Source: an uncultured Acidobacteriota bacterium | Lineage (GTDB): Bacteria; Acidobacteriota; Polarisedimenticolia; J045 | Reading direction: 5' to 3' | Length of the DNA stretch: 64,000 nucleotides | NCBI GenBank assembly: GCA_963702425.1 | Contig: CAVPCQ010000038.1 | Location: forward strand, 4,992 to 68,991 | Shown: one piece after another, positions 1-64,000 of the stretch | Position numbering within the stretch: the first letter of the stretch is position 1 | Layout: every line of letters begins with the position of its first letter | Position numbers and translations under genes: made by a program | The notes under the pieces: model-generated | Database searches by the model: none | Told to the model about the DNA's origin: nothing | The model's input: the letters and a program-made list of their open reading frames with translations, nothing else

Positions 1-1
1 C

Positions 2-1045
2 GCCCGCCCCGCCGCCACGACCGGCCGCGCCGGCGACTTCTCGACCTCGCCCGACATCTCGCCGGACTTCGGCCGGCGGCTGGCGGTCCAGGCGGCGGAG
101 GTCTGGGAGCGGCTGGGCGGCGGGCCGTGGCAACTGGTCGAGCTGGGACCCGGCCGGGGACTGCTCGCCGGAGACCTGCTCGACGGCCTCGAGCGGCACG
201 CCCCGGCGGCGCGCGCCGCGCTGACGGAGCTGGTGCTGGTCGAGCCCAGCGAGACGCTGCGCGCGGCCCAGTCGGAGCGGCTGCGCGCGGCGCACCCCGG
301 GCTTTCCCTGCGCTGGGCCGCCTCGCCCGCCGAGCTGGCGCCCGGATCGATCACGGGGGTCGTGGTCGGCAACGAGGTCCTGGACGCCCTGCCCACGCAC
401 TGGCTCGCCCGGCGCGAGCACGGGCTGGTCGAGCGCTGCGTCGCGGTCGGCGCGGACGGCGCGCTGGCGCTGGCCGACGGGCCGCTCTCGGACCCCCGGC
501 TGGCCGGGCGCGTGGCGCGCTACGGCCTGCTCGCGCGCGTCGGGGACGACGCCGAGATCTGCCTCGCGCTCGAGGAACTCATCTCCGCGACCGCCCGCGC
601 CCTGGCGCGCGGCGCGGTCCTGTTCATCGACTACGGCCACCCCGCGGCCCGGCTGGCGGACGAGGACCACGCCGACGGCACCCTGCTCGCATACCACGGG
701 CACCAGGTCGTCTTCGATCTGCTCGCCCGCCCCGGTGAGCAGGACATCACCGCCCACGTCAACTGGGACCACTGCGTGGACGCCGCGATCGAGGCCGGGC
801 TGACCCCCTGCGGCCGGACCCGGCAGGAGCGGTTCCTGTTGGCGCTCGGGCTGCTCGAGGACCTCTTGCTCGATCCCGAGCCGGGGGCGATGGCGCCCGC
901 GGAGCAGGCCCGCCGCCTGGCCGCCCGCGCGCTGATCATGCCCGGGCTGGGGGGCGGCACCCGATTCGAGGTCGTCGGCTTCGTCCGGGGGCTTCCGGCC
1001 GACCTGCGCGGCTTCGGCGACCCCTTGGCCGGGATGCCGGTTTAG
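2..1045 (+). CDS. SAM-dependent methyltransferase, MidA/NDUFAF7 (DUF185) family; 5' end cut by the window edge
   Basis: The frame is open from the window edge to TAG 1043-1045. The translation (...GDFSTSPDISPDFGRRLA...WQLVELGPGRGLLAGDLLDGL...IDYGH...) shows the GDF.TSP..S and ELGPG.G signatures of this family. The track ORF 233..1045 is its internal part. Confidence 0.75.
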   Translation, partial: ARPAATTGRAGDFSTSPDISPDFGRRLAVQAAEVWERLGGGPWQLVELGPGRGLLAGDLLDGLERHAPAARAALTELVLVEPSETLRAAQSERLRAAHPGLSLRWAASPAELAPGSITGVVVGNEVLDALPTHWLARREHGLVERCVAVGADGALALADGPLSDPRLAGRVARYGLLARVGDDAEICLALEELISATARALARGAVLFIDYGHPAARLADEDHADGTLLAYHGHQVVFDLLARPGEQDITAHVNWDHCVDAAIEAGLTPCGRTRQERFLLALGLLEDLLLDPEPGAMAPAEQARRLAARALIMPGLGGGTRFEVVGFVRGLPADLRGFGDPLAGMPV

Positions 1046-1106
1046 CGGAAGAATGGCGCTCTTTTGGGCCGACCACGCCCGGCCCTCCGCCCGAGGACTC
1101 CCGACG

Positions 1107-2852
1107 ATGAGCACCGACGCCACGACCGCCTCCCCCGTCCACGGCCTGTTCCTCGGGGAACTCGCCGACGAGCTGGTCTACCCCTACCCGGAGCAGGAGG
1201 CCGACCAGCGCGAGACGACCGACCAGGCGGTCGAGGCCTTCCGCGATTGGGCGCGCGACAACGTCGATGCGCGGGCGATCGACGCCGCCCAGGAGATCCC
1301 CGAGGCGGTGCGCGACGGGATGGCCGAGCTGGGGATCATGGGGATGACGGTCCCCGAGGAGTACGGCGGCTACGGCTTCGGGATGACCGGCTACTGCCGG
1401 ATGGTCGAGGAGCTGACCCGCAACGACGCCTCGCTCTCGGTCTACGTCGGCGCGCACCTGTCGATCGGCGCGCGGCCGATCATCCTCTACGGCTCACCCG
1501 CGCAGCAAGCGAAGATCCTGCCCGGGGTCGCCAGCGGCGAGACGCTCTGCGCTTTCGCGCTGACCGAGCCGGGAGCGGGCTCCGACGCCGGCTCGATGCG
1601 CACGCGCGCGGAGTGGGACGCCGCGAAAGGCGTCTACCGGATCAACGGCAACAAGATCTGGATCACCAACGGCGGCTACGCGAAGCTGTTCACGGTCTTT
1701 GCGCGCGGCTCGGGCGGACCGGCGGGAGAAGGGGAGGGGTTCTCCGCCTTCATGGTGCGGCGCGGCACGCCCGGCTTCACCAACGGCCCGTCGGAGCACA
1801 AGCTCGGGATCCGCGGCACCTCGACCACGGAGCTGGCCTTCGTCGACGTCGAGGTCCCGCCGGAGGATCGCGTCGGACCGTGGGGCGAGGGGTTCAAGAT
1901 CGCGCTCCAGTCGCTCGAGACCGGACGGCTGTCGCTCGGCGCCGGCTGCACCGGCGGGGCCAAGGAGATGGTGCGCCTGGCGGTCGAGCACGCGCGCGAG
2001 CGGCGGCAGTTCCGCCACCCGATCATCGAGTTCGGGATGATCCGCGAGAAGCTGGGCCGGATGGCGGCGTCGGCCTTCGGCGCGGAGTCGGCGGTCTATC
2101 TCGCATCGGGGCTCTACGACGCGAAGCGGGCCGACGTCGGCGTCGAGGCCGGCTACTGCAAGGTGCTGGGCTCCGAGACGCTCTGGCAGGCGGTCAACGA
2201 CACGATCCAGGTCACGGGCGGGATCGGCTACATGACCGAGTACCCCTACGAACGGCACCTGCGCGACAGCCGGATCAACCTGATCTTCGAGGGGACGAAC
2301 GAGATCCTGCGGCTGTCGGCCACGCTGGAAGCGCTCAAGGAGCCGGGCCGCCGCGTGACCGAGGCGATCAAGGCGGAGAAGGCCGAGATCGGCGCGGCGG
2401 GCCTGGTGGCGGCGATGGCGGTCGAGGGGATGCCGTCGGGCCGCACCGCCGGGGGAGCGCGCAGCCTGCGCTGGGTCACGCCCGCGCTCGCGCGCGACGC
2501 CGAGCAGTTCGCCGCGGCGCTGGCGCTGTTCGGCGAGACCGTGCGCGCGACGCTGAGAAAGCACCGCCGCGCGATCCTCGGCGCGCAGTACACGATCCGG
2601 CGGCTCGCCGACGCCGCGATCCAGCTCTACGCGGCGGCGGCGGCCCTCTCCCGCGCCAGCACGCTGGCGCGCGACAAGGGCGAGGACGGCGCGCGGCGCG
2701 AGATCCTGCTCGCCCGACGCTTCGTCGACGAGGCGACCCGCCGCGTGCGCCACGAGCTGGACGTCGTGGACGGCACGCGCGACGCGCTGGACGACGAGAT
2801 CGCGGGGCTGTTGGCGATCGAGGGGCGCTACCCCTCGCCGCTCTTCACCTAG
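1107..2852 (+). CDS. acyl-CoA dehydrogenase, long form with C-terminal extension (VLCAD/ACAD9-like architecture)
   Basis: Track ORF 1053..2852; ATG 1107 (MSTDATT) is the more plausible start. Motifs seen: TEPGAGSDAGS, KIWITNGG, QVTGGIGYM..YPYERHLRDSRINLIFEGTNEI. About 180 aa follow the ACAD core. Confidence 0.85.
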   Translation: MSTDATTASPVHGLFLGELADELVYPYPEQEADQRETTDQAVEAFRDWARDNVDARAIDAAQEIPEAVRDGMAELGIMGMTVPEEYGGYGFGMTGYCRMVEELTRNDASLSVYVGAHLSIGARPIILYGSPAQQAKILPGVASGETLCAFALTEPGAGSDAGSMRTRAEWDAAKGVYRINGNKIWITNGGYAKLFTVFARGSGGPAGEGEGFSAFMVRRGTPGFTNGPSEHKLGIRGTSTTELAFVDVEVPPEDRVGPWGEGFKIALQSLETGRLSLGAGCTGGAKEMVRLAVEHARERRQFRHPIIEFGMIREKLGRMAASAFGAESAVYLASGLYDAKRADVGVEAGYCKVLGSETLWQAVNDTIQVTGGIGYMTEYPYERHLRDSRINLIFEGTNEILRLSATLEALKEPGRRVTEAIKAEKAEIGAAGLVAAMAVEGMPSGRTAGGARSLRWVTPALARDAEQFAAALALFGETVRATLRKHRRAILGAQYTIRRLADAAIQLYAAAAALSRASTLARDKGEDGARREILLARRFVDEATRRVRHELDVVDGTRDALDDEIAGLLAIEGRYPSPLFT

Positions 2853-2860
2853 GAGGCCGG

Positions 2861-3646
2861 ATGGCGCTTCTCGACGGAAAGTACGGGCTGCTCCTCGGGA
2901 TCGCGAACGAGCGCTCCTACGCCTGGCACATCGCGCAGGCGCTCGAGGAAGCCGGCGCGGAGCTGGCGTTCAACGCCCTGCCCGGCGAGAAGAACGAGGC
3001 CCGCACGCGCTTCGCCGTCGACGCGCTGAACATCCCCGACCCCTGGATCCGTCCCTGCGACGTGGCCCGGGACGAAGACATCGACCGGCTCTTCGAGGCC
3101 TACGCAAAGGATTTTCCGCGGCTCGACTTCGTCGTCCACTCGGTCGCCTTCGCCGACCGCGAGTACCTGCAGCCCGGCAAGTTCATCGAGACCCCGCGGG
3201 CCTCGTTCCTGATGGCGCTGGACATCTCGGTCTACTCGCTGATCGCCGTCGCGCGGCGCGCGCGGCCGCTCCTGGCCGCGGCCGGCGGCGGCTCGATCAC
3301 GACGATGAGCCACTACGGCGGCGACAAGGTCTTCCCGGGCTACAACGCGATGGGCGCCTGCAAGGCGGCGCTCGAGGCCAGCGTCCGCTACCTGGCCGAG
3401 GAGCTGGGCGCGGAGAAGATCCGCGTCAACGCGATCTCCGGCGGGGCGTTCAAGACCCTCGCGGCGTCGGGGATCGGCGGGCTCAAGTCGATGCTCGCCG
3501 AGTCCGAGCGCCGTTCCCCGCTGCGGCGCGGTGTCGAGGGGGTCGACGTCGGCGGGACGGCGGTCTACCTGGCCTCGGAGCTCTCCTCCGGAGTCACCGG
3601 CGAGACGATCTTCGTCGACTGCGGGATGAACATCCTCGGCGCCTGA
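2861..3646 (+). CDS. fabI: enoyl-[acyl-carrier-protein] reductase (NADH), FabI type
   Basis: 261 aa, with AGGAGG 5 nt upstream of ATG 2861. Motifs seen: GIANERSYAW, the SDR catalytic Y-x6-K (YNAMGACKAALE), and RVNAISGG..KTLAASGI. It is hidden inside shadow ORF 1064..3646. Confidence 0.85.
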   Translation: MALLDGKYGLLLGIANERSYAWHIAQALEEAGAELAFNALPGEKNEARTRFAVDALNIPDPWIRPCDVARDEDIDRLFEAYAKDFPRLDFVVHSVAFADREYLQPGKFIETPRASFLMALDISVYSLIAVARRARPLLAAAGGGSITTMSHYGGDKVFPGYNAMGACKAALEASVRYLAEELGAEKIRVNAISGGAFKTLAASGIGGLKSMLAESERRSPLRRGVEGVDVGGTAVYLASELSSGVTGETIFVDCGMNILGA

Positions 3647-3677
3647 ACCTCGGGCGCAGTCGGGGGACGGCGGCAGG

Positions 3678-6600
3678 ATGGTCCCGACCCAAGCGGTCCT
3701 GGCGTGGCTCCACCGCACCTTCGCGCTGCGCCGCGGGGAGGGCCGCCGCGCCCTGCTGCTGACCGTCTACCTGGGCGTCGTGATCGCCTCGTACCTGATC
3801 CTGAAAGCGGTTCGCGACGCGCTCTTCATCGCCGCCTTCAGCGCGATGAAGCTGCCCTACGTCATCTTCGGCATCGCGCTCCTGGTGGGCGTGTTCGTCG
3901 ACGTCTACATCAGGATCTCGCGCCGCGTCCCGGCGGCGCGGCTGATCACCTGGACGCTGGCCCTGTTCATCTCGAATCTCCTGGCGTTCTGGGTCCTGGC
4001 GCGGATGGGCTTCACCTGGCTCTTTCCGCTGCTCTATATCTGGGTCGGCTTCTTCGGGGTCGCGGCGCCGGTCCAGGTCTGGACGCTGGCCAACGAGGTC
4101 TTCACGACGCGCGAGGCGAAGCGCGTCTTCGGCATCGTCGGCGGCGGCGGGATCACGGGGGCGATCATCGGCGGCGCGATCGCCAGCGTGCTGGCGATCG
4201 AGATCGGGACCGAGCAGCTGCTGCTGGTGGTCGCGCTGCTGCTGGTGGCCTGCATCGTCCTGGTGCACTGGATCGCGCGCTACCGGTTGCCGGTGCTGCG
4301 CGAGCGGCGGGATGAGGTCCTCCCGTGGAACCTGGCGATCAGCGCGCGGCGGGTGCGGAGTTCCCCGCACCTGCGGGTGCTGGCGGCGCTGGTCTTCGTC
4401 GGCGCGCTGGCCACGACGATCGTCGATTTTCAGTTCAAGGCGGCGGCCGGCGGTGCGGGATTCACCCGCGACGAGCTGACGGCGTTCTTCGCGGCGACCC
4501 TGTCGGCGATGTCGCTGGTCGGCCTCGTCGTCCAGCTCGGGATCGTCCGGCCCGTGCTCCGGTCGCTCGGGTTGGGGGCGGCGATCCTGGTCCTGCCGTT
4601 CTCGCTGCTGCTCGGCGAGTCGACGCTGATCGTGCTGGGCAGCCTGTGGGCCGCGGTCTTCATGAAGGCCAGCGACGGCGCGTTCAAGCACTCGATCGAC
4701 CGCTCGAGCAAGGAGCTGGCCTACCTGCCGGTCCCGGTCGAGATCAAGTTCCAGGTCAAGTCGGCGATCGACATGGTGCTCGATCGGCTGGGGGACGCGA
4801 CGGGCGGCCTGGTCCTGCTCGTGCTCGCGACCTGGCTCGGCTTCTCGATCGTCACGATCGGCTGGGTCAACCTTGCTCTGCTCGGGGCCTGGCTGTTGCT
4901 GGCGCGCCGGCTGCGGCAGTCGTACGTCGACGAGCTGGCGACCTCGATCGGGGCCAAGAGCGCGCGCGCCAGCTACGAGTTGGACGCCTCGCTGATCGAC
5001 GCCGACGCGCGCGCCGGGCTGCGGCGCGCGCTGACCGCCGCCGACCCGCAGACGATCGGGATCGCGCTCGAGCTGGCGTCGCTCTCCCCCGGCAGCGACC
5101 TCGAGCCGGAACTGGCCCAGCTCGCGCAGCACGAGAGCCCGGAGGTCCGCGCGCGCGTGCTGGGTGTGTTCCTCGCACCGGGCGGGTCCGGGCTGCCGCC
5201 CGAGCTGCTCGACCGGCTCGAGGAGGCCGACCACGACCTGCTCGCCAAGGGGCTCGACCTGGTGCTGGCGACGACGCCCGAAGAGCGCCGCGAGCGAGCC
5301 ACGGCGCTGCTCGGCAAGCGTCGGCCCGACACGCAGGGCGTGATGCTGGCGCTGCTGGTGCGGCGGCTCGGCCCCGACTTCGCGCCGGTCGCGGCGCACG
5401 TGCTGGACGGGATGATCGCGGCCGACGCGCCGGCCTCGCTGCGTCGCGCCGCGGCCTCGGCGCTGGGGATGCTCCCCGCCGACTCGGCCCTGGCCGGCAA
5501 GCTCGACGCGCTGCTCGACGACCCCGAAACGGAGGTGCGGGCCCAGGCGGCAGAGAGCGCGGGGCGCCTCGGTCGCAGCGACCTGGTCCCGCGCCTGGTC
5601 GAGCTGCTCGGCTCCCACCGCACGCGACCGCCGGCGCACCGGGCGCTGGTGGCGCTCGGGGGGGAAGCGATCCCGGCTCTCGGGGCAGCCCTCGCCCGGC
5701 AGCGGGGCACCCCCGCTTCGGGCTCGTCGCCGGAGTCGGCGGCCCTGCGGCACGTCCCGGCGGTGCTGCGCGCGATCGGCTCCTCGGGCGCGATCGCGCT
5801 GCTGGTCGACAGCCTCGGCCACCCCGACGAGTTCGTGCGCGAGGCCTCGATCCACGCCGTCGAGCGGTTGCGCGAGCGCGACCCGGAGAACCTGCTGGCG
5901 GGCCCGGAGCTGGTCGATCCCGAGATTGCCGCCGACGGCGAGCGCCACGCCTGGATCCTCGGCCACTACGCGGCAGCCGCGGCCGAGACCGGCCCGGTGG
6001 CCGAGTTCCTCGCCGCGCGGCTGCGCGAGCACCTGGCGCGGGTGCGGCGCCGCGTCCTGTCGCTGCTCCGGATGCGGCTCGGGCCGCGCTCGGCCCAGGC
6101 CGTGGCCCGCGGCCTCGAGTCGGGACGCCCCGACCTGCGCGACAACGCGCTCGAGCTGCTCGACTCGGCCCTGCCGCGCTCGCTGCGCGCCTCGGTCGTG
6201 CCGATGCTGGAGGAGGAGCCGGCGGCGGTGCTCGAGATGCGTGCCGGGGAGCCGATCGGTTACCCTTCCCCGCGCCGCGCGCAGCTGCTGCGCGAGCTGG
6301 CGCTCGGGGCCGACCCGTGGCTCGCGGCCGCGGCGCTGCGGGTGGCCGCGGAGAGCGGGCTGGGCTGGGTCGAGGAGGTCGCGTCGCGCCGCCGCGACCA
6401 CGCGGCCACGGTCCTGGGCGAGGAAGCGCGGCGCGCGATGCGGAGGCGGGGTGGAGCCGAGGGGGAGGGACCGGGCGTGACGATGTCGCTCCTCGATCGC
6501 GCCGTGGCGCTGCGCGCGGTCGACGCCTTCCGCGGCGTCACCACCGATCAGCTCGCGCTGATCGCCGCGATCGCGGCCGAGCAGGTCCTTCCCGAGGGGA

Positions 6601-6893
6601 GCCTGCTGTTCGAGGAGGGGGCGCTCCCCGACAGCCTGTTCGTGGTCCTCGACGGCACCGTGTCGCTCATGCGCCAGGGCGCCCCGATGGGCACCGTCGC
6701 CGCCGGAGAAGCACTCGGCACATGGTCGCTGCTCGACGACGAGCCGCGCTCCGCGCGCGCCGTCGCGGCCACGCCGGTCCGGGTGCTGACGATCGAGCGC
6801 GAAGACTTCTACGACGTGCTCGCCGAGCACAGCGAGATCAGCCGCAGCCTGATGCGCGACCTCGTCGGACGGCTGCGCGAGCTGGCGCACTGA
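3678..6893 (+). CDS. multidomain membrane protein: TLC/Npt-type (ATP:ADP antiporter-like MFS) transporter domain + HEAT-like repeats + C-terminal cyclic-nucleotide-binding domain
   Basis: 1071 aa. The N-terminal ~430 aa are polytopic, with the LRRGEG..LL..YL..I.SYLILKAVRDALF opening typical of Npt1/Npt2-family carriers. The middle is Ala/Leu/Arg-rich helical repeats (..ESPEVRARV.., ..DPETEVRAQAAESAGRLG.., ..HPDEFVREASIHAVERL..). The C-terminus (~6510-6890) carries GSLLFEEGALPDSLFVVLDGTV...AAGEALGTWSLLD..PRSA.A.A, a cNMP-binding fold. Confidence 0.7.
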   Translation: MVPTQAVLAWLHRTFALRRGEGRRALLLTVYLGVVIASYLILKAVRDALFIAAFSAMKLPYVIFGIALLVGVFVDVYIRISRRVPAARLITWTLALFISNLLAFWVLARMGFTWLFPLLYIWVGFFGVAAPVQVWTLANEVFTTREAKRVFGIVGGGGITGAIIGGAIASVLAIEIGTEQLLLVVALLLVACIVLVHWIARYRLPVLRERRDEVLPWNLAISARRVRSSPHLRVLAALVFVGALATTIVDFQFKAAAGGAGFTRDELTAFFAATLSAMSLVGLVVQLGIVRPVLRSLGLGAAILVLPFSLLLGESTLIVLGSLWAAVFMKASDGAFKHSIDRSSKELAYLPVPVEIKFQVKSAIDMVLDRLGDATGGLVLLVLATWLGFSIVTIGWVNLALLGAWLLLARRLRQSYVDELATSIGAKSARASYELDASLIDADARAGLRRALTAADPQTIGIALELASLSPGSDLEPELAQLAQHESPEVRARVLGVFLAPGGSGLPPELLDRLEEADHDLLAKGLDLVLATTPEERRERATALLGKRRPDTQGVMLALLVRRLGPDFAPVAAHVLDGMIAADAPASLRRAAASALGMLPADSALAGKLDALLDDPETEVRAQAAESAGRLGRSDLVPRLVELLGSHRTRPPAHRALVALGGEAIPALGAALARQRGTPASGSSPESAALRHVPAVLRAIGSSGAIALLVDSLGHPDEFVREASIHAVERLRERDPENLLAGPELVDPEIAADGERHAWILGHYAAAAAETGPVAEFLAARLREHLARVRRRVLSLLRMRLGPRSAQAVARGLESGRPDLRDNALELLDSALPRSLRASVVPMLEEEPAAVLEMRAGEPIGYPSPRRAQLLRELALGADPWLAAAALRVAAESGLGWVEEVASRRRDHAATVLGEEARRAMRRRGGAEGEGPGVTMSLLDRAVALRAVDAFRGVTTDQLALIAAIAAEQVLPEGSLLFEEGALPDSLFVVLDGTVSLMRQGAPMGTVAAGEALGTWSLLDDEPRSARAVAATPVRVLTIEREDFYDVLAEHSEISRSLMRDLVGRLRELAH

Positions 6894-6915
6894 GCCGGCA
6901 GGGCAAGGGGAGACG

Positions 6916-7380
6916 ATGACGGAACCGGGGAACGAGAAGGCGCAGCTGCTGGTCGTCGACGACGACGTCCTGGTCACGCGCACGCTGTCCTTCCTCTTCG
7001 CGGGCCAGGACGACTTCGCGGTCCAGATGTTCAATGATCCGCGCGCGGCGCTGCAGCACCTCGAGAGCCACTCCGTCGACGTCGTCGTCGCCGACTACCT
7101 GATGCCGGGGATGGACGGGCTGCAATTCCTGTCCGAGGTGCGCCGGACGCACCCTGCGGCGAGCCGGATCATCCTCACCGGCTACGCCGACAAGGACGCG
7201 GCGATCCGCGCGATCAACGAGGTCGGCCTCTACCACTTCCTCGAGAAGCCGTGGCGCAACGAAGAGCTGCTGCTGATCCTGCGCCACGCGGCCGAGCGGG
7301 CGCGGCTCGTGTCCGAGCTGGAGCGCCGTACCGGCGACATTGCCGCCTTCCGCGAGAAGCTGTTCCGGGCCCTCCTGTGA
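6916..7380 (+). CDS. response regulator, stand-alone receiver domain
   Basis: 154 aa with AAGGGGAG upstream. Receiver signatures seen: LLVVDDD, VVVADYLMPGMDG, IILTGY, EKPW. Confidence 0.85.
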   Translation: MTEPGNEKAQLLVVDDDVLVTRTLSFLFAGQDDFAVQMFNDPRAALQHLESHSVDVVVADYLMPGMDGLQFLSEVRRTHPAASRIILTGYADKDAAIRAINEVGLYHFLEKPWRNEELLLILRHAAERARLVSELERRTGDIAAFREKLFRALL

Positions 7381-8561
7381 CCGAGCCGCTCGCGGCTTGC
7401 CAGGAGCTGTTCGAGGGGCACGTCGACCCCGGTGCCCTGCTCGATGCCGGCCTCGCCGTCCTCGTGCAGAACGCCGCCGCGCGCGGGGTGTTCGGCGAAG
7501 GCGTGGGCCGGCCCTGCTACGCGCTGCACTTCGGCCGCGAGGCGCCGTGTCCCGGCTGCCGCGCCGCGGAAGTGACCCACGACGGCGCGGCGCTGCGCTG
7601 GATGATGGAGGTTGCCGGGGAGTTTCCAGGGGCGGCGCGATCCGGGGTGTGGGAGGTGACACTCATCCCGGTGAAGGATGCCGCCGGGCGCGTCACCCGG
7701 TTCGTCGAGCTGCTGCGCGACGCGACGCTGAGCCTCGGGCTGGAGCAGCATCTGATCGAACTGGCGCGGGGCCTCGACCTCGAGATTGCCCGTCGCACCA
7801 CCGAAGCCGGGGAGTTGACCCAGCGCGCGCGCGCACTGCAGGCCGAGATCGAGCGCCTCACCGAGGAGGAGGCGGATCTGCTCCGGACCGAGCGGATGGC
7901 GGCGCTGGGGCGGGTCGTTGCCGGCGTGGCGCACGAGATCCACACCCCCCTCGGCGCGATCCTCTCGACGCTGGAGATGGTCCGGGCGCGACTGGCCGAC
8001 GGGCGGGCCGACGAGCTGAGCGAACTGGTCGAACTGATGCAGGACGCCGGCGAACGGATCCGTAAGGTGGTCCGCACGCTGCGCGTCTTCTCGCGCCTCG
8101 ACGCCGCGCAGATCGAGACGGTGGACATCCACGAGGGGCTGGAGTCGTCGCTGCACCTGCTGGCGCACGAGATGCAGCCCCGGGTGGCGGCCCTGTGCGA
8201 GTACGGCGAGACCCCGCGGGTCCGCTGCCGGCCGGACCAGATCAACCAGATCTTCCTGAATATCCTGCGGAACGCCGTGCAGGCGATCGAAGGACAGGGC
8301 ACCATCACGGTGCGTACGTTCGCGCACGAGGGTGCGGCCGTGGTCGAGATCGAGGACACCGGGCCCGGGATCGCCGCCGAGAACCTGGAGCGGGTCTTCG
8401 AGGCCGGGTTCACGACCAAACCCCGCGGCGAGGGGACGGGCTGGGGCCTGTCGATCTGCCGGCGGATCGTGCACGAGCACGGCGGTGAGATCGCCGTGCG
8501 CAGCACGGTCGGGCGCGGCACGACGTTCCGCATCACGCTGCCGATCGAGGGACCGCCATGA
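7377..8561 (+). CDS. sensor histidine kinase (PAS-like N-terminus with four Cys, HisKA, HATPase_c)
   Basis: GTG 7377 overlaps the receiver gene's stop (GTGA). Motifs seen: H-box RMAALGRVVAGVAHEIHTPLGAI, N-box FLNILRNAVQA, G1 EDTGPGI, G2 GTGWGLSI. The N-terminal segment contains RPCYALHFGREAPCPGCRAAEV. The track ORF (7251) starts inside the upstream gene. Confidence 0.8.
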   Translation: MTEPLAACQELFEGHVDPGALLDAGLAVLVQNAAARGVFGEGVGRPCYALHFGREAPCPGCRAAEVTHDGAALRWMMEVAGEFPGAARSGVWEVTLIPVKDAAGRVTRFVELLRDATLSLGLEQHLIELARGLDLEIARRTTEAGELTQRARALQAEIERLTEEEADLLRTERMAALGRVVAGVAHEIHTPLGAILSTLEMVRARLADGRADELSELVELMQDAGERIRKVVRTLRVFSRLDAAQIETVDIHEGLESSLHLLAHEMQPRVAALCEYGETPRVRCRPDQINQIFLNILRNAVQAIEGQGTITVRTFAHEGAAVVEIEDTGPGIAAENLERVFEAGFTTKPRGEGTGWGLSICRRIVHEHGGEIAVRSTVGRGTTFRITLPIEGPP

Positions 8562-10555
8562 GTTGCCCGCCCCGACGCCTCCCGTCCCTGCTCTCCTTCG
8601 TGCTCACCGCCGCGGCGGTGGGTATCGCGACGGTCCCGGCTTCGCGCGCCGGCGCGCCCGGAGACCCTCCGACGTGGCGCTACGCCGGGGTCGAGCGCGT
8701 CGTCGCGATCGGCGACGTCCACGGCAGCTACGAGCCGCTGGTCGAGGTGCTGCGCGCCGCGGGGCTGATCGACGAGGCGCTGGCCTGGAGCGGCGGCAAG
8801 GCGCACCTCGTGATGCTCGGCGACCTCGTCGACCGCGGTCCGAAGGAGCGCGAGGTGCTGGACCTCGTCATGCGGCTCGAACGCGAGGCGCCGGAAGCCG
8901 GCGGCCAGGTGCACGTGCTGCTCGGCAACCACGAGGTGATGAACCTGGTCGGCGACCTGCGCTACGTCTCGAAGGCCGGCTACGCCGAGTACGCCGAGGC
9001 GACCCCGCCCAGGGAGCGCGAACAGGCGCTGGCCCGCTTCATGCGGTCCGGCGGCGGCGCGGAGACCGGCCCCGAGGGGGTGCTGCCGCGGTTCAACGAG
9101 CTCTACCCGCCCGGGTACTTCGAGCGACAGAAGGCCTTCTCGGCGAGCGGCGCCTACGGCCGCTGGCTGCTCTCGAAGTCCTTCATCCTCGTGATCGACG
9201 ACGTCGCGTACGTGCACGGCGGCCTGCCGCCGAGCGTGGCCTCGGAGGGCGCGGAGGCACTCAACCGGTCGCTGATGCAGGAGATCCAGGCCTACATCAA
9301 GGCGCGCGAGACGCTGATCGAGGCCGGTCTGCTCGACCCGGAGACGAGCTTCGTCGAGTCGTTCCAGCGGGTCGGGCAGAAGGTGGAAGAGGCCGAGGCC
9401 AAGGGGCAGGCGCTGCCGGAGGCGTCTGCGAAGGCGGCCGAGACCCTGCTGGCGAGCGCGGGCGCCTACGCCTTCAGCAATGAGAACCCGTTCTGGTACC
9501 GCGGCACGTCGCTCAACCCCGAGCCGCAGGAACTGCCGGCCTTCGAGGCGGCGCTGGCGAAGCTGGGCGCGAAGTCGGTGGTCGTCGGACACACCACCAC
9601 CCCCGGCGGGCGGATCACCTCGCGCTTCGGCGGGCGCCTGCTGCGCGCGGACACGGGGATGCTGAGCGAGGTCTACCGCGGCCGCGGCGCGGCGGTCGTG
9701 GCGGAGGGCGGGACGCGGCGGACGCTCTACCCCGGCGACCCGGCGGACACCAAGCCCGTTCCCGAGACGAAGGAGGAGCCGGGTCCGATCGTCGCCCAGG
9801 GGATGCCTGACGCAGCGCTCGAGACCTTCCTGAAGACCGCCGACGTGGTCAAGATCGAGGACATCGGCTCCGGCATCACCCGGCCCAAGCGGCTGTCGCT
9901 GCAGAAGGACGGCGTTTCACGGCGCGCGGCGTTCAAGTACGTCGACGAGACGTTCGACTCGACGGTGCGCATCGCCGGCCGCCTGGAGATGCAGTTCAAC
10001 GACCGTTACATCTACGACGTCGCGGCCTACCGGCTCGACCGGCTGCTCGAGATGGACATGGTGCCGGTCGCGGTCGAGCGGACGGTCGACGGTACCGCGG
10101 GGGCGGTGCAGGACTGGATCGAGAACGCGATCGACGAGGGGCGGCGTGTGACCGAGAAGCTCGAGCCCTATGACGCCGAGTCCTTCAAGCGCCAGACCCA
10201 GGTGATGCGCGTCTTCGACGCGCTGATCTACAACGCGGACCGCAACCAGGGGAACATCCTCTACACCCCCGGGGACTGGAAGCTGCACCTGATCGACCAC
10301 ACGCGCGCGTTCCGGCTCGGCACGGGGCGCCCGCCGGGCCTCGTCGACGTGCCACTCGTGATCGAGCCCGAGCTGCGCGTGCGGCTCGCGGCACTGAACG
10401 AGGAGCAGTTGAAGTCGGCCCTCGGTGGCCTGCTGAGCAACGCGCAGATCGGCGCGATCCTGAAGCGCCGCGACAAGCTGCTGGCGGAGACGGTGCCGAA
10501 GGCGGCGCCCAAGGCACCGGCCAGCGCCGCGCCGGCCGTGAAGCGCGCCTCGTAG
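8558..10555 (+). CDS. secreted fusion protein: calcineurin-like (Shewanella-like/PPP-type) metallophosphoesterase + C-terminal PI3/PI4-kinase-like (protein-kinase-fold) domain
   Basis: ATG 8558 overlaps the kinase gene's stop (ATGA). Signal peptide: LLSFVLTAAAVGIATVPASRA. Phosphoesterase motifs: AIGDVHGSY, MLGDLVDRGP, LLGNHEVMN, VHGG, VVVGHT. The C-terminal ~225 aa (about 9800-10477) carry FDALIYNADRNQGNILY (10217-10261) and LIDHTRAF (10289-10312). These resemble the catalytic and activation segments of type II PI4K-like kinases. Confidence 0.7.
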   Translation: MSCPPRRLPSLLSFVLTAAAVGIATVPASRAGAPGDPPTWRYAGVERVVAIGDVHGSYEPLVEVLRAAGLIDEALAWSGGKAHLVMLGDLVDRGPKEREVLDLVMRLEREAPEAGGQVHVLLGNHEVMNLVGDLRYVSKAGYAEYAEATPPREREQALARFMRSGGGAETGPEGVLPRFNELYPPGYFERQKAFSASGAYGRWLLSKSFILVIDDVAYVHGGLPPSVASEGAEALNRSLMQEIQAYIKARETLIEAGLLDPETSFVESFQRVGQKVEEAEAKGQALPEASAKAAETLLASAGAYAFSNENPFWYRGTSLNPEPQELPAFEAALAKLGAKSVVVGHTTTPGGRITSRFGGRLLRADTGMLSEVYRGRGAAVVAEGGTRRTLYPGDPADTKPVPETKEEPGPIVAQGMPDAALETFLKTADVVKIEDIGSGITRPKRLSLQKDGVSRRAAFKYVDETFDSTVRIAGRLEMQFNDRYIYDVAAYRLDRLLEMDMVPVAVERTVDGTAGAVQDWIENAIDEGRRVTEKLEPYDAESFKRQTQVMRVFDALIYNADRNQGNILYTPGDWKLHLIDHTRAFRLGTGRPPGLVDVPLVIEPELRVRLAALNEEQLKSALGGLLSNAQIGAILKRRDKLLAETVPKAAPKAPASAAPAVKRAS

Positions 10556-10606
10556 CCGGCGTCCCGAGCCGGCCCGCGCGGCCGCCGCGGGTCCAGGAGG
10601 CTGTCC

Positions 10607-11647
10607 GTGAGCGACCGCGCACGCCCGTGGCGACGGTTGGCGCTGAACACGCTCCTCGTGGTCGCGTCGGTGGCCATCGCGCTCGGGCTTGTCGACCTCC
10701 TGCTGATCGTCACGCACACCCCTGTCCACGGACCGATCTGGGAGGCTCAGGGGCTCTTCCGCCTCGATCGGGAGCTGATCTACTCGCTGGTCCCCGGTAA
10801 GAAACGGGTCTGGCGCACCGACGAGTTCGCGGAGCAGGCCTCCATCAACCGGGAGGGGCTGCGGGGCGCCGAGCTTCGGGAACGACGGGGGATCGACTCG
10901 CGCATCATCGTGACCGGCGACTCCGTCGTCTTCGGCCACGGCGTCGGCGACGGAGAGGCCTTTCCGAAGCAGCTCGAGGCGATCTTCGCGTCCGAGGGCC
11001 GCAACGTCGAGGTGCTCAACGCGGGCGTGAAAGGCTACGGCACCGACCAGTCGTTCAAGTCCTTCGATCGTCGCCTGCAGGCCCTGAAACCGGATGTCCT
11101 GGTGTTCGCCGTCAACACCAACGACGTGGCCGACAACATCCGGCAACCGCTCTATACCGTGCAGGACGGCCGGCTTCGCGAGCTCGACGCAACGCGCAAC
11201 CCGTTCTACCGGGTCGTCTGGCTCGATTCGCACCTCCCGGGGGCCGTCCGCCGCACCGACCTGTACGGGCGGCTCGTCACCCGGCTGCTCCGCGCCGACT
11301 GGGATCGCGCGCTTCCCGACAGCGACCCCGATCGGCTCAAGGCGTGGTCCCGGGAGAAGGTCGTGCTGGAGATTGAGTCGCTTCACGACCGGTCCCGGTC
11401 GGCCGGCTTCCGGCTCGTCGTGCTGGGGCTCCCCAGCACGGCGCCCAACGCGTTCCGATGGCTGCGGTCGAGCCTGCCCGAGGGCGTCGATTTCCTCGAC
11501 GCGAACGAGGTCGAAGCCTGGGCGAGCGAACCGTCCCGGTGGTTCCTGAACGACCGGACTCACCTCACCGTGGCCGGCAACGAGCGGCTCGCCCAGCGGC
11601 TCTACGCCCACCTGCTCGACACGGAGAGCCCCGCCACCGCACCATAG
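10607..11647 (+). CDS. SGNH/GDSL-family hydrolase with N-terminal membrane anchor
   Basis: 346 aa, with AGGAGG 6 nt upstream of GTG 10607. TM helix: LALNTLLVVASVAIALGLVDLLLIV. Block I is IIVTGDSVVFGHG. Later blocks (AGVKGYGT; FLNDRTHLTVAGNERLA) fit the SGNH layout. Confidence 0.6.
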   Translation: MSDRARPWRRLALNTLLVVASVAIALGLVDLLLIVTHTPVHGPIWEAQGLFRLDRELIYSLVPGKKRVWRTDEFAEQASINREGLRGAELRERRGIDSRIIVTGDSVVFGHGVGDGEAFPKQLEAIFASEGRNVEVLNAGVKGYGTDQSFKSFDRRLQALKPDVLVFAVNTNDVADNIRQPLYTVQDGRLRELDATRNPFYRVVWLDSHLPGAVRRTDLYGRLVTRLLRADWDRALPDSDPDRLKAWSREKVVLEIESLHDRSRSAGFRLVVLGLPSTAPNAFRWLRSSLPEGVDFLDANEVEAWASEPSRWFLNDRTHLTVAGNERLAQRLYAHLLDTESPATAP

Positions 11648-11702
11648 GACAGCCGTCGCGTCGAATGCGTGGTGGCGAGGCCGGGCCAACTCCGGGGTGG
11701 AC

Positions 11703-13543
11703 ATGACGGTGCACGACTCGCCAGCCTTCATCCTCGGGATCTCGGCCTTCTACCACGATTCCGCCGCCTGTCTCGTGCAGGATGGCCGGATCGTCGCTGC
11801 GGCCCAGGAAGAACGCTTCACGCGCCGGAAGCACGACGCGGGATTCCCGCGGCACGCGATCGACTACTGCCTGCGCGAGGCGCGCATCGGCCCGGACCGG
11901 CTGACCGCGGTCGCCTTCTACGACAAGCCGTGGATCAAGTTCGAGCGGCTGCTCGAAACCTACCTCGCGTTCGCGCCCGGCCGGTCGTGTCCTCCTTCCT
12001 GAAGAGCATGCCGCTCTGGCTGAAGCAGAAGCTCTGGATCGGCGACCTGATCGCGCGCGAGCTGGGCTACGACGGCGATCTGCTCTTCCCGGAGCACCAC
12101 CAGTCGCACGCCGCGTCCGCCTTCTTCCCGTCTCCCTTCGAGCGAGCCGCGTTCCTGACGATGGACGGGGTGGGGGAGTGGGCCACCGCTTCCTGGGGCG
12201 TCGGGCACGGCAACCGGGTCGAGATCTCGCACGAGCTGCGCTTCCCGCACAGCCTCGGCCTGCTCTACAGCGCCTTCACCTACTACACCGGCTTCAAGGT
12301 CAACTCGGGGGAGTACAAGGTGATGGGGCTAGCGCCCTACGGCGAGCCCCGGTACGCCGGGCTGATCTACGACCACCTCCTCGACCTGCGCGAGGACGGC
12401 TCGTTCCGCCTCAACATGGAGTACTTCAACTACTGCCAGGGCCTGACGATGACCTCGGAGCGGTTCCACCGGCTCTTCGGCGGCCCGCCGCGGGCGGCGG
12501 AGTCCGAGGTCACGCAGCGCGAGATGGACCTCGCCCGCTCGCTGCAGGACGTCACCGAGGAGGTCATGCTGCGGATGGCGCGCCACGTGCGGAAGGCGAC
12601 CGGGGAGCGGAACCTGTGCCTCGCCGGCGGCGTCGCGCTCAACTGCGTCGGGAACGGGAGAATCCTGCGAGAGCGAGTGTTCGACCGGCTGTGGATCCAG
12701 CCCGCCGCCGGTGATGCCGGAGGCGCCCTCGGCGCCGCGCTCTTCGCCTGGCACCAGGTCCGCGGCGAGCCCCGCCGCGCGGACCCGGGTCGCGACAGCC
12801 AGTCGGGCTCGTACCTCGGACCCGCGTTTCCCGGCGATGCGATCCGGCAGTGGCTCGACGGTGCGGGCATTCCGTACCGCACGCACTCCCCGTCCGAGAT
12901 CCCGGGCCTCGCGGCCGAACTGATTGCGCAGGAGAAGGTCGTGGGGTGGTTCTCCGGGCGGATGGAGTTCGGGCCCCGGGCGCTGGGGGCCCGGAGCATC
13001 CTCGGGGACGCCCGCAGCCCGAAGATGCAGTCGGTCCTGAACCTCAAGATCAAGTTCCGGGAGTCGTTCCGCCCCTTCGCGCCATCCTGCCTGGTCGAGG
13101 ACGTGTCGGAGTACTTCGAGCTGGAGGTCGAGTCGCCGTACATGCTCCTCGTCGCGCCGGTCGTCGAGACGCGACGGCTCGCGATGAGCGCGGAGCAGTC
13201 GGCGCTGTTCGGGATCGAGAAGCTCAACGTCCCGCGCAGCGACATCCCCGCGGTGACGCACGTCGACTACTCGGCGCGCGTGCAGACGGTCGACGCCCGC
13301 GATCACGCGCAGTACCACGAGCTGATCCGTGAGTTCAAGCGGCGGACCGGGTACGGGGTCATCATCAACACGTCGTTCAACGTCCGCGGCGAGCCGATCG
13401 TCTGCACGCCGCAGGATGCCTACCTGTGCTTCATGCGGACGCAGATGGACGCGCTGGTGCTGGAGGACTGCGTGCTGCTCAAGGAAGAGCAGCCGCCGCT
13501 GAAGGACGACGTCGACTGGAGATCGCAGTATGGCCTCGACTGA
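11703..13543 (+). pseudogene. carbamoyltransferase (NodU/CmcH family), reading frame interrupted by a -1 shift near 11976-11992
   Basis: The first ~100 aa (frame of 11697..12002) read MTVHDSPAFILGISAFYHDSAACLV...FERLLETYLAFAP. The remaining ~515 aa (frame of 11669..13543) read ..SFLKSMPLWLKQKLW..HHQSHAASAFF..GEYKVMGLAPYG... Together they are the two halves of one enzyme. The first frame hits TGA at 12000. The switch lies in gcgcccggccgg (C/G runs). This may be an assembly indel. Confidence 0.8.
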
Positions 13544-13958
13544 GGGGATCGGCCTGCCGGCGAGGCCCGCGACGCGCAGCGGCCGCGAGCTGCGGACGTT
13601 CGGGCTGGTGATGGCGGGAGCGTTCGGCGCGCTGGGTGGCCTGGCGGCGTGGCGCGGCCGGTCCGCCGGGCCGGTCCTGCTCGGCGTGGCGGCCGCCTTC
13701 CTGCTGCTCGGGCTGGCCTTGCCGCGGCTCCTCCGGCCCGTCGAGAAGGCCTGGATGGCGGTCGCGCGGGTGATGGGCGTCGTGATGACGCACGTCATCC
13801 TGACGCTCTTCTACTACCTCGTGATCACACCGTTCGGAATCGCGATGCGGATCGCCGGCCGCGACCCCCTGGGGCTGAAGGCGGCCCCGGCGCGCGAGTC
13901 CTTCTGGGAAGCGGTCGATCCGCAGGGATCGGCCTCCCGCCCGGACAAGCCCTATTGA
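13530..13958 (+). CDS. SxtJ-family small membrane protein
   Basis: 142 aa, overlapping the carbamoyltransferase stop by 14 nt. It has two or three hydrophobic helices and the ..LL.P.EK.WM..A..MG...T.VIL...YYLVITP.G...R..G.DPL pattern I associate with SxtJ proteins found next to carbamoyltransferases. Confidence 0.6.
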   Translation: MASTEGIGLPARPATRSGRELRTFGLVMAGAFGALGGLAAWRGRSAGPVLLGVAAAFLLLGLALPRLLRPVEKAWMAVARVMGVVMTHVILTLFYYLVITPFGIAMRIAGRDPLGLKAAPARESFWEAVDPQGSASRPDKPY

Positions 13959-13989
13959 GCCGGAGCCAGCGGCGGGAGAGAATCCGGAC

Positions 13990-14148
13990 ATGCCGGCTGT
14001 GAAGAACCTGTGGATGATCTGGGACTTTCTCCGGGTCCGGAAGAAGTTCTGGCTGCTCCCGATCGTGGCGCTGCTCCTGCTCTTCGGGCTGCTGATCGTC
14101 CTGACCGAGGGCTCGGCGCTCGCGCCGTTCATCTACACGCTGTTCTGA
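13990..14148 (+). CDS. DUF5989-family small membrane protein (52 aa); not in the supplied ORF track
   Basis: My own translation is MPAVKNLWMIWDFLRVRKKFWLLPIVALLLLFGLLIVLTEGSALAPFIYTLF*. This is the W.FLR.RKKFWLLPI....LL.G.LIVL..GSA.APFIYTLF pattern characteristic of DUF5989, which normally follows SxtJ. It is too short for the track's length cut-off. Confidence 0.6.
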   Translation: MPAVKNLWMIWDFLRVRKKFWLLPIVALLLLFGLLIVLTEGSALAPFIYTLF

Positions 14149-14201
14149 CCGGGCGGCCGCCGGGAGAGGTCCCCCGGGCGGTTTCCAAGGAGGCGAATCA
14201 C

Positions 14202-14852
14202 ATGAGAAGGACGACGATCGTCCTGTCGCTGGGTGTTCTGCTGTTTGCCGCCTGCGGTCCGCGCGAGGACGCGAAGGCCACCGCCCCCGCGTCCCGCGAG
14301 CCGGCGCCACCGGCCGCCCCGGCGCTGGCAACTCCGCCCCCGGCCGCGCCCGCCGGCTTCGACAAGACGCTCGAGCTGCAAGGGATCACCTTCCACGTCA
14401 CCTGCCCGAACGGCTCGTCGCTCAACCAGGTGACGATCACGCCGGCCGGCCTCGAGATCGACAACTCGGCGATGGTGCGCGAGGCGGACGGCACGGTCGT
14501 CGGGGCGGAGATCGCCGACCTCAACGTCGACGGGTCGCCGGAGCTCTACGTCTACGTCCAGTCCGCCGGCAGCGGCTCGTACGGCTCGCTCGTGGCGTTC
14601 TCGGCCAACAACAAGAAATCCCTGAGCGACATCGTCCTGCCGCCGGTCGCCGCCGACCCGAAGGCCTCGAAGGGCTACATGGGCCACGACGAGTTCGCGG
14701 TCGTCGAATCGACGCTGGTGCAGCGCTTCCCGATCTACCGCGAGGGGGACGCGAACGCGCAGCCGAGCGGCAGGACGCGGCAGATCCAGTACAAGCTGAA
14801 GGCCGGCGAAGCGGGGTGGGTCCTCGAGGCGGACAAGATCGTCGAGTACTGA
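14202..14852 (+). CDS. lipoprotein of unknown function
   Basis: AAGGAGG lies upstream of ATG 14202. Lipobox: LSLGVLLFAAC. A Pro/Ala linker is followed by a beta-rich domain (..ADLNVDGSPELYVYVQSAGSGSYGSLVAF..GYMGHDEFAVVE..). The track ORF 14010 starts too far upstream, overlapping the DUF5989 gene. Confidence 0.6.
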   Translation: MRRTTIVLSLGVLLFAACGPREDAKATAPASREPAPPAAPALATPPPAAPAGFDKTLELQGITFHVTCPNGSSLNQVTITPAGLEIDNSAMVREADGTVVGAEIADLNVDGSPELYVYVQSAGSGSYGSLVAFSANNKKSLSDIVLPPVAADPKASKGYMGHDEFAVVESTLVQRFPIYREGDANAQPSGRTRQIQYKLKAGEAGWVLEADKIVEY

Positions 14853-14853
14853 G

Positions 14854-14897
14854 GCGGCGGCATCCGTACCGACCCGGCCCGGTCGGACGGCCGCCGC
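14854..14897. terminator. nested GC-rich hairpin between convergent genes (candidate bidirectional terminator)
   Basis: The outer stem is GCGGCGGC (14854-14861) / GCCGCCGC (14890-14897). The inner stem is CCGACC (14869-14874) / GGTCGG (14881-14886). It lies between TGA 14850-14852 and the minus-strand stop at 14899-14901. There is no U-tract. Confidence 0.35.
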
Positions 14898-14898
14898 T

Positions 14899-15393
14899 CT
14901 ACGTCGAGTCTCGAAGAACGTCGCGGATCGCGCGAAGTTCGGCTTCCACCGTCCTGTCCTTCGGTCTCGACAGAGCACCTTTCACCTCGATGAGCTGGTC
15001 GAGGGCGAGGACCTTGAACAGCCGGTGCTCGACGAGTTCCATCTCGACCGTCTCCAGGTCTGCGTACTCCCCGACGGGCCGAACCTCACGGATGATGTCG
15101 ACCCGCCCGAGATCCGTCGCCAACATCAAGAGCCGGTAGGTAGCGAGGCGCTCGGGGGGATCGGCAAGCTCGCCCAGATCGGGGCGCAGAACGTGCCTGG
15201 GATGAAGCGGACGGAGCGCATCGAGGAGGCGGGCGAGATTCTCGGCGGTCATCGGCGCGGCCAGGTCGAGATCACGGGTCAGCGTGCTGGCGCCGTGCGC
15301 GATGGCAGCGACCCCCCCGATCACGGCGAACTCGAAGCCGGCGTCCTGAAGGCGAGCCAGGAGCCGCTGGAGCCCGGGGTCGAGATCAGCCAT
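14899..15393 (-). CDS. nucleotidyltransferase-fold protein (MNT/DUF6036-like), candidate toxin-antitoxin component
   Basis: 164 aa. FEFAVIGGVAAIAHGASTLTRDLDLAA matches the G[GS]-x9-13-D.D pattern of minimal nucleotidyltransferases. It overlaps the upstream small gene by 8 nt (ATGGCTGA). Confidence 0.55.
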   Translation of the reverse strand: MADLDPGLQRLLARLQDAGFEFAVIGGVAAIAHGASTLTRDLDLAAPMTAENLARLLDALRPLHPRHVLRPDLGELADPPERLATYRLLMLATDLGRVDIIREVRPVGEYADLETVEMELVEHRLFKVLALDQLIEVKGALSRPKDRTVEAELRAIRDVLRDST

Positions 15394-15688
15394 GGCGATC
15401 CGCGCCGTCGGGGTCCAGCGCCTGGGACTTCTCCCTCAGGCGCCGGGCCTCCATCGCGCGCCGGACCGGTTCGGACACGGTGCGCCGCTGGACGTCGTCG
15501 AGGAGCCGGTTCTGCTCGTCCAGGAGGCGGAGCCTCTCCTTCGGTGACAGCGCGAGGTTCTCCAGCAGCAGCGCGACATCGACGCCGGCCGTGACGGCAG
15601 CGTCCCAATCCGGGCCGAAGCTGCGGATCATGCGTCCTGCATCCGCAGTCGTGCGAATGGTGTCGAGTTCAGGTCTCTCGGCCGGCAT
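15386..15688 (-). CDS. small protein (100 aa) translationally coupled to the nucleotidyltransferase; unknown function
   Basis: ATG 15688 (MPAERPELDTIRTT...LLENLALSPKERLRLLDEQNRLL...). It is the only non-shadow part of track ORF 15386..18253, and its stop overlaps the downstream start. Confidence 0.45.
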   Translation of the reverse strand: MPAERPELDTIRTTADAGRMIRSFGPDWDAAVTAGVDVALLLENLALSPKERLRLLDEQNRLLDDVQRRTVSEPVRRAMEARRLREKSQALDPDGADRHG

Positions 15689-15714
15689 GAGGCGCAGGAT
15701 AGCAGCCGGTCCGG

Positions 15715-18151
15715 TCAGAACGCACCCACCGCCACCTTGTAGAACGCCAGCACCGGCCCCGAGCCGTCCGCGCCGACGACCCAGGCGACGCCGGGGTTGC
15801 GGCTGTAGCCGTACGCGATCGTCGCGCTCGACGGCAGCGCACGCGAGAAGAGCAGCGTGATCGTGGCCCCGCTCGCGGTCTGAGAGCTTGGCTGCACCGG
15901 GACCGCGCCGTCGTAAGCGCGGAACAGGCCGGGGATGCCGCCGGTCACGTTCTTGTCCCAGCGCACCTCGATCTGCGTGCGCGCCCCGTCGCTGAACTTC
16001 GCTGCGACCAACTTCGGCACCTGGACCGCCGGCTGCCCGTACGAACCGGCGCGCACCACCCGCGCCAGCCGCACGCCCGCGGTCTTGTAGCCGTCCACGC
16101 TGAGGTGGATCGAGTCCGAGCGCGGCTGGTCGATCAGCGGGATCACGCCGGCGAGGGGATCGAGCCCCTGCCGGCGCTGCGCCTCCTGGATCGGCAGCCA
16201 GGTCTCGAAGTCCTCGGTCAGATAGGTCGCCAGCTGGCAGTTGCCGAAGAAGAGGCTGGGGCTGCCGAGATCGGTGCGCAGGTTCGCGACCAGCGCGCGG
16301 AGGTCGGCGAGGTAGAGGTCGGTCCCGCGGCCGGCGTCCGACTCGCCCTGGTACCAGAGCGCGCCGCGGATCGGGTGAGCGTAGCCCTGCGCCCGGACGC
16401 GCGAGACCGCCGATCCGTAGAGCGTGCCGCGGTTGAACGGGTCGGCCGCGTTGCGCTGCCACTGGCTGTAGAGATTGGTCCCGCCGAGCGGGGCCGGAAT
16501 GATCGCTACCGGCACGCCGACCGTTCTCTCGATCTCCTTGCCGAAGCGGAGCATCAGCGTGTGGAGCGGGGCCTCCTCGCTGACGCGATCGACCTGGTCC
16601 GTGCCGTCGTCCATCGGCTCGCGGGCGCGCTTCCAGGCATAGTCGTTGCCGAACAGGTGCACGCGATCGATCGGCGGCTCGGCCGGTTCGAGCGAGCCGG
16701 AGTAGCCCGACATGTTCGACTGGCCGATCGCCAGGAAGACGTCGCCGACCGCGATCTCCGTCACCGTGTCGCTGCCCAGCACCGTCCCGGCCGCGACGTC
16801 GACGAGTCGCGCCTCGAGGTCGTAGTTGCCGCCCGCCGGGACGGCCTCGAGCGCGAAGGACGCGGTGGCGCCCGCGGGAGCGGCCGAGAGCGGGAAGGCG
16901 TGGTCGGCCCAGTCGAAGCCGGGCAGGGGGGCGCCGTTCGTGCTCACGACGACCCGCACCTCCAGCCGCGCCGCACCGTCCGCGCGGTAAGCGACCGGCA
17001 CCGGCAGCGGGGCGCGCCCGTCCGGTCCGCGCTGGAACAGCTTCCACTCGACGAGGCCGTCGTGCGCCCGGAAGATCGCCAGCGCCGCGGCCGGCAGCGC
17101 CTTCTCCGCGGTGACGCGCAGCAGCGGGCGCCGCCCGTCGACGAGGTCCGAGAGGCCGAGGCCGCGCCCGAACAGGCGGTGATCGTCGGCGATCGTGAAG
17201 ACGCCGACGTCGAGGTCCCAGCCCGTGCCGTTCCAGCGATCGAGGCGAAGCGTCGACTGCGTCCCGAAGTCCTTCGCCAACCGCAGGCGCATCCGGCCCG
17301 GCGCGCCCAGCGAGGCCTGCCCGAGCGCCGTGAACTCGCGGCCGCGCCGCACCCACGCGAACGCGGTGCCCGTCGCGTCGACGCGGAACAGCACCCCGCC
17401 GCCGGCGTTCTCGGCGTAGCTCCCCTCGTTCCAGAGGTTGATCTCGAACTGGGCGGCCAGCGAGGTCGTGTCGAGGTAGGCGACCTGCGCCCGTTGCGGG
17501 CCGTCCTGGGGCAGGCGGTCGAAGACGTCGACGCAGCCCTGGCCCGAGCCGTCGTACGACACGGCGAGGTCGCCCGCGACGTCGCGCACCGCGAAGGTCG
17601 CGTTGACCGCGCCGCGACTGCGTCATGTCGGCCGGGCGCTGGCCCGGAAGGTCACCGTCGAAGGTGTAGGTCTTCGGGTCGCAGGCGTCGCCCAGCCCGT
17701 CGGCGTTCTGGTCGGCCTGCGACGGGTTGGTCGCGCCGGGGCAGTTGTCCCGGTCGTCGCGCACGAGGTCGCCGTCGTCGTCGGCGCAGCGCACGGCGGG
17801 AGCGCGCGGGGTGCCGTCGGAGGCGTCGCCCAGGGACCCCTCGCCGTCGGAGTTCCAGGCTGCGACGAGATAGGAGAAAAGCACTCCGGGGGTGTCGGGG
17901 TCGGCGGCCGACAGGTCGGAGGTCCGGAAGACGAGGCACGAGAGGTCGGCCCCGTCCGCACGTGCGCCGCGGTAGAGGTCGTACCGCTCCGCCCCGGCGA
18001 CCGGGTCCCAGCGCAGCGTGGCGCGGTCGGGATCGACGCGCAGCGTCGGGCCGACCTCCGGGGGGCGCTGGGCCCGCGCGGCGGGCGAACCGAGCGTGCC
18101 TGCGAGCAGGAGCGCAGCGCAAGCCGTACGAGCCAGGCGGACCGCGACCAT
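15715..18151 (-). pseudogene. secreted sialate O-acetylesterase-like (SASA/DUF303, SGNH) enzyme with N-terminal FN3-like module and TSP3-like Asp-rich repeat; +1 frame disruption near 17600-17622
   Basis: ATG 18151 has GGAGG 5 nt upstream. Signal peptide: MVAVRLARTACAALLLAG..ARAQ. Asp-rich repeat: DDDGDLVRDDRDNCPGATNPSQADQNADGLGDACD. The frame then changes (...PADMTQSR | GAVNATFAVRDVAGD...) into track ORF 15715..17589, which carries AIGQSNMSG and LWYQGESD. The second frame has TGA at 17623-17625, so the shift must lie downstream of that. Confidence 0.75.
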
Positions 18152-18253
18152 CGAACCTCCCCGAAGACCCATGGATATACGGCGAACCGGGGCGGGAAGA
18201 CGGCCTTGGTGGCGAAAGCCGGTCGTCCGTGGTCCGCCCCCAAGCGGGCCCAT

Positions 18254-20125
18254 CTAGCGAGGATCGGCGTCCAGCGACGCGATCGCCCGCGCGACCTCGC
18301 GGCGCGCCTCGTCGTAGCGCGCCAGCGGCCACGACTTGGGGCCGTCGATCCACTTCCCGGTGCCGCCGTCGACGCGGCCGATCTCCTTGACGCGGTCGGC
18401 GATCTCGCCGCGCAGCCGATCGAGCGTCAGCTGCGCCGCCTGCCGCACCGCCGGCTTCCCGCGCCCCTCCGCCAGCGCCCGCTCCAGCGCCTCGAGGTAC
18501 TTCAGGTCGTCGATCCCCTCGCGCGACGCTTCCCAGTCGCGCAGGAAGCAGCGCGACTCGCCGCACGGTGCGGAGGCCGGTTCCCAGGCCCAGAACATCA
18601 CGTTGTCGAGGCCCAGCTTCCAGGCCAGGAAGCCGGCCTGGTAGCGCACCCCTTCCGGACGGTTGCCGTAGATGTTGATGTAGGTTCCGTAGCGGTCGCC
18701 GGCCGCGCGGGTGCGCTCGCGCGTCTCGGGCCCGAGGTAGCGATTGTGGTACGAGCGCGTCTTCAGGTACGGCTCGAGCCGCAGCGCCGGCTCGTCGCCG
18801 ACCGGCTGGAACCAGAGCGCGCTTTCGTCCGGCTCGGAAACGGTCGGCTCGTTGCAGGTGATGAACGAGTCGGCGCCGGCCTCCGCGGCAGCGCGCACCA
18901 TCGCCATCGCCAGCCGGAACGAGCCGCGCGTCTGGTGCGGCTCGTCGACGAGGTAGTAGAAGAAGGGCTGCCAGCCGCGTCGCGCGGCCTCGGCGTCGAG
19001 CGTCTTCATCCCGGCCACCCAGCCCTCGAACACGAAGCGGCCGAAGCTCGTGTCGGGCGGACCGTACGGGTCCTTCGAGGGACGGTAGGGGCCCTTCCAG
19101 CGCTCGACCCCTTCGATCGGCTCGCCCCCCTCGTACAGGAACATGAAGCCGGCGTTGTAGTCGAGGCCGCCGGCTGCCTTCTCCGGCACCGGAACCCCGG
19201 ACATCTTGAGGCCGGCGACGGTCGAGCGGACCATGTACTGGTAGAGCATGATCCCGACCGGGTGCGAGAGGCCCAGCCCGGCCTGCCGCGCCGTCTCCAC
19301 GGCGGTGATCGTCGGCGCGAAACCATCGTCGAAGACGAAGCTCGTGCCCGCGAGGCGCGGGATCGACTGCTTCGGCCAGCCCGGGTTGACGCAGATCGTG
19401 TTCATCCCGTGGGCGCGGCAGTCGGTGAAGGTGGCGGCGGAGAGCGGCCAGTTGTCGCCGTAGACCCACAGCGCCGGCCGCGCCTCGCCGAGCCGGAAGG
19501 GATAGACCTCGACCTCCAGCGGCAGCGCCGCCAGTTCGGCGCCGTCCGCGACCAGCGCGAGCGAGCCGCGGTAGCTGCCCGCCGCCGCGTCGTCGGGGGC
19601 GTGCAGCGTGATCCAGTAGGCGCGAGTCGTGGCCGCCGCGAGATCGGCGCCGGCCGCCTCCTGCGGGTCGAGGAAGCCCGGGTGCCGCGGGTGCTCCTTG
19701 AGCTTCGGCCAGCGCTCGCGCGGCTCGATCATCCGCACCACGCGGACGTCCAGCGCCGCCGCCGGGATCGTGGCGCCGCCGGGGCCCGCGAGCGCGGACG
19801 GCACGAGCCGCAGGCCGCGCAGACCGTCGCGCACGCGGACCCCCACGCTGGCCGGCTCGTACTCCCCGGGAGTCAGGGCGAGGCGAACCGTTCCCCCCAG
19901 CTCGGCCAGCGCCGGGAGGTCCTCCTCGTAGATCGGCGCCATCCAGTCGCGGGAGAAGAGCGCCACGCGCGGGAGGTCCGCGTCGGTCGGGCCGGGCGCG
20001 CCGCAACCCGCCGTCAGCAGGCCGGCGAGGCCGGCGAGGCCCGCGAGGACGGCGACCCCGGCGACGCGTCGGAGACGGATCGGCCGGTCGGAAACGGTGG
20101 CGCAACGCGGCGAACGGGGGTCCAT
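18254..20125 (-). CDS. lipoprotein, possible glycoside-hydrolase-like (TIM-barrel) protein; function uncertain
   Basis: 623 aa from ATG 20125. Lipobox: LAGLAGLLTAGC. It has a large conserved-looking body (..CRAHGMNTICVNPGW.., ..FFYYLVDEPH.., ..FITCNEP.., ..VMFWAWE..). It lies directly upstream of the esterase gene on the same strand. Confidence 0.55.
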   Translation of the reverse strand: MDPRSPRCATVSDRPIRLRRVAGVAVLAGLAGLAGLLTAGCGAPGPTDADLPRVALFSRDWMAPIYEEDLPALAELGGTVRLALTPGEYEPASVGVRVRDGLRGLRLVPSALAGPGGATIPAAALDVRVVRMIEPRERWPKLKEHPRHPGFLDPQEAAGADLAAATTRAYWITLHAPDDAAAGSYRGSLALVADGAELAALPLEVEVYPFRLGEARPALWVYGDNWPLSAATFTDCRAHGMNTICVNPGWPKQSIPRLAGTSFVFDDGFAPTITAVETARQAGLGLSHPVGIMLYQYMVRSTVAGLKMSGVPVPEKAAGGLDYNAGFMFLYEGGEPIEGVERWKGPYRPSKDPYGPPDTSFGRFVFEGWVAGMKTLDAEAARRGWQPFFYYLVDEPHQTRGSFRLAMAMVRAAAEAGADSFITCNEPTVSEPDESALWFQPVGDEPALRLEPYLKTRSYHNRYLGPETRERTRAAGDRYGTYINIYGNRPEGVRYQAGFLAWKLGLDNVMFWAWEPASAPCGESRCFLRDWEASREGIDDLKYLEALERALAEGRGKPAVRQAAQLTLDRLRGEIADRVKEIGRVDGGTGKWIDGPKSWPLARYDEARREVARAIASLDADPR

Positions 20126-20198
20126 GGAAATCCCAGAGTGTACCGTCACCGGCGCCGGGGGGAAGGACTGCGTACATTCAGGCACCCGTGGGCCGACC

Positions 20199-21623
20199 AT
20201 GAACGAATTCCCCGAGCGCCACCCATTCGCCGTGCCGGAGATCGACTGGACGGCCGCCCGCGCCCTCGTGCGCGAGCGGATCCGGCGGCAGTGGCCCGCC
20301 GTCGGCGATGCGGAACTCGGCGAGCGGACCGACGATGCGCTGGTCCGGCTGGCACGCCGGCTGCGGGCCGACCTGCCCCCGCCGAGCGAGGAGGCGATGG
20401 CCGGTGCGGTGGCCCGCTCGCTGCTCGAGCAGCTGCGCGGCCGGCGCCGCTGGCTGGCTCTCCACGCCCTCGTCTCTGGCGCGCCCGGCCGTGCGCGCGA
20501 ATTGCCCGAGCCGCTCGGAGATCCGCTCGAGCGCTTCCGCTTCCTGGCGCTGGCGGCGGTCGCCCAGCCGGACGCCGATCCGGGGGCGCACGATCGCGTG
20601 CGCCTGGCGATCGAGGGTCATCCGATGCCTCCCGTCGCGCTGCCGGAGGAGACATCGCTCGAGGGACCGCGCCTCGCGCGCCGGTTCGCGCGCACGCTGG
20701 CGCACGATCCCGCGTTCGCACCGCTCGCCTCCTGGAGCGCCCGCGCCGTGGCGTCCGGCGTACCGACCGACGAGATCGCCGCGCAGGCCTGGTTCGGCGC
20801 CCGCATCCTCCCGTTCCTGACCGGCCTGCTGCGCCCGGCCGAGGACGCGCTCTTCCGCGAGTTCGGCGACCGCGACGCGCACTGCCGCTACGCCTTCGCG
20901 CCGTTCGCGGAGGGGGCGGGCGAGCCCGCGGACGTCGAGGGGCACGTCCCGCCGCCGGTCCTCGCACGCTGGACCGGGGCACCGCTGGATCTCGGCCCGG
21001 CCGAGTCGCACGCCGTGCGCGAGCACCTCGCTGGCTGTGGCGAGTGCCGCGACGACCTGGCGGCGCTCGGATGCGATGCCGGTGCCCTGGAGCCAAGCCG
21101 CACGTCCGCGCGGCGCCCGCCCTGGCCGCGGCACCGGCGTGACCGGGCGCTGACCGGGTGGGCGGTGACGGCGACCGTGGCCGCGGTCGTCCTGGGCGTG
21201 CTGCTGCTGCGGTCGGCGTCCCGGACGAGTCCCGTCGCCGGTGCGGGTGGGCCGGGACCGGCCGGCGGCGCTGTCGCCGCGGTGGAGCCGGTGGGTGCGC
21301 CGCACGTCGTACTGTCCGGTACGAGGCGTCCGCCCGCGTCGCTCTTGCCGCCGATCGCTCTCGCCGGCGGTGAGCCGCTCTTCGTGCGCCTTCCCGACGT
21401 TCCGGCGGCGGTGCAGTCGATCGTCGTCGAGCTCGACGACGCGACGGGCCGGCCGCTGGTCCGCGAGCGCCTGCCGGTGGCCCGCGTCAACGCCGCCTTC
21501 CAGCTCGCGATCCGGCCCGCCACGCCCTGGAGGAGCGGAAACTATCGGCTGCGCGTGCTGGCCGCCGACGGCGAGACTCCGCTGTTCGACCGGCCGCTCG
21601 CGATCCGCACCGCGGGCGAGTGA
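20199..21623 (+). CDS. single-pass membrane protein with zf-HC2 anti-sigma-like motif
   Basis: 474 aa from ATG 20199. HAVREHLAGCGECRDDLAAL resembles the H-x3-C-x2-C anti-sigma zinc motif. It is followed by a TM helix (WAVTATVAAVVLGVLLL) and an extracytoplasmic tail. Confidence 0.5.
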   Translation: MNEFPERHPFAVPEIDWTAARALVRERIRRQWPAVGDAELGERTDDALVRLARRLRADLPPPSEEAMAGAVARSLLEQLRGRRRWLALHALVSGAPGRARELPEPLGDPLERFRFLALAAVAQPDADPGAHDRVRLAIEGHPMPPVALPEETSLEGPRLARRFARTLAHDPAFAPLASWSARAVASGVPTDEIAAQAWFGARILPFLTGLLRPAEDALFREFGDRDAHCRYAFAPFAEGAGEPADVEGHVPPPVLARWTGAPLDLGPAESHAVREHLAGCGECRDDLAALGCDAGALEPSRTSARRPPWPRHRRDRALTGWAVTATVAAVVLGVLLLRSASRTSPVAGAGGPGPAGGAVAAVEPVGAPHVVLSGTRRPPASLLPPIALAGGEPLFVRLPDVPAAVQSIVVELDDATGRPLVRERLPVARVNAAFQLAIRPATPWRSGNYRLRVLAADGETPLFDRPLAIRTAGE

Positions 21624-21645
21624 CCCCGACGCGGCGCTCTCCGCG

Positions 21646-22071
21646 TCAAGGCTGCCACCACTCGATCTGCTCGACCGCCGCGTTGAAGACGTAGACCCGC
21701 ACGTTGTTGCACTCGGGGTCGGAGGGGATGACGAAGAAACCGCGTTTGGCCGGGCTGTAGCCGACGGTGAAGCCTCGTAGGATTTCGCCATCCTTGAAAT
21801 GCACGATCACCTTGCGGCCCTGGCCGCGCGCGTCGGCCAGCTCGTCCTGCAGCTGGCGCGTCGCGTCGCCGCTGAAGGTGCGCACGAAGAAGACCGCCTT
21901 GAGGTCGACGAGCGCGACCTTGACCGCCGGCCGGCTCTCGTCGCCGTCTTCGTGAATGTGGATCTCCGGGCGGTCGGGGTAGAAGTCGTGCGTTGTACCC
22001 TTGAGCAGCCGCCCGTCCATGAAGCGCAGCACCACCATCCCGAGTTTGGCCGGGGTGAGCGTCGGGTTCAT
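21646..22071 (-). CDS. conserved hypothetical protein (141 aa)
   Basis: A clean ORF with non-shadow composition (MNPTLTPAKLGMVVLRFMDGRLLKGTTHDFYPDRPEIHIHEDG...). I do not recognise a family. Confidence 0.5.
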   Translation of the reverse strand: MNPTLTPAKLGMVVLRFMDGRLLKGTTHDFYPDRPEIHIHEDGDESRPAVKVALVDLKAVFFVRTFSGDATRQLQDELADARGQGRKVIVHFKDGEILRGFTVGYSPAKRGFFVIPSDPECNNVRVYVFNAAVEQIEWWQP

Positions 22072-22094
22072 GACCGCCCTCCTCCCGGACTAAT

Positions 22095-22120
22095 GTAGGG
22101 GCCGGCCTCCGTGCCGGCCC
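22095..22120. repeat. REP-like hairpin element, single copy (variant CTCCGT loop)
   Basis: GTAGGGGCCGGCCTCCGTGCCGGCCC has the stem GGCCGGC/GCCGGCC. It belongs to the same family as the elements at 35685-35798 and 44607-44724. Confidence 0.7.
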
Positions 22121-22294
22121 GTCCGGAACCCGTCTGGCTCCGGGCGGCCCGAAAGGCCCGCCGCACCCGGGTTTCGGCCGCCCCCGAGCTTGACCCCGGC
22201 GACCCCCCCCCGGGCCGCCGCGCTCGCTGACCCGGCCGCCCCCCGGGGGGCGCGCACCGGGCGGGCGCTCCTGCCCCTGCGGGGTCGCGCCCGG

Positions 22295-23299
22295 TCACGG
22301 CGTCTCCACCGCCACCGGCGCCGCAGCCGCCGCCAGCTCGGCCACGACCTCTTCCACCCGCTCCTCGTAGCGTGGCGAGACGTGCAGCGGCACCACCGTG
22401 CCCGCGCCCGCCGCGCGCGCGATCCGTCCCGCGATCGCCGCCGTCAGGTGGGCGTTGCGTTGCGCGAGCGCGTGATCGGCCTCGAGGTAGTGAGCCTCGA
22501 TCACGAGTCGGTGGACGCCGCGGGCCAGCTCGACGATCGCCGCGACGTTCGCCTCGTCCGGGGCGGCGTCGCACGCATACGCCAGCGTGTCCCCCTCGGT
22601 GATGCGCACCAGCCGTGCGCGCAGCTCGCCGACCGGCAGCACGCGCCCGTCCGGCAGCGCGATCGGCTCGTCGTCGGTCGCGCCGCGACGCACCGCGGCC
22701 TTGAGCGCGCCGAGCCACGGCCCGGCCGCGAGGCCGAGCCGCTCGACCTCGACCGGATCGACGTTGAGCCCGCGCCGCTCCTCGACGCGATAGGCGATCG
22801 AGGGGATGCCTCCGTGGTCGAGCACCGCGGCGCGGACCTCCAGCAGCTCGTCGGCCAGCACCGGCCCCTCGCCCGGCGCCGGCCCACGGGCGATCGCATA
22901 CGGCTCGAACCCGGCCGAGGACGGGAAACGCCAGGTCTCGGTCCGATCGGCATGGACCTCGACCACCGTCAGGTCGAGCGGGAACGCCTCGACCAGATTC
23001 CAGGCGTATCCCCCGAGGTGGCTGCGCACGTGGGCGGCCAGTCCCGGTGGCCCGACGAGGCGCAGCGGACGCTCGGGCCGGCCCAGCCGGGCACGCAGCA
23101 GCCGGGCCAGCCCGAAGACGTGGTCGACGTGGGCGTGGGTCACCAGCACATCGGCCGCGTCGAGCAGGGTGCGCGGCGTCAACGACGCGGCATCTCCGGC
23201 GTCGAGGAGGAGCAGGCGCGGCAGCCACGGAACGCGCACGACGACCAGCGGATCGCCGACGAGGCCGTTGGGGAGCGCAATCCGGAAGCCGCGACGCAT
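22295..23299 (-). CDS. MBL-fold metallo-hydrolase (RNase Z/ElaC-like)
   Basis: 334 aa. VLVTHAHVDHVFG is an HxHxDH motif, and a later AVLDHGG..IAY and C-terminal LHVSPRY fit the RNase Z-like layout. Confidence 0.7.
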   Translation of the reverse strand: MRRGFRIALPNGLVGDPLVVVRVPWLPRLLLLDAGDAASLTPRTLLDAADVLVTHAHVDHVFGLARLLRARLGRPERPLRLVGPPGLAAHVRSHLGGYAWNLVEAFPLDLTVVEVHADRTETWRFPSSAGFEPYAIARGPAPGEGPVLADELLEVRAAVLDHGGIPSIAYRVEERRGLNVDPVEVERLGLAAGPWLGALKAAVRRGATDDEPIALPDGRVLPVGELRARLVRITEGDTLAYACDAAPDEANVAAIVELARGVHRLVIEAHYLEADHALAQRNAHLTAAIAGRIARAAGAGTVVPLHVSPRYEERVEEVVAELAAAAAPVAVETP

Positions 23300-23404
23300 C
23301 GCGCGCTAGGATAGCGAACACCGGGTTGTGGGGCAGGGCGGCCAAGACTACCCTTGCCCGTCACGCCCCGACCCGCGCCGCGCGCGCCCCCCAATGGATC
23401 GATC

Positions 23405-24643
23405 ATGCCTGCCGCCCGTACCCTGCGCACCGCCCTGACCTGGCTCGTGATCCTCGCGCTGCTCGGCACCGCGGCCTGGTACTTCCTGTTGCGCGAGAAG
23501 AAAGAGGACGCCCCCGTCTACCGGACCGAGGCGCTGACGAAGGGCGACGTCACCTCGTCCGTGACCGCGACCGGCACGCTGTCCGCCGTGACCACCGTTC
23601 AGGTCGGAAGCCAGGTCTCGGGGATCATCTCGAGGCTGTACGCCGACTTCAACAGCCGGGTGCAGAAGAACCAGCTGCTGGCGGAGCTCGATCCGACGCC
23701 GTTCCTCGCGCAGGTCGAGCAGCGCCGCGCCGACCTCGCGCGGGCCGAGGTCAACGCCCGCAACAGCAAGGTCACCTACGAGCGCCAGAAGCGGCTCTCC
23801 GAGGAAGGGCTCTCGGCCGCGACCGAGTACGACGCCGCGAAGGCGGCGTACCAGGTGGACGACGCGGTCGTCCGGCAGCTGGAGGCCGCGCTGAGCCAGT
23901 CCGAGACCAATCTGCGCTACACGAAGATCCTCTCGCCGATCGACGGCGTGGTCGTGGACCGGCAGTACGACGTGGGCCAGACGGTCGCCGCGTCGTTCCA
24001 GGCGCCGACGCTCTTCACGATCGCCCAGGACCTGACGGAGATGCAGGTCCAGGCCGACGTGGACCAGTCCGACATCGGGAAGGTCAGGATCGGTCTGCCC
24101 GTGCACTTCACGGTCGACGCCTACCCGGAGCAGGAGTTCCGCGGCGCGATCACGCAGATCCGCCTCAACGCCACCGTGCAGCAGAACGTCATCACCTACC
24201 CGGTGATGATCGAGGTCCCGAACCCGGGCGAGAAGCTGCGTCCGAAGATGACGGCCGACGTCACGATCGACATCGAGACCGTCAAGGACGCGCTGCGGAT
24301 CCCCAACGCGGCGCTGCGCTTCCGGCCGCCGGAGTCGGCGACTGCCGGCGGCGAGGCTGCGTCGAATGGAACGGCGAGCGGCGGCACCGCCGCGGCCGCA
24401 CCCGCCGCCGTCCCCGCGGCAGGGCCCGGCGGCCACGGCGGCGGCGGCCGGCGCGAGTCGACCGTCTACAGCCTCGGGCCGGACGGTGCGCTGAAGCCGT
24501 TCTCGGTCACGACCGGGATCACCGATGGCCGGTTCACCGTCGTCGCGGGGGGCGACCTGAAGGAGGGGGACCAGGTCGTCGTCGGATCCCCGACGACGAA
24601 GGTCGAAGGCACCGGCCGTCCGCCGGGCATGGGCCGGATGTAG
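23405..24643 (+). CDS. macA: efflux transporter periplasmic adaptor (MacA/HlyD family)
   Basis: ATG 23405, TM anchor LTWLVILALLGTAAWYF. Motifs seen: GTLSAVTTVQVGSQVSGII..L.ADFNS.V.K.QLLAELDP, a coiled-coil hairpin, then I.SPIDGVV and beta-barrel segments. It directly precedes the ABC genes. Confidence 0.8.
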   Translation: MPAARTLRTALTWLVILALLGTAAWYFLLREKKEDAPVYRTEALTKGDVTSSVTATGTLSAVTTVQVGSQVSGIISRLYADFNSRVQKNQLLAELDPTPFLAQVEQRRADLARAEVNARNSKVTYERQKRLSEEGLSAATEYDAAKAAYQVDDAVVRQLEAALSQSETNLRYTKILSPIDGVVVDRQYDVGQTVAASFQAPTLFTIAQDLTEMQVQADVDQSDIGKVRIGLPVHFTVDAYPEQEFRGAITQIRLNATVQQNVITYPVMIEVPNPGEKLRPKMTADVTIDIETVKDALRIPNAALRFRPPESATAGGEAASNGTASGGTAAAAPAAVPAAGPGGHGGGGRRESTVYSLGPDGALKPFSVTTGITDGRFTVVAGGDLKEGDQVVVGSPTTKVEGTGRPPGMGRM

Positions 24644-24681
24644 GCCGGCGCACGCCGCCGGCCCGGAGCGAGACTGCCGCC

Positions 24682-25401
24682 ATGCCGCTCGTCGACATGC
24701 AGAAGATCGTCAAGATCTACGCCTCGGGCGACCTCGAGGTGCGGGCGCTCGACGGGATCGACCTGGCGATCGCCGCCGGCGAGTTCGTGGCCGTCATCGG
24801 TCCGTCCGGATCCGGCAAGTCGACGCTGATGAACATCCTCGGCTGCCTCGACCGGCCGACCGAGGGGACCTACCGGCTCGATGGCGTCGACGTCTCGGAG
24901 ATGAGCGCCAACCAGCGGGCCGAGATCCGCAACTCGCGCCTGGGATTCGTCTACCAGAACTTCAACCTGCTCTCGCGCACGACCGCGCTCGAGAACGTCG
25001 AGCTGCCGCTGATCTACGGCCAGGCGCCGCTGTCGGCCCGCCAGCGGCGCGCGCGCGCGCGGGAGATCATCCGGCGCGTCGGGCTCGACGGCCGCGAGAA
25101 GCACACGCCGGCGCAGCTCTCGGGCGGCCAGCAGCAGCGGGTAGCGATCGCGCGGGCGCTGATCACCGACCCGCCGGTGATCCTCGCCGACGAGCCGACC
25201 GGCAACCTCGACACGCGCACCTCGCAGGAGGTGATGGAGATCTTCGAGCGGCTCAACGACGAGGGGAAGACCGTGGTCATCATCACGCACGAGCACGACA
25301 TCGCCGCGTACGCGCGGCGGGTCGTGGCCTTCCGCGACGGGAAGATCGTGCAGGACGCCCCGCTCGAGGAGCGCCGGCGCGCGCAGGCGGCGCAGCCGTG
25401 A
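24682..25401 (+). CDS. macB: ABC transporter ATP-binding protein (MacB/LolD type)
   Basis: Walker [10 protein letters not shown], signature [15 protein letters not shown], Walker [13 protein letters not shown]-loop ITHE. It is hidden in shadow ORF 23047..25401. Confidence 0.9.
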
Positions 25402-26627
25402 CCGGCCTGCAGCGGGTGCTGTCGATCGTGAGGATCGGTCTGCGCGCGATCCTGCGGCACAAGCTGCGCTCGTTCCTCACCGTGCTGGGGATCGTGATCG
25501 GCGTCGGCTGCGTGATCACGATGGTCGCGATCGCGACCGGCGCCTCGAAGGCGATCCAGTCGTCGATCAACTCGCTCGGCTCGAACTTCATCATGATCTT
25601 CCCCGGTGCCGTGACGCAGTCGGGGGCGCGGATCTTCACCGGCCAGTCGTCGCTGACGGAGGAGGACGCGGCCGCGATCAAGGCCGAATGCCCGTCGGTG
25701 GCCTACGTCTCCGCCGGGGCGCGCACCTCGGCGCAGGTCGTCGCTGGCGAGGAGAACTGGGGGACCCAGATCCAGGGCGCGGACGTCGACTGGCCCTTCA
25801 TCCGGGCCTGGAACATGGCCGAGGGGGCGTTTTTCACCGAAGGGGACGTCAAGTCCGCGGCCAAGGTTGCCGTGCTGGGCAAGACCGTCTCCGACGCGCT
25901 GTTTCCACAGGGCGGACCGGTCGGCCAGACGATCCGGATCAAGAACGTCCCCTTCCGGGTCGTCGGCGTGCTCGAGGGGAAGGGCGGCTCACAGATGGGG
26001 CAGGACCAGGACGACGTGATCATCGCGCCCTACACGACCCTGCTCAAGCGCCTGGAGAGCCACTCCCACCGGCTCGGCGTCATCCTCGTCGCCGCGGCCG
26101 ACCCGTCGCTGGTGCCCCAGGCGATGGGCGAGATCGAGGCCCTGCTGCGCCAGCGGCGCCGGCTGCAGCCCGGGCAGGACAACGACTTCATGATGCGCTC
26201 CCAGGAGGAGATCTCCTCGATCGCGAGCCAGAGCGTCAACACCTTCTCCACCCTGCTCGGCTCGGTGGCGGCGATCTCGCTGCTGGTCGGCGGGATCGGG
26301 ATCATGAACATCATGCTGGTCTCGGTGACCGAGCGGACGCGCGAGATCGGGATCCGGATGGCGGTCGGCGCCAAGGGGCGCGACGTGCTGTCGCAGTTCC
26401 TGATCGAGGCGGTCGTGCTGTCGCTCGTCGGCGGCGTGATCGGGATCGGCGCCGGAGTGCTGGTCAGCCGGATCATCGCCGACAGCGCCGGCTGGCCGGT
26501 CGAGGTCACGCCCGGATCGATCGCCATGGCCTTCGGCACGGCGGCGCTGATCGGGATCTTCTTCGGCTTCTACCCGGCGCGGAAGGCCAGCAAGCTCGAC
26601 CCGATCGACGCGCTGCGGTACGAGTGA
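25398..26627 (+). CDS. ABC transporter permease (MacB/FtsX family with periplasmic domain)
   Basis: GTG 25398 overlaps the ATPase gene's stop (GTGA). 409 aa. The N-terminal TM and large periplasmic domain are followed by the FtsX-type C-terminus ([28 protein letters not shown]...[19 protein letters not shown]). Confidence 0.9.
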
Positions 26628-26649
26628 GCCGGACCGGCCGCGGGGAGGG

Positions 26650-28218
26650 ATGATCGGGATGGGGGCAGAGCACGACGCGAAGGCGGGCGAGCGCGGCGGC
26701 TTCGTGCGCGAGCTCGGTCTCCTCGACTCGACGATGATCGTCGCCGGCTCGATGATCGGTTCGGGGATCTTCATCGTCTCGGCCGACATGGCGCGGCTGC
26801 TCGGCTCGGGAGGCTGGCTGCTGGCGGCGTGGGCCGTCACCGGGCTGCTCACCGTCGCCGGGGCGCTCTCGTACGGCGAGCTGGCCTCGATGATGCCACA
26901 GGCCGGCGGCCAGTACGTCTTCCTGCGCGAGGCCTATTCGCCGCTCTGGGGCTTCCTGTACGGCTGGACGCTGTTCCTGGTGATCCAGACCGGAACGATC
27001 GCCGCGGTCGGGGTCGCTTTCGCCCGCTTCCTGGGCGTCCTCTTTCCGTGGATCTCGCCGTCCTCCTGGATCGTCAGCCCGATCCACCTCTCCGACGGCT
27101 ACGCGCTGAGCCTCTCGACGCAGCAGCTCGTGGGGATCCTGTCGATCGTGCTGCTCACGGCGGTCAACACGCGCGGGATCCACCTCGGCAAGCTGCTCCA
27201 GAACACCGTGACGTCCGCCAAGACGCTGGCTCTCGTGGCGGTGATCGTGCTCGGCATCGTGCTTGGCCGGAACACTGCTGCAATCACCGCCAACTTCGCG
27301 GGCTTCTGGGACACCGCCGGCGCCGAGACGACGGTCACCTCGCGCTTCTCGTTCCTGCCGCCGCTCTCGGCCGGGAGCGGCGCGCTCGGGCTGCTCGTGG
27401 CGTTCTGCGTCGCGCAGGTCGGCTCGCTGTTCTCGTCCGACGCCTGGAACAACATCACCTTTGCCGCGGGCGAGGTGAAGGACCCGCGGCGCACCGTGCC
27501 GCGGGCGCTGGCCGCCGGAACCGGCCTGGTGATCGCGCTCTACCTGCTGGCCAACCTCGCCTACCTGCTGGTGCTGCCGCTCGCCGGGATCCAGCACGCC
27601 CCCGACGACCGAGTCGGCACGGCGGTGCTGGACGTGATCTTCGGCCCCGCCGGCGCGACGATCATGGCGATCGCGATCGCGGTTTCGACCTTCGGCTGCA
27701 ACAACGGGCTGATCCTGGCGGGGGCGCGGGTCTATTACGTGATGGCGCGTGACGGCCTCTTCTTTCGCGGCGTCGGCCGTCTCAATGCGCGGCGCGTGCC
27801 GGCGGCAGGGCTGGTCGCGCAGGGGATCTGGGCGTCGCTCCTGATCCTGCCGCGGACCCGCCTGGGCGCCGGCCCTGGCGGCGAGGAGCGCTATGGCAAC
27901 CTCTACGGCAACCTGCTCGACTACGTCGTCTTCGCGGTCCTGATCTTCTACGTGCTGACGATCGTCGCACTCTTCGTGCTGCGCCGGACCCGTCCCGACG
28001 CCGAGCGGCCGTACCGTGCGTGGGGCTATCCGGTGGTGCCGCTGCTCTACATCGTGACCGCGTGCGTGATCATGGCCGTACTGGTGGCCTACCGCAGCGA
28101 AACCACCTGGCCGGGTCTGGTCATCGTGCTCAGCGGCCTGCCGGCCTACTGGATCTGGAAGCGGCTGGGGGCGCCGGCAAGCGAGAGGGCGGCAGGGCAG
28201 GCGGGGGAGGAGACGTAG
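26650..28218 (+). CDS. amino acid permease (APC superfamily)
   Basis: 522 aa. Motifs seen: GSMIGSGIF, LSYGELASMMPQAGGQYVFLREAY, ~12 hydrophobic segments. The start could be ATG 26659, which has better spacing from GGGGAGGG. Confidence 0.85.
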   Translation: MIGMGAEHDAKAGERGGFVRELGLLDSTMIVAGSMIGSGIFIVSADMARLLGSGGWLLAAWAVTGLLTVAGALSYGELASMMPQAGGQYVFLREAYSPLWGFLYGWTLFLVIQTGTIAAVGVAFARFLGVLFPWISPSSWIVSPIHLSDGYALSLSTQQLVGILSIVLLTAVNTRGIHLGKLLQNTVTSAKTLALVAVIVLGIVLGRNTAAITANFAGFWDTAGAETTVTSRFSFLPPLSAGSGALGLLVAFCVAQVGSLFSSDAWNNITFAAGEVKDPRRTVPRALAAGTGLVIALYLLANLAYLLVLPLAGIQHAPDDRVGTAVLDVIFGPAGATIMAIAIAVSTFGCNNGLILAGARVYYVMARDGLFFRGVGRLNARRVPAAGLVAQGIWASLLILPRTRLGAGPGGEERYGNLYGNLLDYVVFAVLIFYVLTIVALFVLRRTRPDAERPYRAWGYPVVPLLYIVTACVIMAVLVAYRSETTWPGLVIVLSGLPAYWIWKRLGAPASERAAGQAGEET

Positions 28219-28257
28219 GGCCGGTGGAAAGGCGGGCGCGGGCAACCGCCGCCTCCG

Positions 28258-28818
28258 TCACCCGGCGAACAACGCAGCCAGCGGGACCTCGAGCCCCGGG
28301 AAGAGCCCGGGACGGAAGACGTCGCTCCGGTCCGCGATGGTGACCTGCTGGTAGCGGCCGCCGTCGAGCTGGAACTCCTCGAGCGATTCCGTGTCCGGGT
28401 CCACGATCCAGTACCAGGACACGCCGCGCCGCGCATAGACCCGCATCTTGCGCACCCGGTCGTGTCCCCGCGACCCCTCCGAGAGGACCTCGACGACCAG
28501 GTCCGGCGGCCCCACGCCCCGCTTCGCCGTGACCCGGTCGGCGTGCTCCGGCGCGACGTAGAGCAGGTCCGGCTGGAACACGTTCGTGTCCTCGAGGACG
28601 ACGTCGAAGGGAGCGAACAAAAGCAGCCCGCCGGGCCCCTGGCTGACGTGCCCGTGGAGCAGCACGAACAGCTCTCCGAGAATCCTCTGGTGCCGCAACG
28701 CGGGGGCGTTCATCTCGACGAGTTCCCCTTCGATCACCTGGTAGCGCCGCCCGTCGTCGGGGAGCGCGAGGTAATCGGCGAAGGTGAAGGGGACCTTCTC
28801 GCCGGCCGCGTGGCTCAT
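28258..28818 (-). CDS. Uma2-family (DUF820) PD-(D/E)xK endonuclease-like protein
   Basis: 186 aa from ATG 28818. Motifs seen: RYQVIEGELVEMNAP, QPDLLYV, PPDLVVEVLSEGSR..D...K...Y...GV..YWIVDP. The track ORF extends upstream to 29076 as shadow sequence. Confidence 0.75.
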   Translation of the reverse strand: MSHAAGEKVPFTFADYLALPDDGRRYQVIEGELVEMNAPALRHQRILGELFVLLHGHVSQGPGGLLLFAPFDVVLEDTNVFQPDLLYVAPEHADRVTAKRGVGPPDLVVEVLSEGSRGHDRVRKMRVYARRGVSWYWIVDPDTESLEEFQLDGGRYQQVTIADRSDVFRPGLFPGLEVPLAALFAG

Positions 28819-28945
28819 TCGCTGACCTCTCGAAAGAAATGGTACGGCCGGGCGCGAACGGCGCGCAAGCCGCCATCGCGGGCTCCGTCCCACGCGCGGG
28901 AGCGGACGCGCGCGGGACCGCGCGCCCGACGGTTTGCAGCCGCGC

Positions 28946-31900
28946 TCAGCGCGCCGGCAGCCCCTTTCTCGGCAGCGGCGGGACCGGCGGGAGCGGCCGC
29001 GGATCCTCGGCGATCTTCTTCCGCAGCAGCGCGATCGCCGCCTCGAGCTGCGCGTCCTTCCCATCCCACGTCGCACGGGGAAGGTTGTCGACGACGACGT
29101 CGGGCTCGACGCCGTGCCCCTCGATCAGCCAGGTCCCTTCCGGACCGAAGACGCCGTACTCCGCCGCCGTCGCGATCCCGCGGTCGACCAGGACGTTGCT
29201 CGACGAGAGCCAGATCTCGCCGCCCCAGGTCCGCGTGCCGAGGACCGGCCCGAGCTCGAGCCGCCGGAATCCCTCCGCGAACGCCTCGCCGTCGGAGGAG
29301 GTCCCCTCGTCCACCAGCACGACGACGTGGCCGCGGAAGGCGTACTGCATGTTCCAGGACGGCGCGCGCCCGGCGCGCTGGCTCCAGTAGAACCAGGCCC
29401 GGCGCAGCAGGCGCGACAGGATCCAACTGTCGATGTTGCCGCCCCGGTTGTGGCGCACGTCGATGATCAGTCCCTGGCGCGTGAACGAGGGGTAGTAGTC
29501 GCGGGCCCACGCCGAGTAGTCGTCGCCCCCCATCGCGCGCAGATGGACGTAGCCGATCGTGCTGCCGCTCGCCTCGTCTGTCCTGAGGCGGCGCGTGTAC
29601 TCCCACTCGTGGTAGCGGCGGTCCGCGTCATCGTCGGGCGTCAGCGGCTGGACGATCACCTCGCGCGGCGCGCCGCCGCCGGCGGGCTTGACCGAGAGCA
29701 GCACCTGGCGGCCCGCCTTGGCGCGCAGCAGCGCGCCCGGATCGGGCGACGAGAGGGTCGCGACGCCGTCGATCGCCAGGATCACGTCCCCCGGCTTCAC
29801 GTCGACCCCCGGCCGCGCGAGCGGCGAGGCCAGCTCCGGCCGGTCGGGATCGGACCGGTAGATCGACTCTACGACGAGCCCGCCCCGCTCCGGGTCTCGG
29901 GCGAGCCGCGCTCCGAGGAAAGCCGGGGCCGGCTCGACGTCTCCCTTCCGCGCGTCGCCCCCGTAGACGAAGGTGTGCAGCGCCTCGACCTCGCTGACCA
30001 TCTGCGCCAGCAGGTCGGACAGCTCGGCCCGGCTGTGGACGCGGTCGACGAGCGGCAGGTAGCGCGCCTTCATCCCGCTCCAGTCGATCCCGTGCATCGC
30101 CTGGTCATAGAAGTAGTCGCGCTCGAGGCGCCAGGCCTCGTTGAACATCTGCCGCCACTCCTCCCGCGGGTCGACCGGCAGCGTGAAGGCCGTGAGATCG
30201 ACCTTCTTCTTGTCGAGGTCGGTGACCGGCGCGGCCGCGGCGTCGAAGACGTAGAGCGCGTCGTCCTTGCGGACGAGGAGCTTCTTGCCGTCCGCGCTGG
30301 GCTCGGCCGAGAGCACGCCGGCGAGCACCGTCTTGACCTCCGGCTTCTCGTTCGTGATCTCGAGCGCCTGGAGGTCCGCCTTCGCGCGCTCGCCGGCGGT
30401 CGACGACAGCCAGTAGAGCGCCTTCTCGGTGACGAACAGGCCGCGGAAGTTGCCGGGCGGGACGGGGACCTCGAGCAGCCGCGCCGCGAGGCCGTCGGGA
30501 TCGACGGTGGTGGGGGGCGGGGTGTCTGGCTTGACCTCCGGCGAGCCGTCGCTGCGCTTTCCGCTGCTCTTTCCCTGCTCTCCCTTCTCTGTCTTGTCGC
30601 GCTTCTCGCCGTTCTCCCGGTTCGCGTCCTTCACCTCCTTCTTCTCTGCAGGGGGATGCAGCTCGTCCGCCGGCTCGAACGGCGACCGCAGGTCCGGCGC
30701 CAGCGCCAGCAGGTAGACGCGCGTCGTCTTGTCGAAGTAGGGCTCGGGCTGCATCAGTCCCCAGGGGCCCGGGACGAGCGAATTGAGGTTCCGCTCGGAG
30801 AGGAAGGCGAGCCACTTTCCATCCGCCGAGAACGCCGGGGACGAACTGTCGTAACGGTCGGTCGTCGCGAAGAGCGCCGCGCCCCCCTCGACCGGGTAGA
30901 GCTTCACGCGCCGGTTGAGGTTGTCGCCGGGGACCGCGGCCGCGAGCCAGCGACCGTCGGGCGACCAGGCGAGGTCCTCGATGTCGGCAATCGCGGACTC
31001 CTCCAGCTTCCGGGTCGCGCCCGTCGCCTGGTCGGTGATCCACAGCCGCTGGTTCTTGTCGGTGTGCGCGATCCGCTTGCCGTCGGGGGAGGGGAGCGCG
31101 ATCCAGCGCAGCACCTCGCCGCCCCTCGTCACCTGACGCGCGTCGCCGACGCCGTTGGCGGGAAGCGTCCAGAGCTCGACCTCGCCCGACTCGTCCGAGA
31201 GCGCGACCAGCGACTTGCCGTCGGGCAAGAAACGCGCGTCGCGGAAGCGCACGCCCGGCCGGCGCGAGGCCTCGACGAATCGCCCGGGGCCCACCGGTGC
31301 GACGAACACCTGCCCGCGCGCGGTGAGCACCACGCGCTTGCCGTCGGGCGACAGGTGCGCCGAGGTCGTCCAGGTGAGCGGATCCTTGACGGTCCGCTCG
31401 CGCGTCTGGTCGAGGTCGGAGCCGAGCGTGATCGCCAGCGGCGTCTCCGTTCCGGCGGCGATGTCGAAGAGGAACAGGTCGGCGCCGGAGCGGAAGGCGA
31501 TCCGTCCCGCGTCGAGCGACGCCTCGGCGATTTCCCAGCTGCGCTTGGTGTGCTGCCGCAGATCCTTCCCGTCGCCGGTCATCGACCAGAGGTTCATCGT
31601 GCCGTCGCGATCGGAGAGGAAGTAGACCCGCTCGTTCCAGACCATCGGGCCCTTGCTCGTGCCGGGGTAGTCGCCGGTCAGGAGCACCGCTTCCGCGGCG
31701 CCGCCGTCCCAGCGCCAGATCTGCTGCACGGTGCCGCCGCGGTAGCGCTTGGTGTGGCTCCCCTGGAACGGCAGCCGCGTGAAGTAGAGCGCCGTTCCGG
31801 CCTCGTTCCACGCGCCGTCGGCGGCCTGCGCCAGCGGGATCGGCTGCGACGATCCCGACGCCGGATCGAGCGTCTCGAGCTGGACGGACGGCAGGGTGGA

Positions 31901-32350
31901 GCGCGCGGTGGTGGCGTAGAGCACGCGGCCGTCCTTCGTCCAGCCGGCGACGGTCGGCGTGCCCCCTCCACTCGACGCCTGCCAGGTGTGCCGCATCGGC
32001 GGGCCGCCGGCGAGAGGCATCGTGTAGACCTCGGCCGGGCCGTCGTAGCGGGCGACGAAGGCCACGGTCGTCCCGTCGGGCGAGATCGCCGGGGATCCCT
32101 CTCCGGCGGCGTCGGTCGTCAGCCGGGCCGCGACCCCGCCGCGCGCGGAGACCCTCCATAGGTCCCCCTCCGAGACGAACACGATCGTCTCGCCGCGCAG
32201 CGAGGGCTGGCGGTAGTAACCGAGCGGGGCCGCGGGAGGTGCGGGGCGGGCCGCCGCAGCGGCGGTTTCAGCGGCCGGGGACGTCGTTCCGGTCGCAAGG
32301 CCCGGAAGCGCAAGAGACAGACCACACGCGAGCAGGGCAGAGCGCGTCAT
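28946..32350 (-). CDS. tricorn-protease-like S41 peptidase (TolB-like beta-propellers + PDZ + S41 domain)
   Basis: 1134 aa from ATG 32350 (GGAGG upstream) with a signal peptide. The N-terminus reads YYRQPSLRGETIVFVSEGDLWRV...SPAISPDGTTVAF, typical of tricorn homologues. A PDZ-like GDVILAIDG is present, and VVVLVDEGTSSDGEAF..GTRTWGG lies at the S41 core. Confidence 0.8.
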   Translation of the reverse strand: MTRSALLACGLSLALPGLATGTTSPAAETAAAAARPAPPAAPLGYYRQPSLRGETIVFVSEGDLWRVSARGGVAARLTTDAAGEGSPAISPDGTTVAFVARYDGPAEVYTMPLAGGPPMRHTWQASSGGGTPTVAGWTKDGRVLYATTARSTLPSVQLETLDPASGSSQPIPLAQAADGAWNEAGTALYFTRLPFQGSHTKRYRGGTVQQIWRWDGGAAEAVLLTGDYPGTSKGPMVWNERVYFLSDRDGTMNLWSMTGDGKDLRQHTKRSWEIAEASLDAGRIAFRSGADLFLFDIAAGTETPLAITLGSDLDQTRERTVKDPLTWTTSAHLSPDGKRVVLTARGQVFVAPVGPGRFVEASRRPGVRFRDARFLPDGKSLVALSDESGEVELWTLPANGVGDARQVTRGGEVLRWIALPSPDGKRIAHTDKNQRLWITDQATGATRKLEESAIADIEDLAWSPDGRWLAAAVPGDNLNRRVKLYPVEGGAALFATTDRYDSSSPAFSADGKWLAFLSERNLNSLVPGPWGLMQPEPYFDKTTRVYLLALAPDLRSPFEPADELHPPAEKKEVKDANRENGEKRDKTEKGEQGKSSGKRSDGSPEVKPDTPPPTTVDPDGLAARLLEVPVPPGNFRGLFVTEKALYWLSSTAGERAKADLQALEITNEKPEVKTVLAGVLSAEPSADGKKLLVRKDDALYVFDAAAAPVTDLDKKKVDLTAFTLPVDPREEWRQMFNEAWRLERDYFYDQAMHGIDWSGMKARYLPLVDRVHSRAELSDLLAQMVSEVEALHTFVYGGDARKGDVEPAPAFLGARLARDPERGGLVVESIYRSDPDRPELASPLARPGVDVKPGDVILAIDGVATLSSPDPGALLRAKAGRQVLLSVKPAGGGAPREVIVQPLTPDDDADRRYHEWEYTRRLRTDEASGSTIGYVHLRAMGGDDYSAWARDYYPSFTRQGLIIDVRHNRGGNIDSWILSRLLRRAWFYWSQRAGRAPSWNMQYAFRGHVVVLVDEGTSSDGEAFAEGFRRLELGPVLGTRTWGGEIWLSSSNVLVDRGIATAAEYGVFGPEGTWLIEGHGVEPDVVVDNLPRATWDGKDAQLEAAIALLRKKIAEDPRPLPPVPPLPRKGLPAR

Positions 32351-32447
32351 CGAACCTCCGGGTGCGTCGAGTGCCGCCGGGATGATAGCGGAGCGGGAGC
32401 GGCACGCGTCGCCCGCCGGAGGAGAGCGATCCGAGCCGGCGGCCGCA

Positions 32448-32531
32448 CGGCCGCTCCGCGCCGCCGCTCGTCCCGCGGCCGCTCCGCGCCGCCGTTCGTC
32501 CCGCGGCCGCTGCGCGCCGCCGTTCGTCCCG
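32448..32531. repeat. 28-bp tandem repeat, three copies
   Basis: CGGCCGCTCCGCGCCGCCG(C/T)TCGTCCCG occurs at 32448-32475, 32476-32503 and 32504-32531 (the third copy has TG for TC), followed by a partial copy. It lies in the non-coding gap between the divergent tricorn and TonB-C genes. Confidence 0.85.
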
Positions 32532-32557
32532 CGGCTGCCGATACAGGGGGCCCGTCC

Positions 32558-32787
32558 GAATGCACATCCGGCGACAGAGGACCCCCTCGAATGCACACAT
32601 CGTCCCCAGCGACGGCGTGATGACTCCCACCTTGAGCCCAAGTTCACCGCAAAGAGTCGCCGTGCGCCACCGCCGACCGGGTTCCGGTCGCGATCTTCCT
32701 GCCGGCGAGGGCCTGCTCAGCGCGGCGGTGTGCGTTCGAGGGGGTCCTCTGTCGCCGGATGTGCATTCGAGGGGGTCCTCTGTCGCC
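32558..32787. repeat. 40-nt inverted repeat (39/40 match) flanking a 131-nt spacer; the right arm is partly duplicated
   Basis: The left arm at 32558-32597 is GAATGCACATCCGGCGACAGAGGACCCCCTCGAATGCACA. Its reverse complement matches 32729-32768 (TGTGCGTTCGAGGGGGTCCTCTGTCGCCGGATGTGCATTC). The unit TGTGC(G/A)TTCGAGGGGGTCCTCTGTCGCC occurs twice on the right (32729-32756, 32760-32787). Confidence 0.85.
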
Positions 32788-32972
32788 ACGCCGACATTCG
32801 GCTGTGAACGCTGTCGCGGTCTCTCGGCCCGGCCGCGGATCGTCGGGTCGGCCGGGGCCCCGCTTCGACCTGTCGCCGCCACGTCGCATGCCGGCGCCGA
32901 CCACGGCGCCGGCCTCCGTGCCGCGTCGGTCCGGAACGTCGCGACCGGCAAGGGAGCGGGCCGCTCCCGGGC

Positions 32973-32978
32973 TAGAAT
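32973..32978 (+). promoter_or_regulatory. candidate -10 element TAGAAT (context GCTAGAATCC) upstream of the TonB-C gene
   Basis: It lies 39 nt upstream of GTG 33017. The same TAGAATCC octamer lies 47 nt upstream of the S9 peptidase gene (60057). No convincing -35 was seen. Confidence 0.25.
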
Positions 32979-33016
32979 CCGGACGGACCGGTTCCCGTCC
33001 CCGACGGAGTCCCATC

Positions 33017-33896
33017 GTGCGCCGCATGCTCCAGTTGCTGTCATCAGGGTGCCTCGCCGCACTCGCGGGCGGGTGCGCCGCCGCCGATTCGCCGGCAGCC
33101 GAGGAATGGGCGCGCTGGATGCTGCGCGGGCTGCCCGGGGTCTCGGTCGCGTGCACCCCGAAGCTGGAAAGCGACCCAGCCATGACCGTCCACTGCGTCG
33201 ACCTGGAGATGCCGTGGAACGAGTTTCGGCGGGAGTGGGAGTCCGCCCTCCGGTCGGCCGGCCGGTCGTTTCCCGACACGGGGTGGCTCGATGAGGGGAA
33301 GCTGAAGCGCCGGCGCTACATCGTCTTCGACGTGCCCGTCGACGTTTTTCGAGACTCCGCGGGCTCGGGCCTGGTGATCGCGGTCCCGCGCTTCTTCCTG
33401 GATTGCGACGAGGTGAACTGGGGCGATGTGATCGACCTCGACCAGGACACCTCGGGGGAGATCACGCGCCCGCAGCTCGAGCACCGGGTCGAGGCCGTCT
33501 ACCCGGAACGCGAGCGCCGGGCCAGGCGCCTAGTGTCACGTAACCGAAGTCACGCTAACGCCGGGGCGGTCTGGCAAGCCGATGGCTGCGTTGCTCCTCC
33601 TTGCTGTACGGTTCAGTACAGCGTCGTCGTCGCGCCTTGCCCTCGGCTCACCATCCTCGCCCTGGCATTAACCTGACTTCGGTTACGTGACACTAGGCAG
33701 GGTCTGGATGATGGGACTGATCCGCACGGATGGGCACGTCGCGCCGCTCTGCATCAAGTCGTCGGAGGGCGCCACGCCCGCGATGAACTCCGCCGCGCTG
33801 CGCGCGCTCGCGCAGTGGCGCTACGCGCCGGCGCTGCGGGACGGCCAGCCGATCGCGGTGCGATTCGTGGTGGCCATCAGTTTCTCCGTCCGCTAG
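33017..33896 (+). pseudogene. lipoprotein with TonB C-terminal domain, split by a MITE insertion
   Basis: GTG 33017 (GGAG upstream); lipobox LLSSGC / ALAGGC. The upstream part ends ...EITRPQLEHRVEAVYPERERRARR, then reads into the MITE and stops at 33676. Track ORF 33687..33896 (..GRVWMMGLIRTDGHVAPLCIKSSEG..AALRALAQWRYAPALRDGQPIAVRFVVAISF) is the rest of a TonB_C fold. Removing 163 bp rejoins the two frames. Confidence 0.8.
33530..33696. mobile_element. MITE copy 1 (159-bp core flanked by CTAG on both sides)
   Basis: Perfect 23-nt terminal inverted repeats: CTAG-TGTCACGTAACCGAAGTCA ... TGACTTCGGTTACGTGACA-CTAG. There is a central hairpin, GCTGTACggttcaGTACAGC. The element is too short to encode a transposase. 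A second copy at 55685-55851 differs at two positions (33553 and 33555, C vs T). Confidence 0.85.
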
Positions 33897-33916
33897 ACGC
33901 GGCGGCGCACCGGCAC

Positions 33917-35623
33917 CTACGGTGCACGCGAACCGACGCGCAGCATCGCCGCCGCTCCGATGCGCCGCTCGTCCCCCCGTCGCCCCTCGACGCGCCAGTA
34001 GAGCGAGCCGCCGTCGCGCGCCAGCGCCGTCGCGCGGCGCCACTGGTCGGCGCCCGGGGTCCACGACGTCGCACGGGTCCAGCGGCCGGAGGTCACGATC
34101 CGCCCGGCGGCCTGCGGGTCGGCGCTGAAGACGACGCGGCATTCGTCCATTCCGGCCGCGTCCCAGGAGAACGTCGGGAGCCGGTCGGGCACGGCCGCCG
34201 CCGCGCCGCCGCCCGCCGCCAAGCCCGCCGCCGTGTCCACCACCGCGCCATCGCCCGGCGCCAGCGGCCGCGGCGCGGTGTCGTCCGGGTACCACCGGGG
34301 GAACGCGTCCCCCCGCGGCCAGGCCTCGGCGCGCGCCGCGGCGCGCCGCAGCACGGACTCGACCTCCCACAGGAACGCCTCGGTCTGCACCGGCTTCGTA
34401 TTGAAGACCGCCGCGAACGCGCGGCCGTCGGTGATCCGCATCAGCAGCGCCGTCGAGCCGAAGAGCGAGCCGCCGTGCCAGACGGCGGCGCGCGGCCCGT
34501 CGGGACGCACGTACCAGCCCAGGCCGTACCAGGCATCGCGCAGGATCCAGGTCGATAGCTGCGGGCGGAGCAGCATCAGGCGCTGGGTACCGGGCGAAAG
34601 GAGATCCGGCCGCTCCGGCAGCCCGTCCACCGCCGTCATGAAGCGCACGAGGTCGATCGCGGAAGCGGTCCAGCCGCCCGCGCTGTCCATCGCCTCGATG
34701 TAAAACCCGCCATCCGGCCAGGCGACCAGGTCCTCCTCGTCCGGGAAGACCGAGCGGACGAGCGCGCGAACTCCGGAGTCGTAGTAGCGCACCTCGCCGG
34801 CTGGCCGGTCCGCGGGCCGGGAGCGCCCGATCCGCATCCGCGTGATCCCGAGCGGGGCGAGGATTGCGCTCCGCACGTACTCCTCGTAGCCCATCCCGGA
34901 AGCGTGCTCGATGACCCGGCCGAGCAGCGCGTAGCCGAAGTTGGAGTAGGAAAAGCGGCCGCCCGGCGAGAAGTCGAGCGGCCGACCCTTCACGAAGCGG
35001 ATCACCGTGCGCGCGTCGGCGGGGGCGGGGGCGTCGACGGCCTGCGCGGTGAGGCGCGGCGCGAACATCGGGTCGAGCGAGAGCAGGCGATCCCAGCCGG
35101 CGGAGTGGTTGAGCAGGTCGCGCACCGTGATCCGCTCCAGCCGCGGGTCGGGGCTGGCGCCGGCGGGAGGAGCGAGGTCGGGGAACATCGGGAAGACGCG
35201 CTCGTCGAGGCGCAGCCTCCCGTCCTCGACCAGTTCGAGGATCGCGGTCGCGGTCACCGTCTTGGAGACGCTGCCGATCCGGAAGACCGCATCCGGGGCG
35301 ACGGGCAGGCCGCGCGCGACGTCGGCGTAGCCGAAGCCGCGAGCGTAGACGAGGCGGTCGTCGCGGATCACGGCCAGCGCGCCGCCGGGGATCTCCCAGC
35401 GCTCCATCAGCGCCAGCATCTCGCGGTCGAAAGCGGCCAGGCCGGGCACGGCCGTGCCGGTGATCGGGAAGGGGTGCGTCTCGCGGGCGACGGGGGTCCG
35501 GCCGGGGGCGGGGGCCGGGGCGGCGGCAGGCAGGGCCGCGGGAGGCGGGGCAGCGCACGGTCCCGGCGTGGCCACGAGGCCCGTCGAGAGGAAGGCGACG
35601 ATCGCGAGGCGCCGGCCGGGCAT
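33917..35623 (-). CDS. serine hydrolase, class C beta-lactamase/DD-peptidase family, with C-terminal extra domain
   Basis: 568 aa from ATG 35623 (GGAGG upstream) with a signal peptide. S-x-x-K motif: FRIGSVSKTVTA. Y-x-N motif: FSYSNFGYALLG. The C-terminal ~150 aa lie beyond the catalytic domain. Confidence 0.8.
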   Translation of the reverse strand: MPGRRLAIVAFLSTGLVATPGPCAAPPPAALPAAAPAPAPGRTPVARETHPFPITGTAVPGLAAFDREMLALMERWEIPGGALAVIRDDRLVYARGFGYADVARGLPVAPDAVFRIGSVSKTVTATAILELVEDGRLRLDERVFPMFPDLAPPAGASPDPRLERITVRDLLNHSAGWDRLLSLDPMFAPRLTAQAVDAPAPADARTVIRFVKGRPLDFSPGGRFSYSNFGYALLGRVIEHASGMGYEEYVRSAILAPLGITRMRIGRSRPADRPAGEVRYYDSGVRALVRSVFPDEEDLVAWPDGGFYIEAMDSAGGWTASAIDLVRFMTAVDGLPERPDLLSPGTQRLMLLRPQLSTWILRDAWYGLGWYVRPDGPRAAVWHGGSLFGSTALLMRITDGRAFAAVFNTKPVQTEAFLWEVESVLRRAAARAEAWPRGDAFPRWYPDDTAPRPLAPGDGAVVDTAAGLAAGGGAAAAVPDRLPTFSWDAAGMDECRVVFSADPQAAGRIVTSGRWTRATSWTPGADQWRRATALARDGGSLYWRVEGRRGDERRIGAAAMLRVGSRAP

Positions 35624-35684
35624 CCGCGAGACCTCCGGGAGCGGGATTATGCCCGCCCCGGGGCCCCCCGGCTGCGCCGCCCGA

Positions 35685-35798
35685 AGGGGCCGGCCTTCGT
35701 GCCGGACCGACCGACGACGGGCAACCAGCGGGCCGGCACAGAGGCCGGCCCGACCGACGACAGGCAACCTGCGGGCCGGCACAGAGGCCGGCCCCTAC
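35685..35798. repeat. REP-like hairpin array (three hairpins; the two right-hand units have a 43-bp period)
   Basis: GGCCGGCcttcgtGCCGGAC sits at 35688-35707 in the opposite orientation. GGCCGGCACAGAGGCCGGCC then occurs at 35731-35750 and 35774-35793, each preceded by CGACCGACGAC(G/A)GGCAACC(A/T)GC. The array ends ...GGCCGGCCCCTAC at 35798, 8 nt before the stop of the M14 gene. Confidence 0.8.
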
Positions 35799-35805
35799 GG
35801 CGTCA

Positions 35806-38800
35806 TCAGGGAGTCGGCTCCTCGCCCGAGGTGCCGGCGGCGTTCTTCGCCGCGACCAGGTAGAACGACGAACCGCTCGCGGCCCCGCCGGTCGTGTCGC
35901 GCCACGCGGCCGACGTCGGTTCGCCGACCGCCCCGTACCCGCCGGTCGGCGTCCCCGAGCGGTAGACCGGGTAGGTGCGGGCCGCGTCGTGCAGTGCGTC
36001 GACCGGCGGTGCGGTCCACGACAGCCGGACGTCTCCCGCCCGCCGCTCCGCACGCAACGTTCCGCCGACCGGGTTGGGCGGCTTCGTCTCCGAGGGCGTG
36101 AACGGGACGCAGCCGTCGAACTGCCGCACCACGCGGACGTCGTCGATCAGCAGCTCGGTGAGCGGGTCGGCGCTGATCTGCGAGGTCTCCTCGGCCTCGA
36201 AGCGCACTCGCATGCTGGCGGTCGGTGTGAGGAGCGAGGTGAGGTCGATCGTCACATCGGTCCAGGCGGCCGCATTCGTGGACAGGTCCTCGATCGTGGC
36301 ATAGGTCGTGCCCCCGTCGGTGCTGACCTTCGCACGCGCGTTGGAGGCTTGCAGGAAACCGACTCCGCTGCGGTGGTAGAAGCGCGAGAAGTACAGCATC
36401 AAACGACCGCCCCCGAGGCCGCTGAAGACCGGGGAGCTGATGTGGACCCGGCCCCGGTCGACGTCGCCGGTGTGGGGGTCGAATCCAGGGCCGACGAAGG
36501 CGTTGCCGGTGACCCAGCAGATCGTGCCGGGCGCCGGCGTGCGGTCGTCCTCGGGCTGGACCGGACCGACGGACGGGTCGGTGAAGCCGTTCGGGTCCAG
36601 CCGCTCGAACCGGCCGCTGATCGTGGTGCCGCCGACGCTCCACCCCTTGTCGGTCTGGAAGTTGTCCGAGAGCAGCGTCTGCTCGGTCGGATCGCCGATC
36701 ACGATCGTGAAGTTGCTGCTCGTCGTGCCGCCATCCTGCCAGCGGGTCGTCAGCCGCAGCGTGACGTCCGGCCCGCACGGGCCGGTGAGCTCCACGGAGA
36801 AGTGCGGTGCCAGCGAGAACGCGCTCGTCCCGGCCGGGATGTCGGGGTAGTCGGCCACGGCGTCGTGGACCACCACGCCGGAGCTGATCGCCGAGAGCAC
36901 CGCGCTCACCGCCGTCGCGCCCGCGCCGCCGCTGTTGACGGCCTCGATCCGCAGGACCGCCGTCTCGCCCGGGTCGAGCAGGCCGTCGCCGTTGCCGTAG
37001 GCCGGGTTCGAGTCGTCGATGACGTGGCTCTTGTACTTGACGCGCGGCGTCGAGTTGCGAAGCTGCTCGCCGCAGATCGCGAGGTCGTCGAGGTAGAAGC
37101 CGGCCCCGGTCGTGCCGCTGTCTGAGGACAGCGAGAACCGGACGTAGACCTCCGACTCACCGTCGGCGAGGCCGGAGATGTCGTAGCGCACCGGGACCCA
37201 GGCCGTGTCGCGCCCGAATCCTTCCCACACGACCTGCCAGCCGTTCGAACCGGCGGTCTCGATCTCGACCCGCGCGATGTCGAAGCCCGTCTCGCTCCTG
37301 AGCCAGCGCGCGAAGCGCAGCTCTGAGTTCCGCAGCGTCGAGAGGTCGTAGGGACCGGCGGTCAGGAAGTAGGCCGCGCTGTCGGAGTAGTTGCCGTCGA
37401 GGTTGGTGCCGTAGACGTTGCTGCCGGTGTAGGCCGCGGTCGGGCCCGGTCCGGACGGGCTCGGCACCCCGAACTCCCAGCCGTTCGTGAAGGCGCCGTT
37501 ATCGATCTGCCAGGCCGGGTCGGCGTCCAGGGTCTCTTCGACCGAGGGACAGGCGACATTCCCGGTGGTGACGCGCAGCGTCCAGCTCCGCGCGGCGCCG
37601 CACGGTTCCGGGCTGCCGCCGAAATCGACGCTGATCGTCGCCTCGTAGCCGTCCGGCGTGCCGGCGGCGAAGGCGATCCGCACCGGGTCGCCGGCGGCGG
37701 CCTCGCGGGTCTCGCCGGCGGCGAGGCTGCCGAAGCTCGGTCGTGCCGTCGAGGATCGTCAGGTACGGGTCGGAGGACGTCACCGTGGCCGTCAGGCCGG
37801 CGAGGGCGTCACCGGTCGCGTAGGCCGAGAGGTAACAGGTCGACCGTCTCGCCCGGGTCGATCCGGCCGTCGCCGTCGCCGCCGCTCTCGACCACCCGCA
37901 CGCCGCGCACGGCCGCGTCGGCCGAGCCGGCCGGGACCAGGAAGACCTCGCGAGCGAACGGCGCGAAGCCGACGTCGGTCGGCCAGGCCTGGGAGGCGTA
38001 GCCGCTCCGCGACGCCTGCAGCGTGTAGCTGCCGGCGAGCACGGGCCAGTCGTAGCGCGCGAAGTCGGGCGTCGTCGTGCGCGGCAGCTCGCCGTTGGTG
38101 AAGACCTGCTCGGCGAGGCCGATGGTCGTCCCGGGCAGCGCAGCGCCGGTGCAGGCGTCCTTCACGTGACCGGTCAGCCGCGGGCCGTCGAGCAGCTCGA
38201 GCGTGTAGCGCCAGCCCGCGCGGGCCCGCAGGACGGTCGTCTCGCGCCACGTCGCGTAGTCGGGCTGGAACCCCTGGCTGTCGGCGTTCAGCTCGTACGT
38301 CACGCCGACCGCCCCCAGCTCGCCGTACATCCAGCCGTCGGTGTCGCCGTCGACCGAGTAGAGCAGCTCCCACGGCGTGCCGAACTGGAACCAGGTCCCG
38401 GCGACGTCGCCCTGCATCCGGGACGCGGCCACGTTGGCCAGCTCGCGGAACATCCGGAAGTCGGGCTGAGCCACGGAGGAGCTCTCGCAGCCGTAGGGAT
38501 GGAGCGTGTACCCGCCGTAGGTGTGGTACGAGATGTAGTAGACGGGGCGCTGCTGCCGGGCGAGGTTGATCAGCCCGATGTTCGTCGGCTCCGAGCCGGG
38601 GCTCGGGCCGCGGTAGGTGTCGGAGCTGGGGCTGCCCGACGAGCCGCCGCAGGCGTTCCAGGTCAGCGGGTAGTTGCGGTTGAGGTCGACGCCGAAGCTG
38701 CCGTCGCCGTTGTTGCGGCGGTTCTTGCGCCAGTTCGACTCGTTGGTGAACACGTAGCTGGCGCCGTCCGGGTTGTGCGACGGCAGGACCCAGATCTCGC

Positions 38801-39443
38801 TCTCGTTGACCCAGCGGGTGATCGTCGGGTCGGTGCCGTACTGCGTGAGCAACTGGTCGATCGTGTCGATCGCAACCTCCGGCGTCATCACCTCGCGCGC
38901 GTGGTGCTGCGCGACGTAGAGCACCGCCGGCTCGTCTTCCTCGACGGCCACGTTGTCCGAGATCTTCATCGCCCAGGCGGTTCGACCCTCGTGGTCGGTG
39001 GCATAGGCGACCCGCTTGGCGAGCGCGGGGTAGGCCGACTCGAACTGCGCGAGACGGGCCTCGAGCTCCGACGGCGACAGGTAGTCCGACAGCGCCTCCG
39101 GCGCGAGCGGGCCGTCCGCCGGCTGCGGGTCGAAGCCGAGCGTCCGCAGCAGCGCGATCTCCGCCTCGCCCCCCATCACGTCGAGCGTCCCGCGCTTGGC
39201 GTTGACGTAGGTCACGTCGAGGCCGCGCAGCTTCAGCTCGTCCAGCAACTGGCGGGGGTCCTGATCGAAGCGGATACGCAGCCGGACCGTCGGGCTGGCC
39301 GGAGTCACGGGGGCCGCGGCTCCGTCCTCTCCCGCCAGTGCGGGCGAGACGGCGAGGCTCGCGGCGGCGACGGCGGCGACGAGAGCGATGAGCAGGCAGG
39401 CGGCGGACGACAAGAGAACGACGAGCCGGGCACGGGTGCGCAT
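35806..39443 (-). pseudogene. secreted M14 zinc carboxypeptidase fused to large beta-sandwich (MAM/LamG-like) region and C-terminal FN3-like module; two +1 frame disruptions (about 37830-37840 and 37735-37758)
   Basis: Frame 1 (37809..39443) carries a signal peptide and the motifs QHHAREVMTPE (HxxE), SHNPDG, DLNRNY, ISYHTYGG. It ends ..GRIDPGETVDL, then runs into TGA. Frame 2 (part of 37499..37783) reads YLSAYATGDALAGLTATVTSSDPYLTILDGTTE. Frame 3 (35806..37683) reads FGSLAAGETREAAAGDPVRIAFAAGTPDGYEATISVDF.... All three pieces read as one continuous protein. Confidence 0.75.
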
Positions 39444-39512
39444 GAGGGGACTCCGCGGGGGGTAGCGCGACCTATTTACCGCGATTTAGTCCCCGAGGGA
39501 ACCGGAAGCGTG

Positions 39513-39884
39513 TCAGGCGGTCCGGACCTCGATCTGCGGCGGCCGCTCGAGGTGCTTCTTGACCGCGCAGAGCTGGGCCGAGCGGATCACCGCCTCGCGG
39601 TACTGCTCCGGGAACCCGGGTGGCAGCTCGATCGTGAGCTCGATCTTCCCGATCAGCTTCGAGGCCGGGTCCTGGATCATCCGCTGGCGGATGACCAGCC
39701 CCTCGGTCGGGAGTCCGCGTTGGCGCAGGAAGCTCGAGACGTAGATCCCGGCGCAGGTGCCGATCGAGGCCAGGAAGAGCTGGAAGGGGGAGGGGGCCGA
39801 GCCGTCCTGGTCGGTGACCAGACGGATCCCGTCCATCACCGCGTCGACGCGGTCGCCGCCGGGGAATTCGATCGTCATGTCCAT
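39513..39884 (-). CDS. OsmC/Ohr-family peroxiredoxin-like protein
   Basis: 123 aa. The two conserved Cys contexts are present: LASIGTCAGIYV and SAQLCAVKKHL. Confidence 0.8.
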   Translation of the reverse strand: MDMTIEFPGGDRVDAVMDGIRLVTDQDGSAPSPFQLFLASIGTCAGIYVSSFLRQRGLPTEGLVIRQRMIQDPASKLIGKIELTIELPPGFPEQYREAVIRSAQLCAVKKHLERPPQIEVRTA

Positions 39885-39913
39885 GCCGGAGAGATGCGGG
39901 ACGGCGGGGCGGG

Positions 39914-41053
39914 TTACAGCTGCTCGCCGAGGCGCTGGGTGCAGTCGGGATAGTCGCAGCAGGTGTGACAGACGCGCTTGTAGGCGTTGAAGGAGAGCAG
40001 CTCGACGGTCGGCGTGAGGTGCTCGGGCTTCTCCGGTTCCTCGCGCAGCAGATCGGTGGAGAGGTACTTCTTGTTGTCGTCCGGGAAGACGGTCACCACG
40101 ACCGCGTCGGGGCCGAGCTGCTCCTGCACCTCGAGCGCGGCGACGAAGTTGGCGCCGGACGAGATCCCGACGGCCAGGCCCAGCTCTCGCGCCAGCTTCT
40201 GGGCCATCAGGATCGCGTCACCGTCGCAGACGTCGACGACCGGATCGAGCGCGTCGAGCCGGACGATCTCCGGGATGAACTCGTCGGAGATCCCCTGGAT
40301 CCGGTGCTGGCCGACCTTGCGGCCGGTCCGCAGCGTGGGCGAGCTGGCCGGCTCCATCGGGTGGATCCTGATCGCGGGGCGCTGCTGCTTCAGGTAGGTG
40401 CCGACGCCCATGATCGTCCCGCCGGTACCGACGCCGGCGACGAAGGCGTCGGGGGTGACGCCGTTGGCGCGAAGCTGCCACCAGATCTCGGGCGCCGTGG
40501 CGGTCGCGTGGGCCTCGCAGTTGTGCTCGTTGGCGAACTGCCGCGGGAGGAAGCATCCCCCGTCCGAGGCCAGCTCCTCGGCCATCCGGATGCTGCCGAG
40601 AAAGCCCCCTTCTTCACGCGTCACCGGGCGGATCGCGGCGCCGAGGCTGCGGATCAGCTCGACCCGCTCGCGGCTCATCCAGTCGGGCATGAAGATCGTC
40701 ACCGGGTGGCCGAGCGCGCGCCCGATCGCGGCGAAGGAGATGCCGGTGTTGCCGGAGGTGGCCTCGACGATCCGCTCGCCGGGCGCGAGGCAGCCGTCGG
40801 CGTAGGCCCGCCGCAGGATGTGAAGCGCCATCCGGTCTTTGATGCTGCCGGTCATGTTGAGCTGCTCGGCCTTGGCGAAGATCCGCCGCGTCCGGCCGCG
40901 GAAGCGGAGTGCGATCTCGAGAAGCGGGGTGTTCCCGACCAGGTGGCCGATCGCCTGCAGGCGCCGCGTGGGCGGGTCGGCAGCGGGGAGGCCGGCCGGA
41001 GGTGGCGGCGGGAACGGGGAGAGGGTCCGTCGGGGTGGCGGTTGCGGGTTCAC
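39914..41053 (-). CDS. cysteine synthase / PLP-dependent beta-replacement enzyme (CysK/CysM/CBS family) with Cys-rich C-terminal tail; start uncertain
   Basis: Motifs seen: GNTPLL, PLP-lysine context [41 protein letters not shown]. The extra tail reads ..[28 protein letters not shown] 41053 is my choice of start; the track uses TTG 41191. Confidence 0.75.
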
Positions 41054-41200
41054 GGTGCGGGGAGGATAGCGCACCGGGCCGCCGATGCAGCGGAAGCGGG
41101 TATCGACGGGGCCTACCGAGTCGCGGCCGCCGGCCCGGTCGTCGCCGCGCCGCGCTTCTCCTGGTGGCAGGTCACGTCGCGGCAGGGCCAAGGCCCCCCG

Positions 41201-43090
41201 CTAGCGCCTCCGCCACCCGCCGCCCCCCGGCAGGACCGCGTCCCGTCCCGGCCGGCGCGGCTCCCAGGGCGCGATCCACGGCGAGAGCGGCAGCCGGTCC
41301 TCCGCCGCCTCCAGCTCCTCCGCCAGCCCGGCCGAGCCGGCCACGACCGGCGCCCACTCCTCGCCGCGGCGCTTGCCGGCGATCTCGTCCAGCTCGCGGT
41401 GGGCGAGGTCGCGGATCTCCGGCCGCAGCCCCTGGGCGGCGATCTCCTCGGTGAAGGCCCGGCGCCCCTCGACGAGGTCGGCCACGAAGGCGGCGATCTG
41501 CTCGCTCGAGTAGAAGTTCTCGGCGCGGTAGGGCGACAGGTCGGTCCCCTCCGAGCGGACGACCTCCTCGGTGTTGAGCCGACCCTTGAGGTACTCGTTG
41601 GTCCCGCGCAGGTCGCCGCGCTGCAGCGCAGCCATCAGGTCGATCGGTACGCGCGTCACCTTGCGGACCAGCTTCTTCGCGCCGGTCACCTTGTCGGTCT
41701 CGATGATCTCGCCGACGCCACCGGTGTTGTACTGGAAGAAGTGGACCTTGCCCGGGTGACGGTTCACCAGCTCCATCACGATCTCGTGGAACGCGTTGAC
41801 CTTGCGCCCCTGCTGGCCGACGATGAAGTCGTCCATGCCGACGATCCGGACGCTCTCCCCGGCCTTTTCCGGCACCGTCGCGAAGGAGTGCGTCGACTCG
41901 CCCCACAGGTAGGCCAGCACCCCCTGCTGCGGCGTCAGCCGCTGCGCGAAGGGCATGATCGTGGCGCGGCGCGTGATGAACGAGAAGACGATCCCGTCGA
42001 GCTGGTCGAGCGGCGCAACATTGATCGAGTCGTGGCAGATCGAGACGAACTTGCGGCCGCGCTGGACCACCAGCCGGCGCCGGTCCAGGACGCCGCGGCT
42101 GTTCTCGCCCAGCCGCTCGTCGAGGAAGCTCGCACGGCCCTTGTAATCGACCATCGTGTTCTCGAGCAGCGTGCTCTTATGGGCCAGCGCGTGGTACATC
42201 GCCTCCTGCAGCTTGATGTCGACATCGGTCTTGACGTAGAAGCCCTGCTCGGTGCCGTAGGACGAGCCGTCGCGCCGCAGCCAGACGATGTCGTCCTGCG
42301 CGACCCAGGTCCCCTCGCCCTGGTCGGGGTCGAGCCCGAGCTGGTGGCAGGACCAGGTCGACTTGCCGGTGGCCGTCAGGCCGAACATGAAAACGCCGAA
42401 GGTCTTGAGCTTGCCGGCCTTCGCGTCGCGCGCGCGGACGACCTTCGTCCCGGCGTGCAGGCCCAGCATCCCGCGCTCGTCGGCGCGGTACATTCCCTGG
42501 CGCAGGAACCCCTTCTTGCACTCGCCGGTGTAGTCCGAGCCCATCGCGATGTTGATGTCGTGCTCGGGGAGCGAAAGGATCTGCATCCGGACCGGGTGCT
42601 CTTCCGGGAGGTCGATCATGATGAACTCCGGCCCGGGCCGGCCCGGCCGGACGTCGTTCATCGTGCAGCCCCACATGTAGGCCAGGCGCGCGTTCTTGGG
42701 GTCGGCGACCGAGACGTAGAGGTTGCAGATCGGGTTGAACTCGGGGTTGTCCCCCATCTGCCGCCGGACGTGGACGAACGGCAGCGTCCGGATCAGCTGC
42801 AGCACCTTGTGCAGTTGGTCGGGCGAGCGCTCGGCCAGCTGGAGCTGGAGCTTGCTGGCCCGCGGCAGCCAGACCCCGGAGCTGCCGAGGAAGAGCGTCC
42901 GTGCCGCCATCCGCGAGGAGATCGCCGAGTACCAGACGTGCGAGCCGTCGGCGGTCCGCCGGGCGAAGGGGAGGGCCATCCGCCGCAGCTGGCGCATCGA
43001 GACGTGCCGGATGTTCGGGCCGTCGAGGCTGCTCCTCAGGTTGTCGGCGAATCGCCTGTAGACATCGGGATCGTACGGGCCGCTTGCCAT
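41201..43090 (-). CDS. phosphoenolpyruvate carboxykinase (ATP)-like protein, divergent, with ~90-aa C-terminal extension
   Basis: 629 aa. GSDYTGECKKGFL matches the YxGExKKG motif. The kinase-1a P-loop reads FGLTATGKST (canonical GLSGTGKTT). Also seen: ..AQDDIVW..GFYVKT.., LLENTMVD. The C-terminal tail is Arg/Glu/Pro-rich. Confidence 0.7.
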   Translation of the reverse strand: MASGPYDPDVYRRFADNLRSSLDGPNIRHVSMRQLRRMALPFARRTADGSHVWYSAISSRMAARTLFLGSSGVWLPRASKLQLQLAERSPDQLHKVLQLIRTLPFVHVRRQMGDNPEFNPICNLYVSVADPKNARLAYMWGCTMNDVRPGRPGPEFIMIDLPEEHPVRMQILSLPEHDINIAMGSDYTGECKKGFLRQGMYRADERGMLGLHAGTKVVRARDAKAGKLKTFGVFMFGLTATGKSTWSCHQLGLDPDQGEGTWVAQDDIVWLRRDGSSYGTEQGFYVKTDVDIKLQEAMYHALAHKSTLLENTMVDYKGRASFLDERLGENSRGVLDRRRLVVQRGRKFVSICHDSINVAPLDQLDGIVFSFITRRATIMPFAQRLTPQQGVLAYLWGESTHSFATVPEKAGESVRIVGMDDFIVGQQGRKVNAFHEIVMELVNRHPGKVHFFQYNTGGVGEIIETDKVTGAKKLVRKVTRVPIDLMAALQRGDLRGTNEYLKGRLNTEEVVRSEGTDLSPYRAENFYSSEQIAAFVADLVEGRRAFTEEIAAQGLRPEIRDLAHRELDEIAGKRRGEEWAPVVAGSAGLAEELEAAEDRLPLSPWIAPWEPRRPGRDAVLPGGGGWRRR

Positions 43091-43170
43091 GCAAGGACCT
43101 CTCGGGACAGCGGGCGGGAATCGGATGTTAGTCGGTCGGGAGCGCCGAGGGCAAGCGAAGCCGGGCCCGG

Positions 43171-43199
43171 TTGTAGTCCCCCGCCGATTGTCCTATGGT
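43171..43199 (+). promoter_or_regulatory. candidate sigma-70-type promoter for the flotillin gene
   Basis: TTGTAG (43171-43176), a 17-nt spacer, then TATGGT (43194-43199). It lies 36 nt upstream of ATG 43235, whose RBS is GGAGGAG. Confidence 0.3.
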
Positions 43200-43234
43200 G
43201 GTTCCCCCTACCCAGCACGGACTCGGAGGAGTCC

Positions 43235-44593
43235 ATGCCCCTCACCTGGATCCTGGTCGGCGCGGCCGGCGTCGTCATCGCCACGGCCGCCGCGGCCGCT
43301 TTCTATCGCTACAGGAACTACCGGAAGGCGGGCCCGAACCAGGTGCTCGTCATCTCCGGGCGTCCGTCGACCCTGACGGACGCCGAGGGACGGACCCGAA
43401 CGGTCGGCTACCGGCTCCAGATCGGCGGCGGCACCTTCGTGCGGCCGCTGGCGGAGACGGTGGACGTCCTGCCGCTCGAGGTCTTCTCGATCTCGGTGAA
43501 GGCGCCGGACGTCATCACCTCGCAGGGGGTGCTGATCTCGGCCGACGCCCAGGCGCAGGTCAAGGTCTCCTCCGAGGAGGGGGACCTGCACCGCGCGGTC
43601 GAGAACTTCCTGTCCCGCGGCGCGTCCGGCATCACCTACGTCGCGCAGGAGGTCCTGGAAGGGCACCTGCGCTCGGTGCTGGGCGGGATGACGGTCGAGG
43701 AGATCTACACCGGGCGCGAGGAGGTCGCGGAGCGCCTGCGCCGGCAGGCCGATCCGGACTTCCGGCGGCTGGGGCTGGAGCTGGTCTCGTTCTCGCTCAA
43801 GGACGTGGCCGACGCGCAGGGCTACATCGCCGCGATCGGCGCGCGCCGCCTCGCGGAGATCAAGCGCGACGCGGCGATCGTCCAGGCCGAGACCGAGCGC
43901 GACGCGGCGATCAACGCCGCCGAGGCCCGCAAGGAAGGGGACGTGGCGCGGCTGCGCGCCGAGGCCGAGCTGGCCGAGGCGACGCGCGACTTCGAGATGC
44001 GGCGGGCCGACTACCAGGCCGACGTCAACACGAAGCGGGCGCACGCGGACCTGGCCTACGACCTCGAGCGCGCGAAGGGCGAGCTGGTCCTGCGGCAGGA
44101 GGAGTACCGCGTCCGGCTGACCGAGAAGGAGCTGGCGGCCAAGGTCGAGCAGGCCGAGGTCGTGCGCCGCGAGCAGGAGCTGGAGGCGAACGTCAAGCGG
44201 CCGGCCGAGGCGATGCAGTTCCAGGCCCGGCTGGAGGCGGAGACCGAGGCCTACCGGAAGGAGCTGGAGGCCAAGGGGCGCGCCGCCGGCGTGCGGCTGG
44301 AGGGGGCCTCGCAGGCCGAGGCGATCGCGGCGAAGGGGAAGGCGGAAGCCGACGCGATGCGTCAGAAGGCCGAGTCGTGGAAGCAGTACAACGACGCCGC
44401 GCTGGCCGAGATGATCGTGAAGGTGCTGCCCGAGCTGGCGAAGAACATCGCCGAGCCGCTCTCCAAGGTGGAGAAGATCATCATGGTCGGCGACGACGCC
44501 GGCGTGCCGAAGATCACCGGGCAGGTGGCCCAGGTCGTCGCGCAGCTGCCGACCGTCGTCGAGGCGCTCACCGGCCTCAAGCTCGCGACCTGA
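43235..44593 (+). CDS. flotillin-family SPFH/Band-7 protein
   Basis: 452 aa. An N-terminal TM helix is followed by the SPFH domain (..VLVISGR..FVRPLAETVDVLPLEVF..V.A.D..T.QGV.I...A.AQVKV..). A long Ala/Glu/Arg coiled coil follows, then the C-terminal ..PELAKNIAEPLSKVEKIIMV. Confidence 0.85.
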   Translation: MPLTWILVGAAGVVIATAAAAAFYRYRNYRKAGPNQVLVISGRPSTLTDAEGRTRTVGYRLQIGGGTFVRPLAETVDVLPLEVFSISVKAPDVITSQGVLISADAQAQVKVSSEEGDLHRAVENFLSRGASGITYVAQEVLEGHLRSVLGGMTVEEIYTGREEVAERLRRQADPDFRRLGLELVSFSLKDVADAQGYIAAIGARRLAEIKRDAAIVQAETERDAAINAAEARKEGDVARLRAEAELAEATRDFEMRRADYQADVNTKRAHADLAYDLERAKGELVLRQEEYRVRLTEKELAAKVEQAEVVRREQELEANVKRPAEAMQFQARLEAETEAYRKELEAKGRAAGVRLEGASQAEAIAAKGKAEADAMRQKAESWKQYNDAALAEMIVKVLPELAKNIAEPLSKVEKIIMVGDDAGVPKITGQVAQVVAQLPTVVEALTGLKLAT

Positions 44594-44606
44594 TCAAAAA
44601 GAAGAC

Positions 44607-44724
44607 GTAGGGGCCGGCCTCTGTGCCGGCCCGAGGAATGCCGGCCTCTGTGCCGGCCCGAGGAATGCCGGCCTCTGTGCCGGCCCGAAACCTCGTGCGG
44701 GCCGGCACAGAGGCCGGCCCCTAC
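44607..44724. repeat. REP-like hairpin array: 27-bp unit x3 plus one inverted copy (candidate terminator/REP cluster)
   Basis: GCCGGCCTCTGTGCCGGCCCGAGGAAT occurs at 44613-44639 and 44640-44666, with a truncated third copy from 44667. GTAGGGGCCGGCCTCTGTGCCGGCCC (44607-44632) is the exact reverse complement of 44699-44724. The array starts 14 nt after the flotillin stop. Confidence 0.85.
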
Positions 44725-44765
44725 CGGCGGCCGAGCGATACGGGGGCCGCCCGCGTGGATGACCG

Positions 44766-47093
44766 ATGCTGACGGAACGCGTCAACCGGATTGCCCTGTC
44801 GCCGACGCTCAAGCTCTCCCAGCGCGCGGCGAAGATGAAGGCCCAGGGGGTCGACGTCGTCGACTTCACGATCGGCGAGCCCGACTTCCCGTCGCCCGAG
44901 GCGGCGAAGCAGGCGGCCAAGGCCGCGCTCGACGCCAACTTCACCAAGTACGTCCACCCCGACGGGATCCTCGAGCTGCGCCAGGCGATCGGCGAGAAGC
45001 TGCGCCGCGACAACGGGCTGTCCTACGAGACCGACGAGATCATCGTCAGCCCCGGGGCCAAGAACTCGATCTACAACGTCGTCCTGTCGCTGTTCGGGCC
45101 GGGGGACGACGTGCTGATTCCGGCCCCGTTCTGGGTCTCCTACCCGGACCAGGTCGTGCTCTCCGGCGCCAACCCGGTCCTGCTCCGCACCCGCGAGCAG
45201 GAGGGCTTCAAGCTGATGCCCTCCGACCTCGCCGCGGCGGTGACCCCCAACACCAAGGGGATCATCCTCAACTACCCGAGCAACCCGACCGGGGCGGTCT
45301 ACTCCCGGGCCGAGCTGGCCGCGCTGGCGGAGATCTGCGTCAAGGAAGGGATCTGGATCATCAGCGACGAGATCTACGAGAAGCTGATCTACGGCGGCCA
45401 GCGCTTCGTCTCGATCGCCTCGATCGACGAGCGCGTCAAGAAGATCACGATCGTCATCAACGGCTTCTCCAAGGCCTTCTCGATGACCGGCTGGCGGCTG
45501 GGCTACGCCGCCGGGCCGAAGGAAGTGATCGCCGCCTGCTCGAAGATCCAGTCGCACACCACCTCGGGCGCGACCTCCTTCGCCCAGAAGGGGGCGCTCG
45601 AGGCGCTGCGCAGCTCGCAGATGGACGTCGAGCGGATGCGCCAGGAGTTCGAGCGGCGCAAGAACGCGGTGCTCTACCGGCTGCGCGCGATCCCCGGGGT
45701 CTCGGTCGCCTCGCCCGACGGCGCGTTCTACGCCTTCCCGAACGTCTCCCGCTACCTCGACAAGGAGTTCGGCGGCGCCCCGGTGCGCAACACCTACGGG
45801 CTGGCCTACTACCTGCTCAAGGAGGCCCGCGTCGCGGTCGTCCCGGGCGAGGCGTTCGGCAGCCCGGAGCACATCCGGATCTCGTTCGCGACCTCGATGG
45901 ACCGGATCGAGGAGGGGATGAAGCGGCTCGCCGCGGGCCTGGCGCGGCTCGAGTCGCCGCGCCGCCTGCGCCCGCGCCAGCTCAACAACGTGCTGACGAA
46001 GGTCTCGCGCTACGCCGAGGTGCGCGCGGTGCCGTCGATCGACGAGCGCAACACGCTGCTGGCCGAGGCCGAGCGGCACCTGCCGGCGGACTCCTACTTC
46101 GAGTGGAACGCGGCGATCGGCGGCGTGGTGGTCCAGCTGCGCACCAACTCGCCGCACCTGGCCGACTTCTTCCAGGAGAACTTCTACCCCGCGCCGCTCG
46201 AGGGGGACATCGCGCCCCACGCGGTGATCTACGCGGTCAAGGACATGCCGGGCCGCGAGCCGTCGGCGCTCCTGAGCCTGCCGACCGCGACCGCCTTCGC
46301 CTTCAACACCGCCTTCTACGGCCAGGTCCGGACGCTGGCGCTGGTCCTGGCCGCGGACGCCGCGACGCGCATCAGCGGCGCGCTGTTCGTCCACGCCGCG
46401 GCGATCGACCGCGGCGGCCGCGGCGCGCTGCTGTGGGGGATGCCGGGATCGGGCCGTACCGGGCTGCTGGCCGAGCTGCTGCGCGAGGACGGCGTCAAGC
46501 TGGTCGGCAACGACGCGCTGCTGGTCCGGATGTCGGGCGCCGACGCGCTGGTCGACCTGGTCGAGCGCAAGCTCTACCTCAAGGCCAAGTGGGGCCAGCA
46601 CTTCCCCGAGATCGAGAAGCTGCTGGACCGGGCCAAGCTGGAGAACCTGGTCACGACCCACGACCAGTGCACGGTCGAGTACTGCCCGATCGCGCAGGAG
46701 TGCACGCTCGACCGCGGCGCGGCGGCGTGCCTGGCGGCGTCGGGGAGCGGCCGGATCCTGCTCGACCCGGCCTGGCTCGGCGGCGGACGGCAGCACGTGC
46801 GCCGCACCGTCGGGCGGCTCGCGGTGCTGCTGGCCAAGGACCCCGCGCTGCCGTCGGTGCAGGAGCTGTCGCCGCGCGACGCGGCGCGCTACCTGTCGGG
46901 CGGCCAGCTTCCCGGCGCGCGCGGCCCGGCCATCCCGTACCTGAACCCGCACCTGGTCGGTGTCGACGCCGCGCGCAACGACGCGCTGCGCGCGCAGTAC
47001 GAGCGGCTCTTCGCCTGCACGCGGGCGGTCGTCGTCAACAGCGGGGTGGGCTCGCGCGAGGCGATCGCGCGGCGGGTGCTCGAGCTGCTCTGA
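44766..47093 (+). CDS. fusion protein: class I aspartate/aromatic aminotransferase (N-terminal ~395 aa) + HprK/PEPCK-fold kinase-like domain (C-terminal ~375 aa)
   Basis: 775 aa. Aminotransferase motifs: DFTIGEPDF, YPSNPTGAVY, INGFSKAFSMTGWRLGY (PLP Lys), IRISFA. The C-terminal part reads ..FVHAAAIDRGGRGALLWGMPGSGRTGLLAELLREDGVKLVGNDALLV.. (P-loop-like at 46437-46463, with Arg where GxxGxGK has Lys). This resembles the HPr kinase core. Confidence 0.8.
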   Translation: MLTERVNRIALSPTLKLSQRAAKMKAQGVDVVDFTIGEPDFPSPEAAKQAAKAALDANFTKYVHPDGILELRQAIGEKLRRDNGLSYETDEIIVSPGAKNSIYNVVLSLFGPGDDVLIPAPFWVSYPDQVVLSGANPVLLRTREQEGFKLMPSDLAAAVTPNTKGIILNYPSNPTGAVYSRAELAALAEICVKEGIWIISDEIYEKLIYGGQRFVSIASIDERVKKITIVINGFSKAFSMTGWRLGYAAGPKEVIAACSKIQSHTTSGATSFAQKGALEALRSSQMDVERMRQEFERRKNAVLYRLRAIPGVSVASPDGAFYAFPNVSRYLDKEFGGAPVRNTYGLAYYLLKEARVAVVPGEAFGSPEHIRISFATSMDRIEEGMKRLAAGLARLESPRRLRPRQLNNVLTKVSRYAEVRAVPSIDERNTLLAEAERHLPADSYFEWNAAIGGVVVQLRTNSPHLADFFQENFYPAPLEGDIAPHAVIYAVKDMPGREPSALLSLPTATAFAFNTAFYGQVRTLALVLAADAATRISGALFVHAAAIDRGGRGALLWGMPGSGRTGLLAELLREDGVKLVGNDALLVRMSGADALVDLVERKLYLKAKWGQHFPEIEKLLDRAKLENLVTTHDQCTVEYCPIAQECTLDRGAAACLAASGSGRILLDPAWLGGGRQHVRRTVGRLAVLLAKDPALPSVQELSPRDAARYLSGGQLPGARGPAIPYLNPHLVGVDAARNDALRAQYERLFACTRAVVVNSGVGSREAIARRVLELL

Positions 47094-47124
47094 CGGGTTG
47101 ACGGTTGCTGTCCCCGCTACGCCG

Positions 47125-48039
47125 TCAGTCGACAGGGATCCTGCGGCTGGAAGCCGGCCGCGGGTCCCGGAAGGTCCTCGGCTCCGCGCCGTTGCTGGTC
47201 GCCTTCGCCAGCCGGCGGCGCAGGCGTACGATCGCTTCCTCTTCGATCTGCCGGGCCCGCTCGCGCGAGAGCCCGAGCATCTCGCCCAGCTCCTGGAACG
47301 TCATCGCCGGGCGGCCGTCGAGGCCGAAGCGGTTCAGGATGATGACCCGCTGGCGCTCGGAGAGCAGCGCGACCTCGCGTCGCACCAGCGTCCGCACGCG
47401 CAGCCGGTCGACCTCGAGCTCGGGCGACGCGGAACGCGGGCAGGCCAGCCGGTCGAGCACCGTCAGGCCGCCTTCGCTCGTGGCGTCCTGGTCGAGCGAG
47501 AGCACGCGCGGCTCCCCGCCGCTGCGGTCCACCACGGTCGCCTCGGTCAGCCCGGCCCGCAGCGCCAGCTCCTCGACCGTCGGAGCGCGTCCCAGCTCCG
47601 AGCGCATCGTCTCCTCGATCAGCCGCAGGTCGCGTCGCCGCTCGCGCGCGTAGCGCGTCAGGCGCACGGAGCGCCCCTCGCGGCAGAGGTAATCGAGGAT
47701 CCGCTTTCTGATCCACCACGCGGCGTAGGTCAGGAACTTGACCTCGTGCGACGGGTCGTAACGATGCGCCGCCTCGACGAGGCCCATGTTCCCCTCGGCG
47801 AGCAGGTCCTCGAACGGGATCTCGCGGGACTGGAACTCGCACGCGACCTGGACCACGAAGAACAGGTGCGGTTCGACGAGCTCGCGCACCCGGGCGCGGT
47901 CGATCGGGCCCTCGTGCGGGGTGAGCATCGGCAGCGAGGCAGGGCGCTCCTCGCGTTGCACGCGCCGCGCATCCTCGAGGTAGTGCGACACGAGTCGTCG
48001 CGAAGACCGCCGCCCTGCCGACGGAGTGCCGAAGCTCAA
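47125..48039 (-). CDS. RNA polymerase sigma factor, sigma-70 family (regions 1.2, 2, 3 and 4 present); start uncertain
   Basis: Region 2: DLLAEGNMGLVEAAHRYDPSHEVKFLTYAAWWIRKRI. Region 4: MTFQELGEMLGLSRERARQIEEEAIVRLRR. TTG 48039 has GGGAGGGGG 3 nt upstream. The alternatives are TTG 48102 (track) and GTG 47991. Confidence 0.75.
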   Translation of the reverse strand: MSFGTPSAGRRSSRRLVSHYLEDARRVQREERPASLPMLTPHEGPIDRARVRELVEPHLFFVVQVACEFQSREIPFEDLLAEGNMGLVEAAHRYDPSHEVKFLTYAAWWIRKRILDYLCREGRSVRLTRYARERRRDLRLIEETMRSELGRAPTVEELALRAGLTEATVVDRSGGEPRVLSLDQDATSEGGLTVLDRLACPRSASPELEVDRLRVRTLVRREVALLSERQRVIILNRFGLDGRPAMTFQELGEMLGLSRERARQIEEEAIVRLRRRLAKATSNGAEPRTFRDPRPASSRRIPVD

Positions 48040-48132
48040 GAGCCCCCTCCCGTTCCGCTTCGAAGGAGAACCGACCCCTCGAAGGGCTTCCCGTCCTGCC
48101 AACCCCGCGGCAGTCTACTCGCGCCGGGGGTG

Positions 48133-49023
48133 TCAGGGAAGGGGAGAACGGGTGACGCCGGTGTGAGAATCGTCGTCGATGCGGCGTGCGGCGACGGCGA
48201 CCGAACAACCGCTCGCTGCCCCGATCGGAAGAAAAGTCAGTCGCGTCGGCCGAGGCAGTAAGCCGTGCCCGTGGGCCTCTTGCCAGAGGGATCTCCAGCC
48301 CTCGAGCTGGCGCCGACCGAGGCGGTAGACCGCGCCGTTCAGGGCTGTCTGGGCGCATTCGAGCGCGATGCCGCGGGCCGGACCCAGCGCGGCGATCGAG
48401 GCCAGGTCGCGGCGGGCTCGCGTGCGCGCCCCGTGCATTAACGCGTATGTTCGCCGGTCGATCGCGCCGGGCCGCGCGGCCCAGGCCCACCAGACCATCG
48501 GCATCCCGGTCAGCTCGGTCCAGGCCGCCCCGAGGTTCAGCGCGCGGGGATCGCGCCGGCCGCCGGGGGCCTCCCAGCGCAGCGCGTCGTCGCCGGCGAC
48601 GAGCACCGCGCCGTGCGCGACCAGCGCCGCCTCCAGCGGACCCGTCCAGGGTTCGATCTCCACGGCGCGGCCGCCGGCGGCGAAGAGCGTCGCCGCAACC
48701 AGCTCCGCCGCGTGGCCCGGCGCCGTCGAGACGATTCTCCGGACCTCCTCGAGCGGCACGCGCAGGTGCAGGATCGCGTCCGAGGGTCCTTCGCTCGCGA
48801 CCGCCAGGCCCGGCACGACCCGGACCTCGTCCGCGCGCCGCGCGATCTCGGAAGCCGGGAGCAGCGCCAGGTCGAGCGTCCCCTCGTCGAGGCGGCGCGC
48901 CAGCTCGAGCGGCGGCGCGATGGACAGCTCGAACGGCCCGGCGGCGGCGGGCGCGTCGAGCCCGCAGATCAGCGGCGCGGCGACGAGGTCGCCCGGCGCT
49001 CCCGCACGCCAGCGCACCGGCAT
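48133..49023 (-). CDS. mqnA: chorismate dehydratase MqnA-like (futalosine-pathway menaquinone biosynthesis), PBP-like fold
   Basis: 296 aa. The pattern ..P..LARRLDEGTLDLALLPASE.., ..LVAGDDALR.., LNLGAAWTELTGMPMVWWAWAAR matches the MqnA layout (..DLG..W...TGLP.V.A.W..R). The assignment is by recollection of family motifs only. Confidence 0.55.
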   Translation of the reverse strand: MPVRWRAGAPGDLVAAPLICGLDAPAAAGPFELSIAPPLELARRLDEGTLDLALLPASEIARRADEVRVVPGLAVASEGPSDAILHLRVPLEEVRRIVSTAPGHAAELVAATLFAAGGRAVEIEPWTGPLEAALVAHGAVLVAGDDALRWEAPGGRRDPRALNLGAAWTELTGMPMVWWAWAARPGAIDRRTYALMHGARTRARRDLASIAALGPARGIALECAQTALNGAVYRLGRRQLEGWRSLWQEAHGHGLLPRPTRLTFLPIGAASGCSVAVAARRIDDDSHTGVTRSPLP

Positions 49024-49036
49024 CGTGCGCCCGGCC

Positions 49037-49918
49037 TCAGGCGGGGTGGAGCGTGAACCGGGTGATCTCCGGCCGTACGCCGAAGCGCACGCGCCGGTTG
49101 TAGCCGAGGCCGCGGTTCGTGTAGACGAGGTGGCCGCCGGTGTTCACCAGGCCGCTCATGAAGCGCCTGTCCTCGCACGGAACGTAGGGCGCGCCGACGA
49201 GCGGCAGGCTGATCTGCCCGCCGTGGGTGTGCCCGAACAGCGCCAGCTCGAAGCGCTGGTGCTGGATCGCCGCGAAGGCGTCGGGGTTGTGGCCCAGCAC
49301 GATCCGCGCGCGGCCGGCGTCGGCGTTCCCCGGCAGGCTGCGGAACGCGGCCTCCGGATCGAACGGCTTCTTCCAGAATTCGTCGAGGCCCAGCAGCTCG
49401 ATCTCGCCCGCCCCGCCGCGCGGCGCGACGACCCGCCCGCGATCGACCAGCAGCTCGATCCCGACGCGCGCGAGCTGCTCGCCCAGCATCTGGTCGCCGT
49501 GCGGCAGTCCCGCTGCGATCTGGCGGTACCAGTGGTCGTAGTCGTGGTTCCCCATCGACGCGAAGACGGGCGCGACCTGGGCCAGCGGCGCCAACTCGTC
49601 GGCGACCAGGCGGAAGCAGTCGGTGTCGCCGGAGATGAAGTCGCCGGTGAGGACGACCAGTTCGGGTTGGAGCGCCAGCACGCGCTCGACCGCTTCGCGG
49701 ACAAAGGGTCCGCTGACGATGTCGGAGCGGTGGATGTCGGAGAGCTGCACGACCGACAGGCCGGAGAGCCCGGCCGGCAGGCCCGGGATCGCGAGCGCGT
49801 GCTGCCAGACCTGGATCCAGGTCGGCTCGACCGCCACGGCGTAGACCGCCGTGCTGCTGGTCACCAGGCCCGCCGGGACCGCGGCCGCGGCCATCTTCAG
49901 GAAATCTCTGCGGTGCAT
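49037..49918 (-). CDS. Tat-exported metallophosphoesterase (YkuE/calcineurin-like family)
   Basis: Twin-arginine signal: MHRRDFLKMAAAAV. Motifs seen: QLSDIHRSD, VLTGDFISGD, MGNHDYD, LFGHTHGGQ. Confidence 0.8.
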   Translation of the reverse strand: MHRRDFLKMAAAAVPAGLVTSSTAVYAVAVEPTWIQVWQHALAIPGLPAGLSGLSVVQLSDIHRSDIVSGPFVREAVERVLALQPELVVLTGDFISGDTDCFRLVADELAPLAQVAPVFASMGNHDYDHWYRQIAAGLPHGDQMLGEQLARVGIELLVDRGRVVAPRGGAGEIELLGLDEFWKKPFDPEAAFRSLPGNADAGRARIVLGHNPDAFAAIQHQRFELALFGHTHGGQISLPLVGAPYVPCEDRRFMSGLVNTGGHLVYTNRGLGYNRRVRFGVRPEITRFTLHPA

Positions 49919-50065
49919 CGGGCTCCGGCTCGACTGGGAAGTGTAGGGGACGGCTTCGAGCCGGCTCGCAGCGCGGGAGCTCGTCCGAACGGTGAGTCTA
50001 GGCCTTCGCCAGGGATGCGGCGAGCTTGCCCCGGGTGACGGTTGCCTGTACTTCCTGCATCACGA

Positions 50066-52814
50066 ATGACGCAGCGCGCGTTATCTGTAGCCCTTACCGG
50101 TTTGTTCCTGTTCGCGGGACTCCGCGGAGGGACGGCGTGTGCCGCTGTCCGAGCGTCCGGGCCCTCGGGGGCTCCGGCAGCCGGGCCCTCGGCGGCGGAG
50201 GAATCGGTCCGGGCCTGCGCGCGGCTCGAAGGGCTGATCACTCCGGCGACCGCGGCCGGGCGCCTCGCGGCGGTGCCGGCTGCCGAGCGCCGGGCGCGGC
50301 TGATCGCGGTCCTCTCCGCCGACGCAGTCGCGCACGCGGCGCGGGCCACCGCGCAGTTGCGCGCCGCCGGCGGGCGCGACGTCCGGCTGCTCTGGGGCGC
50401 CGGCGTGATCTGCGCGAGCGCGCCGCGCGCCGTGTGGGACGAGGTCTCCCGGCTGGACGAGGTGGCCGCCGTCTTCGACGACCCGCCCCGGGACGAAGCC
50501 GAACTGCTCGACTTCCCGCCTGGCCCGAACGAGGCCGTCCCGCCCGAGGCGCCGCTCGTCGCGCTGCGCGTCCCCGAGGCCTGGCAGCGCGGCTACACCG
50601 GGAGCGGGACGGTCGTCGCGCTGATGGACACCGGCGTCGACCGGACCCACCCCGACCTGGTCGGGCAGATCTGGGTCAACGCCGGCGAGGTCGCCGGCAA
50701 CGGCCTCGACGACGACGGCAACGGCTACGTCGACGATGTGAACGGCTACGACTTCGCCGACCGCGATCCCGACCCGTCCGACTCCGCCGGCCACGGCACG
50801 AACGCCGCCGGCCTGATCGTCGGCAACGGGAGCGCCGGCAAGCAGACCGGCGCCGCACCGGGTGCGAAGCTGATGGTGCTGCGCCGCGGCACGACGCAGG
50901 CGACGCTGTGGGAGGCGAGCCAGTACGCGATCGAGAACGGCGCCCACGTCCTGTCGCAGTCGGTGTCGTGGAAGTGGTCGTTCCTGCCGCGGCCCGACTA
51001 CTCCGCCTGGCGGCGCCAGGCCGAGACGGAGCTGGTAGCGGGCCTGGTGCACGTCAACAGCTCGGGCAACACGGGCGAGCAGCTCGGGACGGAGCCGATC
51101 CCCTACAACGTCGCTGCGCCGGCCAACTGTCCGCCCCCCTGGCTGGGTCCCGAGCAGACGCTCGTCGGTGGAGTGTCGTCCGTGCTGGGGATCGGCAACG
51201 TCGACGCGCGCACGCACGCGATCGTGCCGTCGAGCCCCTACGGTCCCGCGGAGTGGACCGACATCGTGGCCCGGCGCGACGCGACCTACCCCTGGCCGAT
51301 GCCGCCCGCGCACCAGGACTACCCGGCGTGGAGCGGCGCGATCGGTCTGCTGAAGCCCGACTTCGTCGCCCCCGGCGACAACTCGACCAGCACCGCGATG
51401 GGCGGCGGCTACGCGACCTTCGGGGGGACCTCGGCCGCGACGCCGCGCGTCGCCGGGATCCTGGCGCTGCTGCGCGAGGCGGTGCCGCGCGCCACGCCGG
51501 CCGAGCTGGCGCGCGCGCTCTTCACGAGCGCGGCGGACCTCGGTCCTGCCGGCCGCGACGCGCGCTACGGCGCCGGGATGCCGCAGGCCGACGCCGCGAT
51601 CGACGCCGCCGGGCCGCCGCTGTTCGTCGCAGCGGTGACGGTGCACGACGACGGCGCGCCGCGCGGCGACGGCGACGGCGGCGGGGACGCGGGGGAGATC
51701 GTGCGGCTCAACGTGACCGTCGAGAACGCGTCGGCCGGCGCGCTCGCCGGGATCGACCTCGTGCTGCGCGGCGGGACCGACGCGCTCGTGCGCGACGGCT
51801 ACGCGCGGCTGGCCTCGCTCGCCGCGCAGGCGACGGCGGTCGTCGACTTCACCGTGGAGTTCCCGGCGGGGAGCTGCGCGCGCGTTGCGGAGCTGGCGCT
51901 CGAGCTGCGGGAAGGGGGCCGCGCGCGGGTCGAGCCGCTGTTCGTGACGGTCGGGACCGAGACGCGGCAGGCGCTCTTCGCCGACGACGCCGAGCAGGAT
52001 CGCGGCTGGAGCGTTTCCGGCGGCGCGACCTCGGGGCAGTGGGTGCGGCAGGCGCCGGTCGGGACGACGAAGAGCGGCGCGCCGATGAACCCCGCCGCCG
52101 ATGCCAGCCCCGCTCCCGGCACGCTGGCCTGGGTCACCGGCAACGGCCCGACGGCGCCCGACGCCGCCGACGTCGACGGTGGCGCGACGACGCTGACCGC
52201 GCCACCCCGCGACGGCCGCGACTTCGCGCGCGTCGAGCTGCGCTACGCGCGGTGGTTCGCCTCGAACGACGCGGCGAGCGAGGACCGGCTGCTGGTCGAG
52301 GCGACCGGCGACGGGACGGCGTGGCGCGCGATCGAGGAGATCACCGCGCCCGCGGCGGCCTGGCGCGCACGCAGCATCGTGCTGTCCGACCTGCTGGCGC
52401 CCGGCGCGCGCACCGCGCTGCGCGTGACGGTCGAGGACGCGGGGGCGGACGACACGGTCGAAGGCGGGCTCGACGAGGTCCTGCTCGAGGGGATCGCGAT
52501 CGCCTGCACGGAGTTCGTGCCGCCGGTCGGGCCGACGCCGGACGAGGTCGGTGCGACGCTGCGCCTCGCGCCCGCGGCGGGCGGGCATCTGCTGCTGACG
52601 TGGGACCCGCCGTCGGCGACGGGGGGCGTCGATCCGCCGCGCGGGTATCGCGTGCGGCGGTCGGCCGTGGCGAGCGGCGGGTTCGCGGAGATCGGGCGGC
52701 CGCTGGCGGCGCGGTTCACGGAGGTCGACGGGGTGGCGGGGCGGCGGGCTGGTCGGGGGGCTCGTGCCGGGGTCGGCGGCGTTCTACCTGGTGGAGTCGG
52801 TGCGGTCGCGCTGA
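50066..52814 (+). pseudogene. secreted S8 subtilisin-family peptidase with long C-terminal region and terminal FN3-like module; +1 frame disruption within 52716-52757
   Basis: ATG 50066 with a signal peptide. Catalytic triad contexts: VALMDTGVD (Asp), SAGHGTNAAG (His), FGGTSAATPRVAG (Ser). The track frame (to 52966) degenerates after ..ARFTEVDG. The third frame reads ..GGLVPGSAAFYLVESVRSR* with TGA at 52812-52814. This is the same kind of ending as the M14 protein (..SSFYLVAAKN..). The shift lies in G-runs, including G6 at 52755-52760. Confidence 0.75.
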
Positions 52815-53012
52815 ATCGGTCGGCCCGAGAGTCTCTAACGCGGCAACTGCAATCGGTAACGACTCGCCTTCAGCCCGCCGCTGCGGGACCGGCGACGCTG
52901 GACCGCAAGCCCTCGCCAGGCCGCCGGGAATGGTCGTACTCTTGCGGTGTATCCCTCCCAAGATGACGTCCCCGGCGCAACGGAACACCGAGCCGCCGGT
53001 CGGGGGTGAAGC

Positions 53013-55688
53013 GTGGAGTCGAGCCGGCCATCTGCGATCGGCCTGAGCGTCGTCGTCGCCGTGCTGCTCACGACGGCCCCCGGCGTGCGCGGCGCGCGCG
53101 AGTTGACGCTCGACGAACGGGTCGATGCCCGGTGGGCGATCGAACAGGTCTTCTGGAACCACCGCATCTGGCCGGCGGAGAATCCCGGACCGAAGCCCTC
53201 CCTCGAGCAGGTTGTTTCCAGGCTCGCGCTCCGAGCGCGGGTGGAGCGCGAGCTCGAAGCCTTCGCCGCCGCCGAACGGTCGATCGGCCGCGCGATCACG
53301 GCCGACGAACTCCAAGACGAGGTCGCGCGCATGACCCGCGACAGCCGGGATCCGGAGATGCTGCGCGAGCTCTTCCGCGCCCTGAATGACGACCCCGAGC
53401 TGATCGCGGAGTGCCTGGCGCGCCCGCTCGTCGCGGATCGGCTGCGGCAAGGCGCGGCCCCCGCCGGATCGAAACTCCTGCCGCCGCTGGAGACGAAGCG
53501 GCGCCCGTGGTCGTTCTGCGACTACGACACCTGGCGCCAGATGACACCGTCCCCGCTCGCGCCGCGCAGTCACCACAGTGCGGTTTGGACCGGGAGCGAG
53601 ATGATCGTCTGGGGCGGTGCAGAGCCCGGGGCCACGCAGACGGGGGCGATCTACACCCCCGCGATGGGTTACTGGTTCTTCACGTCGATCACTCGCTTTA
53701 CGCCCGAGCCGCGCCTCGAGCACACCGCGGTCTGGACCGGGAGGGAGATGATCGTCTGGGGCGGCCGCGACCCCGCGATGGGCGAGGGCCAGTGGCTCCA
53801 GACCGGCGGCCGGTTCGATCCCGCCACCGGTGCGTGGACTCCGGTCTCCGTCCCGGCCGAAGCGCCTTCGGCACGCGCGCGCCACACCGCCGTCTGGACG
53901 GGGAGCGAGATGGTGATCTGGGGCGGCGAGGACCGAGCGGGCTCGCTCGACAGCGGCGGCCGCTACGACCCGGCGACGGAGCGCTGGCGCGGGGTGGGGC
54001 AGGCCGGATCGTTCATGCCCGGGCCGCGCAGCGGACACACGGCGACCTGGACCGGGGGCGAGCTGCTCATTTGGGGCGGCGAGTACAAGGACGCGTCCGG
54101 CGGCCGTCGCGCCCTGGGAGACGGCGCACGCTGGTCAGCGCTCGCGGACGCCTGGACTCCCGTCACGGCGGCCGGCGCGCCGAGTCCCAGGCGCGGACAC
54201 ACCGCGATCTGGACCGGAAGCGAGTTGATCGTCTGGGGCGGCCTCGATGATTCTGGAAACCCACCGACCGACGCGGGTGCGCGCTACGACCCGGCCACCG
54301 ACGGCTGGCGCGCCGTCAGCGCCGTCGACGCGCCATCCACCCGGGAGCTCCACAGCGCCGTGTGGACGGACCAGGAGATGGTCGTCTGGGGTGGCCTCGA
54401 TACGACCGGAGCGCCGCCGCTCGACGGCGGGGGCCGTTACGACCCGAAGAACGACCGCTGGGGCGCAACCACGGCGGATCGTGCGCCGGGCGGCCGGGCG
54501 CATCACACGGTCGTGTGGAACATCGGGGAGATGATCGTCTGGGGCGGGAGCGGGGGCGTCGCAGGCAGTCTGCTGGGCGATGGCGGCCGATACTGCGCGC
54601 AATGCCCGTACTGGTTCCCGGATGCCGACGGCGACGGGTTCGGTCTCTACGGAACCGGCGTGATCGCGTGCGAGCAGCCGGCTGCATATGTGGACAACTT
54701 CGACGACTGTGACGATACCGACGCGAGCATTCACCCGGGTGCAGAAGAGACCTGCAACCTGAAGGACGACAACTGCAGGGAGGGCGCGGACGAGGGCGTC
54801 ATGACACGGTTCTACCGGGACCGGGACGGCGACGGGTTCGGGCGAGCGGATGACGGCTGGTCCGCCTGCACCGCTCCCGAAGGCTACGTCGCGGACGCGA
54901 CCGACTGCGACGACTCGCGCGCGGCCGTCCATCCCGGAGCCGAGGAGCGGTTCCTGCTGGACAACTGCGATGACGGTCTCGACAACGACTGCGACGGCCT
55001 GTCCGACGACAGGGAGCCGGACTGCGCCAGCAGCATCACCAAGCCGGACTTCCCGTGGGCGCCGCCGCTGATCTACGCCGGACGTCCCGCCGAGCTGCGC
55101 ACCGGCGGTGCGCGATGCGATCTTGGCGATCCGGTCGAGTACCAGTTCCGATGGGGAGACGGCGCACTCTCCGAGTGGACCACCACCGGCCGAGCGAGCC
55201 ACACCTGGGTGGAGCCAGGCGAGTACGCCGTGCCGGCCCGGGCACGCTGCGGCGGTCACCCGGAGATCCTGTCGCCTTGGTCGACACCCGTCAGGATCCG
55301 CGTCAGCGCGCAACCCACGAGCGGGCCCGATCTCGTCGCCAGCCCGCGTTCCGTTCGGCAGGACTGCAAGCGGCGGAGCGGGGTCGAGGTCTGTACGCTC
55401 AAGGCCCGGATCGCGGTGCGCAACACCGGCGATGATCCCACTTGGTCGAGCCGGCTCGATTGGCTCGTCTCAGATGCGTTGGTCTGGGAGGAAGGCGACA
55501 AGCCCCTCTCCTCGGTCTTCGTGCCGGAGCTGAGGCCAGGCCGGACAAAGACCGTCAAGATCCTGTACACAATCCCCGGCGGGACGAGCGGGCGCGGAAA
55601 GTACCTCCTGGGACGATTGGACCCGGCCAACCGCATCCGGGAGCGGGACGAGCTGAACAACGACTTCGCGGTCGCGATTGGGCCCTAG
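53013..55688 (+). CDS. secreted Kelch-repeat protein with Cys-rich putative metal-binding repeats and PKD/CARDB-like C-terminal domains
   Basis: 891 aa from GTG 53013 with a signal peptide. At least seven repeats of H(T/S)AVWTG.E(M/L)(I/V)(V/I)WGG are present. Two to three D.DGDG(F)G.......C....(Y)V....DCDD.....HPGAEE motifs follow, then beta-sandwich domains. The stop TAG 55686-55688 lies in the MITE-flanking CTAG. Confidence 0.75.
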   Translation: MESSRPSAIGLSVVVAVLLTTAPGVRGARELTLDERVDARWAIEQVFWNHRIWPAENPGPKPSLEQVVSRLALRARVERELEAFAAAERSIGRAITADELQDEVARMTRDSRDPEMLRELFRALNDDPELIAECLARPLVADRLRQGAAPAGSKLLPPLETKRRPWSFCDYDTWRQMTPSPLAPRSHHSAVWTGSEMIVWGGAEPGATQTGAIYTPAMGYWFFTSITRFTPEPRLEHTAVWTGREMIVWGGRDPAMGEGQWLQTGGRFDPATGAWTPVSVPAEAPSARARHTAVWTGSEMVIWGGEDRAGSLDSGGRYDPATERWRGVGQAGSFMPGPRSGHTATWTGGELLIWGGEYKDASGGRRALGDGARWSALADAWTPVTAAGAPSPRRGHTAIWTGSELIVWGGLDDSGNPPTDAGARYDPATDGWRAVSAVDAPSTRELHSAVWTDQEMVVWGGLDTTGAPPLDGGGRYDPKNDRWGATTADRAPGGRAHHTVVWNIGEMIVWGGSGGVAGSLLGDGGRYCAQCPYWFPDADGDGFGLYGTGVIACEQPAAYVDNFDDCDDTDASIHPGAEETCNLKDDNCREGADEGVMTRFYRDRDGDGFGRADDGWSACTAPEGYVADATDCDDSRAAVHPGAEERFLLDNCDDGLDNDCDGLSDDREPDCASSITKPDFPWAPPLIYAGRPAELRTGGARCDLGDPVEYQFRWGDGALSEWTTTGRASHTWVEPGEYAVPARARCGGHPEILSPWSTPVRIRVSAQPTSGPDLVASPRSVRQDCKRRSGVEVCTLKARIAVRNTGDDPTWSSRLDWLVSDALVWEEGDKPLSSVFVPELRPGRTKTVKILYTIPGGTSGRGKYLLGRLDPANRIRERDELNNDFAVAIGP

Positions 55689-55847
55689 TGTCACGTAACC
55701 GAAGTCATGTTAACGCCGGGGCGGTCTGGCAAGCCGATGGCTGCGTTGCTCCTCCTTGCTGTACGGTTCAGTACAGCGTCGTCGTCGCGCCTTGCCCTCG
55801 GCTCACCATCCTCGCCCTGGCATTAACCTGACTTCGGTTACGTGACA

Positions 55848-55851
<4 letters not shown>
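55685..55851. mobile_element. MITE copy 2 (same orientation as copy 1)
   Basis: It is identical to 33530-33696 except at 55708 and 55710 (T instead of C). It is flanked by CTAG at 55685-55688 and 55848-55851, which hold the stop codons of the two convergent neighbouring genes. Confidence 0.85.
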
Positions 55852-57572
<1,721 letters not shown>

Positions 57573-57573
57573 T

Positions 57574-57596
57574 CGCGCATCTTACGGAGATGCGCG
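57574..57596 (-). promoter_or_regulatory. perfect 9-bp hairpin abutting the permease start codon
   Basis: CGCGCATCT-tacgg-AGATGCGCG ends 1 nt from ATG 57572. There is no Shine-Dalgarno sequence in between. The TAA stop (57582-57584) of the upstream ORF lies at the stem-loop junction. Confidence 0.3.
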
Positions 57597-58061
57597 TGGT
57601 AGGGGGGGTGGGGATGGGGGGGTGTGGGGGCACAGAGGCGGCCTACAGGCGGCACCGACAGGTCGAAACGTCGGCTGCGTCGTCGGGCCGGCACGGAGGC
57701 GGGTTTCTACAGGAAGGTGAGGGGGGACGGAGTTGCGCGTCAGGTTGCGCGAGCCGGCCACGGCCAGCGTCCCGTCGCGCGGCCGGTACTCGAGCAGCTC
57801 GAGCACCTCGTCCCCGCGCGGCGCCAGGGGATGCGCCTTCGGGTGGCGCACGATGCCGAACAGCACCCGCCGAACGCTCCCGTCGGCATCCAGCTCATGC
57901 TCGAGGATCGTCGCGCGACCGCGGTGGTGGGGCTTCAGGCGCCCGGCCGCGAGCAGCTCGGGCCGCGCCGCGAAGAGCTCGTCCAGCGCGGCGCGGGCCG
58001 CGGCCAGCGCGCGGCGGCGGGCGTTCCAGCGGGCGAGCGCGGCGGGGAGCCGGGTCAGCAC
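57582..58061 (-). CDS. hypothetical protein (weak call)
   Basis: 159-aa ORF from GTG 58061 with no obvious RBS. The first ~110 aa look protein-like (..ILEHELDADGSVRRVLFGIVRHPKAHPL..EVLELLEYRPRDGTL..). The C-terminal part runs through REP-like and C-rich sequence. The stop is 9 nt from the permease start. Confidence 0.3.
   Translation of the reverse strand: MLTRLPAALARWNARRRALAAARAALDELFAARPELLAAGRLKPHHRGRATILEHELDADGSVRRVLFGIVRHPKAHPLAPRGDEVLELLEYRPRDGTLAVAGSRNLTRNSVPPHLPVETRLRAGPTTQPTFRPVGAACRPPLCPHTPPSPPPLPRASP
57602..57630 (+). repeat. G-quadruplex-type motif (G7-T-G4-AT-G7-TGT-G5)
   Basis: GGGGGGGTGGGGATGGGGGGGTGTGGGGG on the + strand. That strand is the template strand for the flanking minus-strand genes. 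Confidence 0.6.
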
Positions 58062-58067
58062 CCCGCG

Positions 58068-58143
58068 AGGATAAGAAGGTCGAGGGAGGAGGAAGTGGGG
58101 GTGGGGGGGAAGGTGAGGGGAGAGAGGAAGGTAGGGGGGGGGG
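58068..58143 (+). repeat. ~75-nt polypurine / G-rich tract ending in G10
   Basis: GAGGATAAGAAGGTCGAGGGAGGAGGAAGTGGGGGTGGGGGGGAAGGTGAGGGGAGAGAGGAAGGTAGGGGGGGGGG, with only a few pyrimidines. G10 lies at 58134-58143. The tract fills the gap between two minus-strand genes. The minus-strand RNA would be a CCUCC-rich polypyrimidine tract. Confidence 0.6.
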
Positions 58144-58149
58144 CGAAGG

Positions 58150-58941
58150 TCAGACGCCGGCGGGGATCAGGCGGGCCTTCTGGAACGTTTCAAGCACCTG
58201 CCAGATCCGGGGGTGCGCGATCGCCACCGCCTCGAGGTAGTCGCGCGACAGCTCGAGCAGCTCGGTCGGCGCCGCGGTCGTGGCGGTCACGTTCCGGGGC
58301 ACGCGCGCCAGGGCCGAAACCTCGCCGAAGCAGCCGCCGTCGGTGATCGTCTCGATCTCGACCGGCGAGCCGTCCACGCCGTCCACCGTCAGCGTGACCT
58401 GCCCCTCGACGACCACGAAGATCGAGTCGCCGGGGTCGCCCTGCCGGAAGACGATGCCGCCGAGCGGAAGCTGGTGCAGCTCGGTGACGCCCAGGATCTG
58501 CGTCAGCTCGTCGCGGTCGAACTCCGAGAACAGCGGCGCGTAGCGGCGCAGCCGGGTGCGGATCGTCATCGACCGGGCCACCTCCGGCTCGGGCCGTGCG
58601 GGGTCGCGCGCCTCGTCGGCCGCGACCTCACCCAGGCGGGCGGTGACCTCGGCGTTCTTCGGGTCGATCCGGCGCGCCGCGGCGTAGACGGCGATCGCCT
58701 GGAGCATCTGGTCCTGCTTCTCCAGCTCCGCCGCCGCCGCCAGGTAGGAGTGCACTGCCTCCGCGCGGCGCCCCGCCGCCAGGTGGCACTCGGCGATCTT
58801 GCGCTGCCAGTGGGCGGCGTTCTTCGGCTCGCGTCGGAGTCGCTCCTCGTACATCGCGAGCGCGGCCTCGTGATCGCCGGCAGCCATGGCGTGGGAGGGA
58901 TCGACGTATCGCGGTTTCCTTCCGCCGAACAGAGGGAACAT
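58150..58941 (-). CDS. TPR-like N-terminus + cyclic-nucleotide-binding domain protein
   Basis: 263 aa. The N-terminal helical repeats read ..AALAMYEERLRREPKNAAHWQRKIAECHLAAGRRAEAV... The C-terminal part, ..GGIVFRQGDPGDSIFVVVEGQVTL...GGCFGEVSAL..PR.A...A, is a cNMP-binding fold. Confidence 0.75.
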   Translation of the reverse strand: MFPLFGGRKPRYVDPSHAMAAGDHEAALAMYEERLRREPKNAAHWQRKIAECHLAAGRRAEAVHSYLAAAAELEKQDQMLQAIAVYAAARRIDPKNAEVTARLGEVAADEARDPARPEPEVARSMTIRTRLRRYAPLFSEFDRDELTQILGVTELHQLPLGGIVFRQGDPGDSIFVVVEGQVTLTVDGVDGSPVEIETITDGGCFGEVSALARVPRNVTATTAAPTELLELSRDYLEAVAIAHPRIWQVLETFQKARLIPAGV

Positions 58942-58944
58942 GGC

Positions 58945-59916
58945 TCAGCTCCTCGCGACCAGCAGGCGGATGAACTTCTCGAGGATCTCCTGGTCGTAGC
59001 GCTTGCACTCGTCGCGGCGCAGCAGGGTGAGCGCCTCCGCTCCGCGCTTGGCACGCTGGTACGAACGGTCCGAGGTCATCGCGTCGTAGGAGTCGCAGAT
59101 CGCGGCGATTCGCGCCGCCTCGGGGATCGCCTTGCCGATCAGCCCACGCGGGTAGCCGCTGCCGTCCAGCCGCTCGTGGTGGCAATGGCAGACGTCGACG
59201 GCGAGCGGGTCTTTCCAGCCGGTCTCGCGCAGGATGTTCCGGCCGTGCGTCGGGTGGGTCATCATCTGCTCCCACTCGTCGCGGTTGAGCTTGCCGGGCT
59301 TGTTGATGAGGTGCGTGGGCAGCTTGACCTTGCCGCAGTCGTGCATCAGAGCGCCCCGCCCGATGCTGGCGAGTACGTCCGGCGCGTCGACCCCGCAGGC
59401 GCGCGCCAGCGACACCGCGAAGATCGAGACGTGCAGGGAGTGGGTGTAGGTGTAGTAGTCGTGCTCCATCAGGCGCACGGCAGTGGCCACCGTTTCCGGC
59501 CCGCGCATCAGCTCGCAGACGGCATCCGCGACGTTGTTCACGCGCTTGGCGGCGCCGGGCTTGCGGGGATCCTCGAGGATCTCGCGCAGGATCGGACGGC
59601 TCGCCTCGAGCAGCACCTCGACCCGCTGTTCGACCGGGATGCTCGGGTCGGTGATCCGCTCGTGCAGCCGCTCTTCGATGTAGGCCGTCCAGGCGGCAGA
59701 GTCGGAGAAGGGGACGTAGAGCGTCTCGACGCCGGAGGCGCGCAGCCGCGCGCGGTGGTCCATCGTGAAGTCGAGGTGCCGCGCGCGGTAGAGCACGGGT
59801 TCGGCCTCGCCGTGCCGGAGCCAGAGCTCGCAGGGCACGATCGAGCCCGGCGTGAGCATCGCCAGCGCGATCTTGAAGTAGGTCTGCTCGGCGACCGCTG
59901 CGGCGCCTGCCTGCAC
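58945..59916 (-). CDS. HD-GYP domain protein (putative c-di-GMP phosphodiesterase)
   Basis: 323 aa from GTG 59916 (GGAGG 5 nt upstream). Motifs seen: YTHSLHVSIF, LMHDCGKVKLP, HCHHERLDGSGYPRGL. Its stop is 3 nt before the start of the TPR-cNMP gene. It is hidden in shadow ORF 58945..61410. Confidence 0.8.
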   Translation of the reverse strand: MQAGAAAVAEQTYFKIALAMLTPGSIVPCELWLRHGEAEPVLYRARHLDFTMDHRARLRASGVETLYVPFSDSAAWTAYIEERLHERITDPSIPVEQRVEVLLEASRPILREILEDPRKPGAAKRVNNVADAVCELMRGPETVATAVRLMEHDYYTYTHSLHVSIFAVSLARACGVDAPDVLASIGRGALMHDCGKVKLPTHLINKPGKLNRDEWEQMMTHPTHGRNILRETGWKDPLAVDVCHCHHERLDGSGYPRGLIGKAIPEAARIAAICDSYDAMTSDRSYQRAKRGAEALTLLRRDECKRYDQEILEKFIRLLVARS

Positions 59917-60056
59917 CCCGGACCTCCGCGGCGCGCGCCGACCCCGTTCGCGGGGGTGCGCGCGGCCCACCACGGGAAAGGTGGGTCCCACGGCGGGCGA
60001 AGGGTAGGGGCCGGCCCCCGGGGGAGGGGGAGGGAGGACGGGGCCCCGTCGGGGGG

Positions 60057-60062
60057 TAGAAT
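60057..60062 (+). promoter_or_regulatory. candidate -10 element TAGAAT (context GGTAGAATCC) upstream of the S9 peptidase gene
   Basis: It lies 47 nt upstream of ATG 60109, in the divergent gap shared with the HD-GYP gene. The octamer TAGAATCC is shared with 32973-32980. Confidence 0.25.
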
Positions 60063-60108
60063 CCGCCGCTTCCCGCCAGGCCGGCCCGGACCGGCCGATC
60101 GAGCCCCC

Positions 60109-62705
60109 ATGACCGACACACCCAAGCGCCCCGTCACCGCGCAGGACCTCCTCGGCCTGCGGATCCCCGGCTCCCTCGCCGTCGACCCGGAGGGGCGCCG
60201 GATCGCCCTGACCGTGGCCGAGTCGGACTTCGACAAGAGCGAGATCCGGACCCAGCTCCACCTCGCGCCCGACCCGGCCGCGTCCCCGGACGAGCCCCGG
60301 GCCACCCGCGCTCTGACCTACGGGCTGGACGACGTGACCCAGCCTGCCTGGTCGCCCGACGGCCGGACGCTGGCGTTCGTCACCTTCCGCCCGCAGCCGC
60401 ACGAGGAGGAAGAGGACGACCGGCGCGAGGACGGCACCGACAAGAAGCAGGTCTTCATCCTTCCCGCCGACGGTGGCGAGGCGCGCCGCCTGACCGAAGC
60501 CGCGGAGGGGGTCGAGCAATACCGCTGGATGCCCGACGGCTCGGGGGTGATCTTCCTCGGCCACGCGCCGCGCCCGGCCGCCGAGCGCGGCTGGCGCCGC
60601 CGTCGGCGCGACCACCACGACGACCCGATCGTCGTCCACGCCGACGTGCCGGAGCACGAGATCTGGATCCAGCCGCTCGACGGCGCGCCGCACCGCGTGC
60701 TGGGCGGCGTCAAGGGGCTCGACGATTTCGACGTCTCGCCCGACGGCAAGTGGCTTGCGTACTCCGCCAACTTCACCGGTCTTCCGGACGATGCGGAGCG
60801 GATGGTGGTCGTGCTGCGTGCCATCGAGAGCGGCGAGGAGCGGCGCGCCAGCGGTGGCCGCGGCGGCGCGGAGAGCACCCCGACCTTCACGCTCGACGGG
60901 AAGTACCTGCTCTTCCACGGCTGGGCCGAGCCGACGCTGCTCTACAGCCGGCAGGAGCTGTTCGCGCTCGACCTCGCGCAGCCCGCCGCGCCGATCCGCC
61001 CGCTGCTGGCGACGCTGGACCGCGACCTGGAGGAGTACGCGCCGCTGCCCGACGGCCGCGCCGTCGTCGCGCTGGCGTGGGGGATGGAGACCCGCCTCGC
61101 GGTCGTCGATCCCGCCTCGGGCGGGACGCAGCTCGTGCCGCTCGAGGGGCGGATGATCACGGAGGTCGACGCGGCATCGAAGAGCGGCCGCGTCGCGGCG
61201 ATCGTCGAGGAGTCCGCGCGGCCGCCCGAGGCGGCTTGGATCGACTTGACGACCGGCGCGCTCGAGCCGCTGACCGACCTCAACCCGCAGGCCGAGGACT
61301 GGCTCCGCGCGCGGCGCGTGCGCGTGGCGTGGGAGACCGACGGGTTCGCGCACGAGGGGCTGCTCGTGCTGCCGCCGGAGCCTCCAGCGACGCCTGGGAC
61401 GGCGCCGCACGCGCCCAAGGCACCCCGAACGGTTCGACGGCGGCGCCGCCCCCCCCGGTCCTGGTCTGGATCCACGGCGGCCCGCACTGGCGCGCGATCG
61501 ACACCTACCGCGTCTACGAGGCCGAGGCTTTCGCGGCCGACGGCTGGGCGGTCTTCATGCCGCAGTACCGCGGCTCCTCGGGATACGGGCAGGACTACTC
61601 GCTCGCCCTGCGCGGCGACCTCGCCGGGGGCGACGTGCGGGACATCCTGGCCGGGCTGGATCGCGTCGCGGCGGAGGGGCTGGTCGACCCCGCGCGCGCC
61701 GCGGTCGGCGGCGCGAGCTACGGCGGCTACCTCACCAACTGGATGATCGCGACGACGGATCGCTTCAGGGCCGGCGTGTCGGTCGCCGGAATCTTCGACC
61801 TGGCGCAGGACTACTCGACGTCGGAGTACGCCAACTGGGAGGTCCACTACCTCGGCGGCCGACCGTGGGAGCAGCCCGAACTCTACCGCGCGCGCTCGCC
61901 CCTGGCCCACGCCGCGGGGATCGTCGCGCCGATCCTGATCGTGCACGGCAGCGACGACGACACGACGCTGGTCACCAACGGCCGGGCGCTCTTCCGCGCG
62001 ATGCAGTCCCTGGGAAAGACGGTCGAGATGGTCGTCTACCCGCGCGAGGGACACGGGATCTTCGAGCCGACGCACCGGCTCGACGCGCACCAGCGCGCGG
62101 CCGGCTGGCTGGATCAGCACGTGCTCGGGCGCGCGCCGCTGCACGTCGCGGGGCGGCGGGTCGCGCTGGAGGGGATCGAGCTGCTGCCGCTGGCGCACGC
62201 GACGCGCAAGGACTACGCGGGGGTGCGGCCGCCGCCCGGCCGCGCGTTCCTGGAGGTGGCGCTGCTGCTGAAGGACACGCGCACCGGCGGCGACGCGCTG
62301 CGGCTGGGCGCAGCGGGGCCCGGGGCGGACGTCGTGTTGGTCGACGAGGCGGGGACGCTCTTCCGGCCGATCGGCGTGCCGCTCGAGGTCCACGGGCAGC
62401 CGGTGCTGCTGCGCGGGCGCGGCGTGGTCGAGTCCTGGCCCAGCGAGGACGGCCGGCCGTCGGCGCTGCCGCTGGCGGCGGTCTTCGAGATCCCCGCCGG
62501 GCCGGGGCTGTTCCGGCTCCAGGTCGCGGGGATGCCGCCGGTGCTGCTCGACGTCGCGCCGCCCGAGGATGATGACGACGACGAGGACGGCGAGGGTGGG
62601 CCGGGCGATGCCGGCGCCGATGCCGGCGCCGATGCCGATGCCGACGCCGGTCCGATGCCGACGGAGAGGACACCCCGTGAACGCCGACTACGCGCGGCTC
62701 CGTGA
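60109..62705 (+). pseudogene. S9 prolyl oligopeptidase / acylaminoacyl-peptidase family protein (beta-propeller + alpha/beta hydrolase + extra C-terminal domain); -1 frame disruption between 61378 and 61456
   Basis: The N-terminal frame (part of 58213..61746) reads MTDTPKRPVTAQDLL..WSPDGRTLAF..VSPDGKWLAY.. through ..FAHEGLLVLPPE. The C-terminal frame (60750..62705) reads ..PPPPVLVWIHGGPHW.., VGGASYGGYL (GxSxGG), LIVHGSDDD, YPREGHGI. A C8 homopolymer lies at 61449-61456, in the switch zone. Confidence 0.8.
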
Positions 62706-64000
62706 GCGGCTGGCCGAGGTCCAGGACCTCTCCTCCGCGCAGGCGCTCCTGGAGTGGGACCAGCGCACGATGATGCCGGCGCGCGGCAGTTCGGCGCGGG
62801 CCGAGGCGCTGGCGACGGTCGTCAAGCTGGGCTTCGAGCGCTTCGCGTCGGACGAGGTCGGCGCGCTGCTCGACGCGCTCGGGCCGTGGGCGGCGGCGCT
62901 CCCGTACGAGAGCGACGAGGCGTCGCTGGTCCGCGTGACGCGCCGCGAGTACGACAAGGCGCGCCGCGTGCCGGCGGCGCTCAAGGCGGAGATCGCGCGG
63001 ACCGCGGCGATCGCCGGGGACGCATGGATCGAGGCCCGCAAGGCCTCCGACTTCGCCGCCTTCCGGCCGCACCTGGAGCGGATCATCGCGCTCAAGCGCG
63101 AGTACGCGGCCTGCCTCGCCGCGCCGGGGACCGTTCCCTACGATGCACTGCTCGACGACGACGAGCCGGGCTTCACCTCGGCCGCGGCGGCGCGGATGTT
63201 CGACGCGCTGGGGGCGGGATTGACGCCGCTGCTCGACACCGTCCGGTCGCGCACGGGCGCCGTCGACGAGCGCCTGCTCGCCGGTCACTTCCCGGCCGAC
63301 CGGCAGCGCGCGTTCTGCCTCACAGTGCTGCGCCGGATCGGCTTCGACGACGAAGGGTTCCGGCTCGACGTCTCGGCCCACCCGTTCGAGACGAGAATGT
63401 CCGCGGGCGACGTCCGCATGACGACGCGCTACGACGAGAGCCGGCTGAGCGACGCGTTCTTCGGCTGCGTCCACGAGCTGGGCCACGCGCTCTACGAGAG
63501 CGGGATCAACCCAGCGCTGGCGCGTACGCCGCTCGATCACGGGACCTCGATGGGGGTCCACGAATCGCAGAGTCGGCTCTGGGAGAACGTCGTCGCGCGC
63601 GGGCTGCCGTTCTGGCGGTACGCCTACCCGGGGCTGCAGCGGGCCTTCCCGGAGCCCTTCGAGCGCGTCCCGCTCGAGGCGTTCTGGCGCGCGATCAACA
63701 GGGTCGAGCCGTCGCTGATCCGGGTCGAGGCCGACGAGGTGACCTACAACCTGCACGTGCTGCTGCGCTTCGAGCTGGAGCGCGCGCTGATCGCGGGCGA
63801 CCTGGCAGTGGCCGACCTCCGGCCGCGTGGAACGAGGCGATGCGGAGGAACCTCGGCATTGCGGTCCCCGACGACCGGCGCGGCGTGCTGCAGGACATCC
63901 ACTGGTCGCAGGGGGACTTCGGCTACTTCCCGACCTACACGCTGGGGAACGTGATCGCGGCGCAGCTCTGGGAATCCGCGACGGCCGAGCTGCCGGGGCT
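62677..64000 (+). pseudogene. M32 carboxypeptidase (Taq-type), 3' end beyond the window; -1 frame disruption at ~63817-63822
   Basis: GTG 62677 (GGAGAGGA upstream). Motifs seen: LLEWDQRTMMP, HPF, CVHELGHALYE (HExxH), GVHESQSRLWEN. The frame breaks after ..GDLAVADL. The next frame reads (P)AAWNEAMRRNLGIAVPDDRRGVLQDIHWSQGDFGYFPTYTLGNVIAAQLWE.. to the window end. Adding one C to the CC at 63819-63820 would restore the frame. Confidence 0.8.

Follow-up and report, generated by a model that had tools for sequence, protein, structure and literature searches.

Among described systems, aspartate aminotransferases of subgroup Ib (Phormidium 1j32, Thermus 1bkg/1bjw, Sinorhizobium 6f35/6f77 and the Arabidopsis aspartate/prephenate aminotransferase 5wmh) align from end to end with the N-terminal half of the protein analysed here (E=6e-106 to 1e-88), while ATP-dependent phosphoenolpyruvate carboxykinase (PEPCK; PckA, PF01293; 1ii2, 1aq2, 2pc9) shares its order of motifs with the C-terminal half, which we call domain X. 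A PEPCK fold is also found in NDUEG2, an accessory subunit of respiratory complex I in Euglena gracilis (8j9h; PMC10884005); unlike the protein described here, NDUEG2 is eukaryotic and mitochondrial, belongs to complex I, carries no fused aminotransferase and has no link to an active PEPCK paralogue. Archaeal proteins of 880-910 aa, recorded as "phosphoenolpyruvate carboxykinase" (Asgard, Bathyarchaeia, Altiarchaeota; P0063, P0199, P0248), carry the same X together with the same PEPCK-like family that neighbours our locus. In the full-text literature searched, we found no paper describing these archaeal proteins and no description of the aminotransferase-X fusion, of the X family or of a link between a flotillin, PEPCK and an aminotransferase.

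The aminotransferase-X fusion

The fusion gene (44766..47093, forward strand) is a single open reading frame with an ATG start in the window, the 64,000-nucleotide stretch of Acidobacteriota DNA that was analysed. Its 775-aa product joins a subgroup-Ib aspartate aminotransferase (aa 1-395; 44766..45950, forward strand) through a short linker to an in-frame domain of 380 aa (aa 396-775 plus stop; 45951..47093, forward strand), a shortened paralogue with the PEPCK fold, in which catalytic residues are altered. A related-locus genome scan was run with the fused-clade alignment of the fusion. In all 80 related loci, drawn from about ten phyla and assembled independently, the aminotransferase lies directly upstream of X in the same uninterrupted frame, and the separate-gene arrangement was seen in none of them. 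The aminotransferase half is full length in 76 of these loci and incomplete in the other four, where contig ends or indels of related assemblies interrupt it. Across the 80 loci the X half is 39-68% identical to the X of the window. Reference genomes hold at least 419 loci with the fusion, and the exact 775-aa protein is present in a public collection, in a 90% cluster with several further members of 775-776 aa (JGI, ENA). The fusion is genuine, neither a frameshift nor an assembly artefact, and its conservation is far beyond chance, which bears out the original prediction that an aminotransferase is here joined to a second domain.

That prediction had also taken residues 1-395 for a complete class I aminotransferase, and this holds. 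PF00155 spans aa 30-388 (E=8.5e-75, 252.6 bits against a Pfam cutoff of 19.7), the PLP lysine K236 (45471-45473, forward strand) stands in SKAFSMTGWR (aa 235-244), and the companion class I motifs NPTG, DEIY and SKxxxMTGWR are present. Of 81 fusion proteins, 79 keep the motif SKA[FY][SA]MTGWR and two read SKSY. The best solved relatives of this half are the aspartate aminotransferase 1j32 (E=6e-106), 6f35/6f77, 5wmh and Thermus 1bkg. The lysine in PGAKNS matches, in the alignment, that of GGKQS in 1j32, a lysine that recognises the distal carboxylate in Thermus aspartate aminotransferase. Unlike 1j32, the fusion protein carries a conserved insertion, Y.D.EF.G.PIRN.YGL, and unlike the subgroup as a whole it bears the C-terminal PEPCK-fold domain. 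The N-terminal half looks like a working enzyme of subgroup Ib (aspartate + 2-oxoglutarate <-> oxaloacetate + glutamate). The top NCBIfam models are likewise aspartate aminotransferases, at 398 bits against a cutoff of 550 and 396 against 617; since these equivalog-level cutoffs are missed, the substrate range could be aspartate only, or could also take in prephenate or others.

Fold and catalytic positions of domain X

The core of X, FVHAAAIDRGGRGALLWGMPGSGRTG...LVGNDALLV, is present in the open reading frame as it was originally quoted. The X family profile matches PEPCK 1ii2 across both lobes (PDB profile search, E=7.8e-6), and the closest full-length homologue family is that of the neighbouring PEPCK-like gene (hhalign probability 97%), so that the proposed placement of X in the HprK/PEPCK P-loop superfamily stands. 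The motifs follow the PEPCK order of Y-x-G-x-x-(K/R), H, P-loop, (D)D, E..Y, LEN, R..DP and NTG. The N-terminal lobe and the P-loop lobe of the PEPCK fold are both in place, while no PEPCK model is reached above its cutoff: PEPCK sequence models of Pfam and NCBIfam gave no match to the X of the window at E<=1, and standalone X relatives score 22-51 bits to NF006821 (cutoff 369), the sole model matched outside the P-loop. X and the neighbouring PEPCK-like gene go back to one divergent NF006821-type branch, and X is about 250 aa shorter than the product of that gene.

The original prediction had likened this core to HPr kinase/phosphorylase (HprK). A P-loop core of about 60 residues does resemble it, but nothing beyond that does, and the scores fall far below the curated cutoffs, both for HprK (PF07475, 12.1 against 33.3 bits; TIGR00679, 14.8 against 240) and for the HprK-related kinases A and B (TIGR04352, 27.8; TIGR04355, 26.9; both against 200). 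Unlike HprK, X carries motifs specific to PEPCK as well as an additional N-terminal lobe, and it lacks both the HprK N-terminal domain and the P-loop lysine of GxSGxGKS; nor is HprK its closest fold. The fold of X is that of PEPCK, not HprK, and membership of HprK is ruled out by this fold together with the sub-cutoff scores.

X nevertheless differs from PckA at several of the positions that form the catalytic constellation of PEPCK (Y207, K212, K213, H232, K254, T255, D268, D269 and R333 in E. coli PckA numbering), and the constellation as a whole is not present. The Walker-A or kinase-1a loop is degenerate, WGMPGSGRT (aa 557-565; 46434..46460, forward strand), where the PEPCK-like family has GLTATGKST, and R564 (46455-46457, forward strand) replaces the K254-equivalent lysine. 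The arginine in GSGRT had been predicted correctly, at coordinates (46437-46463) that were one codon off. Its conservation, which the prediction had proposed to examine, differs by clade: arginine is fixed in the Acidobacteriota-clade fusions (48/48), whereas elsewhere the position is mostly lysine (K 24, R 3, G 2, M 1; n=30), and a basic residue is kept in 75 of all 78 fusions. The equivalent of the Y207-x-G-E-x-K212 substrate loop is YGQVR (46317..46331, forward strand; hhalign mapping), in which the tyrosine is kept, glutamate has become glutamine and lysine has become arginine; across the 78 fusion proteins both Tyr and Arg are invariant and Gln occurs in 76. The K213 equivalent is serine or threonine in 71 of 78 and lysine in none (threonine in the window), the D268 equivalent is aspartate in just 4 of 78 (asparagine in the window), and the D269 equivalent is aspartate or glutamate in every one. 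The X of the window keeps the equivalents of Y207, H232, T255, D269 and R333, with conservation of H232, T255 and R333 being lost outside Acidobacteriota.

The domain is also truncated relative to PckA. Judged from the span that aligns, roughly 70-130 residues are missing at its start, and it terminates 12 residues past the NTG-type motif, so that the C-terminal nucleotide (adenine)-binding subdomain is absent (hhalign). With this subdomain lost and the phosphoryl-transfer residues replaced, X is most likely a non-catalytic pseudo-PEPCK. The predicted "kinase-like" function is thus probably wrong, given the replacement of K254 by arginine, the replaced K212, K213 and D268 equivalents and the missing subdomain; the regulatory or pseudo-kinase alternative that had been offered beside it fits better, although the domain is a pseudo-PEPCK.

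The catalytic residues of X are relaxed while its fold and other surfaces are under selection, the pattern of a pseudo-enzyme. X is still functional, because 44 of its positions reach 97% conservation or higher across phyla (78 fusions) and because its median identity to the window, 61.6%, compares with 69.4% for the aminotransferase. The conserved cleft-type motifs are Y..R, ERK, EN, R..DP and NPH. Between the LENV and GRxxLDP motifs lies an insertion, not found in PckA, of four cysteines (C635, C640, C646 and C655, spaced C-x4-C-x5-C-x8-C; 46668..46730, forward strand), of which C646 and C655 are invariant in the 78 fusions while C635 is conserved in 96% and C640 in 59%. The insertion, which is missing from several standalone members of the X family, possibly forms a metal-binding knuckle.

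Genomic partners and archaeal relatives

The tightest-linked partner of the fusion gene is one that the original prediction had missed, a flotillin-like SPFH/Band-7 gene (43235..44593, forward strand) encoding 452 aa with a hydrophobic N-terminus (PF01145, E=9.4e-28; PF15975 Flot, E=1.5e-5, just under cutoff). Of the 80 related loci, 72 have it immediately before the fusion gene in the same orientation, as do 28 of 31 distant-phylum loci. No terminator-like site was detected between the two genes, in a promoter/terminator scan that performed no better than on shuffled sequence, and searches of the spacers for riboswitches or other RNAs returned just sub-threshold miRNA-model matches, which came from a REP-like hairpin array. 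PADLOC gave no defence-system match for the flotillin-like, fusion or PEPCK-like protein. In distant phyla, conservation around the fusion extends to just three gene families. A PALP gene downstream of the PEPCK-like gene was considered as a further part of the module and rejected, there being no match to it in the 80 related loci, including a contig that is 93-97% identical (L004).

The divergent PEPCK-like gene (41201..43090, reverse strand; 629 aa; PF01293, E=3.2e-24; NF006821, 263.6 bits against a cutoff of 369) is transcribed divergently from the flotillin-like gene across a 144-bp spacer, and its product retains YTGECKKG, LHAG, GLTATGKST, QDD and NSR. Among 28 loci with full flanks, 23 have it no more than about 10 kb from the fusion gene and five have none that near; the linked loci include Gemmatimonadota, Planctomycetota, Ignavibacteria, Latescibacterota and Caldithrix, and in two loci (L079, L083) the gene follows directly downstream of the fusion on the same strand. 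Viewed from the PEPCK-like side, among 18 metagenome loci that extend 9 kb in either direction, a flotillin-like gene is found within 10 kb in 10 and X within the fetched stretch in 7. The PEPCK-like protein ends in a tail, SPWIAPWEPRRPGRD...GWRRR (41204..41284, reverse strand), that lies beyond an acidic low-complexity linker and is conserved among orthologues: a similar tail, for example ...[WY]EP[KR]xR[PL]PR...[WY]Rx[RWF], closes 31 of 35 orthologues across phyla, the exceptions being two divergent proteins (L005, L028) and two cut before the tail (L012, L044). The tail is a candidate docking peptide.

X is fused directly to the PEPCK-like enzyme in about 95 clusters of archaeal proteins. 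One of these, P0063, matches both proteins of the window: its X aligns with the window X at E=8e-28, and its PEPCK module is 38% identical to the PEPCK-like protein over 543 aa (E=1e-122). The archaeal architecture differs from ours in that X sits N-terminal to the PEPCK-like enzyme rather than C-terminal to an aminotransferase, lacks the cysteine insertion and the LENV segment, and is joined to a PEPCK module without the C-terminal tail, as seen in P0063. The archaeal X module is degenerate too, K-to-R P-loops included. Within the chains of 93 archaeal fusions, the PEPCK module is near-invariant (YYGE.KKG, LHAG, GLTATGKTT, QDD, NGR) whereas the X module has variable P-loops, among them independent GGRTT and TGRTT forms, and this within-chain contrast suggests that X has lost catalytic constraint. 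An AF2 model of the natural fusion P0063, built on a 93-sequence alignment, reached a pTM of 0.65, a value that shows neither a rigid contact between the domains nor their clear independence. In one Lokiarchaeota genome the X-PEPCK gene adjoins a canonical GTP-PEPCK, so that the PEPCK-like enzyme may be something other than a plain PEPCK.

Aminotransferase or flotillin neighbours were absent from the archaeal X-PEPCK contexts examined, and an SPFH neighbour was lacking in all five contexts examined of archaeal X-PEPCK or standalone X genes, which suggests that X predates its association with flotillin. Standalone X occurs in Omnitrophota in the gene order ndk-X-yicC-gmk, and two other standalone X genes showed no recurring neighbours. 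Many standalone X proteins retain GTGKS/T, DDW, K and H, and those with canonical motifs may be active enzymes.

Readings of domain X and their implications

Conservation of the fusion beside the flotillin-like gene, and usually near the PEPCK-like gene, suggests an undescribed enzyme assembly at the junction of aspartate, oxaloacetate and PEP. We favour, at about an even chance, the reading in which X, a non-catalytic paralogue with an adaptor or regulatory role, couples the transamination of aspartate to the PEPCK-like enzyme. X would be a partner module of that enzyme, fused to it in archaea and moved onto the aminotransferase in bacteria, where it would tether or allosterically couple the aminotransferase dimer to the PEPCK-like enzyme; unstable oxaloacetate could then be handed directly between transamination and a PEP-forming or PEP-consuming step, and the co-transcribed flotillin-like protein may position the assembly at the membrane. 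The putative partnership draws on the archaeal fusion clusters and on the synteny in 23 of 28 loci, and the relevance that had originally been ascribed to the upstream PEPCK-like gene gains from both, as it does from the hhalign homology. Counting against this adaptor role are the incomplete linkage from the PEPCK-like side (10/18 and 7/18), the five fusion loci of 28 with no PEPCK-like gene nearby, the many standalone X proteins that may be active and the Lokiarchaeota genome with a canonical GTP-PEPCK beside X-PEPCK. The tightest partner, moreover, is a flotillin-like gene for which channelling of oxaloacetate has no need.

The invariant polar and basic residues of X, with a basic P-loop residue in 75 of 78 fusions, could reflect real ligand binding or other chemistry rather than a purely structural role. 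An unlikely alternative is accordingly that X retains the PEPCK cleft as a sensor whose ligand would be oxaloacetate, PEP, a nucleotide or phosphate, the arginine taking over from lysine as anion binder, and tunes the aminotransferase without touching the PEPCK-like enzyme. The conserved cleft-type tyrosine, K212-equivalent arginine, ERK, EN and acidic D269 equivalent are consistent with such sensing, as are a constraint of 44 near-invariant positions, like that of many enzymes, and the shortness of the interdomain linker; yet it leaves both the archaeal clusters and the cross-phylum proximity of the PEPCK-like gene unexplained, and the R333 and H232 equivalents, which belong to the PEPCK substrate and metal site, vary outside Acidobacteriota.

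It is rather improbable that X serves mainly to dock onto the flotillin-like scaffold and so bring its aminotransferase to an SPFH cage or to microdomains of the membrane, with the PEPCK-like gene a looser, secondary companion. The constancy of the flotillin-like gene directly upstream, the lack of a detected terminator-like site between the two genes and the weaker PEPCK-like linkage in both directions all speak for this arrangement, but archaeal X-PEPCK and standalone X genes lack an SPFH neighbour, and the conserved tail suggests that the PEPCK-like protein also belongs to the assembly.

We consider it very unlikely that X works as a phosphotransferase of the HprK or PEPCK kind through an arginine P-loop, which would make the protein truly bifunctional, as the kinase claim implied. 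Weak P-loop matches to HprK and to the HprK-related kinase A and B models, the H232, T255, D269 and R333 equivalents kept in the window and the fully canonical motifs of many standalone relatives lend it some colour. Every HprK and PEPCK model, however, scores far under its curated cutoff, the fold is not that of HprK, four catalytic equivalents (K254, K212, K213, D268) are replaced, the catalytic positions vary by phylum while the fusion does not, and the adenine-binding subdomain is absent; moreover, exchange of the Walker-A lysine for arginine usually abolishes catalysis in P-loop enzymes. That an assembly, frameshift or gene-calling error merged two genes is next to impossible: many relatives' database entries are indeed fragments of 220-560 aa and the long-read contig L004 carries frame-breaking indels, but fragments reaching upstream all run into aminotransferase sequence, and the 80 in-frame loci and the identical public protein rule it out.

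X represents a widespread and unannotated family for which no Pfam or NCBIfam model reaches its cutoff and whose carriers are labelled merely "aminotransferase" or "PEPCK" in public records; the C-terminal half of the fusion should carry neither the label "HPr kinase" nor "kinase". The family offers what appears to be a clean natural case of a pseudo-enzyme paralogue that has changed partners, moving from the PEPCK-like enzyme to an aminotransferase, and the system makes channelling at the aspartate/oxaloacetate/PEP node directly testable. To our knowledge the client proteins of bacterial flotillins are poorly defined, and this locus ties one such flotillin to specific soluble metabolic enzymes. 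In its most ambitious form, which we regard as doubtful, the flotillin-like protein, the aminotransferase-pseudo-PEPCK fusion and the PEPCK-like enzyme would make up a membrane-scaffolded metabolon at the oxaloacetate node, in which X pairs with its PEPCK-like paralogue and the tail, X or both dock on the SPFH/flotillin assembly. If true, a bacterial flotillin would here for the first time be seen to be dedicated to the organisation of two central-carbon enzymes, in a system whose conservation would run from Acidobacteriota through Gemmatimonadota and Planctomycetota to candidate phyla of the FCB group, with X fused to the PEPCK-like enzyme as its archaeal precursor.

Distribution and authenticity of the aminotransferase fusion

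Long chance open reading frames are frequent in the window because of its G+C content of about 72%, and a spurious ORF of 1542 aa is also present. Despite this background, the ORF at 44766-47093 (+), which encodes the 775-aa protein AT-X (an aspartate aminotransferase, aa 1-395, joined to a domain X, aa 396-775), is real. When aa 396-775 were searched for homologues, the matches were mainly fragments, and each one extending upstream entered aminotransferase sequence directly. An exhaustive representative search yielded full-length fusions (781 and 785 aa) as well as one of 740 aa with an apparently frameshifted C-terminal third. A genome scan using one genome per species gave 419 confirmed AT-X loci; in all 80 examined in sequence, the aminotransferase lies directly upstream of X in the same frame, at full length in 76 and cut by contig ends or indels in the others. 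The identical 775-aa protein is present in a public collection, and its 90% cluster holds several more members of 775-776 aa, listed under JGI and ENA and named in their source records as aminotransferases only. With a single frame in 80/80 loci and the exact protein and its cluster members public, the possibility of an artefactual fusion, raised in the original prediction, was excluded. Besides Acidobacteriota/Thermoanaerobaculia, to which the window itself belongs, carriers include Aminicenantes, Eisenbacteria, Zhuqueibacterota, Latescibacterota, KSB1, Zixibacteria, Planctomycetota, Gemmatimonadota, Ignavibacteria, Calditrichaeota, and one Myxococcales MAG. The nearest public genome copy of window positions 41194-52805 (L004; CAWDCL010000004.1, a 3.27 Mb contig) is 93-97% identical in DNA with 99 gaps in 8.2 kb; small indels there disrupt both the AT-X ORF and that of the neighboring PEPCK-like protein, probably an assembly-error pattern, and breakage of this type explains truncated database entries (e.g., 661-aa and 252-aa cluster members).

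The assignment of the N-terminal half to the class I aminotransferases held, with a Pfam match (PF00155, aa 30-388, E=8.5e-75) and an alignment along its whole length with subgroup-Ib aspartate aminotransferases of solved structure (1j32 at E=6e-106; also 6f35/6f77, Thermus 1bkg, and 5wmh, the Asp/prephenate aminotransferase of Arabidopsis). The PLP-lysine motif (SKAFSMTGWR, aa 235-244) is kept across 81 fusion proteins, two of which carry a SKSY variant. Top NCBIfam models are aspartate aminotransferases, and this is the best reading of the sequence, with a substrate range that scores under the equivalog cutoffs do not fix. An insertion relative to 1j32 at about 45735-45800 (+) (aa about 324-345, Y.D.EF.G.PIRN.YGL.YYLLK), kept in a nine-sequence fused-clade alignment, might be a surface contacting X.

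Identity and fold of domain X

Domain X had been described as HprK/PEPCK-fold and kinase-like; the PEPCK fold was upheld by profile and structure comparison, but kinship with HPr kinase was ruled out. No Pfam or NCBIfam model reaches its cutoff over X, and single-sequence scans gave weak P-loop matches only, all far under cutoffs (HprK_rel_A 27.8 bits, HprK_rel_B 26.9, hpr-ser 14.8, PF07475 12.1). The motif series of the X-family alignment (YYGQxK/R-S, xHG, P-loop, (D)DW, ERxxY, LENV, (N)SRxxxDP, YNPYL, LNTG) follows the order of the ATP-PEPCK signature motifs, and the family profile best matched PEPCK 1ii2 (E=7.8e-6, profile positions 22-172, N-terminal lobe included), with HprK entries aligning to positions 135-197 only. 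A Foldseek search of the PDB with an AF2 model of X built from the family alignment (pLDDT 91.6, pTM 0.90) placed ATP-PEPCKs in all of the best 35 positions (E about 5e-18, TM about 0.70), then GTP-PEPCKs, and no HprK structure among the best 50. Profile-profile comparison with 35 PEPCK-like orthologues aligned X 68-368 with PEPCK-like 134-460 (probability 97%, E=1.2e-10); in standalone X proteins, the PEPCK model NF006821 was the sole match outside the P-loop. Motif order, the 1ii2 match, Foldseek, and the orthologue comparison together indicate, on profiles and a predicted structure, that X is a truncated paralogue from the divergent PEPCK branch to which the neighboring PEPCK-like gene also belongs. 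With its chain ending 12 residues past an NTG-type motif, X lacks the C-terminal nucleotide-binding subdomain, and nothing in it corresponds to the first 70-130 residues of the PEPCK-like protein in the hhalign mapping.

Between its LENV and GRxxLDP motifs, X carries a four-Cys insertion (C-x4-C-x5-C-x8-C; nt 46668-46730 (+), aa 635-655) that is possibly a zinc knuckle; across 78 fusions two of the four Cys are invariant and one is kept at 96%, and the insertion is missing from several standalone X members and from the archaeal X modules.

Catalytic residues and X-PEPCK fusions

Residues of X were mapped to PEPCK by hhalign and counted over 78 full-length fusions, with the numbering and residue roles of E. 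coli PckA. The window X has Y at Y207 and R at K212, both in 78/78, and T at K213 (S or T in 71/78, K in none). At H232 it has H, as in 48/48 Acidobacteriota, with R in 17/30 others; at T255, T, again in 48/48, with S, M, T, A, I, K, or F elsewhere; and at R333, R (48/48, and 17/30 others). N occupies D268 (D in just 4/78) and D occupies D269 (D in 72, E in 6). The predicted P-loop stretch is present (WGMPGSGRT, aa 557-565, nt 46434-46460), and its Lys-to-Arg change at K254 is a true substitution, with R in 48/48 Acidobacteriota and mostly K among the 30 others (K 24, R 3, G 2, M 1). As judged from these alignments, GSGRT is a genuine clade-fixed substitution, and the phosphoryl-transfer machinery of X overall is not conserved any more. 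Across fusions, X is strongly constrained: 44 of its positions are conserved at ≥97%, and its median identity to the window, 61.6%, compares with 69.4% for the aminotransferase.

The X family occurs in three architectures: standalone, AspAT-X in bacteria, and X-PEPCK. Standalone proteins span about 360-410 aa, and many carry canonical GTGKS/T, DDW, K, and H; members with intact motifs are possibly active. One such gene, whose GTGKST P-loop is intact, is flanked by ndk and yicC/gmk (L003 4325-7231, Omnitrophota MBI4354900.1), and no recurring neighbors were found for other standalone genes in the contexts examined. The X-PEPCK fusions (880-910 aa, about 95 clusters, from Asgard archaea, Bathyarchaeia, Altiarchaeota, and a few bacteria), all annotated "phosphoenolpyruvate carboxykinase," include a large uncharacterised archaeal family (P0063, P0199-P0293; loci L084-L086, L089-L091) whose N-terminal pseudo-PEPCK X module, about 330 aa long and unannotated, precedes a PEPCK-like module in which the catalytic motifs are intact. 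P0063 matches the window X at E=8e-28 and the window PEPCK-like protein at 38% identity over 543 aa (E=1e-122); AF2 of a natural X-PEPCK fusion gave pLDDT 88 and pTM 0.65, values that fit a fixed interface between the modules as well as its absence. In 93 fusions, the PEPCK module keeps YYGE.KKG, LHAG, GLTATGKTT, QDD, and NGR near-invariant, whereas the X module has Y...R, FLRG where the His motif would be, and diverse P-loops such as SGKST, GGRTT, TGRTT, SGINT, and ENDIAT. The clearest evidence for X being a catalytically relaxed partner module comes from this contrast within one chain, and GGRTT and TGRTT within archaeal modules show, at the sequence level, that Lys-to-Arg P-loops arose more than once. 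In a Lokiarchaeota genome (L091 3328-8682, GCA_011365055.1), the X-PEPCK gene adjoins an AsnC-type regulator and a canonical GTP-PEPCK (PF17297 + PF00821); from this adjacency, the PEPCK-like enzyme may catalyze a reaction other than, or opposite to, that of standard PEPCK.

Gene neighborhood and a proposed partner role

The PEPCK-like gene predicted upstream of AT-X on the opposite strand was confirmed at 41201-43090 (-) (PF01293, E=3.2e-24; NF006821, 263.6 bits against a cutoff of 369). It occurs within about 10 kb of AT-X in 23 of the 28 loci whose flanks extend at least 8 kb each way, typically 1.5-2 kb upstream and divergent, which defines a compact module (PEPCK-like <- -> flotillin-like, AT-X); L079 and L083 carry the PEPCK-like gene directly downstream on the same strand. 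Tighter than this linkage, and unmentioned in the original prediction, is the adjacency of a flotillin-like SPFH gene (window 43235-44593 (+), PF01145, E=9.4e-28), directly upstream of AT-X on the same strand in 72/80 loci across about ten phyla; of the eight loci without a match, six have <200 nt of upstream sequence, and L036 and L074 show none within 1.5-2.7 kb. Unbiased ORF clustering of 31 distant-phylum loci recovered AT-X, flotillin-like, and PEPCK-like proteins as the sole real conserved families (31, 28, and 14 loci). Viewed from the PEPCK-like side in metagenome contigs, the flotillin-like gene was nearby in 10/18 loci with 9 kb on both sides, so the PEPCK link is frequent and not obligate; AT-X follows the flotillin-like gene wherever the flank is long enough. 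None of the three proteins matched known defence systems in PADLOC. A PALP-family gene (cysteine synthase/CBS-like, 39914-41191 (-)), 9 nt past the PEPCK-like gene on the same strand, has no match in 80/80 related loci, the 93-97% identical L004 included, and was thus ruled out as a module member.

PEPCK-like proteins (orthologues in L005-L083) carry an acidic low-complexity linker and then a conserved extreme C-terminal tail (window 41204-41284 (-), SPWIAPWEPRRPGRD...GWRRR; consensus ...[WY]EP[KR]xR[PL]PR...[WY]Rx[RWF]), which is absent from P0063 and looks like a candidate short docking motif. The flotillin-to-AT-X spacer (44606-44724) holds three tandem 27-nt repeats and one inverted copy, giving a perfect 27-bp inverted repeat (44607-44633 / 44698-44724). 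The element recurs at 22101, 35732, and 35775, and its 18-mer core GCCGGCCTCTGTGCCGGC has 7 copies in the window vs 0.03 expected; by sequence it is a dispersed REP-like palindromic element, which accounts for spurious sub-threshold miRNA-model matches in Rfam.

In the best-supported reading, X would be a non-catalytic PEPCK paralogue, with ligand binding at most, that acts as partner module of the PEPCK-like enzyme. A precedent is Euglena NDUEG2, a PEPCK-fold complex I subunit with an incomplete C-terminal domain without ATP sites and undetectable PEPCK activity (PMC10884005). That X serves as an allosteric sensor domain seems unlikely, and as a flotillin-docking module, for which gene adjacency might speak, somewhat less likely still; an active enzyme using the Arg P-loop is the least likely of the three. 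The components are of known kinds (PEPCK fold, AspAT, pseudo-enzyme paralogues, SPFH scaffolds), and the full-text literature searched held no description of the AT-X fusion, the X family, or a flotillin/PEPCK/aminotransferase module; within that literature and Pfam/NCBIfam, the novelty lies in the combination and the family. As a partner module joined to the aminotransferase, X would couple Asp <-> oxaloacetate with oxaloacetate <-> PEP, in a scheme whose proposed parts are physical contact between X and the PEPCK-like protein, oxaloacetate channelling, and a role for the flotillin.

Follow-up and report, generated by a model that had tools for sequence, protein, structure and literature searches.

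Direct empty-site support for insertion of a putative IS630-type MITE into a CTAG shared by two convergent stop codons in an uncultured Acidobacteriota bacterium

In the 64,000-nt stretch of Acidobacteriota DNA analysed here (the window) two convergent genes, one for a Kelch beta-propeller protein and one for an APC-family permease, are separated by a short palindromic element. This arrangement raises the question whether the element was inserted into a single CTAG in which both genes had once terminated, and whether both proteins came through the event unaltered, as the original prediction from the nucleotide sequence had proposed. The termini on which this proposal was built could be read directly, and all features of the original prediction lay at the positions given for them. 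The 3' end of the Kelch gene on the plus strand is GGG CCC TAG, with the TAG at 55686-55688 inside the left CTAG, and the TAG of the permease gene on the minus strand is the complement of 55848-55850 inside the right CTAG. The permease ORF gave an AA_permease_2 match with E=1.6e-52. The protein collection contains identical proteins, P0372 and P0375. In the Kelch protein a CARDB match extended to residue 886 of 891, and we therefore regarded its C-terminus as intact and native. All features are listed in the table.

Table. Coordinates of the convergent genes, the inserted element and its sister copy in the window.
Feature	Position	Strand	Remarks
Kelch beta-propeller/MopE/PKD/CARDB secreted-type protein gene, 891 aa	53013..55688	+	88% identical ortholog P0121 in L003
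APC-family amino-acid/polyamine permease gene, 574 aa	55848..57572	-	AA_permease_2; identical to database protein P0372
Left CTAG target copy	55685..55688	.	contains Kelch gene TAG 55686-55688; L003 empty site has a single CTAG
MITE body, 159 bp, IS630-family derived	55689..55847	.	one full-length hairpin
Left terminal inverted repeat TGTCACGTAACCGAAGTCA	55689..55707	+	extended by the following 6 nt, identical at 25/25 nt to the L009 IS right end
Right terminal inverted repeat	55829..55847	-	exact reverse complement of the left repeat
Right CTAG target copy	55848..55851	.	contains permease stop (complement of 55848-55850)
Sister MITE copy including CTAG flanks	33530..33696	.	2 nt different; in-frame CTA-G of a TonB_C lipoprotein gene

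The second MITE copy expected between the two CTAGs was present, with 19-bp perfect inverted repeats. Reading the sequence directly, both sides of the 159-bp element are CTAG (55685-55688 on the left and 55848-55851 on the right) and the whole interval 55685-55851 has the layout CTAG / TGTCACGTAACCGAAGTCA ... TGACTTCGGTTACGTGACA / CTAG. The left repeat TGTCACGTAACCGAAGTCA is matched at 19 of 19 positions by its exact reverse complement on the right, and when the CTAGs are included the arms are 39 nt long and 92% complementary. If the convention of a TA duplication is applied, the element extends from 55688 to 55848. The window contains the 19-mer four times, where chance would give 0.01 occurrences, and these four matches delimit two elements, at 33534-33692 and 55689-55847; the two copies mismatch at 2 of 167 nt.

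A relative without the MITE, in which both genes abut at a single CTAG, had been named as the comparison to make, and such a relative was found. Contig JALOKY010000137.1 of the Acidobacteria MAG GCA_025456285.1 (L003), with ~90% DNA identity to the window, encodes P0121, which of all proteins in the collection is the nearest homolog of the Kelch protein (88% identity over the full length). In L003 the Kelch gene (464-3136, plus strand) and the permease gene (3133-4734, minus strand) overlap by 4 bp, and the junction reads ...GATCGGGCCCTAGCGATGCGAGGCGATCC..., with one CTAG and without the element. By blastn, L003 1-3136 aligned to window 52541-55688 (90.2%) and L003 3133-4734 to window 55848-57449 (90.5%). 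The two genomes are thus collinear on either side, and exactly 163 bp are missing from L003. The only part common to both L003 blocks is the CTAG at 3133-3136; two blocks that share nothing else are what is classically seen after an insertion that duplicated its target, here of 163 bp in total.

The proteins end at the same residue position in both genomes. The Kelch protein terminates in ...AVAIGP* in the window and in ...AVTIGP* in L003, and the permease in ...GRLASTC* and ...GRIASHR*, respectively. This agrees with the expectation that a stop was regenerated for each gene and that neither protein was altered. The L003 junction likewise matched the state reconstructed by collapsing the insertion, that is, one CTAG with overlapping stops. 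The 2-bp overlap ascribed to this collapsed state applies to the stop codons, which share the TA; the wording needed refinement in that the coding sequences, stops included, overlap by 4 bp. The interpretation of an insertion into a shared double-stop CTAG is supported by this direct empty site.

At the genomic level, L003 was the one direct empty site for the Kelch-permease pair, and L001, L002 and L016 carry other genes at the permease junction. Two of these were considered as empty sites and set aside. In L001 (permease 94% identical at the amino acid level) the permease gene ends in TGA, and a spacer of 32 bp separates it from an unrelated neighbour of 181 aa, and in L002 (84%) it overlaps a Peptidase_S8-type gene by 25 bp and no Kelch gene is found. 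Spacers and different stop codons in relatives had been named as the finding that would speak against the reconstruction. They do occur in L001 and L002, but the gene content at the junction differs there, and for this reason we attributed the other stops and neighbours to the exchanged genes and not to a failed reconstruction.

The MAG MFD02979.bin.1.81 (L016) is collinear with the window over ~18 kb at 92-93% identity and lacks window positions 52806-55865, which comprise the MITE together with the Kelch gene and the final 15 nt of the permease gene. Here one CTAG, at 11728-11731, serves both the permease gene and a Peptidase_S8 gene. Four configurations of the permease 3' junction were found among genomes that are 84-94% identical in the permease protein, and this end of the permease gene has undergone several rounds of remodelling. 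Most relatives have a permease tail of the type ...RVARAERS/G/D*; in the window and in L003 it is ...R[LI]AS[TH][CR]*. Judged from these sequences, the Kelch-permease double stop is a derived arrangement common to the window and L003. No inverted-repeat remnant tying the junction rearrangements to the transposon was found. The idea that the Kelch gene is a MITE-bounded composite transposon was also dropped, as no inverted-repeat remnant (<=3 mismatches) was detected at its left boundary.

Further copies were looked for by scanning for the exact 19-mer in one genome per species and, additionally, in metagenomes. In the one-per-species scan real copies were present in just one other genome, the Acidobacteriota MAG MFD02979.bin.1.81, which contains two full copies (L005 4461-4619 and L007 6228-6386) and, at L008 2774-2804, a remnant of 31 bp. 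In this remnant an AACC microhomology marks the point where the right repeat meets the first 12 nt of the left one. All three have CTAG on either side and lie in different flanks. Single exact matches to the terminal repeat in L004, L006 and L010-L013, which are low-GC or unrelated contigs, had only ~19-25 nt in common with the element and were discarded as chance or unrelated.

From the metagenome scan L009 was recovered, where TTAACATGACTTCGGTTACGTGACA, which agrees with the MITE end at 25 of 25 nt, comes after a complete ORF of 351 aa. The encoded protein scored 227 bits on NF033545, the NCBIfam equivalog for IS630 family transposases (cut-off 100), and has the Pfam domains HTH_32 and DDE_3. 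Relatives of this transposase (94% and 82% identity) are encoded in complete IS of 1,132 bp, at L014 599-1730 and L015 317-1448, with related inverted repeats and CTAG at either side. Because its ends match 25 of 25 nt of an IS encoding an IS630 transposase, we identified the element as a MITE derived from an IS of the IS630 family (Tc1/mariner superfamily). Its general features are those of a MITE: within its 159 bp there is no transposase gene; near-identical copies occupy unrelated loci, two in the window and two, plus the 31-bp remnant, in MFD02979.bin.1.81; a target-site duplication is accompanied by an empty site in a relative (L003); and autonomous IS with matching ends exist (L009, L014, L015).

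CTAG was present at 14 of 14 flanks of the seven complete insertions (the two in the window, L005, L007, the L008 remnant, L014 and L015), and at every junction of these the TA lies inside the CTAG. One IS end, that of L009, is flanked by CTGG. According to Tenzen & Ohtsubo 1991, as cited in PMC6811581 and PMC2170065, IS630 inserts at the TA of 5'-CTAG-3' and duplicates the TA; IS630/Tc1 family members are described as inserting into TA by cut-and-paste (PMC2170065). The target duplication of the original prediction stands in so far as a CTAG lies at each junction and both stops are rebuilt, while the duplicated part is most likely the TA within CTAG and not the whole 4 bp. A TA duplication is the most probable because the element belongs to the IS630 family. 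Duplications of 2 bp and 4 bp look alike in the sequence, since the terminal G...C of the element completes the CTAG, and both lead to the same reconstructed empty site and the same regeneration of the two stops. A 6-bp NCTAGN duplication of the IS481 type, considered because the element ends in TGT, was rejected, as the outer bases differ (CCTAGT versus ACTAGC).

Two other readings of the locus concern its history and its family. The element could have been ancestral and precisely excised in the L003 lineage, so that L003 would hold a restored and not an original site. In principle a single CTAG would be regained if the two CTAG/TA copies recombined, and IS630/Tc1 elements are cut-and-paste movers (PMC2170065); cut-and-paste, however, usually leaves footprints and L003 is without any, and in MFD02979, too, the permease gene ends at a double-stop CTAG that is unoccupied. 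Moreover, an element present before the split should have diverged like its flanks (~90%), yet the copies are 98-99% identical. When the window copies were compared with each other and with those of MFD02979.bin.1.81, identities were 97.6-98.8%, whereas host DNA identity between the window and these relatives was 90-93%. From this difference the insertion is much younger than the lineage split, i.e. recent and younger than the separation from the L003 lineage, which makes an ancestral element with later precise excision very unlikely. There is also a slim chance that the element is an IS5-type MITE with a true 4-bp CTAG duplication, like MITEPsy1, and not derived from IS630. CTAG is seen at both junctions, and duplication of CTAG or YTAA is known from IS5-related MITEs (PMC3189936). 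No IS5-type partner was found, however; the inverted repeats match an IS630-family IS instead, and the IS that ends in the same 25 nt encodes a transposase scoring well above the cut-off of the IS630 equivalog model.

The original prediction had further suggested that about 160 bp with internal hairpins were added between the genes and that the element might now serve both as a terminator. The added length is 159 bp and folds over its whole extent into one hairpin. As RNA from either strand, 55685-55851 formed one continuous hairpin of 167 nt (-106.1 and -112.6 kcal/mol; z-scores of -14 and -15 for the two strands), in which the two stop codons make up the base of the stem; folded as DNA the same interval reached -56 kcal/mol. 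A co-opted element under selection, acting as a bidirectional terminator or as a hairpin that stabilises or processes the 3' end of both transcripts, would be in keeping with such a strong single hairpin and with an ancestral state without any spacer, and the hairpins of Correia MITEs in Neisseria are RNase III targets (PMC2229807). We nevertheless considered this role unlikely. On neither strand is the hairpin followed by a U tract, as a rho-independent terminator would have it, terminator-pattern and promoter-pattern scans gave no match at the element, and no Rfam match was obtained in 55500-56050 at E<=1. Canonical U-tract terminators are, however, essentially absent from the surrounding 20 kb (one found against 3.9 expected by chance), and for this reason the missing canonical terminator at the element says little and other 3'-end signals may be in use locally. 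Other copies are located upstream of genes or within a gene, and their placement is therefore unspecific with respect to such a function, the family has few copies, and a hairpin is simply how a palindromic MITE looks. If Correia elements are taken as a guide, the hairpin could conceivably influence how the 3' ends are processed or how stable they are.

To place the insertion among the targets on offer, all CTAGs in the window were counted. The count was 12, where base composition predicts 162 and a Markov estimate 70; for GATC it was 672. Subtraction of the two duplications leaves ten pre-insertion sites. Half of them are stop codons (2849, 18254, 33893, 41201 and the double stop at 55685), three lie in divergent intergenic DNA (23306, 32972, 49998) and two are in-frame CTA-G leucine codons (12329, 33530). 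The double stop at 55685 was one of ~10 sites available in the window. L016 (21.7 kb) contains two CTAGs, one of which is the double stop. The insertions in L007, L014 and L015 occupy a CTAG that supplies a gene with its stop codon, and those in L005 and L008 lie in 5' intergenic DNA. Given a CTAG-specific element and scarce, stop-rich CTAG sites, insertion at a stop codon is the expected outcome, and we regarded the landing in stop codons as largely a statistical consequence of the near-absence of CTAG from the coding DNA of this genome, whose GC content is 72%. Convergent 4-bp overlaps on CTAG, CTAA, TTAG or TTAA are a recognised common configuration (PMC2174442). More speculatively, and with clearly less than even chances, high-GC genomes like this one may purge CTAG from coding sequence and keep it mainly as C+TAG stops. 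CTAG-specific IS630-family elements would then be systematically funnelled to gene ends, 4-bp double stops included, with the duplication restoring the stops as a safe-harbour strategy, and the permease 3' junction could be a rearrangement hotspot promoted by transposon traffic.

Copy 1 at 33530-33696 marks a limit to such harmlessness. It sits in an in-frame CTA-G, and its removal in silico gave a 235-aa lipoprotein-like ORF that ends at the CTAG at 33893 and has a C-terminal TonB_C domain (PF03544, E=1.1e-13, residues 157-233) spanning the insertion point. Since the insertion of 163 bp shifts the frame, copy 1 most likely inactivated a gene. The proposal that CTAG targeting lets such elements survive in a genome with almost no spacer DNA therefore holds for 55685-55851, where both stops are kept, but not for copy 1, which splits the TonB_C gene; this tempers the claim that CTAG insertions are always harmless.

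Taken as a whole, the locus is very probably explained by an IS630-family MITE that inserted into the shared double-stop CTAG with both stops kept. The non-autonomous, fully palindromic element of 159 bp would have been mobilised in trans by a cognate transposase and integrated into the TA of a 5'-CTAG-3' target. This target would have been the 4-bp tail-to-tail overlap of the Kelch/MopE and APC permease genes, read as TAG on one strand and, from CTA, as TAG on the other. Staggered cleavage and repair would duplicate the target and, together with the terminal G...C of the element, give a full CTAG at each junction, leaving each gene with its own stop and an unchanged protein and placing a 159-bp spacer between the stops. 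With regard to the mobilising enzyme, tblastn with an IS630 transposase detected no homolog in the 64-kb window, which counts to that extent against the explanation. For the two genes the insertion was most likely close to neutral.

We consider the locus an ordinary consequence of known IS630 transposon behaviour, with no new mechanism involved. Its value lies in a verified natural example, with occupied and empty sites at hand, of a transposon that splits a convergent gene pair with zero spacer and leaves the proteins unchanged. It adds an apparently previously undescribed IS630-type MITE with its parent IS from uncultured Acidobacteriota, and it is a small quantitative illustration of how extreme CTAG avoidance restricts elements to few sites, half of which are stop codons.

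Among known systems, IS630 of Shigella sonnei and the IS630-Tc1-mariner group are the closest with respect to the putative parent: the relatives carry an NF033545 transposase as a single ORF in ~1.13 kb with short inverted repeats, and insertion is into CTAG, the preferred target of IS630, with the TA duplicated. The window element differs in being 159 bp long and without a transposase, and it resides in an uncultured Acidobacteriota bacterium of high GC content. In Streptococcus pneumoniae, IS630-Spn1 mobilises the MITE RUP, which is similarly non-autonomous, ~100-160 bp in size and equipped with IS630-type repeats, and inserts at TA (PMC2229807); RUP has ~100 copies and a plain TA target, in contrast to the few copies and strictly CTAG flanks of the complete insertions in the present family. 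Of the latter, two copies occur in the 64 kb studied here, and two with one remnant in the whole of a related MAG. The Correia/NEMIS elements of Neisseria are also palindromic MITEs with TA duplication and long hairpins, and are co-transcribed with adjoining genes (PMC2229807). What sets them apart is their IHF sites, promoters and demonstrated RNase III processing. MITEPsy1 of Pseudomonas syringae inserts at CTAG (or YTAA) and has the tetranucleotide at both junctions (PMC3189936), but its parent is the IS5-type ISPsy2 and its inverted repeats are unrelated. The empty state, seen in L003 and with another partner in L016, corresponds to the standard CTAG double stop of 4-bp tail-to-tail convergent overlaps (PMC2174442); in the window a transposon has divided this overlap, with regeneration of both stops.

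The window and the Acidobacteriota MAG MFD02979.bin.1.81 were 92-93% identical across ~18 kb. Compared with positions 11708-11733 of the MAG contig L016, the window contained an additional 3.06 kb (52806-55865), which included the entire Kelch/MopE gene. In the MAG the permease and Peptidase_S8 genes instead shared one double-stop CTAG, and two more arrangements of the permease 3' end were found in contigs L001 and L002. Since the arrangements differed between the MAG, L001 and L002, we concluded that the permease 3' end is a candidate rearrangement hotspot.

Compared with its orthologs in L016 and in the MITE-free contig L003, the window's S8-type peptidase gene ran in a different frame at its 3' end, because of a 2-nt length difference near 52745. 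Both orthologs had the C-terminus ...FYLVE[PS]VR.. followed by a stop corresponding to window 52812-52814. The difference was either a true frameshift or an assembly indel within a G/C run.

Coordinates of the MITE-related features and the peptidase gene
Feature	Position	Remark
First MITE copy with CTAG flanks	33530-33696	context 33026-33896
S8-type peptidase gene, main frame	50039-52966	3' region of note ~52742-52966
MITE remnant, 31 bp, CTAG-flanked	L008 2770-2808	
19-nt MITE end sequence	L012 440-466; L013 1145-1169	contigs 46-49% GC

CTAG avoidance across the 64-kb window was extreme, with 12 occurrences (70-162 expected) versus 672 of GATC; TAG was the stop of 12 of the 31 provisionally called genes. 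A lipoprotein-like gene carried the first MITE copy within an in-frame CTA-G codon, and taking out the 163 bp restored a 235-aa ORF that terminated on a separate CTAG (33893-33896). The TonB_C domain (PF03544, E=1.1e-13) of this ORF straddled the insertion point, so the gene was probably inactivated by this copy.

Full MITE copies in the MAG contigs L005 and L007 were 97.6-98.8% identical to the window copies, whereas DNA common to the two MITE-bearing genomes reached only ~92-93%, which suggests that the IS/MITE was recently active or transferred among related Acidobacteriota. In the remnant in L008, another contig of the MAG, the left repeat was represented by its first 12 nt, joined to the right repeat through AACC microhomology, and the stem that was left had 12 bp, all paired, and a 7-nt loop. 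L012 and L013 were unrelated low-GC metagenome contigs bearing TTGCCATGGCAAC-type repeats, in which one base separated the 19-nt end from CTAG (GCTAGC-TGTCACG...). This match may reflect chance, or may represent a distant IS630-like end.
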